A DNA stretch of 64,000 nucleotides from Stylophora pistillata (lineage: Eukaryota), in contig NW_019218629.1 of the NCBI RefSeq assembly GCF_002571385.2, positions 25,733 to 89,732 on the forward strand. Reading direction: 5' to 3'. Both the position numbers and the translations under genes were made by a program. Positions 1 to 64,000 of this stretch are shown here, in pieces. Numbering within the stretch: position 1 is the first letter of the stretch; every line of letters begins with the position of its first letter. A model generated the notes under the pieces. It saw nothing but the letters and a program-made list of their open reading frames with translations, had not been told where the DNA came from and did no database searches.

Positions 1-442
1 GGGAGGCAAGTGTTGAAAGTGTGAAATGATGAAAATAAAATGTTAGTTGTTCAATAGAGAATTTGCACAGAGGGACCTACAAACTGCAAGGCAGTTATGT
101 CAGTCATAAGGAAGCATTGAAATAAAAGCTATCAGTAGTTCAATTGGGCACTAGCATTGAGGGACCACACTTTCACACTTTTATTTTATTTTCTTACATA
201 TCTACAAGGTATTCGTTTGACCTGCAAATAGTGGGTCAAATTTTCTTAACTTAATATAATTACACTGGAAATAAAAATGAAAATCAAGAAATACAACATA
301 AAAAGAATAGTTTCTAGAAAATTGGAAAGCTTTTTTTGCTTGTTTGTTTGTTTTTGTTTGAAAGATTTCTTTGACAAATTTGTTTATTCATTATTTTTAT
401 ATTCAATTCGCAATGCAGCCACTTCAAGGCAGTACAAAAATT

Positions 443-443
<1 letters not shown>

Positions 444-477
<34 letters not shown>
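444..477. repeat. (TAA)n microsatellite
   Basis: Run of about 11 TAA units. Confidence 0.9.
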
Positions 478-1712
478 GGAAGGTTAGAATGAAATAAGAT
501 GAGATATTCATAATCAGAGGAAAAGGAATGAGGGAGATGAGTAACATGTTGATTAGTATTAAAAGTAGGTGGTAAAAAGAATAGAAGAGGTTAGGTATGG
601 GGAGCCAAAAAAAGTTTTTTTGAGTTAAAAAATTTTGAACTGAATATTTTGATTGATATGATGTGGGGTGGGAGTTAAGGATGGGTTGGTCTGAGTTGGT
701 TTTGACTATTGGTTTAAGGTAAATGATTGATCAAAATTACAGGTATCTGTCTTGAATTTGATAATGTAACAGACACAAAAGTAAATTCCAAAATAATTTA
801 ATGTTATGAAAACTTAACTAAGCTATGTTGACAACACAGTAAATAATGGAAATATTTCAAGTATTAATGAGAGAAAAATTCCTTCTCTCCAATATTAGCT
901 TAATTAAAATAGTGGAAGTTTACCTATTTAAAATTAACAGTAATTCGTTTTGCAATAATACATATTTCACTGTGGTTAAAAAATAAATGGCTTCTTTTTC
1001 GTAATTTTTCCAATCCTAAAGAGCCACTTTCCTAGATTTAAATCAAAACAAAACCGAATGTATGATTTTGAGTCAACATAGCTCACAACGAAATCCATTT
1101 GTTATCGCCATACCTCAGTCTCCGGCACTTCGTTAAAATTTTATTTCACAGGCGTCACACCACGTGGTCCATGATTGATATCTCGCTTTCTTTCTTCCCT
1201 TTATGTCCAAAATTTCGAAAAGGCGTACAGGAATTAAGTTTAGTTAATAGGAATGTTGGTCGGAAAACGGCGATGAGCACCGACTATCTTGCTTGTCGAT
1301 CGTTGGACGATGATGTAAATAAACTGGAGTTTCTTTAGGCAAGTTCACAGCTCTTGCCAAATTAAACCAAATGGCAGGGGCTTAGAGGTGCCGTAAAAAG
1401 CTCCTTTACTGTTCCTTGTTTTACCGACGAACCAACATTTTGCATGAACGGACGAAAAAGTGATCAAAAAAAGCCAAAACGACACTGTAAACGTTGCCTC
1501 AAATTGAGCCAGTTCGCAACCGTATTGGAACTTTGCAAATAAGACCGTTTTTCGGCACGAGAATAATTTTTTTATAATTTGTACACCCCCTCAATTTTTT
1601 AAAATTCTTTTCTTCTTTTCAAAAATGAGAATTAAAACCTTATGTTTTTAACGGCTCCCTTATTTTTTAAACTTTTGTAATGGTTGTTAATTTCCCGCAA
1701 ATTTTATTGAGT

Positions 1713-2057
1713 TTAAATAAGCGCGCGTCTGAGCCCGCACGGGACAACCTTAGGTGTCACTTCATCCTCGTCGCTGCTGCTGCTGCTGCTGCTTTGTTTA
1801 TCTATCGGCTTTTTGCTGTAGAGTAGTTCACAATGTTGCGTGTAAGCGAGAGAAGCTTTCATGGCATCTGTGTACAGTTTGAGCAATTGATCTTCGTCGT
1901 CTTCGACTTCTGTAGGTTCGGCTTCTTGTATGTACTGCTTTGTATGTCTTTTCATTCGACAGTAATCATCATCGTCAGCATTTTTCTCTACAATGCGTAA
2001 TACATCGTCTAAAGCAGCTACACACCATTTAGGATTATCGTCCAAATGTTCAAACAT
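1713..2057 (-). CDS. Small acidic helical orphan protein, paralog 4 of a tandem family
   Basis: 114-aa ORF. NPKWCVAALDDVL..DDD aligns with NPKLGVTAMDVLL..DDD of the 4786-5115 ORF. Confidence 0.6.
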   Translation of the reverse strand: MFEHLDDNPKWCVAALDDVLRIVEKNADDDDYCRMKRHTKQYIQEAEPTEVEDDEDQLLKLYTDAMKASLAYTQHCELLYSKKPIDKQSSSSSSSDEDEVTPKVVPCGLRRALI

Positions 2058-2139
2058 GTGTCCAAATGTTCAAACATGTCTGTGCTGAAATGATAAGCAG
2101 TTATGGGAGTAAAGTCTTTTAATGTGGAGTTGACAGGGG

Positions 2140-2400
2140 TCAATCATGCTCGTCATCAGAACTATTGTACTCAGTGCTGTAACCAGAAGAAGATCTGGGA
2201 GGAGGTTTATCTTCACAATAACGTACAAATTCCAGGAAAGCCGTCATCACACCATTGTAGACTTTGTTAAAGTTTTTCTGGTCATCACTGCTTCCGTAAG
2301 AATCATACAGTATGGATTGATGGATGCGAGATTTGATTTCGTCAAAATCATCCATCTTGGCTTGTTCGTCTACACAAGACAAGACTTCGTCAAGTATCAC
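2140..2400 (-). CDS. Small acidic helical orphan protein, paralog 3
   Basis: 86-aa ORF with the C-terminal motif YNGVMTAFLEFVRYC. Confidence 0.55.
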   Translation of the reverse strand: MILDEVLSCVDEQAKMDDFDEIKSRIHQSILYDSYGSSDDQKNFNKVYNGVMTAFLEFVRYCEDKPPPRSSSGYSTEYNSSDDEHD

Positions 2401-2662
2401 ACAGGCCTTCCAAGTCTTTAGTCACTCCCAGAGGTTTGGCTGAATCTTTAAGCACTCGAAGGTAATTTGTAAACGCGTCAAACACTGCAGTTTCTGCTTG
2501 TTTTATTTCTGGTGTAGGAGCTTCTCGTATCGGTGCCAATTCTTTCATGGTGTTTAAGTTGTATTCTAAATCTCCTGCGGTAGCCTCTACTCTCAAATCG
2601 TAAAGCGTACAAACGATTTCATTAGCCGCAGACCAAGGACGAGTATGAATGGAGGAAGGCAT
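2390..2662 (-). CDS. Small helical orphan protein, paralog 2
   Basis: 90-aa ORF with ETAVFDAFTNYLRVL, matching the family motif. Confidence 0.5.
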   Translation of the reverse strand: MPSSIHTRPWSAANEIVCTLYDLRVEATAGDLEYNLNTMKELAPIREAPTPEIKQAETAVFDAFTNYLRVLKDSAKPLGVTKDLEGLCDT

Positions 2663-2824
2663 CGTTCTGTCTCACTGTGCAGTATCAAACTGATGAAAAG
2701 GTGTAGGAATCAGTAGTGTTTTAAAGAAGTTAGCTGTCAATCACTTTTTGATTGGCGTGGTGTCGTCATCCGTGAATAGGTGTTTCTTACAAGAAGATAT
2801 TGCACCATCGTGATGATATCGTAC

Positions 2825-2825
<1 letters not shown>

Positions 2826-2866
<41 letters not shown>

Positions 2867-3062
2867 TCTTTATTACCGTGTCAATGTATTTAGCTCATAG
2901 AGCTAATTGGGGACACCTACTTTTACTAAATTAATAAAAAAAAACTATGTACAGTATCATAATAAGTAACAATACAGCCGATAAACTATGCATTAAAATT
3001 TTAAAATATTTAGAAATATCAACAGTGTTCAGATAACATAAAAATACTTGTACCATGCAGAT

Positions 3063-3104
<42 letters not shown>

Positions 3105-3854
3105 CGTGCTGCAAAGATTGCAGCAGTTGCCACTGTCTTCCACTAGGCTGACCAGGTCAACTCTACGGATTCTAGTTTTAAAGATACTAAGGCTTGGTAG
3201 TTCACGCATACCATTTTCTAATTTGGACCAAATATATGGTCCTTGATACCTTAGTGTGTGTTTACCATAGCGTATAGTGTTAAATCGTGGTATTTCAAAG
3301 TCACTATTCCTAAGGTTATAACGAGTACCCTTTCGAGTAAATATCTCAGATATGTAGCTGGGTACTAGATCGTTCTTTACTTTATACATTAGTGTTGCTA
3401 TGTCCTGTAAGCGTCTATTATGAAGCGTAGGTAACTTAGCACGCTTAAGAAGTTCCTCATATGTCTCTGTTGTTGTTTTGAAGACCGCACGCAGGGCTCG
3501 CTCTTGGATGCGTTCGATTTTGCGCCCATCTGAAGATTTACAAAAGTTCCAGACTAAATGACAGTATGTTAAATGTGGCATTATAGCTGTTTTATACAGT
3601 ATGAGCTTAGCTTGGCATGGTATTAGGTTACGCAAGCGCATGAGGACTCCTACTTTCTGGCTGGCTTTAGTGCATATTTCGCTAATGTGTTGTGTAAAGT
3701 TAAGGTTCTTGTCTATATTTACTCCTAATAGCTTGATTTCTTCAGTTTTCCTGATCGCGTCATTGGCGATGGTGAGAACGCTGCCCTTCTTATCTGCATC
3801 TATGTTTCTTGGGTTAATCGTAAGAGACTGAAACTTATCTGGATTTGCCAAGAG
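2826..3854 (-). mobile_element. CR1/L2-group LINE 3' fragment (RT C-terminus, 3' UTR, (TTA)n tail), copy 1
   Basis: ORF 3102-3851 has LLGVNIDKNLNFTQHI..KASQKVGVL..LYKTAIMPHLTYC, typical of an ORF2 C-terminus. Simple-repeat tail at 2826-2864. Confidence 0.9.
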
Positions 3855-3886
3855 NCTCTGGACTTACACCACTTGTGCTAGCTGTG

Positions 3887-3887
3887 A

Positions 3888-3930
<43 letters not shown>

Positions 3931-4123
3931 TCTTTATTACCGTGTCAATGTATTTAGCTCATAGAGCTAATTGGGGACACCTACTTTTACTAAATTAATA
4001 AAAAAAACTATGTACAGTATCATAATAAGTAACAATACAGCCGATAAACTATGCATTAAAATTTTAAAATATTTAGAAATATCAACAGTGTTCAGATAAC
4101 ATAAAAATACTTGTACCATGCAG

Positions 4124-4165
<42 letters not shown>

Positions 4166-4850
4166 CGTGCTGCAAAGATTGCAGCAGTTGCCACTGTCTT
4201 CCACTAGGCTGACCAGGTCAACTCTACGGATTCTAGTTTTAAAGATACTAAGGCTTGGTAGTTCACGCATACCATTTTCTAATTTGGACCAAATATATGG
4301 TCCTTGATACCTTAGTGTGTGTTTACCATAGCGTATAGTGTTAAATCGTGGTATTTCAAAGTCACTATTCCTAAGGTTATAACGAGTACCCTTTCGAGTA
4401 AATATCTCAGATATGTAGCTGGGTACTAGATCGTTCTTTACTTTATACATTAGTGTTGCTATGTCCTGTAAGCGTCTATTATGAAGCGTAGGTAACTTAG
4501 CACGCTTAAGAAGTTCCTCATATGTCTCTGTTGTTGTTTTGAAGACCGCACGCAGGGCTCGCTCTTGGATGCGTTCGATTTTGCGCCCATCTGAAGATTT
4601 ACAAAAGTTCCAGACTAAATGACAGTATGTTAAATGTGGCATTATAGCTGTTTTATACAGTATGAGCTTAGCTTGGCATGGTATTAGGTTACGCAAGCGC
4701 ATGAGGACTCCTACTTTCTGGCTGGCTTTAGTGCATATTTCGCTAATGTGTTGTGAAAAGTTAAGGTTCTTGTCTATATTTACTCCTAATAGCTTGATTT
4801 CTTCAGTTTTCCCGATTTCAGTTTTTCCTGATTTTTCTTCAGTTTTCCTG
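3887..4850 (-). mobile_element. CR1/L2-group LINE 3' fragment, copy 2 (near-identical; probably the same insertion duplicated by the assembly)
   Basis: ORF 4163-4870 is almost identical to copy 1. An N base lies at 3855 between the copies. Confidence 0.88.
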
Positions 4851-5119
4851 AATTCCAAGAATGCAAGCATGACTTGACAGCGTAATTCCCAGGTTCTTCT
4901 ATCGTGATCAGTTTCACTGGTGCAAAGTCAATTAAGTATTTTTCTGCTTCTTGGATCACTCTTCTCAAGGAATCGTCGTCAGAGTGATATTCCATCGTAT
5001 CCAAAAGCACGTCCATGGCTGTTACACCGAGTTTAGGGTTCGTTTCGAAAGTAGGGTTCATGGTGAATGATACATGTGTCATGCCAGTACCTGTTGATAT
5101 ATAGAAAAATGACACAATA

Positions 5120-5480
5120 AGGTAACGTTGATGTCAATCAAAGAGAGCGTCGCGTCTCTTGTCAATCAGAGTTGGCGTTGCGTCGTTAAAACATTGACTG
5201 TCAATCAATGTGAGCGTTGCGTCCCTTTTAGTTAACGTTGCGTCTCTTTTTAGCGTCGCGTCTCTTGTAAAAATACTAACTGTCAATCAAAGTTTACGTC
5301 GCGTCTCTTTTAGCTTGGCGTCCCTTTTAGTTAGCGTCGCGTCTCTTTTTTAGCGTCTCTTGTAAAAACACTAACTGTCAGTCAAAGTTAGCGTCGTGTC
5401 TCTTTTTAGCATTGCGTCTCTTGTAAAACAATGGATGTCAATCAAACTGTAGGGTATTGTTCTCAAGTGTATAAAGCTAG
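5120..5480. promoter_or_regulatory. Divergent intergenic region of imperfect repeats (GCGTCGCGTCTCTT and TGTCAATCA units) with a TATAAA box at about 5470
   Basis: About 6 copies of TGTCA(A/G)TCA and about 10 GCGT(C/T)GCGTC units between divergent genes; TATAAA about 50 bp before the 5521 ATG. Confidence 0.6.
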
Positions 5481-5520
5481 AACGGTTTCACTAGTTTTCA
5501 CAGTTTAGCAACAGCAGCAG

Positions 5521-6360
5521 ATGTGCAGGATGGAGACACCCATGAAGAAACCTACCAAAGGAGTCAAAGGCAAGAGACATCACCCCTATGACAAGGGAGG
5601 AGCTTTGAACTTTAAGAAAGAATGGGCCGAAAAGTACTCTGACGGAAAGGTCAGGATCGATGGTGTACCTCAAGTAGCTCAGCAACCCAAGAAAAACTGG
5701 ACCGAGAAGAAAAATGTCAAAAACCTTTCTTTGGATTTGAATTCTCATGTACCTGTCATGCAGACCCCCGTTACAGTGATGTATCCCTCAGAAAACCCTG
5801 AGATGACATCAGAGGAACCGTTGAGACAGTTAGCTAATTGGGTGGATTCTATTAAACCCCATCTACCACAACCCATACAACAGCAGCCCATTCCACAGCC
5901 ACCCCCACCACCACCAGTGGAAGTGCATGTCTTGGAAGAACGCGAAATATCTGAAGCAGGTAATTGTCAATACGATACTCTAGAGGAGTTACTGGCCAGT
6001 GTAGGAGTCTGCTACCCTTGTCCCACTCATAATTCGGGAATGAATGAAGTGCATTCGCAGAAAGAATGGGTACAAGATGTCTTTCTCACCTGTTCCGTGG
6101 ATAATTGTCCCGTGTTTACCACTTTGAAGGAATACGCTACCTATTACGACCGATGTCGCAGACAGGGTCACGAGTGGTTTACCCTTGACAGGATTGCATC
6201 AATGAAGTGCGAGTGTGGCGAGACTCCTACACTGGGCATATCCAAGTCAGAGTACAATTATAATCAATTGTATCTACGATGTCGAGGGAATTATTGCAAA
6301 TTATTTCAGTGGTGGCGATTCCTTCCCAAAGAAAGAAACATGGCTATTCTCACGCGATAA
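5521..6360 (+). CDS. Proline-rich protein with C-terminal GRF-type zinc finger(s)
   Basis: CECG..ISKSEYNYNQLYLRC...CKLFQW fits zf-GRF. An upstream CPTH...FLTC....CPVF segment looks like a second copy. Confidence 0.7.
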   Translation: MCRMETPMKKPTKGVKGKRHHPYDKGGALNFKKEWAEKYSDGKVRIDGVPQVAQQPKKNWTEKKNVKNLSLDLNSHVPVMQTPVTVMYPSENPEMTSEEPLRQLANWVDSIKPHLPQPIQQQPIPQPPPPPPVEVHVLEEREISEAGNCQYDTLEELLASVGVCYPCPTHNSGMNEVHSQKEWVQDVFLTCSVDNCPVFTTLKEYATYYDRCRRQGHEWFTLDRIASMKCECGETPTLGISKSEYNYNQLYLRCRGNYCKLFQWWRFLPKERNMAILTR

Positions 6361-6788
6361 TTTCATTTCTTTCTTTAGACTCTGAGACTCAGGGCACCAC
6401 TAAAGATTTGATCACCATAAGAGTACAAGTAGGAGAACATTTATGTGTCGGGTTGATAAAATTATTACGCGAAGTATTTTTATTCGGTTTAGAAGTAATA
6501 GAGAATCAATTTGTTTCTTAGATCTTCAAGAAGGACTCCAAATAGCTTACGCCATGGGAAACGTAACGAAGCAGTAAGCACTTACTAAGGATGACATCTT
6601 TGAAATAGCACAGTTGATTGGATTTGACAAGTTTAAGAAAGTATCGTCAAGATTAAATGTCACCGAAGACGAATTACAGTGTATTCAACGCGATCTAGAA
6701 TTGTACTAGTATGCTATGGATAAGTAGTGTTGTTTGAAAATAATAAAATTTGTGATGTTAAAAGGTGTCTGTCATTTATATTTCAATC

Positions 6789-7055
6789 ATGGGGAAACGC
6801 AGAAGAATAACGAAAGTTAAGAAAAAACAACGCCTATGATTGGATTCCTCGTGGATGCGAACTTACCTTTTCTATTAGAAAAGTCAATCAATGGTTTAGA
6901 AAAGGTCCTTCACTCACCGATAAGATGGCTTATACAGCCAGTATGTTGTTATCGGGTCCCGCCCTGGATTTAGTAGTTTAGGAATGTTATTAGGAAAACA
7001 AGCTTTGAAAGGAATCGTCGATAATGTGAAACATTATAACAAAAGACGCCGATAA
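6789..7055 (+). pseudogene. Small basic core-like protein (MGKRRRITKVKKKQR...KHYNKRRR*), disrupted
   Basis: Basic N-terminus as in the other small ORFs. It is interrupted by a 30-bp foreign insert at 6835-6864 and a frameshift. Confidence 0.45.
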
Positions 7056-7367
7056 ATCACATCAGTGTTTACCATGTCTCTGTGGTCGAAAGTACTTTAC
7101 GTTCATTACTCTGTAGTCTCCTTCTTTTGTCGGAGAAGAGAGAATATCGTCTACTCGTCAGAACACAGTCGGGTACTGTATGATTGGATTCCTCGTGGAT
7201 GCGAACTTGCCTTGTTCAATTACGTAGTGAGACCTCCTGTCTTCCCCCTATCGCAAAGAGTGTTTCACTTGATGTTATTCATGAGATGATATCGTGAGAA
7301 ATATACATATAGAGCCTATAGCGAACTGTACTCGCAGTACCTGGGCAGATGACAGGTTCAAAATATT

Positions 7368-9332
7368 TTGAACCTGTCATCCTACAACCTCTCCTTTTTT
7401 CAGAGACTGGTCCTTTGCCGAGGATTAAAATTTGCCATTCCTCAACGTGTGTCTCCCATGGACGTTAAAGCAAGCTTTGAAAAGGCCTATTGGAGCCTTG
7501 AACCCCAACTCAATGATGATAATTTAAAGGAATTATCTGCAGCAACGTTACGTTTCGTTACACTCAATTACATCGAACGCAAGAGTCCGAAACCTCCAAA
7601 GACATTGTTGAGAGCTATAGAGGAGTTAAAAGGACGCGACGACATAGTTATCACGAAACCCGACAAAGGGTCTGGTGTTGTGGTTCTAGACAAAACCGAA
7701 TACTTGCGATTACTTTCTGAAGCCTCAGTCAATGATACAAGCAAGTTCCGTGCCATTCCCCTGGAGAAACCCAAGACCAGGGGCAGACCATCCAAATATT
7801 ACCACCCCCTACTACAAAAAGAGAAGATCCTAGATTCCATTGTTCGTAGAATTCTACCGAAGACCATTGCAGATTCCGTGAGCCCTACAGGTTCCAGATT
7901 GGCACATTTATATGGGTTGCCAAAAACCCACAAAGAACCATTGGCTATGAGGCCTATATTATCAGCCACCGACACGTACAACTTTCCCCTTGCTAAATGG
8001 CTCGACGAGAAATTGAAGCCCTTGTCCCTTAATCAGTATACAGTTACTGATAATTTTGATTTCACAAAAGAGATTCACGAGCTGAAGATCAACAAGGGTG
8101 AAATCTTGGTTTCGTATGATGTCTCCTCGTTATTCACAAACGTGCCTTTGGACGAAACAATAGAGATCTTGGTTAACAGAGCCTTTTCGAACAATTGGTT
8201 CAATACTACCCACAATCTTGCCCTTACCAGAACAGATCTTATTGACCTCCTAAACGTAGCCACCAAAGGCCAACTATTTCAATTTAACGGAGCTCTATAC
8301 GAACAGACAGATGGCGTTGCTATGGGGTCCCCTCTCGGGCCCTTATTAGCAAACGTCTTCATGTCATCCATCGAAGATACCCTTGAGCGACAAAGAAAAC
8401 TCCCATCCTATTATCGTCGATATGTTGATGATACACTCACTGTAATGCCTGATCTAGCAACAGCAACTACCTTCTTGCATACCCTCAACAGCGCCCACAC
8501 TTCGGTCAAATTCACCATGGAGGTGGAGAAGAACAGCAAGCTTCCTTTCCTTGGCACCGAACTACTCAACCATGCACCTCGGATTGAAACCAAGGTATAT
8601 GTGAAACCAACAAACACGGGCCTACTATTACACTACCAAAGCCATGTAGACAATCGCTACAAACGGAGCTTGCTGAAAACTATGCTGGATCGCGCACACC
8701 GATTATCTTCCTCCTGGGCCCATTTCTCTGATGAGTGTGATCGCCTAAAGAAAGTTTTCGCACGGCTTAAATACCCGGAACGCCTGGTAAATTCTACCAT
8801 TAACACCTTCTTACAATCAAGAATTGTTGGTACGCAGCCCACACAGACGCCCAAAGAACCAATATCCATTGTTCGTGTGGTCATACCTTTCAAAGATCAG
8901 GAATCAGCAAATTATGTTAAGAAAGAGCTCAAGAATCTTAGCATGAAGGTGCAGACAACTGTCCAGCCAGTATTTGTTAGCCGCAAAGTTGGCCAAGATC
9001 TTAAAGTACGAGAAATCAAGCCACAGATTGTCAACCAACAACGCGTCGTTTATCAATTTCAATGTGACCTGTGTGATGCGGGTTATGTGGGCTATACACG
9101 CGGACACTTACACACACGCGTGGATGGACATAAACGAAAGGCATCTTCAATATATAAACACTACCACGAACGGCACAGCGAAGTCCCGAAAGACCTACTG
9201 AAACGTTTTAGCATTCTGAAAAAGTGTAGTAACAAGTTCGATTGTTTGGTGAACGAAATGCTTTTCATCAGAGACTTAAAACCCACTCTGAACGTGCAAA
9301 GCGATTCAATTCGCGCAAAAGTATTTGTTTAA
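7368..9332 (+). CDS. Penelope reverse transcriptase / GIY-YIG endonuclease
   Basis: PDKGSGVV, YGLPKTHK, SYDVSSLFTNVP, GVAMGSPL, RYVDD, then VYQFQCDLCDAGYVGYT..RVDGH. Open for 654 aa. Confidence 0.95.
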   Translation: MNLSSYNLSFFQRLVLCRGLKFAIPQRVSPMDVKASFEKAYWSLEPQLNDDNLKELSAATLRFVTLNYIERKSPKPPKTLLRAIEELKGRDDIVITKPDKGSGVVVLDKTEYLRLLSEASVNDTSKFRAIPLEKPKTRGRPSKYYHPLLQKEKILDSIVRRILPKTIADSVSPTGSRLAHLYGLPKTHKEPLAMRPILSATDTYNFPLAKWLDEKLKPLSLNQYTVTDNFDFTKEIHELKINKGEILVSYDVSSLFTNVPLDETIEILVNRAFSNNWFNTTHNLALTRTDLIDLLNVATKGQLFQFNGALYEQTDGVAMGSPLGPLLANVFMSSIEDTLERQRKLPSYYRRYVDDTLTVMPDLATATTFLHTLNSAHTSVKFTMEVEKNSKLPFLGTELLNHAPRIETKVYVKPTNTGLLLHYQSHVDNRYKRSLLKTMLDRAHRLSSSWAHFSDECDRLKKVFARLKYPERLVNSTINTFLQSRIVGTQPTQTPKEPISIVRVVIPFKDQESANYVKKELKNLSMKVQTTVQPVFVSRKVGQDLKVREIKPQIVNQQRVVYQFQCDLCDAGYVGYTRGHLHTRVDGHKRKASSIYKHYHERHSEVPKDLLKRFSILKKCSNKFDCLVNEMLFIRDLKPTLNVQSDSIRAKVFV

Positions 9333-9398
9333 TTAGCTCGTAACATATTTATGCTAATTTAGTGTTACACCTTGCCACAAACTTCATTTTTTATTTCT

Positions 9399-9436
9399 CC
9401 TTGACAATGGCGTCATGATGACACCGAAACGTCGGT
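9399..9436 (+). ncRNA. Variant minimal hammerhead-like motif in the Penelope 3' region
   Basis: cTTGACAA-tggcgtc-atgat-gacacc-GAAA-cgtcg: non-canonical core, stem II and a palindromic stem III. Confidence 0.55.
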
Positions 9437-9482
9437 TTTTATCGTTAGTTTTTGCTAGTCTTTGCATTTCTAAATCTTTATT

Positions 9483-10414
9483 GATAAAAAAAAATTGGAA
9501 AATAATTTAGCGTATACCCTACACAAACCGCGGCGTCGCCGAGGAGAGTTTGCACCCGTGTTAGTCTTTGATATTGACGAACAATGGGTAGCCGATTTGA
9601 TAGAAGTACAGACAATTGTCAAAGAAAATAAAGGGTTTCGATACATTTTGGTCGTGGTTGATGCGTTTTCTAAATATGCGTGGGCAGTACCCCTTAAAAA
9701 GAAAATGGGGAAAGAGGTGACGGATGCGTTTACCAAAATCATAAGCAAGGTAGGAAACCCCAGAAATTACAAACGGATGCCGGAAAAGAATTTTATAACG
9801 AGACCTTTCAAACCTGTCTCACTACACAAGGTATACACCATTTTTCCACGCACGTAGATGAGAAAGCGAGTATTGCCGAAAGATTCATTCGCACCTTCAA
9901 AACCAAACTGTATCGCTATTTCACAGCTGCCAATACGTTGAAATATACCGATGCCCTACTCAAATTACTCTCGCAATATAACCACACCTTTCATTGCAGC
10001 ATACGCACGGCTCCCATCAAAGTGACTGAAAAGGATAAAACTCAAGTGTGGGAGTCGTTCTCCGGAGATTTAAAGGCTCGCAAGAAACCTCTATTTAAAG
10101 TGGGTGATAAAGTGCGACTGAATAAGAAATTTCATACATTTAAAAAGAGTTATTTACCGGGTTGGACAGAAGAAGTATTTGAAATTCGTAAAGTCGTTCC
10201 CGGGAAAGTCACTATTTACAAAGTGCGGGAATTAGACGAGACACCATTACAAGGAAGTTTCTATTTGTGGGATTTACAAAAAGTACACGTGGATGCAGCC
10301 ACGTATTTTCGCGTGTAGAAAGTATTAAAACGGGCAAAAGATAAATTATTTGTCAAGTGGAAAGGATACCCTAGTAAATATAACAGTTGGATTTACAAAA
10401 AAGATTTAAAGTAA
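9483..10414 (+). pseudogene. Retroviral-like (rve) integrase with C-terminal chromodomain
   Basis: YTLHKP, QWVADL, YILVVVDAFSKYAW, (frameshift) LQTDAGKEF, ASIAERFIRT, GWTEEVF, (stop) LFVKWKGYPSKYNSW. N-terminus missing. Confidence 0.92.
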
Positions 10415-10425
10415 TTGGTGACATC

Positions 10426-10731
10426 ATGAGGGGTGGATCTTTACGGAGGTTTCAGGTGTACGTTCCCGGAGACCAGAAAGAGGGTTCTATTCATCGATGG
10501 CCAGCACGCCCACCTCCTTTCATAGGGAGTTGGGGTACACAAGTGGGGGCAGGTATCAAGGACATGGTGAAAGATGTCGCGCGCGAAACGGGGAGAGGCC
10601 TTAAAAGGACATTCACGCAACGATCTTTGACAGAATTTCCTAGAGGAGTGAAGAGAGGAGTAAAAAGAGCAGTCAAACACGAAGTGCAGAGAAGAGTCAC
10701 TAGGAAACTCGACGATATTTTTGCGGATTAA
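10426..10731 (+). CDS. Basic virion protein with a QVGAG protease-type site followed by an amphipathic helix
   Basis: TQVGAG-IKDMVKDVARETGRGLKR; lies between integrase and capsid. Confidence 0.55.
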   Translation: MRGGSLRRFQVYVPGDQKEGSIHRWPARPPPFIGSWGTQVGAGIKDMVKDVARETGRGLKRTFTQRSLTEFPRGVKRGVKRAVKHEVQRRVTRKLDDIFAD

Positions 10732-10737
10732 GAAAAG

Positions 10738-10917
10738 ATGGTTTACTGGGGAGAAGCCAGAGTAGGGAGTGGGCATATAGGGGTGGGTACCTCGTCCCCT
10801 GGAGATGTGGTTACCACTATATTAAAACAATATAAAAGAAGGAAACAAAGAGGAGGATTTGTACGTATAAAGAAAATACAAAAACGACGCCGACCTCAGA
10901 AACGCAGGAGACGTTGA
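10738..10917 (+). CDS. 59-aa arginine-rich core-like protein (KRRKQRGGF)
   Basis: Manual translation: MVYWGEARVGSG...KRRKQRGGFVRIKKIQKRRRPQKRRRR*. Below the ORF-track cutoff. Confidence 0.55.
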   Translation: MVYWGEARVGSGHIGVGTSSPGDVVTTILKQYKRRKQRGGFVRIKKIQKRRRPQKRRRR

Positions 10918-10926
10918 AGTATCAAC

Positions 10927-12306
10927 ATGTCCATTAAAGGCGCAGAACAGAACCCGAGCTTGAATTTGTTCCGCGTTCCACCTGTAGACCTTTCTACGGT
11001 GAAATCGCGTTTTATGAAAATATCGCCTCAGACCTCAAGCATTACACCCATAGAAGTGTACGTGTCTAAACAGACCGAGTTTATCGATTTCACTAGAATT
11101 TTTGTGGAAGTAGATTTGGCCTTTAAAACCACGGGTAATGGCAATCTCACTTCCCGAGCAGATACAGACGGAAACATGTTATCCCCTGTCAATAACATAG
11201 CACACTCCCTCTTTAAACAAATTAACGTAAAACTCAATGGGACTCTCATCACCGACCAAGTGGACATGTATCACCTGAAAGCCTACATACAGACCCTACT
11301 GAGTTTTGACCGAGCAGACGGGGAAACCATTTTAGCCACAGCCCGGTGGAGTAACGATATTGATTCCCCCTAAACGTACTCGGGTGCAAAGGTAAAGACA
11401 GACGACGCTACTCATGGCGCGTTATCCGCCACCCAGAAAGCGAGTATCAAAACACAGAAAGCAGATGCCCGAAATTATTATGCGGGAGAAAAACACAGGA
11501 TACTGAGAATGGTACCCTTTGTGGATATTTTCCAACAAGGGAAATGGCTAGCGCCCAGGACAGAGATGGATTTAAAATTTTTTCTCAATCCGGTAGCGTC
11601 GTACTTTAACGCAGAATCCAATCCTGGGGCCGAGGAAGTGAGGCAACATGTAGACGATATCAAACTCACCTTTTACGTCTGCTTAGTTTCCCTCAATCCC
11701 TCGGTGTACGATAATGCCATGAGCATCATCACCAAAACCCCAGCTAAATATCCCATCATCCGTACAGAAATGCGACAGTTTCCCCTCGATAATGGGGCTA
11801 CGTCAAAAGAAATCATCAATCCCTTCAACGGGAAAATACCCCAGAGAATCGTGCTGGGAATTCTGGCCACCACAGCCTTTAATGGGCAATACGATAAAAA
11901 CCCTTTTGCCTTTGGGCAATTTGGAGTGGAATGGGTCAAACAGATTTGGAATGGGGAAGAATACCCTTACGAGACGATGCAATTGAACAAAGGGAGCGGG
12001 TACAGAGATATGATGGGATATCACAGCTTTCTGGAAGCCACGGGATGCCGGTATAGAAAAGGGGGCAACATGGTTCGAGCTACCGATTGGGGTCATGGAA
12101 AGAATTGTACCCTGTTTGCCTGGTCAAAGGTGGCCAACGGAAGACACGACGATCCCATCTTACTCTCTAAAGAAGCATGGTTTATTAACATCCAACTGAA
12201 ATGTGCAGCTCAAACAGCGCAGAGAACCATTGTGATTTACACTGAATACGAAAGCATGCTGGAGATCGATGGGTTTAAAGGAGGTGTCAGCATGGATGTG
12301 AATTAG
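10927..12306 (+). pseudogene. Major capsid protein (double jelly-roll, Polinton PY/hexon) with one in-frame stop at 11371-11373
   Basis: LFRVPP, PVNNIAHSLFKQINVKLNG, YHLKAYIQTLL, FNGKIPQRIVLG, AFNG..KNPF. ORFs 10927 and 11509 are in the same frame. Confidence 0.88.
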
Positions 12307-12309
12307 GTG

Positions 12310-12796
12310 ATGGAGTTTGTACGGTTATCTACAGATCAATTAAACGCCTTGGAGAGGCGTGATCACATCCTGAAACGGAACTATGTCGGAGCGTTTGCCT
12401 GCGACGAATTACCTGCCTCTCCCCTTCGAGGGATACCACAAGGCTACATCGTGAATACTCACCCCGGACATAAACCAGGAGAGCATTGGATAGCCGTGTG
12501 GACCTACGATGACTCTGGTGAACTTTTAGATAGTTACGGACTAGATTTACATGCCTACCAATATCTCACACCGTTTATCGTGTGGTTAAACCGATGGAGA
12601 TACATTCGTAAAAACAATCGCGTCTTACAATCGATTAAAACCGCAAGTTGCGGTGATTATGCGATGGTGTATTTGATGTGTAAAGCTCGAGGTCAGAGCT
12701 TGAATGAGTTTTAAGTTATTTTACAGTTTCGAATTATGTGCAAAACGATCATATCGTAGGCAGTATGTTAGGAGACATGATTCAAGGGTTAATAAA
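12310..12796 (+). CDS. Adenain-family cysteine protease (3' end frameshifted)
   Basis: YIVNT..PGEHWIA, DSYG, LQ....SCG: catalytic His, Asp, Gln and Cys are present. Confidence 0.9.
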
Positions 12797-12843
12797 ATAA
12801 TTTTTGTGATCATTCGAGTACCATTTCTGTGTGTGAGGGAGAC

Positions 12844-13515
12844 ATGGCAACATCCTGCTTAGAAGAGGGGTTTTCCATTAAATGTCCAGCCAATCTATTA
12901 ATAGTTGGTCCTACCAGTTGCTGAAGTACCACCTTTCTAAAACGCTTGTTGTTAGAAAACCCAGAAGTATTTGCCGTACCTTTGAAACGAATTCGGTATT
13001 GCTATGGATCGTGGCAACCGAATTTCGATGTCATGCAAGCGCGAGGTATAGAATTTTTCGAAGGAGTTCCCGACGACGATAAGATTAAAGAATGGTTTGG
13101 TGATACGAAAGGAGGAATGTTAGTACTAGACGATTTCATGGCCGAAGGAGGGAACGATAAATACATTCTCAATTTGTTTACCCGATATTCACATCATTTA
13201 AACCTGATCGTGTGTTACCTCTGTCAAGATATGTTCCCAGCGGGTAAATATGCCAAAACCATCTCTAGAAATGCGCAGTACATCATTGCGTTTAAGAATC
13301 CTCGCGATCAAATCGGATTACGGAATTTACTCTTAGAAATGTACCCCACCAAATGGCAGGAGGTCATGGATGTATATAACGAATGCACGGAAAGACCATA
13401 TGGCTATTTGTGTTTTGATGTGCATCCCGCGAGTCGCGATTCTATGAGACTGGTGAGTCACCTATTAAAACACGAAGGTTCTATGAGGTGTTACAGACAT
13501 GCGCAAACGTCTTAA
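12844..13515 (+). pseudogene. A32/FtsK-like genome-packaging ATPase; Walker A destroyed by TGA at 12922
   Basis: LLIVGPTSC*STTFL, Walker B LVLDD, LFTRYSHHLN, TISRNAQYIIAFKNPRD, PYGYL. Confidence 0.9.
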
Positions 13516-13660
13516 AAGAAAGAGACAACGCGGTGGGTTTTTTAGGTGGAGTATTAGGTTTTCGAGGCAGCAATTTGTATAAAAGCACCATCAATACTCA
13601 GGCGTTGAGCAAAGAGTTGGCGAACGCATGATAAAGTGACTAAATCGTAAAAAGAGATAA
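13499..13660 (+). pseudogene. Small basic protein MRKRLKRKRQRGGF..., frameshifted
   Basis: Manual translation; QRGGF motif followed by a Gly-rich hydrophobic stretch. Confidence 0.45.
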
Positions 13661-13666
13661 ATAAGG

Positions 13667-13810
13667 ATGAAGTCACGAAAACACCGCATTGTGTCCGTGA
13701 GAGGTAAAGCGAAAAGACCTAAGAGGCGTAAAAGAAGAAGGGTACAAAAAGGAGGATTTTTAGCATTGATAGCAGCCTTGATTTCGGCCATTATAAAAGC
13801 CACGACGTAA
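13667..13810 (+). CDS. 47-aa adenovirus pX(mu)-like core protein
   Basis: MKSRKHR...KRRKRRRVQKGGFLALIAALISAIIKATT*: basic tract, GG site and hydrophobic tail as in pX. Confidence 0.65.
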   Translation: MKSRKHRIVSVRGKAKRPKRRKRRRVQKGGFLALIAALISAIIKATT

Positions 13811-13811
13811 A

Positions 13812-14025
13812 ATGACCAGACGCAGTTTACCCACTCTAAGAAGACGGAGAAGGACGAAAAAAAAGGGGAAGAAAGAGGGGTGAAGAAGGCGGAATATTAC
13901 CTTTAGCGGCACTCATCCCCGCGCTCATTGCAGGAGGAAAAGCCGTAGGGTTAGGAGCATTGAGTGGTGCAGCTGGATTTGGGGCAAAGAAAGCTTTGGA
14001 AGCAGCTACTAGAAGGCGAGGATGA
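13812..14025 (+). pseudogene. Second pX-like protein, broken by one extra A in an A8 run
   Basis: MTRRSLPTLRRRRRTKK / RGRKRGEEGGILPLAALIPALIAGGKAVGLGALSG. Confidence 0.6.
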
Positions 14026-14342
14026 ATCGCATGAAAAGAAATATCGATTTTTTAAAATCCATCTTGGGCGAAAAAAATTCAAATCTCCGAAAGGAAAAAA
14101 TATTACATGCCAGTAAAGATCAAATCAATAGCGTGAGTGAATTAGTGATGAACATGCTGTAACGACGAATAACGTTACCGCCTCAGACGGTGGCAAAATT
14201 GAGAAAGTATAGCGGTGTGTTGCGCGAGGTGGGTAAGCGTATCAACTTTTTAAAAAAACGGAGACAGTTTCTCGCCTCTCAGACGGGTGGTGGCTTTTGG
14301 CGAGGAATGAACGAAGTGTTCTGTCGTTGTCCATTAAAATGA
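14022..14342 (+). pseudogene. Polinton basic helical core protein ending QTGGGF, with one in-frame stop
   Basis: KEKILHASKDQINSVSELVMNML*...KLRKY...KKRRQFLASQTGGGFW. Confidence 0.55.
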
Positions 14343-14499
14343 ATGAACCCAAGATAGAAGCAGAAGAGAATAAAGATCAAGTAGACGCAGGTATTACCTT
14401 TCATATCGAGTTTGACGAGAGTTGTGATAACAGCAACAGCACGGGGTGTTCCTGGTTACGTTGGATAAGCGAACACATTTTGATACTGTTACTTAAACT

Positions 14500-15192
14500 A
14501 TGGAAAAGAAAGTGATCGTGAACCCGCAAGAATTTCAAGCGCTGGTGGATTTTTATAAGGGGAAAATATCAGAAAGTACCCTGTTAGATAAAGCCGCACG
14601 AGTCGCAGCCGAAACTCAGATGTTACTCAGCGATCCACACACGCAGGCAGGGTTGAAAGAACCCATGATAAAACAATTATTAATGCAAGAACGACAATTA
14701 ACCGATCAGTTGAGACAATTACCCGCAGGCGTAGGATCTGAGGCGAGTGAAGACGGAGGAGAGCGGGGGAATCTATTAGATCCTGTGCAAGAGAACCTAA
14801 TAAAAGATTTGATTCGGTCAGTCAAAACAGGCAAAGAACTGACTGCCGCTGTCGTAGAGAAAACAGTCACACCTTCGACTTCCAAGAAAAAGAAGAAGAA
14901 ACATATCATCACTCCTAGGAAACTATTTTCTACCCCGGGAACTAGTACCCCTAAACCCGTCACGTTTCCTTTTACTCTGAAAAGTTTCAAAGATTTACCT
15001 GCGACACCCATTCTTACGGGGAAACGATTGTTACCTTCGACTCCTCTCACCGGACCAAAGGCGGGAAGTGCTCATAGGATCGAACAGGTGTGGGACCCGT
15101 GGGAAAAGAGAGGTTGGGATCCAGTAAAAGCAGTACAACATGCCGAATACAAAGCGCCGAAAGGCAAAGGGAAAGGGAAGGGCAAAATGTAA
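14500..15192 (+). CDS. Hypothetical element protein (coiled coil plus Lys/Pro/Thr-rich tail with TP sites)
   Basis: Open 230-aa ORF within the structural gene block. Confidence 0.6.
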   Translation: MEKKVIVNPQEFQALVDFYKGKISESTLLDKAARVAAETQMLLSDPHTQAGLKEPMIKQLLMQERQLTDQLRQLPAGVGSEASEDGGERGNLLDPVQENLIKDLIRSVKTGKELTAAVVEKTVTPSTSKKKKKKHIITPRKLFSTPGTSTPKPVTFPFTLKSFKDLPATPILTGKRLLPSTPLTGPKAGSAHRIEQVWDPWEKRGWDPVKAVQHAEYKAPKGKGKGKGKM

Positions 15193-15511
15193 AAGAAGGC
15201 AATCTGGAGGAAAAATCGATCTCCAAAAATGGATTAATAAACTGGGTATAGAATTTCATTGGTCCGGCTATCAGTACATGGGGCCGGGTACGAAATTAGC
15301 CATGCGTTTTAAACGCGGGGATCCGGGTATTACTCGTCTCAATAAGTTAGCTAAACAGCACGATATCGATTATAGTAAAGCTAAAAATCTAGCCGATAAA
15401 CACAGGGCCGATCGTAAAATGATTACTGGTATTCAGCGATTCGGTAAAAACAACATAAACGAACGCATTGTGAAACGCATCATGTAAGCTAAAGTAAAAG
15501 CTGGATTGTAA
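15140..15511 (+). CDS. Parvovirus VP1u-like phospholipase A2 (PLA2X)
   Basis: GYQYMGPGT Ca-binding loop, KQHDIDY catalytic HD, RADRKM. Preceded by KRRQSGG. Stop at 15485 probably premature. Confidence 0.88.
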
Positions 15512-15571
15512 TAAAAACAAATAAAGTGTGTGGAAAAGGTATCATTTGTGCGTGTCTTTATTGGGGTGACG

Positions 15572-16196
15572 ATGGAATCCTTTTATTTAACCCTCCCGAG
15601 TAACGATGAAAGTATCAAGTATTTCCCAGAAAATACTCCCAATTCCTGGAAAAATCGGCTTTCGTCTCTCATTGCATTAGATAAAGACTGGGAAGTGGGT
15701 CTGTCGAGTATTTCACTCCCGCACGAATCTCGATTGAAAAAATACCTCAATAACATCCCAGATGCCACTAGACTACTCACCACCAAACGGCGAGTGTACG
15801 TGGTTGTTACGCAACAGCTTCATGTCACCACCACTTACGTGCATTACAGCGATATCAAAGACAAACCCCTGGACACACCGCACGATCTTCTCAAAGCCTT
15901 ATTCGAAGTGGAACGTGAAAAGTTTATTTTAGACTTGGGAGAATCTGGGGTGTGGGCTAATGAAATGCCTACGGGAAAATTTCCCAACCTTCAATTCGAT
16001 GTCACAAGTACCGTATTACCCTCAATTACAGGGAAGCTTTTTTTACGCACCACCAAAGATTCATTACATCCCATTACGAAATTACATGGTCGATGTGACT
16101 GAAATTCAAATAACTGAAACGGATACCAACTCACTGACACAGTTCGACGATGGTGCTTCTATCGTCACGCTTCATTTTAGAAAGAAAAAGCAATAA
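15572..16196 (+). pseudogene. Minor capsid (penton) paralog 1, internally deleted and frameshifted near 16005
   Basis: MESFYLTLPSN..YFPENT..WEVGLSSISLP ... HYIPLRN..SIVTLHFRKK. Confidence 0.85.
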
Positions 16197-16244
16197 AACA
16201 TCCGCGTACTTCTGAAACATCATTCATTTGAAAAGAGATGCAAG

Positions 16245-17339
16245 ATGAGTGACTTTTACTTGACGTTACTCAGTAACGATAGAAGCGTCAAATATTTTCC
16301 CGAAAACACCAACAAGTCTTGGAAAAATCAACTGAATTCGCGCATCGACTTACAGGGAGATTGGGTAGTAGGATTATCGAGTATATCCTTACCTTACATT
16401 GTCGCGCTCAAGAACCGATGGGAACCCTATTTGAAAGGATTATCAGACGATGATGTGCTTCTCACCACCAGTCGCTTACTAATAAACACGCAAAAGGCAT
16501 TTAAAACAGTCACGTTTTCAATCACTTATGGAGACATCAAAAGGTATACATCACATACCCCCTACGACCTCTTAGAAGCAGTCTTTCAGGAAGAACGACT
16601 GAAATTTATATTCAGTCCGGGGAACACGTGGAGAAGTCATTTATCAAATGACAAAACACTTCAATTCGATGTGCATTGCGATCGAGAAAAAGGAACCGTC
16701 ACAGTATCCTATGAGCGCTTAGATTCGGCCCATGTAAGAGATGCGCGCATCCGTAATCACGTATACTTCGAGTTACCCCGACAACTCTGCAAGTGGGGTG
16801 GGTGGGCGGAAAATTCACATATCCAATTCACCGATTTTCGTGGGGTGAAAGAAGATAACTATAATGTGACACGCCCTGGGGCGAATCTCTCTTTGACGAA
16901 ACGCGGTACAGGATGGAGTTACGATAGACCGCTTACTACCCTCAGTAGTTCCTATTTTTGGTATGACATTCCCTGGAAAGATAATTCGACAAGGGACACG
17001 CATCGCTTTTTACTGAGCGATATCATCTGGACCTTTAAATACAACCCCCACGATACACCTACATCGGCATCCAGTTCACGCAATCTTTACGTGTATTCCT
17101 CCCTGTATGAGCCAATGACCATAGGTGATCAATCCACCGATTTATTACGTCAGATTCCTTACCACGAAATATTGCAAGGAACGGCTTATTTGGAGCTGAA
17201 ACACATTCATTACATCCCCTTACGAAACAATAATTTCGACGTCATCGGAACGCAAGTGGGTGAAACGACGAAAAACACTCTGGCAGAGTTACCCGAAAAA
17301 GGTCCCAGTATATTGACATTGCATTTTAAAAGGAAATAA
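16245..17339 (+). CDS. Minor capsid (penton) paralog 2, intact
   Basis: MSDFYLTLLSN...WVVGLSSISLP ... LYVYSSL.EP..IGDQSTDLLR...HYIPLRNNNFD..ILTLHFKRK. Confidence 0.88.
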   Translation: MSDFYLTLLSNDRSVKYFPENTNKSWKNQLNSRIDLQGDWVVGLSSISLPYIVALKNRWEPYLKGLSDDDVLLTTSRLLINTQKAFKTVTFSITYGDIKRYTSHTPYDLLEAVFQEERLKFIFSPGNTWRSHLSNDKTLQFDVHCDREKGTVTVSYERLDSAHVRDARIRNHVYFELPRQLCKWGGWAENSHIQFTDFRGVKEDNYNVTRPGANLSLTKRGTGWSYDRPLTTLSSSYFWYDIPWKDNSTRDTHRFLLSDIIWTFKYNPHDTPTSASSSRNLYVYSSLYEPMTIGDQSTDLLRQIPYHEILQGTAYLELKHIHYIPLRNNNFDVIGTQVGETTKNTLAELPEKGPSILTLHFKRK

Positions 17340-17376
17340 ATAAAGACACATCATTCATTTACCTACACGCAACGAC

Positions 17377-18451
17377 ATGAGTAACTTTTACTTGACACTA
17401 CCCAGTAACGATGGAAGCGTTAAATATTTTCCCGGAAACACTAACAAGTCTTGGAAAATAGACTCAATAAACGCTTGGATTTGGAAGGAGTCTGGGAAGT
17501 GGGAATGTCTAGCATTTCCTTACCGCCCGAATCGCTCTTGATACCTTATCTCAAAGGACTCAACGACGGTTCAGAAATGCTGAGATCATTTCGAACGGTT
17601 TACCGTTCGAGAGGACATCTCCATCATTCGATAGTCACACAAGTGGAATATAGTGATTTGAAGCATCGACGCATGGAGACTGTGTATGATCTACTTAATG
17701 CCTTATTCGAAGCAGAATGGTTAAAATTTCTGGATCAACTCCAAAATTAAGATTCTTTAGTTCACCCCGGAAATAAACCGTTACAGTTTGATGTGATGTA
17801 CGACGAAGCAAACGAGAGTATTACTGTGAGTGCAGAAAAAGTGGCAGAAAGCGAATTTAGTTCTTCCCAACACTTTAAGAATATTGTAGCCTTTCAGTTA
17901 CGGAAAGATTTGTGTCTACTTTTTGAGTGGGTACAGAATATTACCTACGATGGAAAACCCATCTATACAAACGGCCCCAGTCTCGTGTTGGCAAAACGCG
18001 GTAACAAATTTACAGAAACAAGAAATCCAAAGGATTCAGATTATATTTCCTCAAGATATGGCCTGGCGTGTGGTACTATGAAAGGTTCTGACAACGTGGT
18101 GGTGGACAGTATCGTTTTCTATCTCCACGAGTTTACTCACACGTTCATTCACCTTAAAGAAAGCACTTATAAAAACGGTATGGCCCCTCTCACGTTTTAT
18201 CTCTACTCCTCCCTGTGTGCTCCCGTGATCATGGGTGATCAGACCACCGATCTGTTGCGTGCGTTTGAGTATCGCCCTCTATTGAAGGGAGTTATTATTA
18301 CGAACCGAAACACATTCATTACATCGCTTTGCGAAATCAACACATCGACGAGGTGGAAACGCAACTCAGCGAATCGGAAAATAATAATTTAGCGCAATTT
18401 ACAAACGATGGAGCAAGTATCGTGACGTTACACTTTAGAAGGGTTAAGTAA
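17377..18451 (+). pseudogene. Minor capsid (penton) paralog 3, with frameshifts and a stop
   Basis: MSNFYLTLPSNDGSVKYFPGNT ... FYLYSSLCAPVIMGDQTTDLLR ... SIVTLHFRRVK*. Confidence 0.85.
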
Positions 18452-18484
18452 TTCGTCACGAGTGTAGGTGTACGCAGTCACAAC

Positions 18485-18800
18485 ATGGCAGGCGTGGCGA
18501 ATGGTAAAACCAGGGGAAAAGGTGTCACGCGACAAAAACCCCGCAAGAAACCTCCCCCTAGAAAACGGAGGAAGATACAAAAAGGAAAGGGACTCGAAAC
18601 CGCTATTTAAAAAACAGTGTCACTGCCATTCCTAAAGGTATCAAGATGTTGAATAAAATCGCTAAAGGAAAACCAGTCTCGGATCGCATTAGACGCCTAG
18701 AAGAAGGATATGCTAGGAAGTATGCTGCCTATCGTAACAGTGGAGGGCGCATGACTAAACTCCAATGAGCCGAAGCGAATCATGCCTAATACGCCCAGAA
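18485..18800 (+). pseudogene. Small basic protein with QKGKG site, disrupted
   Basis: MAGVANGKTRGKG...RKRRKIQKGKGLETAI*. Confidence 0.4.
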
Positions 18801-18913
18801 TCTTGTTATATCTTGTAACTATAAAAAATAATGTAACAAAAAAAATTTGTGAATTGAAAAACACTGTTAAAAAACAATGTCTTGTTTATTGGAAAAAAAA
18901 TAAAAACCAATGA

Positions 18914-21900
18914 TTAAAACGCTAAAAAATCGACAAGTTCTATATCATCATTATCTAATCGAACGTAACCGTAAGGCATCGAACTAAATTTACCATTTTC
19001 CATGACTCTCTTGTCAAAAACTAACATATAGGATTTTATTTGTCTCCGTTCTTATTTTCTTTTTTATTGGATCTCGTACAAAATGTACGGGATTGATAAC
19101 CTCTGTCTTTCTGGACTCGTCCAAGGGATGTTAAATTTCGTCCAGAATGTTCTGTTTCATGATCTCATAATTTAGTTGTACCATCCCACGCACATTTAAG
19201 GAGAAACCTTTGACTTTAACACAGCACTTTCCATGGGCCGTAAGATAACCATAATTTTTCGCCCCGGCCGAAATGAATTCCACATTGTTGTCGCCCTCAT
19301 CCAGTTCATTCGTCATGTCCGCCAAATAGTCTCCCAAGGCGATTTCTGACTCTCCAGGTTTCCATTTGTATACTACAGAGTCCGTGTCGTAGTATAGCAC
19401 TCGATCTTGTAAAATTTCTAAGAACTGGTATAGCTTTAAGCGGGCCTGGCATGTAGTAAATGCAGCGATGAAAACATTGATAGCACGACCTTTCTCCGGG
19501 TCTTGATCGTCTCGCTTTGCTACCACTTCCACCAACTCGGGGGAAAGGATACGAACCTCTTGAACCTGTTGTAAGGGGTCGTCGAGGAGATCTAGAAGTG
19601 CTGCTGGGTGGGAAATCTGATGAACTTTCCATTTGTTACAATTCTGACTAAGCTTGCCCCAGAAGGAGTTCAACATCAGTTTGGCTGTAGCTTTCCTTCC
19701 AGGGTTTTTGGTGATCATGGTGGGGTTCAAATCGATGCCTTCTCTCTGCTTTTACTGTTGGACGTAGTGGGCTTTTTGCTCCTCCGTCTGGCACCAGGCG
19801 GGGTAACCGTTACTTTCTTGTTTAATTTTTAGTCATGTGTCGATGTAAGGAGCAAAGAGTCCACGCTGTCTTTTTTCGAAATGCCACACCTCATGGATCC
19901 TGATCAGCTGATACCCCATCTCGATGGCCTTGTGAATTTCAGGCATACACCACGTTCTTGTGAGCATGCGTTCCTCGTCCGTGTGGGGGCACACGTAATT
20001 TCTCTCTCCCATCGCCTTTTTTTATTCTTCTTCGACGCAGGAACGGCAGAGAGGGAACGTGAGTTTGGTGGCGGATCCAATATTCTGACGGTGAGGGAGG
20101 ACAGGGTTAAACAGATGGGTAGGTGGAAGAATAGAGACTTTCATGACGCCATAGTAGGCGTAGGGGTCTTGATCGGCGGGTTCCAAATACATGGTGGGGT
20201 GACCGATGGGGTACTCTCCATATTTGTTGACCCAGGGATATTCGGAGGTTACATCCACGTACCGGATCTGCTCTCCTTGGGTGGGGTCGATTCGATGATA
20301 GAGCGTGGTCGCCCCAGTTCTTCCACCAAAGAAAGCTTCACGCGGTTGAAGGGGTGCGGTGAAGGTAAGGGACTGGATGAAGTTGCGGAGGTCTGGGTCT
20401 GCTTTCTTTTGTTTTTCCCACCTACACCGCCACATTTCAACGACGGTATATCCCAATCGTTGGAATGTAGCAGTTTTCTGAGCTGTTTGGCGTCGAAGCG
20501 CTTCCACAGTAAGGACGGTGGACGAAAAGGCAACCTGGTTCCTTTTGGGAAAGCATTCGCGGCAACCGTAAAACAAACACCCATGAAACTCGTAGATGGT
20601 ACGCGTTTCTGCATCGTATCCATCCACAGTATACACGCGAGATCCATGGGGAGTGCTGTACTCTCCCCCTTGGCGCGCATGTTGGATCCTCGTCCCCAGT
20701 CTTCTCTCCGTCCACGTCAACCATTCCAAGGCCACGTGCTGATGATTGGGTGTGGCTCCTTCCCAACCGTTCTCGGGCTCGATGGCAATAGAATCAGGTG
20801 CCATGACGCATTCTCGACAGTACCTAAAACAAGAATAACATTTTTAAAAATAACGTTTATACATGATGTTTTGTATTCAACAAATGATTACCTGTTACAG
20901 GCTTGGGCGATCGTCACACATTTTTCCATTGGGTCGAACTTGGCGATGGCCTGGAATTCATCAATGAATTTAAGGCATCCAGCTTTAAGCAACGCCACGT
21001 CCGAGCGGCAGTAGGCTATTAACTCTTTTATGAGTTCGAAGGGAAGGTTCTTGCTGTTCTCCTCAGCGTACCACGCCTCGAACTCCGCCTTCTCTTTAAC
21101 TGAAATTCCGTCGGGATCATAGAACTCAGCGGCTGGGAGGGGGCCAATATAGTTTTGGTGGTCTGGGGTGTGAAACTTGTGTGGGAAGAATCCTTTTTTA
21201 ACTCTGGGATGCCAAACGTACTAGAGAACGAAGCCGAGGCCATATGTAGGAAGCACATGCTGTCTTTGAAAACGATCTTCCCCACTTTCATGCATAGATT
21301 TTTGGTTCCGTTGGGGATGAGGAATTCAAATCGGCGATTTTCTTTGACCATCTGTTCCTGCAGGAAGACGGCATCATACCCCTTTAAATTATGGAATATA
21401 CCGATGACTTCCCTGAAGTCATCCCAATTCCGGTTCTCTTGTGGTGGGCCGTACGCTAATTCGTCCATGAAGGCAAGAAAGTCACCGGTACATTCCGGAC
21501 CATTTAACTCAAACACCTCATCGCTTTCTGAAGTTTCAGCCACGATGAGGATGGGCATATAAGTGCCGTCTTCGTGCAGCATAGCTTCAAAATCCGCCCA
21601 TACTTTCAACGGAGGCTCAAAGTATTCGGAGACATCTAGGTTATTTTTTCTTTGTCGTTTTAGTATGCTTTTTGATTTTTTCTTTGGCTTATCTTCATTT
21701 GGATTGACGTGCTGAATGAAACATTGATGTGTGCGGAGGTCGACGTCTTCTTTACAATTCCTGCATTCACTCCAGTAGCAGCGATGTGGTTCTTTCTTGT
21801 TTGGCTTGAATTCTTGACAACAGATTCCACAACGAATCCAGGACGCACACAAACCCTGGTTACGGTGGAGTGCCATGCAGAAATTGTCATAGAAATGAAG

Positions 21901-22077
21901 GTTGCAGTGTGTGCAGAGTAGTGTAGATTGATGCTGTTTAGGGCCGCACTGGAAGGATTTGCAAGCTGAACATCTTCGGCCTTCACAGGGATGGTGTCGG
22001 AATTCGTCGTGGTCAAAACCACGTTGCAATCGTCGCAAGAGTAACTCCTCTCGAGGAACGGTAGAATTATTATTCAC
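18914..22077 (-). pseudogene. Protein-primed family B DNA polymerase (pPolB) with inserted Vsr-like nuclease and a 68-nt intron
   Basis: WADFEA, FHNLKGYD, YCRSDV, FFGGRT, YVDVTSEYP, KLMLNSFWGK, YYDTDS, KNYGY, KVKGF, FDKR. Several stops and frameshifts. Confidence 0.95.
20824..20891 (-). other. GT-AG spliceosomal intron in pPolB
   Basis: AACAG|GTAATC...TTCTTGTTTTAG|GTAC. Removing it restores TIAQACNRYCRECVMAPDSIA in frame. Confidence 0.8.
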
Positions 22078-22999
22078 GATATTTTACCGCGTCCTTCGTA
22101 CGATTGACAGTTATCGTTTTTCCCTAACTCGCACATGATTGACAGGTACTGTTTTCCCTCAAGTTTGTGTTATTTTTGACACCTGTCACTCATGAGTCAG
22201 TGAAAAAATATATTAGAAGTCGCAAACTTTCGCATCAGTTCAATTCAAACGCGTCTTCTCTTCGAGTCACATCGATATTTAGTTAGTCACCGACTAACAA
22301 CTCGAGGCTTATGGAATATTTTGTTTCATATTACCCGGCTCTTTGCATGCGTTCATCATACCGTCATCTAATTCACTCCAAATTCCATAACTTCCATTAA
22401 CCATTACTTCACATGTAGCCCATCTGCAAATGCACTTATATCAATCCCTTAGATAATACCTTTTGTTTTTTACCAGACTCACCTGCACGGAATAGAAACG
22501 TTTGTGTTTTGTTTCGAATTTTTTTCAGAATTATTATTTCACACCCCCTTCATGAGCCATTTTTGTGCACATGTATACTTTGAAGATGCACGAGTTTTTA
22601 ATGATATAATTTCGATATGCGATCGGCGACCTACATTAACTATGTTTCATTACCCTCCCATTCATCCAAATCTAATTTGGATAGGTAGTGCCTTTGGTTG
22701 GCGCGATATTAGCTTTTATTCATTTTCTTTATAATTTTTTTTAGCACGCGTCTACACTGTTTAATTTTCTGGCGTGGCACGAGAGACAACTATTTTGTAA
22801 CGTATTTCTTACAAGGCCTACCCTCAAATCGTGAACTCTTTTGAATACTTTTGAATTTTTTGTGGAATGAATTTACGATATCGTGTCGCACGTATGTTTT
22901 GCATTTCAACCGACACGAGTGGACATGATACACACGATCATTCATTTATACTAAGCCTATTGTATTTCGTTCTATAGTATTTAATAAACACATTCAGTT

Positions 23000-23637
23000 A
23001 AATATGTCTTTATTGAATCTTTGACACCTATTTTTACAACAAATGTCGTACCAATGTTCTGAATATTTCACTTCCGTCCATGCTTCTACCTCTCCCATGA
23101 GTACATTTGTTTTTTGCCCCGAATCTTGCCAATTTTCATGTTTTCATGACATCCTCGAACGTAAAACATAGATTCCGAAGTTTCTTTCCCACTCACAAAT
23201 TCGTACCAATGCGTAAATAAGTACAACTGCATGTGGGCTCCTTTGGGAATACCAAACCGCCTTAGTTTTTCAGTGACCGCGTGGTCGATGAGTTGACACC
23301 ACTCGTTAAAATCTCTTCTTTCAACTTCGTTTCGGCGCGGGGGAATAAACGGTTCGTCTTGTTTTAAAATCTCGCGAACGAGTACCAGAAATATCCACAC
23401 ATCTCTATAGTCAGCGACGCGAGAAACAAGGCGATGGCGTATTTCTAAGGACGGTGTGGCTTCAAATCCTAAGATGGCATGTAGCAAGACGCGGGCGCGA
23501 CCCGTTTTGGTACAAGCATGTGTATCGAATTTATAAATTTCGTGAGGGCATAAATAGGTTTGATAATATACTTCTTTGGGGTACGAATCGGGAAGCTCTT
23601 TACGACACTCCATCGGCACATAAATGACTACACACAT
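23000..23637 (-). CDS. Orphan element protein, paralog B (3' end probably frameshifted)
   Basis: GAHMQLYLFTHWYEF is shared with the neighbouring ORF. Confidence 0.55.
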
Positions 23638-23931
23638 TTCATTACAAACAAATTTGTTAAAAAAGAAATTGGAACAATTTAAAGAATCATTGCCTCTACA
23701 TTATCTTGTTAAGTTTCCCCTCTGAACGATGTTTATACCCCTACGGCTACATTCGATGGTTTGATGATTTCTTCTGTTTTAATTTCACTGAGTTTTTTAC
23801 TCTTGCTGTTTAAGTCACTTATTATTCTCGGAACCCTTACATATGAATCTCAAAGTTGTAAAAGTCCGTTGAAGGCTATACGCTTTTCCACACATTGTAG
23901 GCTTTTTTTTTCAAGACGGAGTTGTAAATTT

Positions 23932-24515
23932 TCACCAGTTTTTGATAAACCGATGCGACTCTGCTGTTCTTTTAAACCACTCTGGAGAATATTTCTCACA
24001 TGTCAAAGTCTCCATTTCACTCATGACCTCCGAATGGCTTAACATGGGATTACGAAACGATGCTAACACTTCTGTCACATCGTCCACGAAAAAATTATTC
24101 CACCTTAAACGTTCTCCTAACCGTTCAAATGCATCCCAATGTTTGAACATGTATAGCTGCATGTGTCCTCCTATGGGGTTTGACCATGCGTTGACTTCTC
24201 TCACCGTCTCGTCAAGTAATTTAACGCAAGCATCTATGAATCTATACTTGGAGGCTGGGTTATCCATCTCGAGTACTGGTCATTTCTTCTCGAACACGGC
24301 TTGTAAATACCGCAGAAAATAATACACCTCCATGTAATGACGAGATGTAGAAATGATGTCGTGGCGTCTCTTTTGACATAAGGGGTAATTGAAATATCCC
24401 AAAATACCGCGTATGACTTGTCGGGGTCCCACACTTTTTTAGGCGCACACAAATCGAATAGATACTTGTTCTGGTACAATAATTCACAATCGTTCAAAAT
24501 TCTCACGTCGCTCAT
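23932..24515 (-). pseudogene. Orphan element protein, paralog A (frameshift between ORFs 24234-24515 and 23932-24267)
   Basis: GGHMQLYMFKHWDAF and KYSPEW match paralog B (KYSEHW). Confidence 0.55.
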
Positions 24516-25008
24516 GATGCGTTTGCTTTACAGTTCATTGGCCGTTCGTTGACGAGACGCCGCACTGGTAAGTGACATCTATGACAATAACAACAATAAT
24601 AAGGTGTATAATACTAGCAAGATGTATATTGAAACCATATTTCTGCCGGTTTAGAAGCGATTCCTTTACTCCAACTGACGTGTTTAGGCATCATTCAATT
24701 TTAAGTAAAGCAATCTTTTCTGTAATTTCTTGTATCCGCTTTGGCATATATACTTTTCTCAATTCTCTTATTTCTACTCTGTGCCACCATAGTTAGAAGA
24801 GGGGAACTGGTTATGAAACCCGGCAAACTTCAGAGAAACAACTCTTTGTTATGGTTTTTGCGTCGTCACGTGATCACGACCCTGCACACAGCTAAACAAA
24901 ATGGCGTCTCCATTGTAATCAAGATGTGGGACGTGCTCTATTTACTAGTTTCCTGCTACTTATGTCTGTCCTTTTAATATGCAAAGATAACAAATGTAAA
25001 GAAGAATT

Positions 25009-25240
25009 ATGCCTGGAGAGAATTGTGCAGTATTTGGCTGTGGATCTTGCCGAAGGACAAAAGGAATTGGCATTTGGAAGTTGCCATTGGCGAAAGACGA
25101 AGCGCATGAAAAATGGAGGGAAGAGTGGCTCGGAGAGATCAAGAAGACAAGAGAAATGGACCGGAATTTCAGAGAACTAATAAAGTATGACCGAGTCTAC
25201 ACATGTGAGAAGCATTTTGCTCCTGAAGATATTGAAATAT
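25009..25240 (+). pseudogene. THAP zinc-finger exon, probably the 5' end of a DNA transposon gene
   Basis: [11 protein letters not shown]...LP...REEW...[12 protein letters not shown] (C2CH THAP signature), followed by a GTAAGT donor at 25241. Confidence 0.8.
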
Positions 25241-25475
25241 GTAAGTATGATACGTATAAGTCGTTTGACTTTTGCTTTTTCACCACACTGCAGTGCCCAA
25301 TCCTTGGAGACCACATCTTCAGAGTAGCTTGGTGATCAAGGAAGCACTCAAACCTGCTTTTAACATCACAAAGCACATCAATGATTTCCAGTATCAGGAC
25401 AGGTATGATTTTACTACTGCTGCCATTACCAAGAACAGAATTCATGGACCTACTGAAAAAGATTACACTTGCATA

Positions 25476-27209
25476 CATATGTATTTCATATGTTTGTTGT
25501 TTGATTTATCATCTACGGGTTTATGTCGAATTAATTTGATGGCCTGCTCCCAGTTGGCTTGTTAGCTCAATTGGTAGAGCGCTGCACTAGTATCGCAGAG
25601 GTCAGTGGTTCGAATCCCGTACAGGCCTGAATTTTTTTCAGGTCTGATTTTCACTATTGCTTAAATAGTGCTTTACTGCGAAGGATCGTGCACATATACG
25701 TTTCATAACCGCAGTTCATATATATGTATTTCATATGTTTGTTGTTTGATTTATCATCTACGGGTTTATGTCGAATTAATTTGATGGCCTGCTCCCAGTT
25801 GGCTTGTTAGCTCAATTGGTAGAGCGCTGCACTAGTATCGCAGAGGTCAGTGGTTCGAATCCCGTACAGGCCTGAATTTTTTTCAGGTCTGATTTTCACT
25901 ATTGCTTAAATAGTGCTTTACTGCGAAGGATCGTGCACATATACGTTTCATAACCGCAGTTCATATATATGTATTTCATATGTTTGTTGTTTGATTTATC
26001 ATCTACGGGTTTATGTCGAATTAATTTGATGGCCTGCTCCCAGTTGGCTTGTTAGCTCAATTGGTAGAGCGCTGCACTAGTATCGCAGAGGTCAGTGGTT
26101 CGAATCCCGTACAGGCCTGAATTTTTTTCAGGTCTGATTTTCACTATTGCTTAAATAGTGCTTTACTGCGAAGGATCGTGCACATATACGTTTCATAACC
26201 GCAGTTCATATATATGTATTTCATATGTTTGTTGTTTGATTTATCATCTACGGGTTTATGTCGAATTAATTTGATGGCCTGCTCCCAGTTGGCTTGTTAG
26301 CTCAATTGGTAGAGCGCTGCACTAGTATCGCAGAGGTCAGTGGTTCGAATCCCGTACAGGCCTGAATTTTTTTCAGGTCTGATTTTCACTATTGCTTAAA
26401 TAGTGCTTTACTGCGAAGGATCGTGCACATATACGTTTCATAACCGCAGTTCATATATATGTATTTCATATGTTTGTTGTTTGATTTATCATCTACGGGT
26501 TTATGTCGAATTAATTTGATGGCCTGCTCCCAGTTGGCTTGTTAGCTCAATTGGTAGAGCGCTGCACTAGTATCGCAGAGGTCAGTGGTTCGAATCCCGT
26601 ACAGGCCTGAATTTTTTTCAGGTCTGATTTTCACTATTGCTTAAATAGTGCTTTACTGCGAAGGATCGTGGACATACGCTTCATAACCGCAGTTCATATA
26701 TATGTATTTCATATGTTTGTTGTTTGATTTATCATCTACGGGTTTATGTCGAATTAATTTGATGGCCTGCTCCCAGTTGGCTTGTTAGCTCAATTGGTAG
26801 AGCGCTGCACTAGTATCGCAGAGGTCAGTGGTTCGAATCCCGTACAGGCCTGAATTTTTTTCAGGTCTGATTTTCACTATTGCTTAAATAGTGCTTTACT
26901 GCGAAGGATCGTGCACATATACGTTTCATAACCGCAGTTCATATATATGTATTTCATATGTTTGTTGTTTGATTTATCATCTACGGGTTTATGTCGAATT
27001 AATTTGATGGCCTGCTCCCAGTTGGCTTGTTAGCTCAATTGGTAGAGCGCTGCACTAGTATCGCAGAGGTCAGTGGTTCGAATCCCGTACAGGCCTGAAT
27101 TTTTTTCAGGTCTGATTTTCACTATTGTTTAAATAGTGCTTTACTGCGAAGGATCGTGCATATACGTTTCACAACCGCAGTTCATATATATGTATTTCAT
27201 ATGTTTGTT
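25476..27209 (+). repeat. Tandem array of 7 near-identical 245-bp units, each with a tRNA-Thr(AGT)-like sequence and an oligo-T terminator
   Basis: tRNA-like starts at 25556, 25801, 26046, 26291, 26536, 26779, 27024. A box, B box (GGTTCGAATCC) and a T7-T8 run in each unit. Confidence 0.95.
25556..25628 (+). tRNA. tRNA-Thr(AGT)-like pseudo-tRNA / SINE head (first of 7 copies)
   Basis: Acceptor stem GGCTTGT/ACAGGCC and D arm pair. Anticodon stem has 1 mismatch and T stem (AGTGG/CCCGT) has 2, so it is unlikely to be a decoding tRNA. Confidence 0.6.
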
Positions 27210-27429
27210 GATTGAAACTTATGATCCACAAGTGGGAGAACATTCTACATTTTATCAATTACTCAAAGACATGATGACAACTTTTCTATCATATGTTTCC
27301 TATTTACAACTCAAATATCGTGCAGAGTGAACAAATAAAACATAGTTAATCCCACCGCCATCTTGGATTCTTTTTTTATCTTTGTACTTTTTTGTACCGT
27401 TACTTTTTAAATACCCTTCTCACGAAATT

Positions 27430-27590
27430 TAACCCTAACCCTAACCTCGTACACCTACGCCAAACCCTAAACCCTAACCTCCTACACCTACGCCAAACCT
27501 TAAACCCTAACCTCGTACACCTACGCCAAACCTTAAACCCTAACCTCATACACCTACGCCAAACCCTAAAAACTCCTCGTACACCTACGC
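27430..27590. repeat. 33-bp minisatellite containing telomere-like CCCTAA
   Basis: About 4.5 copies of AACCCTAACCTCGTACACCTACGCCAAACC(C/T)TA. Confidence 0.85.
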
Positions 27591-28439
27591 TACATGAATA
27601 TATTAACCTCGGCCGAGACACTCGGACCCAGACCTCAACGGAATCTCCAATAAGGCGCCCTACACTAATAGTGGTATACCTTGTTCTTCTGCCAGAGAAT
27701 TAATACTTAATAAATGAAATTACTTAAACTGAATAAGGAATTAACAGCAAATGTGAGTAGTTCATTTCGCAGGTCAATATGACAATAACTGCTCACTACT
27801 TGTGACAGAAAGGCTTCAACAGAAGACTGAAAAAAAAACTTTTTGACCATTTACTTTGCACACAAGGTAAAAGGTAGTCGATAACTTTCGACTTTAAACA
27901 GGTTTAAGCTCTGCGTCGGCTATACGAACTCGCATTTTTGGTCTTAAGGGAGCTATGTCGCGATATTTTGAGTGATATTTACAGTCGTACAGAGTTGCCT
28001 TTAGATAGCATGAAACCTTGCACCCAGTTGCGTCTGGGTGTAATGTAATTGAGGTCGACGTCTAGAAAAAAGAAAACCTACCGCAACTTATCTATGATTA
28101 GTGTTCATCGCGCCAGCGTAACAGAAGGAGTGATAAACTAACGTAGTAGTCATCAGACTAACTTAGATCAACGCAATAAAGTGAAAGAGATGCCGCAACC
28201 AAGATATCTGCAAACGTTATATCTGTGAAGAAGACATTGGCCAGAAAAAGTTGATTTACACATTTTACGCAATTTCTGGAAGTAAAAATATTGGTAAACC
28301 GAAAATGCAAGTACATGCTTTATACAAATTCCCTATTGCGTAGGTGTTTCATAATATAGAGCTTTACCTCAACATTGGCTGTAAGCCTAACGGTGACAAT
28401 ACTTATTAGGTAATACAATGCCGTTTTTCTCTCTAGACA

Positions 28440-29767
28440 AGAAGCTATATCCGCCTTTTCGACAAATGCACCCAAAATTGGTTTGCAGTGGCACCAATCC
28501 TGGAAAGTACGCTTGTAGCTTTAAAGGCTAGTTATTCTCGCCTTAGAGAAGCTTTCTTGCGATCCAATCTCGCTGGGTGCTACCACAATGCATATCTTAT
28601 TTTGTCATTGGCAACTCTTGGTGAGCGTGTCGGAATCAGAATCTTGCGCTATGACCTCAACAATCCCCAAGCCGGCAAAGATGTCTGTGAGCGCCGTATA
28701 GCCACTCGTAAAAGTCACATGCGGCGATTTATAAACGAGGGAAATGACCTAAACACCGCCAATTACATGAGGGTTGCAATTGAATCGTATTGTGGGGTAA
28801 AGGGCTTTCATGCCACTGCAGCAGAAATCCAAGATTCTTTTCAAAGTATGATGAAACATAGCATGACTGGAATTCGAGCACTGAACAATTTCTTGTTCGA
28901 TTCAGCTGGACTGAGAGCTTGGAAGGCATACAATGTGGGCACCGGCAGGTTTTTTTCGCTGGCACAGCTTCAGAAGTACTGTACTCCACAAGGTCCCACA
29001 GGTGTCAAAGAACTTCAGCCATTTAGGCAAAAAAAATGCAACCGTTACAAGATGTCGGCACGTTTCGTACAGGAGCAATGCAGGCTCAAGTTGCTGGACC
29101 ATAAGCGCCAACAGAGGTGCAAATAACTCAATCAGACGAGGCAGAGTCAGCAAAACGATTGGTCGCCTCCTATTCCTACCCTGAACAAGGATGTGTCAAA
29201 GTCTACAAGGAATCTAAAGGTCTAAAGAAACATCTTGATGTTGGACGCCACCTAATCAAGTTAGAAAGAGAATCGGACTATGACAGCATCATAGCAAAGT
29301 GGGCAGAGAAAAAAACTTTTACAGGAGACTATGTGCAAGGTGAAGTTGGTGGTGCACCGTCAGTGACAGAATCCCCATCAGTATCAGCTGACAATCCATC
29401 ACTGGAGGAGGGTTGGGCAATGGAGAAATCAAAGAGGTCAATCCAATTTTCCGGATGCGTTCGCTCTTATTTGCAGGAAACATTATTCCAAGGAGAAAAA
29501 AACCTGTGTTGAAGCAAATCCCGCTTATATTGCATGTAAAATGAGGAGTCAAAGATCGTCAAATGGAGATAAACTGTTTTCAAAGGAAGAATGGCTTTTA
29601 ACACATCAAGTTGCAACTATTTCAGCAGGCTGTCAGCCCTTAACAAGAGTGGTGTCTTGAAGCGAAATGTAAATGTTTCCCAAGAGGAGGAAGAGGACTT
29701 TGATTATATCAGCGAAGTAGAGGCAATGGAGACAAGATTCCAAATAAGAAGGGAACTAGAATTATAA
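28440..29767 (+). pseudogene. DDD/E transposase relic, Sola3-like
   Basis: FLRS(NL)AGCYH, PQAGKDVCERRIA..KSHMRRFINEGND, C2H2-like PEQGC..KHLDVGRH, EGWAM. Frameshifted. Family assignment is from memory of motifs. Confidence 0.6.
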
Positions 29768-31299
29768 TTTAAAACTTGTATTTTATGTATAATTGCGAAG
29801 TAATCTCTATTTAATTATGAATAACCTGCAAAAGGCACTCATGAACACTGTGAGGTAAAAAGTACTGGCTATAATATCTGGCGAGGAGCCTGGCAAAACA
29901 GTGGAAAGCAAATCCCTCTACATTTGAGTACCACAACGCTACTAGCAACCCCTTGCCACATAACATATAGCAATACAAATTCAATTGTAAGAGCAATGAA
30001 ACATGGAAAGGAGCTTAGCACTAATGTCCATTAAGTACATATAAGAGGCCAGCTCCAGTCCTAACGTGAATAATTGTGAGCAAACACTTACTTAAAATCA
30101 ACTGCAAAAATCAAAATAACCGGGGTATCTTTCAATCTAGCTTATAGACTTGAGCAGCTCTTTCCCTATTTAGTAAAATTTTGTAACAACTGAAGTATTT
30201 TGCAATAAGTTTTCAGTTACTTCGTTAGTGTTGCAAACCACTTTAATCACGCGAAATAACTAACACAACAAACAGTAACGTTCTCCTCGACTGTCGTTTT
30301 TCACCGCCTTGTTTTTCTCGTACGATTTTTTTCTTTTTTTTAATCCCATAATAATCATCTGGGCTAGTCCCAGTTACTCTCGTCCTGCTTGCATTTAGTC
30401 TTTCAAATTTAAAAATATTGCATATGAAAAATGAATCTTCGAATGCCGTTTTTTATTATTCTCGGATTGGTAAATAATACCACAAAACGTAATTTAAAGG
30501 ATTGATTGTGGCGCGAAGATAATAATTTACTGTAAAATAGTATCTAACTGTAAGTGCGTAGTAGTTAAAACTAAATAAAAGAAAAAAATGGAAATAGTGC
30601 GTAATACTAACTACTAGTGCAGTAACTACAGTTTCATGGGTCTAGTAAAATCACTCTAGTTGCCACATCATAGTTGAATAGAAATAGAGAAAATTATGAT
30701 GAATACAAACACAAAGTGGCAAGGAAACTGACTATCTAGATTAACCTGATTTCAGTAATATACTCATGCAATCAGATTTTAGTTTAGTGAACGAAAATAA
30801 CTTGAACCTAAGTCGAGTATGGATTGCCTGTCAAAGAGAGACTTTTAGTTTTTCGAGCTCAGCGAATTTTATTTCTGAATTCATGAATTGAAGTACATGT
30901 AACAGAAACACGTGTCACGCCACACGCGTAAATTTACATGAAGGCTGTTTTTTCTTTCGTAAGGAGATTACTTTAAGCGCGCTCCATGTTTGAAAATAAA
31001 CCTAAAAAGTATGAAAGGAAAAAGTGGTGCAAAAAATATTTCGCAGACTTTGATTTCAGCTGTTGACTTTCAGTATATAAACATGAATCGGTGTTATTAG
31101 TTTACTAGTAACTGTCAGTGAATTGAGCCAATATCTACGAATTAGTGCAATTAATTCAACACCTTAGCTATGCAACTAAACATCTTTTAATAATTTTAGA
31201 GCCGAAAAACAGAAAAACAAAACATTTGGCGTCACCTATACCATTACAAGATTTGATTCGGTTCATTGACCAGCAGCTTGCGGTCACAAAGTACTTAAA

Positions 31300-31847
31300 T
31301 CAACTTTGCCTGTCACGCACTTCAGAGGAATGTGATCACGAATATTTCACAGAGGCCAAAAATTTTTTTCGTCAGGAACATAGCACTATGATTGGGTTTT
31401 ACTGTGATCACAAGTTGATCGACATGTAACGTTGCCCACTGGAGATGTTTGCAATTAAAAAAGCCTAATTTTCGGTTTCTTAAAATTGTCGCGTGACATG
31501 GTTAATTATGAAATGCTCTCGATTGGCGAGATTAATTTCAAATCAATCCGACTTCGAACCTTTTATTACTTAAGGTTCAAAGAATTGTCGGATTAAATGA
31601 GATCAAAATCCACCGCATTTTATGAGTGTGAGAGATCCTTTTGGAAAGTACAATTTTAGAGTTAATTTTGGGGTTTTATCCCTGGGATTTGATGTGAAAG
31701 CCCCTGTACCCCAGGGATTAGCCGGGAGCCCAAACTAGTCTGGACCCTTGAATAACTTTATGACCTTAATCATCTGTAAAAAATTTTGAGAGAAATCGGT
31801 GAGATGGCATGTGTCACGCCTGCCTGGTACTCTCGTGGACAGACTCA
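31300..31847. mobile_element. Probable right terminus of the Sola3-like element (...GTGGACAGACTC)
   Basis: Ends in CTC (GAG terminus on the minus strand) close to TTAA. The matching left TIR was not found. Confidence 0.35.
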
Positions 31848-31879
31848 CTTAAAAGTACCTCGACGGAGATGCTTTACGA

Positions 31880-34200
31880 GCTGTTATAGGTCAACTGACC
31901 CGCTAGGATGTCCTTAAGGCTATTTAAGTGCCAGAGTGAGCCAATACCCCAACTCGGCTTCCACATTTCAACTATCTCGTTTGATTATCAGTGGAGGTAT
32001 TGCAGAAAATTCAGGACCAAGTACGAACAAACAGACCTGCCCTGAGTGCTCAAGAACCATTGCTAAAAACCACAGATAGCTCTCGTGCAGCGTCTACGAT
32101 CTCATCTACCACATCAAGTGCGGAAATGTAATGCCCAAAGACTTCAAGCTTATTCAGTTAACTGTACCAATGATTTGGAAATGCCCTGTCTGTCAACCTC
32201 ACATTTCGCTTGATCTTAGAGGGCTACCACTCACTTCACTGTCAGAAGAATCTTTTAAGTCTTTGGCGAGAACGGATCCACTTCACAACGAATTCTCTCA
32301 GTAAAATTCTAACAGTGATCATTTGCTCGAAAATGCCCGAGAAATAAATACCTTACCAAAAGATTTAAAGGTCGCCCACCTAAATATCTGTAGTCTGCGT
32401 AACAAAGTTGAGAATTGCGTGTGCTTCAGACGATTTTTGGATTTGATCTCGCTATCACCGAGACCCACTTAAATTCGTCTGACAGAGATCAAGATCTACA
32501 AACTGACGGCCTTAAATTAATCCGCCTAGATAGACTCAAATGCAAAGGTGGAGATCACATTTTATACTACTCTGAATACCTCAAGGCGACACAGCATGGA
32601 TCCGGGTAAAATTCCCTTTGTATTATATATTAATCGGTGTGGTTTATAGATCGGAAAGGCTATTGATTAAATTTTCTCGATAATCTACATTACTCACTCG
32701 AGAAAGCCTGGATGAAATCAAACAGTATTTTTCTACTAGACGACCGTAATTGAGACCTGCAGGGCGCCAGAGAACGCACCCATCTTATAGACAACAACCA
32801 CAAAACGAGGAAGCTACCGGATCTATTAGACCTTTTTAATATCCAGAATGTTGTGAACGAACCCACCCGTGTTCCACCAACCGCACAATCTTTAGTTGAC
32901 TTGATTGTGACGACTAAGGTGAACTTAGTCAGTAAATCTGTAGTACTACCTCTCGGTTTATCAGATCACTGTCTTATCTACGCAACTCTTAAGCTAAACA
33001 GCAAAAGACTTCCACCCAAAGTAATCAGGACTAGAAATTTTAAACATTTTAACGACAAGGATTTTAAGACAGATGTTAAGCGAATACCATTTCACATTAC
33101 AACAGTTTTCCAAGACAACGACGATTCCCTGTGGGCCTGGGAGCAGTTGTTCAATAGTGTCTTTGACCAACACGCACCACACAGAGTTGTGAAAACACGA
33201 AGCGTTTCTTCGCCATGGGTTAATAAACAAACTAAGCTCAAAATGAATCGAAGAGTCAAATTGTTTAAGAAAGTCATCAAAACCAACTAAAGAAGCTAAG
33301 AAGTGGGCTGATTACAAGACTAAGAAACGAAATAACATCTGACATTAGGAAGGCCAAATCAGCTTGTTTTATGAGGAAATTTCACGAAGTTAAAACCACC
33401 TCCGCCTGTTGAAACTTACTTTCTAAAGCAACTAACCCCAAAGCTCGAAAACCAATCAGTCCGCTAAAACGTGATGACGAGTCCCTCGCTGTCGACGATA
33501 TAGAGAAAGCTGACTTACTAAATTGTTTCTTCGCCACTGTCGGAATGAAACTAGCAGACACCATTGAGTAGCAGCAACAGACATTAAGCACCATAAACAC
33601 TAAGCCTGTCCCATGAATATATGATGCTCGAGTATCATACGGTGAATTTGCGAAGAAACTTATGACCCCGAAGACAAACAAAGCTACTCGCCTGAGTTTT
33701 GCCACGGTTACTTGCTGCTGCTAAAACATCTACTGCCGTGCCACTGACTAACCTATATCTACGCAGCCTGAGAGAAGCGAAAGTTTACGGTGACTAAAAG
33801 GTAGCCAGATTAAATCTCATTTATAAGAAATACGACGAGTCAGATAGAGAAAATTGTCGCCCATTGTCTATGCTGAGTGTACCAAGCAAAATCCCTGAAT
33901 ATCGGTGGGCCTACCACAAAGGTCACTCTATTGATTCACTCACTATTAGTACATCTAACCCAGACCCGGATACGGATGCGCTTGGGACTCCAACCTTGTC
34001 GTAGGCGTATTATTTATCGACTTCAAAAAGCGTTTGATAGCATTTCCCATAAAATCTTAATCCACAAACTTGAGCATAATAACGGGATCAAGGGGAACCT
34101 GCCCGATTTGACAAGATTATGTAAGTGAAAGAATTGGAGTTCACAGAACAACTTGGTCCCTCACCCCAAAAAGTGTGAAGCAATGATGTTACTATGAAGG
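31880..34200 (+). mobile_element. Degenerate CR1/L2-group LINE (PHD finger, AP endonuclease, RT start)
   Basis: CPEC..HIKC..WKCPVC, HLNICSLRNK, AITETHL, NEPTRV..DLI..SDHCLIY, RPLSMLS, QKAFDSISH. Many stops. Confidence 0.85.
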
Positions 34201-35094
34201 AGTTTTACGGTCTTTTCGTCCAAAAGTATTTTCATCGGAAGTGTGTACGTCTAATTGTTAAGTCTTTCCGTGAAGCAAATAAATACCTATTATATTATAT
34301 TATATTATATTATAGAAAAGGCTACCATGTAACCCATTTTTGTTCGCCACTTCAACATAAAAATCTGGGAAGGATCGTGAAATTTTTTCTAACACTAAGA
34401 AAAAATTACTCTGCTTCGGGACTTAACGGAAAGTTGTAAAAGTAATGAAGTAGGAGAGCTGAGTCTGCTTGTTCCGGTCATAGCGAGAACCCTATAGAAA
34501 CTTTTGGATTACTTTTCAGCATTGTAAACAAATTTCGTTTGGCCTGACTTGTCTCTTTTAGTCCTTACTTTTCATATCTAGACTTTGGCCGCCCCTAAAA
34601 CAAGGTCAGCAAAGAACCCTGTGCTGTGTCGTTGTGGTTGAACTTACAGAATTATCCTTGAAAACTTTTTCATTGTCAATGGTTAATAAGAGTTATTATG
34701 ATATTTGCTTCCCAGGTAACCTTATCCATAACGAGAGAGAAAAACAAACAAATATTAAAGCTGAATGTTAGCAAACAAAACTGTTTATTTTCCGGTTTTT
34801 ACTGCTAAAAACTTTGGACCGGATACTGAGTCGGATCCTCCTCTAACCCACTGACGAAAAAACTGATCGTATGGTTGCTCACATGGGAAGGAGGCTTCCT
34901 GCAAGTTTCAAACCTAAACATCGTGTTACATGTGGCGTGTAACATAGAGTAAGCCTCTTCAAATTTTTCTCCAATTATTCAACCGGTATTTTTTTGTATT
35001 AGTAACCAAATTTGTATGTCCTCTTTCTTTTCTCTCTCTCGATCTTCTGCATTTGACAAATTTGACCTTCAGGAATCAAGGAAACCAAACCGTA

Positions 35095-35409
35095 GAGGAT
35101 CGTGCATCATACGTATCTATAGCCGCAGTTCAAATATATGAACTTCATATATTCATCGTATCTGATTTATCATCACGGGTTTATTACGAATCAACTTAAC
35201 GGCCTGCTCCCTGTTGGCTTGTTAGCTCAATTGGTAGAGCGCTGCGCCTAGTATCGCAGAGGTCAGTGGTTCGAATCCCGTACAGGCCTGATTTTTTTTT
35301 AGGTCTGAATTTGGCTATTGCATAAATAGCGCTCTCTACTGCGAGGATCGTGCATCATACGTATCTATAACCGCAGTTCAAAATATATGAACTTCATATA
35401 TTCATCGTA
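35095..35409 (+). repeat. Solo relative of the 245-bp tRNA-like unit, with about 66-bp terminal direct repeats
   Basis: GAGGATCGTGCATCATACG...TATTCATCGTA at 35095-35160 and 35343-35409 flanks a tRNA-like core at 35216-35289. Confidence 0.85.
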
Positions 35410-35693
35410 CCAAATTATTTATAGTAACAATTTTCTCATGACTAAATCCACTAGTTTGGCTCTAGGATGCCGAAGTTTCGCTAGAAGCCTCTAGCATTCC
35501 AAGCTGCTGTCAGTACAAACTCACAGACCGAAGTAAAAAAGAGTTATTTACCGGTCTAGGTAAAAAAGTGTGCTCTCTCTTTTTATCATGCTTAAAGACA
35601 ACTCCTTAGATTTGCTTGCGGCATCCATAAAAGAGTAAAAATTTGATGCCGATATCGTAATAGCTGTAAGATACAATTCCTTTTTTATGCATC

Positions 35694-35786
35694 CTAGTCA
35701 AACATTTCTTCCTCCTGAAAATCCAATCTTCCTTCTAACAGTTGAAGCTCACTCTTGAAAAATTCTTCCTTGCTTATCTTCTTTTT
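35694..35786 (-). CDS. Predicted terminal exon of the SAMD9-like gene (KKKISKEEFFKSELQLLEGRLDFQEEEMFD*)
   Basis: Strong acceptor ttcctctttttcag, phase 0, completing the motif GEKLDENQ|KKKISKE..SEL. Confidence 0.7.
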   Translation of the reverse strand, partial: KKKISKEEFFKSELQLLEGRLDFQEEEMFD

Positions 35787-38700
35787 CTGAAAAAGAGGAA
35801 ACAAAAGAAAAAAAGAAATAAGAATTCAGCAAAAGCCAACAGAAGGTATCCATTTGAAAAGTAGTTTGCTTTTAAAACATCTTCAAAGAAATGCATACAA
35901 GAAATCTACTATCCCATCAGCCTGACAAACTAGACAGATCTTTTTTTAACGAGTTGCAACTAAAACTGATAAACTTATGCGGTTTCGATGAAATGTAACA
36001 AAATAACCTCCTTCACGGAAAGCAAACTGTTGTGCAAAACCGTTATGAAAACTGAAGATATAAAAGAGATGACCTCTTTAGCTTGGATGTTATGTCTAAT
36101 GAGTGAAATGAAATGAGCCAGCAGGAATCAAACCAAACATTTCTTAAGGAGGCGCGAAAGAGTTTTATGACCGTGCGGAGAATGGATTCCAAGATACACG
36201 CAAGCAAATTACTCGCGAGAGAAATACGCGATGGAGCGCGCGCGATCAGATCAGTGGGCGAGTTGTAAAAAAAACATGGCTGCCACGAGCGTTTCAAAAT
36301 TGCCGGGTACTTCTACTGATTCCAGTGGAAGTGGTTGTTTAAGGAACAAAAATGGAAAGTTTACTTCTTGAAAGCATGTAGGAAAATGTTTGGATGGCAG
36401 GACTCTCACCGAAAGTGGTAAAAAAAAGATTATTTAACAAGCTGAAGGCACAGAAGGCAGCATGGTCGAGTGGTCAGCGTGTCAGACTTCGGCCAGTTGG
36501 GATTCTTAATAATGTTATTTTCAATTTGAAATATTTGTTTCAATTGTTTGGTGGAAAACCTGTAAACTAGCTTCTAGTTAAGTGTTTCTCCACGTTAAAA
36601 ACTGTTTAATACTTTTTACTTATTTATTGGCTAAAGGAGGATGGTGAAGCCGACACCGCATCAGCAAAGTCGCGACGAGTACGCTCGGTAGGTCTTACTT
36701 TGTTCCGCTAAAAAATTTAATTGGTTACCTCTGAGTGCTGCGATTTGTTTGACATTACTTCACATTGATTCCTAATAAAATGAAATTAGCGAGAACTTTC
36801 CTAAACAACTCATTGAAAGATGAAATGATTGTTGGATCCAGAGTTGTAAACACTGACAGTTTTATGAACGGAAATGGAGAAGTATAAATGTTGCCTTAAA
36901 AATACACATAATTTTTAAGTAAACGAGATATCGAAAAAATGTGGATGAGACTTTAATTTTAAGTCAACCAGACAGTAAAATTAAAATAAAATACTAATCT
37001 TAAACTTGTGAGAAAGATTGTTGATATTTCCCTCGATAAACTGTAAATTACAACTTGGAAGAAATTGCAAACTCGCGATCGTTAAGAAAGGATTGCAAAA
37101 TTTGTTGTCTTAGTGGCAAAGAGAGAAAAGGAAAAATGAAGCCAAGGCTTGTTCATAGCTCTAGTTCTTCGAAAATTAGTAATTTGCGAAATATGTGAGC
37201 AACAAATTAGTGATGTATATAAAACCCTGTTTTCCGCTAAGTTTGACGCTCATGACAGTACGGAAGACGTCAATGCAAATTATTTTCACTCCTCCACTTC
37301 AAATTGCACATGAACAATTACATCGGTCAATCATGGTAAATGTGCATCAACAAATGAGGCCTTTAATCAAGCCATCTTGAAACAACGACAAGATACCATC
37401 CAGACGTTGGATGGAAAGCTTCATCTTTCGACAAACATGGTCCAGACGCTGGCACATGCTGGTTTGTTTCATGTTATACCACAGTCTCTGTACGAGAAAC
37501 TCAACATTAACGGGCCTCAATGGAGTAATGGCATTGGCGCCAACTGCAAACTCAACTGGTCACAATAAATCGAATTCCGCAAGAGAATACTCTTACATTT
37601 TTAACAGTCGTAACGGTAAGCAGTCTGAGTCTCAAATGATGACTCATTTTTCAGAAATGTGTAAAATCACAAAACAGTGTGAATCCATCTTCAGGACGAA
37701 CGCTTTTTTGCTCTCTGAGGGCATCCATCGATTAATTGCGTGGACGCGGACTCGTCCTTGTGAAAATGAGCCGTTGAGTCAGAGGTATCGTTTAAAACGC
37801 GTGACCGGATATAAAAGTGTGAGCTAAAATTGTAAAAACCGGAAGTAAAGCTTGCTAAGTGGATGAGCTAATATCTCGAAAATTAGTTCGGTGACCTAAT
37901 CTGGCTTTTTGTGTACAAATAATATTCATCATAGAGAATGTGATGATGTTTAAAAAATTAAAAAAAAAAAAACTAGGTCAACGACTTGGTTTTTTGAGAT
38001 ATCTTTCAAAAACCGAGTTTTAGAGGGTCTTTTAGCACCGTTGTTCTGTTGCCATGGCAACAGACAGAGCCTGGCGAACACTCTTAAGAAATATACTAAA
38101 ATTATTTTATACAGATGTCAAAACATTACCCTGATGATAACTTTGACAGTCCTGATACCTTTTTCATTTGTCGCTTGCCGTTACTAGTGAAAAACCCTTT
38201 CAAGCCTCCTTAACTCAGATTTGCCTGAAGCAGTTACAAACCTCTGTTGCCTAGTTTTGCTTTTGCTTTTTTTTCACGGAAGAGTAAACCCTTTAAAAGA
38301 ATCATGACATAGCATCGAATTACACAATATCGTCGATGTTCTATTTACGTCTTGCTTAAGGCACAGACTTAAGAAGCGGAACCGAAACGATATAAAGAAC
38401 ATGAATTCAGAAAGAAATGAAACAGTATCCTTGAGGATAGTAGAGTGGTACAGAAATTTCGAAGTCAACTAAGATACAACCCTCGAAATTCAAATCAATT
38501 AAAAAATGAACAGTTTTTAATATAAGAGAAAAATCGAGTTTCCAGATGGGATTTCACATAGGTTCACATTTTTTCAACCGTCAAAATTACCCAAAACCGT
38601 CAACTGCTCCAGTCTTATCAATCGGATTGCCGCTGTTCCCCGGTTGGTTTTACCTTGCAACGATCCGATCAACGACAAGATTTTAGTGATTATGACAATC

Positions 38701-41700
38701 ACCTTATAGGCTTGAAATGGCTTCGTGTTTTATCTACTTCCGAGGAGCATTCCCACTTTATGTTCTTGTCGAAGGAAGCTTTTTACTGGTCTTCTCACAT
38801 GAAATTGACACGGGTGCTTCGTTTACAGATGAAATTGCAAATTTTTCTTTCTCGTGCGTTGCTTTTGACATTTTCACGTCTGGTTTGAGTTTTATTATTT
38901 ACAATGTACGTAGAGTTTTTGCATAAGTTGTTTGGTGTGTTATCTGTGAATTACCCGCCTCGGTAACCTGTTATATTGCAAATATTAATTTCTTACGTAC
39001 TTCTGTACTAAAATCAATGAAGAAAAAAATTCAACCAGCCGTGAACGTTTGTCGTCAGTTGATCATACCTGTAATTAGCATTTAACTGTAACCGTTACCT
39101 GTCCAAGCGAAATTCCTTCCTAGCCAATCGTTATTGAAATGTATTAGATAATTCAATGCGTGACGTAATCCTTAAGTTAATTAATATGATTAAATAAAAA
39201 GCAAGTTCTGGCGCATTTTGAGACAACCTTGACTCTTAAGGCAACTCATGAAGACAACCTTGATTTCAAGGTTGTCTTCAAGTCAACCTTGAATTTTCAG
39301 AATGTGTTCTGAGAGAACCTCGATTCGAAGGCAACTCATGAAGACAACCAGTTTTGGCTCATTTTAAAATTTCACAAGTTCGCTGTTACGCCTGAATTTC
39401 ACAACATCATCTGTGAAATTCATGGTTTGCATCAGCATCATTAAGAGTTCACACTTTCAAGCTCTCTGTTGATGATGTTGGACAGAGCATCTGAAAGGAT
39501 GAAGATGTGACATTTCACTTTTCCGGAACGTCATACGTTGCTGCTGATTGCGAGCTGAGCTCCTTCTTTTGTATCCCCTAGTCTCAATCTTTAACGGTGA
39601 AGATTTTCAAATGCTAATATTGTGTCTTCTCACAAAGAAGTCGTGGTGTGCCTTGATTTTTCCTTCTGTCAAAACTTTGTCTTTATAAATGAGAGGAGTA
39701 TGGCAGTCTGAGTTCAGTCCTTCATGAAAATTATCTCCAACTATTTTTGTGAAATTCCCCCACACGAATTGTGCCTGTTGCAGGAGTTGCAGAAAAGTCG
39801 AAAAGCTTCACACCATTGCACCAGAAGAACTTTGGCCATTTCAATGGTCCTCTCTTGTAGATTGTCTGTAAAGCCTTTGAGACCTGAGTAGGATCTTTTG
39901 AAGTGAAAGCTTCAGCATCCTTTAATCTGCTCGCAACATCGACAACTGTCAATACAGACTTAGACACTCCTTCCTCTCGGAAGTGTGTCATGAGGGAGGA
40001 AAAGAAGATCAGCTTGGTGAACTGCATTTAGAGATTCAACATCAAAAGTTGGTATCGGGATTTGTTTCGGGACCGGAAAAGAAATCTGGCACTCCGACTT
40101 CTTAGCTAACTTAAAAATCCTAAACAGCTTCAAAAGGTATATGCTAAAAGTGGCGCACTTAGGAGAATCAGGCGTTTTGTCCCTGACAATGTTATGTTAA
40201 GGCTCTATAAAACTTTCATTCTCCCTCATTTTGAATACTGTTGCCCCCTCTTACTTGGATTGGGGAAAGTGCAAGCGAATCGGCTAGAAGATGCCAACTA
40301 TTATATTCTTAGATCACTGCTAGGTTATCACAAGTCTACCCTTTATGATGAATTGCTGCGAATCTTGAATATGGAAACGTTAGACCAGAGAAGGAAACAA
40401 CAATCCCTTATTCTGTTATATAAATGTTTGCATAACGACGGTCCCAAATACATCAGAGATTTTTTTAGTTTTAGGGAAACTATGTACAACCTGAGAGGAA
40501 CCGGCATTAGTTTGTGCGCACCTAAATTTAATTTAAATTTCATAAAAAAATCTTTCACTTATATGTGTGCGCAGCTGTGGAATGGATTACCAACAGGTGT
40601 AAAACTGGCCAATGATATCAACCTTTTTAAGAAGCTATTGAGAACATTGAAACTTTAGCTGCTTCTCAATTTTATACTTGTATTTAAGTGACTCTCAATT
40701 TCATTGTACAAACTTAATTTTTAATTTTAATTTTAAATTATTTAAGCTATTGCTTCATCATTTTATACCTGTATTTAAGTGACTTTGAATTTTACTGTAC
40801 AAACTTAAATTTTAATATTAATCGTTAGTTATTTTAATTTCTAATCAATTAGGTTTTGACAGTATGTATTAGTTTTTTTAGATTCTTAATCTTAGAGGCA
40901 CGTACGTATTTTGAATGAGCTCTATGAACTCCTTGACGCTACGTGGGTAAATAAAGTATTGATTGATTGATTGATCCTTTCGTGCTATAATTAACTCTTT
41001 AAAGTTTATTTTCCATTTTCTTTTGTATTCACAGAAACGACTGGCCGCCGATCCCAAAGCCAAAGCCATAACTCCATTGTAGATCACTTAACCTTGCTTT
41101 TGTTGTGTGCTCGGCTTGTAGAAGTGTGAAAACTGTGGCTTTCTTAGATCAAGCTCTTCATTATGTGCCTTGATGAAAAGCTTTAAAACATAATCTGTAG
41201 CAACCAAATTCTGTTTTGCCTCCTTTTTGATTCGGTCATTTGCTACAATCCAATCGAGAAGCTTTGTTCGATTTTCTTGATACTTCTCAAAGGCACTAAG
41301 TATTTTTACACAGAGACACCATGTCTCTTCTTGTCCTCTTCAACACTTTTTTCATCTCCACTCATATACTTTGCGAGATAGCTCCAACCAACAAATGCAG
41401 TTACATTGATGAGCGCTCCTCCAATCATTATTGCTACGCTTGCCATTTTATCAATGGTCATCATTATTTTCAAGAATCGCTGACGAGTATTCGTCATAAA
41501 TTTTTTCTTCTACCCATTTGATTTATTAATACATAATGTTCCAGTTCTTACCCAAGTTCTTATTTAAGTTGTTATTAAGTTCTCATTGAAGTTCCTATTC
41601 AAGTGCTTATCATGTCTTGATGAGTACTTATTTAATTTCATCACAAATACTTTATATTTCCTTAACATTGACCGAGGGCGACCTAAAGGGTACTTTAACA

Positions 41701-44700
41701 TTTTTGACAGTGAGAAGAGCAGCTCTTGCGGTTGCCATGTACTTTCCATACTTTAGCCTCAATCCATTTGCAATCATTCCAAGTTCTCTCTTTACCGTAT
41801 AGTTATCGTTAAAGACCCTCAGAATCTTTCTTTCGTCAATAGGGAGAAAATGAGCCAATGCTTTATATGGAAGCTAAAGCAATGTATCAACCATTGCATC
41901 GCAAGTCTTTGAAGACAATGAAGCTTTATATCTCTTGAAGTACTTCTTAACATCTTGTTGACAAGGCTTCTTGACCTAATCCTGGGTGAGAGATACACCA
42001 ATCATTTCCTTCGCTTTACCACTTGCAACGAGAACAGCAAGTTGCTCTCGATGATCCGAATCACTTGTGGGTTCAGCCTCGAGAATGTTCATAACATCTG
42101 TGATTACTTCTTGTTCAGACATATCCATTTTAAATGTAACGTTTCAAAATTTATACTGAATAGATGGCAAAGTGACAATATGAGATGTGAATATTCTGCT
42201 CTCTTTAGCTTTGCTATTAATTCCATCTGCTCACCCTTTATCAAATCACCTGCACAATCATCAGATATAATCTTCATATCTTTAGCCGAAGATGCATAGA
42301 AGAAAACTAAGGCAGCGATGTTTTTGCTGAATGGTTTTGTGATACGTGTCATCTGCTGTGTGAGGACCCAGACGCTGATTCCCCTATATCTTGCGCTGGA
42401 TGCTAAATTCACGAGTTCATTCGTCCTCTGCTTCACATCTCTCGAAGCAATGCAGTCATAGAGGATGATCAGTGTATTGGTTCCCTCGTACATATAACTA
42501 ATAATCTTGAACCAATCATCATCCGTCTTGGATTAGAGTCAAGATAGGTAAGTCCTTATTCGAATCTCCGAAATTTCCCACATCTTATTGTGGATGAACG
42601 TTGGACAAATCAGGATACTATAATCGAATTTCTGAATTCTTTGCTCAAGAGATTGAAAAGGTATCTTGTCTATCCTGAATTTGTAGGTGCATTGAATGGA
42701 TTATTTTTGGGATTCATATTCTATAGAGGCCATGAGCAAAAGTTGATATCTTTCCTTCTCTTCATCAGCACTCAAAGCTATCTTGTGGATGGTCTCAGTG
42801 AATAGTTCATGCTTATGTGACCTGAATACATTCATGTTCCTCACTTTTTATGTTTCTGCTGAATAAGCACTCTCTATTGTCGTCATGATTATATTCTTCT
42901 TAATTACAGTCTTCTTAATCCCTTTACACTTCTTCTCTTCTGTCCCTCAAGTATCTTGCAGCTGTAGAGTTTTGCTCTCAATCCAACAAACTCTTCAATG
43001 ATCTTTCCACCAGCTTCATCTCCCATCACGCCTACAACCTTGTTACAGCCAGTTGAGATTCCTGAAATGTGATCCTTGGTAGAGTTGCTTGTGTCAAACT
43101 TGTGTTTAATATCTTCACTCATATCCTTGTAGAAGTCTTCAGTTTCAGCCTTATACATGACACTGTCAGTGTCTGTGAATAGGAGCTTTACACCATCCCC
43201 ATACATCTCTGGCTTATGAAATTGTATTAATGTTCTTGTTGTGCGTTGTAACGAGACTTTTTTTAACTATTGTGCTATGTGTAGAGTTTGGCTTTGCAGA
43301 AAGCTTTTGTGCTTTCGTTCGGTTGTTGACTAATCTTACATCTACTCTATTCCTGATGTTTTCAATAGTTTTGCCAAAAACAGAGTTGTTCATCAACTTG
43401 AAGAAATCCTTTTCGAATTCATTCTTCGCATTCCTGGACAGGTTTGTGTTAAACTCCATGTGTTTCTTTAGCCAGGGTTCTTCCTGAAAGCTTACTCCTT
43501 CGCGAATCTTTTTTATCCTCAAACCAAGGCTTTCATATAGCTTGAGGTTCTTGTGATGAATGATATACTTCCCCTTATCATTCATAATTGGCATAAACTT
43601 CCTTACCTTATTGATCGTAAGCCTCTCAGGAGCGAGTCGATAATCATTTTGTAAGTTTTGAAGCTCTTTTGGAAAATAAAGATATACTGTCTTCGAAGAT
43701 ACAAGGAATATTACTTCATTTGCCGAGGCCCGTCATCCACTTGAAACCTCCGAAATGAAGAGGCTTACACATTGCCCATCATAGAAAATGTTTGCATCAA
43801 GATAGGTGATGTATTTGGTTTGCCTGCTCGAATCATAGGCTTCACCCATATATTTGTTGTTTGCTTTTCCATAGCAAGTTAATGTCATTGAGATTCCTCC
43901 ACGAATTCCTTTCTTAAAATATCAGCAACATGTTTGGATCACTCAATAGCTTAAGCTCAATGTTTGTCACCTTTTATGCGACATCCCAAGCCAACCCAGG
44001 AGCAGTGTAATACCAGGTAGGGTCGAGATCTTAATTCTCAAAACAGACGTTTCTAACTCTTCGAACACGTTTGCCAGCAGGAGGACGTCTGATTTGATTT
44101 GAGATAAAGGTCATGAGAATCACCTAACGTATTCATTTTGAACTTGTTCCAAACATCCTTTGCGTGCTCATAATCTTCATCGGATGTATCACCGTCATTC
44201 AGCTTTGAAAGAAAACCTCTTTTAGTCGGTAGTTTTGTCGCATCAAATTTAGTGATACTACTCATGTAATCATATGGGTACACACCCTCTCTTGAGACCA
44301 ACTCGATTTTGTCCTTGAGTACTTTCTTAGTTTCCTTCAGCTTATCTTGAATGGAGTTACAAACCAGTTTATCGAGAGAAGAGGTCATAAACTTAGAGCT
44401 GTCAATAAAGCGAAGCTCAATCTTGATATCAACTTCTTTACCTTCTAAGTTGATGTAAGAGCCAACAACGACGTCTTTGCAGAAGCTGATTTAGCTCTCA
44501 TTAGTGGGAATGCATTTGATGTTTTATTCAGTCTTGCCAAGATTCTAAACAAATAGATGATAGTCGTAAGCCAAGTTGTGAAAGATGATAGGAGTGAACT
44601 TCAGCTTCTTGAATTGTAGGTTGCATATGTAGTGCACTGCTCCACGATACTTTCCTGTAAAATGGCAGTGGTCTTTCACTTTGTCAAAGGCGCTCTCAAA

Positions 44701-47700
44701 AATTTCTCACGGTATCCAACAGTGTTTTGCTGCAGTTATCATTTGCATATCGCTGTTGGTGAAGATCATCTCCTGCAAAGTAGAATTTCTTATGAATCTT
44801 TTTCATATTCTGTTTGAGAACTTCAACAAAGATCTGGCAATTTCTTCATCTTCACCTCTTGCTCTGTAGATGACTGTCTCTTAAGAATAAGGCCTAACCT
44901 CTAAGCTGACAGCCTTATAGTCGAAACCACATGGTTTATATTTTTGATATTGATTGGTGAAGTTCTCATCGCTCCTCGACTCACTGGTGTCAAACAGTTC
45001 TGTGAGTGATTCAAAGTAGGCATAAACAACAAAGGGCATTCTTACTGAACGGTTGTGGTATTTTGCTGGCATCTCGATCTTGACTGCCTCATTGTTTGCA
45101 CAATACTCTTCATGGACTGCAAGCTTTCATTTGACTGTTCTATCCTCATTTTCTCTAACCATCTCACATAAGAGAATCATCTTGATTTAGTCTAGCGATT
45201 TTCTCTCATGATTCTCAAGACTTAAGGTTTTGCTTTCTGCATGAAATCTTTTGATCCAAAACCTTCAATTCTAAATTGCCTCGCGAAACCTCTCAACGCG
45301 CTTGCTGACTCTTGAATTGTAAACTGATGACTTTTGTAGTATTCAACGAACTTATTTCATTCACCTCTCGTATCTTAAGTGGTTTTTTCTGAATCCAAGC
45401 ATCTTTTGAATTTCCCTTATTTCTCTCCTCCTCCTTTGTTCAGATTCATCAACCTGCAGTCTGACATATCTTGTTGGTCTGAGAACTGGAGCATTAATGT
45501 CAGGAAACGAGCGGTCAATAATATTAGATAACAACTCAATCAACTTCTGCTTTCTGAGTCTTGAATATTTTTTTTAAGTCCGAGCCGTTTTACATCAGCT
45601 CATAATTCTTGAACATTTTTCTTCTCCATTTTTTTTATTGTATAAAAAAAATTAACATACTATTAAAATGGAAGACAAGAATTTAATTCCAATACGTTCA
45701 AACAAATTCAGGGAAATTTCCAAACAAAACGCTAAGTTCCAGCGACAGCGAGAAAAATCACGATACAAAGTAAAGTCGGATTGATTTCAGCTAGACTGAT
45801 CTCAGCCTACTTGATTCATCGCCTCTTATTTTGAAATTGTTCAACCATAAATATTGCAACGCCTATAATCAGAGGCCATGCATTTTGACCGAAGAAGCTG
45901 ATCACTGATTCAGCAGCTCTGAAAACGAAGCCGACTATGGAGCCAATGAGGTGTGGAAGAATTCCAGCCATCTTTTCTCCGAGAGTCTTAAGCCCGTTCC
46001 CTACTCCTTTAGCAAAAGACTTCGAGCCTTTTGTCAATGTGCTCACAATCACTCCAATCCTTGTTCCAACTGTCAAGACAACAGCTGAGACTGTTAAGCC
46101 ATAGTTCTTGAAGATGTTTCTCACTCTCTCACGGAGTGATAATCTTTCTTCGAGTCTCTCTCTCTCCTTGTCAAGAGCATCAATTCTCTCTGGATCTTCT
46201 ATCATCCTTTCTCTTTGCTATTATCCTTTCTCTTTGAAGTAGAGTTTACATTCTTATCATCAACAATCCCCCGATCATCTTAATTGAACTTCTGCAGCTC
46301 CTCAATTTCTTTAGACTTCTGAGGAGTCAAAATCTATTGCTACTTTTACGGTGGAGATAGATTCGGTATTTTCATTGATCTTAAAAGTAAGAGGGACGAT
46401 GACCTCACGGTTCAGGATTGAGATTGGTGGATACGCAAGAGGGAGTTCAGCTCGCAATTAACAGGAAAGCATCGGGTTCAGAAAATGTGAAACTTCACAT
46501 CTTAATGCTATCAGACGCTCAGCTCAACATCGTCAAGAGAGAGCTTGAGAGTGTGAGCTATTTACGATGCCGATCCAAACAATGAATGACGACAATTCAG
46601 GCACGACAGCGAACTTTTGAAATTTCAAAATGAGCCAGAACTGGTTGTCTTTTTGAGTTGCCTTTAAATCAAGGCTGTCTCAGAACTCATTTTGAAAAAT
46701 CAAGGTTGAGTTGGGTTTTCCCCCTGTTCGTCATGTGATTTGTGAGACAAGAAACCTGTGTTTACACCAGTAACGAGAAATACCTTCAATCCCAACTGAC
46801 ACTGACTATTTAGTAAAACTGTAAGTTTAACTTGTTACCTGATTTTCATCCAGTTTTTCTCCTTGCTTTCCCTGCTCTTTTAAAGACTGAATCTCCTTGA
46901 TTTTTCTCCTTAACTTTCCCAGCTTAGAAGTGTATTTGTCATATGTCATGAATTTCTTGGCTGAAGGATATTGAGTTTGATGAGCAGAGACCAGATTGTT
47001 TAATACCATAGATCTTTGGACGTATTCACGACTGGTATATTTAACGTCCAGGGCAATAGGCTGGTGCCAACTGAATCCTAGGTAGAATAATACTTCTTCC
47101 TTTGAAAATCCTCCCTCACGATCAGAATAGTAAACATCGATACTTTCACTGAGTTCTAGAGGATTCTTCACCCTAATCACATTTTTACCAGCAACCACTC
47201 CTGTAAGACGTTTGAGTCTATCTCTCGTTTCAGAATGTTCAAAGTCCACAGATCCACGAGACGTTTTCAATTCATTTATATGAACAAAAACATCTAACCC
47301 TGAGCCTTTTCCCAAGTAGAAAAGTGTAGTATACTGTCTAGTCAGTTTCTTGAAAGGCATGTGCTTGTACATGTTTTGCTTAAGCATTTTATCGCCGTCT
47401 GTTTCACCTTTCCCCCTCTCTGCCCACCTGGTTTTGAGTTTTGTCAATGCTTCATTGAAGTCTTTCACGCGATAGTTAGTTAGCTCCAACTTCTTTCGTG
47501 GCCAAAGGAACATTACTTTAAGCAAATGTGCATACAGCCTCTTAAATCTTTCATCCTGTTGTTCCAGTGCAACCAGCGAGTCCACAAATCTGTAGATTTC
47601 TCTGTATTCCTCTTCGACCAGCTCAGCTTTTTTGGATTTTGAGGTACTGCTGTATGGAGAATGAAGAGCCATGCTTGTTGCGATATACAGAAGTAGGTCT

Positions 47701-60266: not shown

Positions 60267-60972
60267 GGCCCACATCAAACATCGAATTTTCACATGTGCC
60301 GAACTTGACTTCAATTTGAGTCGACTAAAATAGTTAAATACGGCATTTGATTCAAATGTCGAATTTACCTCTGTTTGCGGTCAATATTCCCAGGGACACT
60401 TCTTATTTGCTAGACGAAGACGTCTAAAGAGCGTTTGCTTAATTGCTTTACTGATGCTTTTGTTTTGCTGTTTGTTCTTGCTTCGTCATCTTGGCTTTTC
60501 GTCATGATACTTTGACTTGATTCACGTTCCATCATTTCATTGAAACACGACCCACAATATGCCACAGATTTTCCTACTTTCCACCTCATACAGAAGTAAT
60601 TACCGCACGTCAAACAACTACATTTTGTCTTTGCAAAGCAAGAACTACAAATTCCTTCGTCTCCCACCATTTTCTGTGCTGTTTTGGCTTTTTCGTGCAT
60701 GGTATTCACAGAATTCCTAGCGAGTTGTGGGTAATAAATGGATCATGATAATTTCGTATAATTCATGCTTTAAGTTCGGCACATGTAACATGCGATGTTC
60801 GAATTAAAAGTCGAACCTGAGTCGAATCTTCGACTGTTTCAGTCACAGACACGGCGAAAGTCGCAGTTAATTTAAAACATTCGAATTTAATTGATTCAAA
60901 TGTTGCACTTCACATGCATTTAACCTTCGCATTAAGTTCGGTACATGTGAAATTTGACGTTTGAACTGGGCC
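60267..60972. mobile_element. Non-autonomous PIF/Harbinger-like element with about 40-bp TIRs and TAA target duplication
   Basis: TAA-GGCCCACATCAAACATCGAATTTTCACATGTGCCGAACTT ... AAGTTCGGTACATGTGAAATTTGACGTTTGAACTGGGCC-TAA. Internal Cys-rich ORF at 60410-60709. Confidence 0.75.
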
Positions 60973-62339
60973 TAAGAGGGCTTTTCTGATTCCTTTTGGT
61001 ACATTTAAAGTAGTCCTGGAGGCCAGATTGCACATTTTCCCGCATAATTGAAGCCGTCAAAATATTTCTAAAAACTAGATCACATTTCCGCGTCTGAAAC
61101 TTTAATGAAAGAAGGAAAGAATTTGACTTTAAAACCGGCGTTGCTCTGTTTGCTTTCACATGGTGACCATCATATCCATGCCTACAATACAGCGGTAAAT
61201 CGCTAAAAAAAGGCCCTAATTTAGACCCATTTCACCTTTTTTAGTGGGCTATTTTTCCCGTGAAACCAAGCTGCAGACGTGAGTAAATCAATTACACCTT
61301 TGCATGGTAACAGCACTCGCAACAGCACCTTGCTGTCAGAGATTAGGGCGTGAATGTGACGGAAGATCGCATGAGTGAACTCGCATCGTGATGAGTGGCT
61401 TTGAAAAGCTTCCGGCTTCGGCTCGTGATTTATGAGCTTTCCTCGTGTTGTCCCAACATTAAAATTAGAAAGTGCATGGAGAAAGATAAAAAGGAGAAGA
61501 GTCCATGGGTGAAAGTAAAAAAAGGCACAAAAAGCAAAGAAATTCGACAGAGAATGATGAAAGAAATCTCACAAAAACGAATAAGGCTCGTGTTTTAAGC
61601 AATCTTTGCTGCTCGCACTCGATCAGCAATTATTAGGGTTTACCGCGTCGTGTCTTAGCTGGTTTTCAGTTGATGAATAAAGAGCTGAAATCAAAATTTC
61701 ATTCAGTAAAACTGAACTACAGGGCTTTCAGTAGCTGCCACTACTGACCTGCAAACTAAATAAACCGTGTCTGTATAGATGAAGGTCAACCTGTATTAGG
61801 CGGTCACTCCACCATTCCCCATGGGTGACCGCTTACAGATTCGCCTATACTATAGACTTTGATAAGCCCTGGAAATTGAAAAAGTGAAAAGGTTTCGGTC
61901 ACCATACGCAAATTATCCGATACACAACCAAAACCTACTATCAAACTTGATGATCAGGCATGCGAACGACTCAAAATCCGAGTTTCCGCGCCAAAACCTA
62001 CCACGTGTGGATATGTTATTCAGCTCTGTCACAGGTAACGTAATCTAGATCGCAGAGATAGGAAAAAAACATCGATCCATCTGCACTGGGAAGCCAATTT
62101 TATAATTTAAAGGATAAACAACAAACTGATTAAAGACAAACAACCACCAAGGCATATTTTCATTGTACAATTGTACGTAGGTAGTGTATGATTTAAAGCC
62201 AAACTGCTGATATGTCTGCAAATTGTATGAATAAGCAAATCGTCTAGCATGCGTATGATAGTAGTTTTTGGTCATTTTATGAATGATAGTCTTTCAACGG
62301 TCGTAATTCGACTTTGTAGAAATTTTACAGAATGGTTTG

Positions 62340-62612
62340 GTGTGGGTCTTAGTTTTCGTAATTGCGAAAACTAAGAGGGGTCTTAGTTTTTGAAATTACG
62401 TAAACTAAGACCCGTAAATTTACCGTGACCTAAGACTTGGTGGAAAGGATCGGACAGGAGATAATTTGACAGATTAGACCTGGTTTGGTTACAATTTGAC
62501 TTTATATTTCAATGGATTTGATTTTAGGGGGGGTCTTAGTTTTCGTAATCTCAAAAACTAAGACGGGTCTTAGGTTTTAGTTTTCAATGGTCTTAGTTTT
62601 TTTAAAACACCC
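62340..62612. repeat. MITE-like element built from GGTCTTAGTTTT direct and inverted units
   Basis: Several TCTTAGTTTT...AAAACTAAGA palindromes. Confidence 0.6.
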
Positions 62613-63439
62613 ATTCATGGACCCCTTGTCGGAAGAAACAGAAACATTACTGTTGTTTAAAATGAAGAACAGCGACAATTTCAAGCAAGATCGCCACTCA
62701 ATCCATTATTTACTTCCATAGAGCTTCGATAAAAAGAATAATATGATGTCACAATGGGGAAAGAGGCTGGAAATTATCGTTGGTTCAGTAGTTCTATTTC
62801 GTCATTATTCAGGGTAGGGATCCCATGAGATTGCACAATTCAATCCCAGAAATCAATGCGAATCATTTCCCGCTCTCCGGTGGACGTGTTTCGATCAAGC
62901 TCTGCAATTTTCGACCGAAACTACACGAAATTTTCAAGTTTAAAGGAAAGAAGCAAAGGTAACATCCTTGTCGTTGCGACAAAACTCCACTGGACTTATT
63001 CTTTGCTATTAAACGGTCACAATAAGGTGCAATCAGTCATGACCAAAACACATGCCGGCAACGGGGGCACGAAAGTTGTCGACCAGTTGCTCATCGACAT
63101 CTCCACTGGAGATTCTTCTATTGTGGACGCGCAAACTCCCGCACGGGACAACCTACAAACTACAGACAGCGGAAAATCCCTTTCTCGAAAGAAGTTAACG
63201 TGTGAAACCACCGTAAAAACCACAAACAAATCCATCAGCCAGGTCGGTGGCCAAAGGACAGTCAACTAGTGTTTTGAAAGGCCTGAATGAACTAAAAGAC
63301 CTTCACATACACAGTTGAATTCAAGGCAAAGACACTTTAACGTTTAGACCTTTTCAGTGAACTTAACGTTAAAAAGAAGTGGGAAAAAGTTGCAGAAAAA
63401 TGAGGAGTTCGCAAGTCACGTCATAAAATGAGAAAATAG

Positions 63440-64000
63440 TATAAATAAGACCAAAGCCAAATTTGAATGCAACGAGCAAAAGGAAAATGCTGGAGGTGTG
63501 AAGGAGAAAGCTATTTAACGAAAAAGCAAAGAACAGTGAAAAATATCCCTTCGCATTAGCAAGAGTCATTGCTGAATTTAAATTAAGGAGAGCAAAAGGA
63601 TTCAAAGTAACAAAACTATGGCTAAAGAAAAAAAATTAAATCCAAATTGAAGAATGCCATGGAAAACAAGAAGCCTCTAAGTTTAAAGGAAGTGATAACT
63701 GGTTTCAGAAATTTAATAAATGTGGTATTTTATTCTGGAGAAGAACAAAGAAGAAAAATCATGCAGCTGATGATGGGAGACAAACAATCCAGAAATTTCA
63801 CTGGGACCTAAGGGAGCCTGTTAAGTTAAGAAGAAGACAAGTCAATTCAACTCAGAATGTGAAGTATGGGCAATGAACACCACAAAACTGATACAATATA
63901 GATCAAGTTCCTCTGCCCTTTGTTGTAGATCAGGATAAAACCTATGATGTAACAGGTGACAAGCAGGTTTGGGGTTTCTCAACCCTCTTCTGGTCTTGAC
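63440..64000 (+). pseudogene. pogo/Tigger-like transposase relic (CENP-B HTH and start of DDE domain)
   Basis: FKLRRAKGFKVTKLWL, KFKGSDNWFQKF, RRTK, NIDQVPLPFV. Frameshifted; runs off the window. Confidence 0.7.

What the first reader, a model, noticed from the sequence alone, without database searches (positions are those of the whole stretch)
35694..46930. SAMD9-like C-terminus ends in an eIF2A/PYM-type coiled coil completed by an exon 11 kb away
Seen: the long ORF ends ...KLGKLRRKIKEIQSLKEQGKQGEKLDENQ at a CAG|GTAACA donor (46839/46838). A phase-0 acceptor at 35787 supplies KKKISKEEFFKSELQLL...*. Known: the joined sequence follows the pattern KK...L.KKL..I..LK.....G..L..NQ..KI.KE..L..EL of the eIF2A and PYM1 C-termini, and the PYM region binds the small ribosomal subunit. 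Inference: a ribosome-docking tail has been grafted after the OB fold and could deliver the AlbA_2 anticodon nuclease to ribosomes. With the UBL cap this is an architecture I do not recognise as described.
Basis: partly seen in the sequence, partly recalled or inferred. Interest (0 to 1): 0.8.

Follow-up and report, generated by a model that had tools for sequence, protein, structure and literature searches.

The report
Coral SAMD9-like gene with eIF2A/PYM-type tail
A coral antiviral-type SAMD9-like gene really is spliced to a tiny last exon 11 kb away, and this completes a two-helix tail related to the ends of eIF2A and PYM; the design is shared by many coral paralogues, but this copy is broken upstream by a one-base frameshift.

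Summary
RNA-type contigs from three studies stop matching at 46839 and continue with 30 letters identical to 35786-35757, the start of the predicted last exon. The intron 35787-46838 is essentially uncovered.

The same split tail occurs in 7 spliced models or transcripts from other corals. In 94 unspliced ORF calls the same donor is simply read through.

The eIF2A/PYM resemblance is real:
- A profile of four natural coral tails has eIF2A residues 553-600 as its best hit in the whole PDB (E 2.7e-4, ungapped).
- A PYM C-terminal profile scores the tails at 18-33 bits, against at most 11.5 bits for 3,500 shuffles.
- In this genome eIF2A has a phase-0 intron at the same place, after NQ.
- The tail begins where human SAMD9 ends, directly after the OB domain.

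The ribosome-docking reading is untested. In this copy an A8 run at 50624-50631, present in both DNA and RNA contigs, puts the SAM/AlbA_2 part out of frame with everything downstream. Standard decoding therefore cannot make the nuclease-plus-tail protein here. Two paralogues have intact big exons.

I found no description of this tail in the papers searched. The scan had not noted it on other DNA.

The parts
50617..52716 (-). First part of the large exon. It holds two SAM domains and the AlbA_2 (SAMD9 tRNase-type) domain, and its frame ends at a TGA at 50619-50617.
   Evidence: Pfam SAM_1 and SAM_2 match; SLFN_AlbA_2 is below threshold. Residues 470-696 match the SAMD9 AlbA_2 structure 7ksp at E 8.9e-21.
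50624..50631 (-). A8 homopolymer where the reading frame breaks (+1 relative to upstream). Homologues read LLCGNKK-VLDSS in one frame; seven A would be in frame here.
   Evidence: Sequence. tblastn of P0001 switches frame within 50626-50654. Homologue comparison. RNA-type contigs of X1 and X2 cross the site with 0 gaps and 0 differences.
46839..50624 (-). Rest of the large exon in the second frame: SIR2-like/NOD core, TPR region, OB domain, a linker and the first helix of the tail.
   Evidence: Residues 25-796 match SAMD9 270-1020 at E 1.3e-56. Family-profile positions 737-863 match the last ~136 residues (OB domain) of SAMD9 chains at E about 1e-8.
46839..46943 (-). First helix of the eIF2A/PYM-type module (YDKYTS...GEKLDENQ), ending at the donor.
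   Evidence: 49 bits to the coral tail profile (positions 3-42) and 15 bits to the PYM C-terminal profile (positions 8-40).
35787..46838 (-). Last intron, 11,052 nt, GT...AG, phase 0, no N.
   Evidence: The matching introns in two paralogues of this genome are about 0.26 kb (contig C972) and 2.6 kb (contig C3).
35694..35786 (-). Coding part of the last exon: 30 codons (KKKISKEE...EEEMFD) plus TAG. It forms the second helix and the acidic end of the module.
   Evidence: The loose ends of three RNA-type contigs equal its first 30 nt. It scores 14-15.7 bits to tail profile positions 42-75 and is the best non-gene piece in the window.
35380..35693 (-). Probable 3' UTR. The end is approximate and assumes the contigs stay colinear.
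   Evidence: The contigs carry 402-407 letters beyond the junction. No AATAAA or ATTAAA was found.

Best explanation
Shown: this is a coral SAMD9-like STAND NTPase gene. The genome is probably Stylophora pistillata or a very near relative. Its mRNA is spliced from 46839 to a 93-nt coding mini-exon at 35786-35694.

Shown: the splice completes a roughly 60-residue two-helix module related to the extreme C-termini of eIF2A and PYM. The module is appended, through a linker of about 35 residues, to the OB domain at the point where human SAMD9 ends. It is split by a phase-0 intron after NQ, the same position as in this coral's own eIF2A gene and in a further unidentified gene on contig C162. It is a conserved feature of a large family of coral SAMD9-like paralogues.

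Inferred: in intact family members the module most likely acts as an RNA- or 40S-binding anchor. That would keep the sensor/tRNase near translating mRNPs or ribosomes, so that cleavage of tRNA and the resulting translation arrest are local and fast.

Shown for this copy: one extra A at 50624-50631 separates the SAM/AlbA_2 part from the NTPase-OB-tail part, in both DNA and RNA contigs. This locus is therefore most likely a recently broken, still transcribed and spliced paralogue.
For: Splice: (three studies).

Family conservation of the split tail. Seven spliced tails end ...NQ|EKKISKEE...LEEEIFD, and 94 ORF calls read through the same donor. Paralogues in this genome have their own terminal exons.

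Homology to eIF2A and PYM:
- The best PDB hit of the tail profile is eIF2A 553-600 (E 2.7e-4). A larger profile finds it again (E 4.2e-4).
- A genome-wide six-frame search finds the PYM C-terminus, in the same 179-aa frame as the Mago-bind hit.
- The PYM C-terminal profile scores natural tails at 18-33 bits across both helices. Shuffles reach at most 11.5 bits, and no other part of 107 SAMD9-like proteins is hit.

Shared intron position with coral eIF2A and with the C162 gene.

Two helices: AF2 mean pLDDT 85, with helices at 8-33 and 40-74. This matches the 'two alpha helices' reported for the eIF2A C domain (PMC6208778).

Function of relatives:
- The PYM eIF2A-like C-terminus associates with 40S/48S in human cells (PMC4072592).
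- The eIF2A C domain binds HCV IRES RNA.
- SAMD9 is a tRNA-Phe anticodon nuclease that arrests translation (PMC10246899; PMC13600222).

Frame break.
Against: - No binding data exist for any SAMD9-like tail.
- Drosophila PYM showed no ribosome association, so 40S binding is not a proven property of the module.
- The SAMD9-like tails carry an extra conserved acidic end (...LEEEIFD) that eIF2A and PYM lack, which hints at a different or additional partner.
- This copy's last exon is the most divergent one seen: a 3-residue gap and 14-16 bits, against 33-39 bits for the paralogues.
- The RNA contigs are 100% identical to the assembly over 5 kb. They may come from the same clonal colony, so the frameshift could be private to it.
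Confidence: 0.5

Rival explanations
1. Integrated bait. The tail is a copy of the eIF2A/PYM C-terminus kept on an immune STAND protein so that pathogen factors which grab that surface on eIF2A or PYM trigger the sensor. This would resemble the integrated decoy domains of plant NLRs.
For: In STAND proteins the C-terminal regions are the regulatory or sensing modules (PMC13600222). The module is a clear relative of two host translation factors. The family is large and diversified in corals, with 107 clusters at 48-68% identity, as expected for pathogen-driven genes. From my own knowledge, untested here: some viruses of vertebrates exploit PYM and eIF2A.
Against: No coral pathogen factor that binds eIF2A or PYM is known. 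The tail is about as conserved as the rest of the protein (53-59% against 55-68%), not hypervariable. It has its own conserved acidic end that the supposed originals lack.
Confidence: 0.2
2. Internal latch or oligomerisation handle. The helical hairpin with its acidic ...EEEIFD-COOH end packs on the protein's own TPR/OB region or on a neighbouring protomer. It would tune autoinhibition or assembly and have no role at the ribosome.
For: In human SAMD9 the TPR-OB region curls back to close the autoinhibited state, and OB/SIR2 contacts drive assembly. The very last residues are conserved across paralogues. From memory only: TPR domains often bind acidic C-terminal peptides.
Against: It does not explain why the sequence specifically matches eIF2A and PYM, including the intron position. 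The AF2 model of the last 300 residues was too poor (pLDDT 45) to show any packing.
Confidence: 0.2
3. The frame break is bypassed, by slippage of RNA polymerase or the ribosome on the A8 run or by reinitiation at the ATG that overlaps the stop. This copy would then still make a full-length or two-part product.
For: The break lies in a homopolymer. An ATG in a good context (AAAATGG) overlaps the ORF1 stop. The downstream 1,262 codons are still open, and the RNA is abundant and correctly spliced.
Against: A +1 shift is needed, not the common -1. Homologues have no such break. The contigs show only A8. An open downstream frame is also expected for a recent mutation.
Confidence: 0.1
4. The similarity to eIF2A and PYM is only that of any charged coiled coil, and the last exon is an incidental splice.
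For: The region is short, lysine/glutamate-rich and helical. Pfam has no model for it, and single tails gave scattered weak Pfam hits.
Against: The top PDB hit is eIF2A at its very C-terminus. Shuffled tails never exceed 11.5 bits, against 18-33 for the real ones. The two window exons hit colinear halves of the profile. The intron position is shared. The exon is conserved in 7 spliced homologues and 2 paralogues.
Confidence: 0.03

Closest known systems
Human SAMD9 / SAMD9L (STAND NTPases with an AlbA_2 tRNA-Phe anticodon nuclease)
   Same: SAM, the AlbA_2 effector, the SIR2-like/NOD core and the TPR-OB C-terminal region all align significantly.
   Different: Coral proteins have two SAM domains. 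They continue past the point where human SAMD9 stops (...FYLGFS...YDIE) with a ~35-residue linker and the eIF2A/PYM-type module. The tail profile finds no match in the solved SAMD9 156-1589 chains. The module's second half lies on a separate exon. This copy is frame-broken.
C-terminal domain of eIF2A (residues ~550-585 of the human protein; the last two exons of the coral gene on contig C404)
   Same: Ungapped 48-residue match to the motif (KKL.xIxxLKxxxxxGxxLxxNQxxKIxKE...L). Predicted as two helices, located at the protein's end, with an identical phase-0 intron after NQ.
   Different: eIF2A carries it behind a nine-bladed beta-propeller and ends ...ELELGS/I. The SAMD9-like tails go on for 12-14 residues to a conserved acidic ...LEEEIFD end. 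In eIF2A the first helix is a separate 66-nt exon; in the SAMD9-like genes it is fused to the big exon.
eIF2A-like C-terminal domain of PYM (partner of Y14 and Mago)
   Same: A profile of PYM C-termini aligns to both helices of the tails at 18-33 bits. The coral PYM C-terminus is found by the tail profile genome-wide. In human cells this domain associates with 40S/48S.
   Different: PYM has a two-residue insertion in the loop, no intron there in this coral, and a Mago-binding N-terminus. Ribosome binding was not seen in Drosophila.
Integrated decoy domains of plant NLRs (works-like comparison only)
   Same: A host-target-like module fused to the end of a STAND immune protein.
   Different: There is no evidence here of any effector binding. 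This is an analogy from general knowledge, not tested.

Membership tests
SAMD9/SAMD9L family | AlbA_2-type effector (tRNase) domain | tested here: met
   ORF1 residues 470-696 match SAMD9 7ksp at E 8.9e-21. Pfam SLFN_AlbA_2 gives only 19.7 bits, below its cut-off.
SAMD9/SAMD9L family | SIR2-like plus P-loop NOD core | tested here: met
   ORF2 residues 25-796 match SAMD9 270-1020 at E 1.3e-56.
SAMD9/SAMD9L family | C-terminal TPR region followed by an OB domain | tested here: met
   Family-profile positions 6-607 and 737-863 match the SAMD9 TPR region and the last ~136 residues (OB) at E about 1e-8. The AF2 model of this part was too poor to add anything.
SAMD9/SAMD9L family | N-terminal SAM domain | tested here: met
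   Two SAM matches, at residues 23-60 and 111-150 of ORF1.
SAMD9/SAMD9L family | One uninterrupted reading frame from effector to C-terminus | tested here: not met
   There is a +1 break at the A8 run 50624-50631, in the assembly and in two RNA-type contigs. Paralogues on contigs C972 and C3 have open frames of 1,993 and 2,244 aa.
SAMD9/SAMD9L family | tRNA-Phe anticodon nuclease activity and translation arrest | not testable with these tools
   Known for human SAMD9 (PMC10246899).
eIF2A/PYM C-terminal ('eIF2A-like') module | Sequence motif shared by the eIF2A and PYM C-termini | tested here: met
   eIF2A 553-600 is the top PDB hit at E 2.7e-4 and again at 4.2e-4. The PYM C-terminal profile gives 18-33 bits against at most 11.5 for 3,500 shuffles. 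The window's two exons hit colinear halves.
eIF2A/PYM C-terminal ('eIF2A-like') module | Lies at the extreme C-terminus of the protein | tested here: met
   The motif ends 12-14 residues before the stop in all spliced tails. The extra acidic end is specific to the SAMD9-like proteins.
eIF2A/PYM C-terminal ('eIF2A-like') module | Two consecutive alpha-helices | tested here: met
   AF2 on four natural tails gives helices at 8-33 and 40-74, mean pLDDT 85. This is a prediction only.
eIF2A/PYM C-terminal ('eIF2A-like') module | Gene structure shared with eIF2A (supporting, not defining) | tested here: met
   A phase-0 intron after ...NQ is found in coral eIF2A (locus L015, contig C404), in the gene on contig C162 (locus L013) and in all SAMD9-like copies. 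PYM and the gene on contig C442 are unsplit there.
eIF2A/PYM C-terminal ('eIF2A-like') module | Binds the 40S subunit or RNA | not testable with these tools
   Only literature on human PYM and eIF2A is available, and a negative result in Drosophila.
No Caprin chain is among the PDB hits at E up to 10.

The most novel reading that the evidence does not exclude
Corals have fused the 40S/RNA-binding end of eIF2A/PYM onto SAMD9-type tRNA nucleases. The defence protein would then sit on small ribosomal subunits or translating mRNPs and cut tRNA at the site of decoding. This natural fusion would point to ribosome-proximal action as a general and so far unrecognised feature of SAMD9-family immunity.
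Probability: 0.2. Interest if true: 0.8.

Novelty: new variant of a known kind. Interest (0 to 1): 0.55.

Why it matters
How SAMD9 and SAMD9L find their tRNA substrate, and what their C-terminal region senses, are open questions in a family that matters for antiviral defence and for human disease. Corals offer a natural experiment. A whole family of SAMD9-like proteins carries, after the OB domain, a module whose only known relatives sit on two translation-associated proteins; one of those (PYM) was reported to use it to reach the 40S subunit. That gives a simple, testable hypothesis: does the tail bind 40S or RNA, and does it set where the nuclease acts?

It also defines the eIF2A/PYM C-terminal motif as a mobile two-exon module. 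This coral has it in at least five kinds of gene, and no Pfam model covers it.

For annotation, ORF-based calls of these genes miss the last exon almost always (94 of 101 here).

Tried and rejected
- Pfam on the four tails gave only scattered, mutually inconsistent weak hits. Pfam on ORF2 gave nothing.
- ESM Atlas search with a natural tail gave no usable hit.
- AF2 of the last 300 residues of a natural homologue had mean pLDDT 45, so I ran no fold search on it. The OB assignment came from a profile search of the PDB instead.
- The raw-read RNA run X23 laid no reads on the gene. This is no test.
- The large HMMER search of 1.84 billion proteins was not run. eIF2A-level scores of about 24 bits cannot reach significance there, and the top 150 places would be filled by coral paralogues.
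- Complex prediction was not used, because no defined partner chain can be named.
- Natural spliced transcripts of homologues (L001-L004) were used instead.
- A search for a second, unbroken copy or haplotig of the frameshift region in the assembly found only the window itself.
- The two further motif-bearing genes, on contigs C442 and C162, could not be identified by Pfam.
- Generic coiled coil and chance splice were considered and rejected.
Full report
**What is there.** The window is animal DNA, about 40% GC. The minus strand carries a SAMD9-like gene.
- ORF 52716-50617 has two SAM domains and an AlbA_2 domain. Its residues 470-696 match the solved SAMD9 effector domain 7ksp at E 8.9e-21.
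- ORF 50624-46827 matches SAMD9 residues 270-1020 at E 1.3e-56.
- The closest proteins are SAMD9-like proteins of stony corals (Orbicella, Desmophyllum, Acropora), at 48-68% identity.
- The coral's PYM protein is 99% identical to that of Stylophora pistillata, and the assembly has 397.6 Mb in 5,513 contigs. The genome is that species or a very near relative.

**The observation.** The long ORF ends ...EKLDENQ followed by gtaaca. The last exon base is 46839, and a read-through stop follows three codons later. At 35788-35787 a pyrimidine tract ends in cag, and 30 codons plus TAG follow at 35786-35694.

The decisive test was laying public runs on 46300-52200:
- Contigs of X1, X2 and X3, from three studies, all end their match exactly at 46839.
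- They then run on for 402-407 letters. The 30 letters shown are the exact reverse complement of 35786-35757.
- X2 and X3 have no depth over 46300-46693. X1 has one 244-nt contig at depth 3, against 25.8 in the exon.
- The index search had already hinted at this: eleven runs held 0.83 of the words of 46500-48500, which is exactly the exonic share.

The transcript is therefore spliced 46839 to 35786 across an 11,052-nt intron. Read-through to the stop at 46827 is at most a minor form. I did not build the joined sequence; each exon was searched by reference.

**A family trait.** Of 107 related proteins, seven come from spliced models or transcript contigs (P0007, P0009, P0021, P0022, P0040, P0053, P0095). 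All seven end ...NQ then EKKISKEE...LEEEIFD. Ninety-four come from unspliced ORF calls and read through the same donor as NQ-V....

In this genome the tail profile finds paralogues on contigs C972 and C3. Their open frames are 1,993 and 2,244 aa, and their own terminal exons lie about 0.26 and 2.6 kb downstream. It also finds a fragment on contig C462.

Within the window, the piece 35825-35697 is the only candidate last exon: 15.7 bits, against 5.9 for the next piece. It is more divergent than its paralogues, with a 3-residue gap and 14-16 bits against 33-39.

**Is it an eIF2A/PYM tail?** I built a profile (A1) from four natural, contiguous tails taken from transcript contigs L001-L004.
- Against all 177,635 distinct PDB sequences the best hit is eIF2A (8dys), residues 553-600 of 603. 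The alignment is ungapped over 48 positions at E 2.7e-4; the next hit is 0.06. A 13-sequence profile of the whole C-terminal region finds it again at E 4.2e-4.
- A six-frame search of the whole coral genome finds, after the SAMD9-like copies, a gene on contig C442 (E 4e-4), a gene on contig C162, and the C-terminus of PYM. The PYM hit lies in the same 179-aa frame as the Mago-bind match.
- In the reverse direction, a profile of the last 62 residues of over 100 PYM proteins scores the natural tails at 18-33 bits across both helices. The maximum over 3,500 composition-preserving shuffles is 11.5 bits. In whole SAMD9-like proteins it hits only the C-terminal end.
- The window's two exon pieces align to colinear halves of both profiles.
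- AF2 predicts two helices, at 8-33 and 40-74, with mean pLDDT 85. This agrees with what is reported for the eIF2A C domain (PMC6208778).

**Gene structure.** The coral eIF2A gene lies on contig C404, about 3 kb downstream of its propeller exons. It encodes KLRQIEDLKEQQKSGKTLEKNQ on a 66-nt exon that ends ...AATCAG|gt. A terminal exon follows: cag|LDKVAAEASLIKEIQELELGS-stop.

The intron is phase 0 and directly follows NQ, exactly as in the SAMD9-like genes (...AATCAG|gtaaca). The gene on contig C162 is split at the same point. PYM and the gene on contig C442 are unsplit there. A shared intron position argues for common descent of a two-exon module, not convergence. The direction of transfer cannot be told.

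**Where it is attached.** The family profile aligns its positions 737-863 to the last ~136 residues of the solved SAMD9 156-1589 chains. That is the OB domain, and the alignment ends two residues before the chain's end (architecture from PMC13600222). The coral proteins continue from that point with a ~35-residue linker and the module.

**The catch.** The two big ORFs are out of frame. Homologues read ...LLCGNKKVLDSSVYPILVL in one frame. The window reads ...LLCGNKKNG-stop in one frame and ...KKMVDSSLYPILVL in the +1 frame, and they meet in an A8 run at 50624-50631. Seven A would be in frame.
- The contigs of X1 and X2 cross the site with no gap and no difference. The extra A is therefore in the RNA and is not an assembly slip.
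- These contigs are 100% identical to the assembly over 5 kb and may come from the same clonal colony, so population status is unknown.
- No second copy exists in the assembly.

By standard decoding this locus gives a SAM-SAM-AlbA_2 protein without the NTPase and tail. The tail would hang on a product that is unlikely to be translated. The most likely reading is a recently broken but still expressed paralogue. Bypass by slippage or reinitiation is possible but unsupported.

**Function.** Established from papers:
- Human SAMD9 is a tRNA-Phe anticodon nuclease that stalls translation (PMC10246899).
- Its TPR-OB end is regulatory (PMC13600222).
- The eIF2A-like C-terminus of human PYM associates with 40S/48S, but Drosophila PYM showed no ribosome association (PMC4072592).
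- The eIF2A C domain binds HCV IRES RNA (PMC6208778).

From this I infer, with moderate confidence, that in intact family members the module anchors the protein to 40S subunits or RNA. Rivals are an integrated bait for pathogen factors that target eIF2A or PYM, and an internal latch or assembly handle. The conserved acidic end, ...[ED]3-[IM]-[FY]-[DN]-COOH, is absent from eIF2A and PYM, so a further partner may exist.

**Novelty.** Proteins with this tail are in public annotation, but it has no Pfam model. I found no mention of it in the SAMD9 domain analysis (PMC5445408), in the 2025 cross-kingdom study (PMC12680541), or in searches for SAMD9 with eIF2A or with coral. I rate it a new variant of a known kind. 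The scan had not noted it on other DNA.

Noticed in passing
window 42104-43594, minus strand (inside the 11-kb intron): Short ORFs give weak, sub-threshold Pfam hits to the Pox_A32 packaging ATPase (E 0.004) and to DNA_pol_B_2, a protein-primed polymerase (E 0.002). They look like decayed remnants of a Polinton/Maverick- or adintovirus-like insertion. That may explain why this intron is 11 kb while the paralogues' introns are 0.26-2.6 kb. Observed only.
   Followed up: partly
window 54247-54480, minus strand: An upstream ORF piece reads like part of a ubiquitin-like domain (...VKAEIMERTGLPVKSQALYFNGKKV...). The X2 contig extends 1,641 nt beyond 52200, so upstream exons do exist in the mRNA. 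Sea-star SAMD9-like models (P0106, P0107) also carry a Pfam ubiquitin domain, so a UBL cap is not unique to this gene.
   Followed up: partly
L012 (G000:C442:142210-142353, minus) and L013 (G000:C162:164120-164206, plus): Two further genes of this coral end in the same eIF2A/PYM-type module. The one on contig C442 is unsplit. The one on contig C162 is split after ...TTQ, like eIF2A, with a terminal exon LDKIAKEQEILDELREIESLLTGS. Pfam did not identify either gene.
   Followed up: partly
L001:1440-1560 and L004:1440-1640: The transcript contigs of two other corals' SAMD9-like genes (P0009, P0021) also show frame breaks at different places, one next to a T-run. Either broken, expressed paralogues are common in this family, or these are assembly errors.
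   Followed up: no
C-terminal ends of P0007, P0009, P0021, P0022, P0040, P0053; window 35694-35714: All tails end in acidic residues followed by a hydrophobic residue, F/Y, and D/N at the carboxyl end (LEEEIFD, EEEMFD). From memory only, this recalls the ribosomal P-stalk end (...GFGLFD) and EEVD-type ligands of TPR domains. It was not tested and is too short for statistics.
   Followed up: no
G000:C72:190637-192443: A second locus matches the Pfam eIF2A propeller model. It is probably eIF3B, which shares that domain (from my own knowledge). No tail-like exon was found within 9.9 kb downstream.
   Followed up: partly
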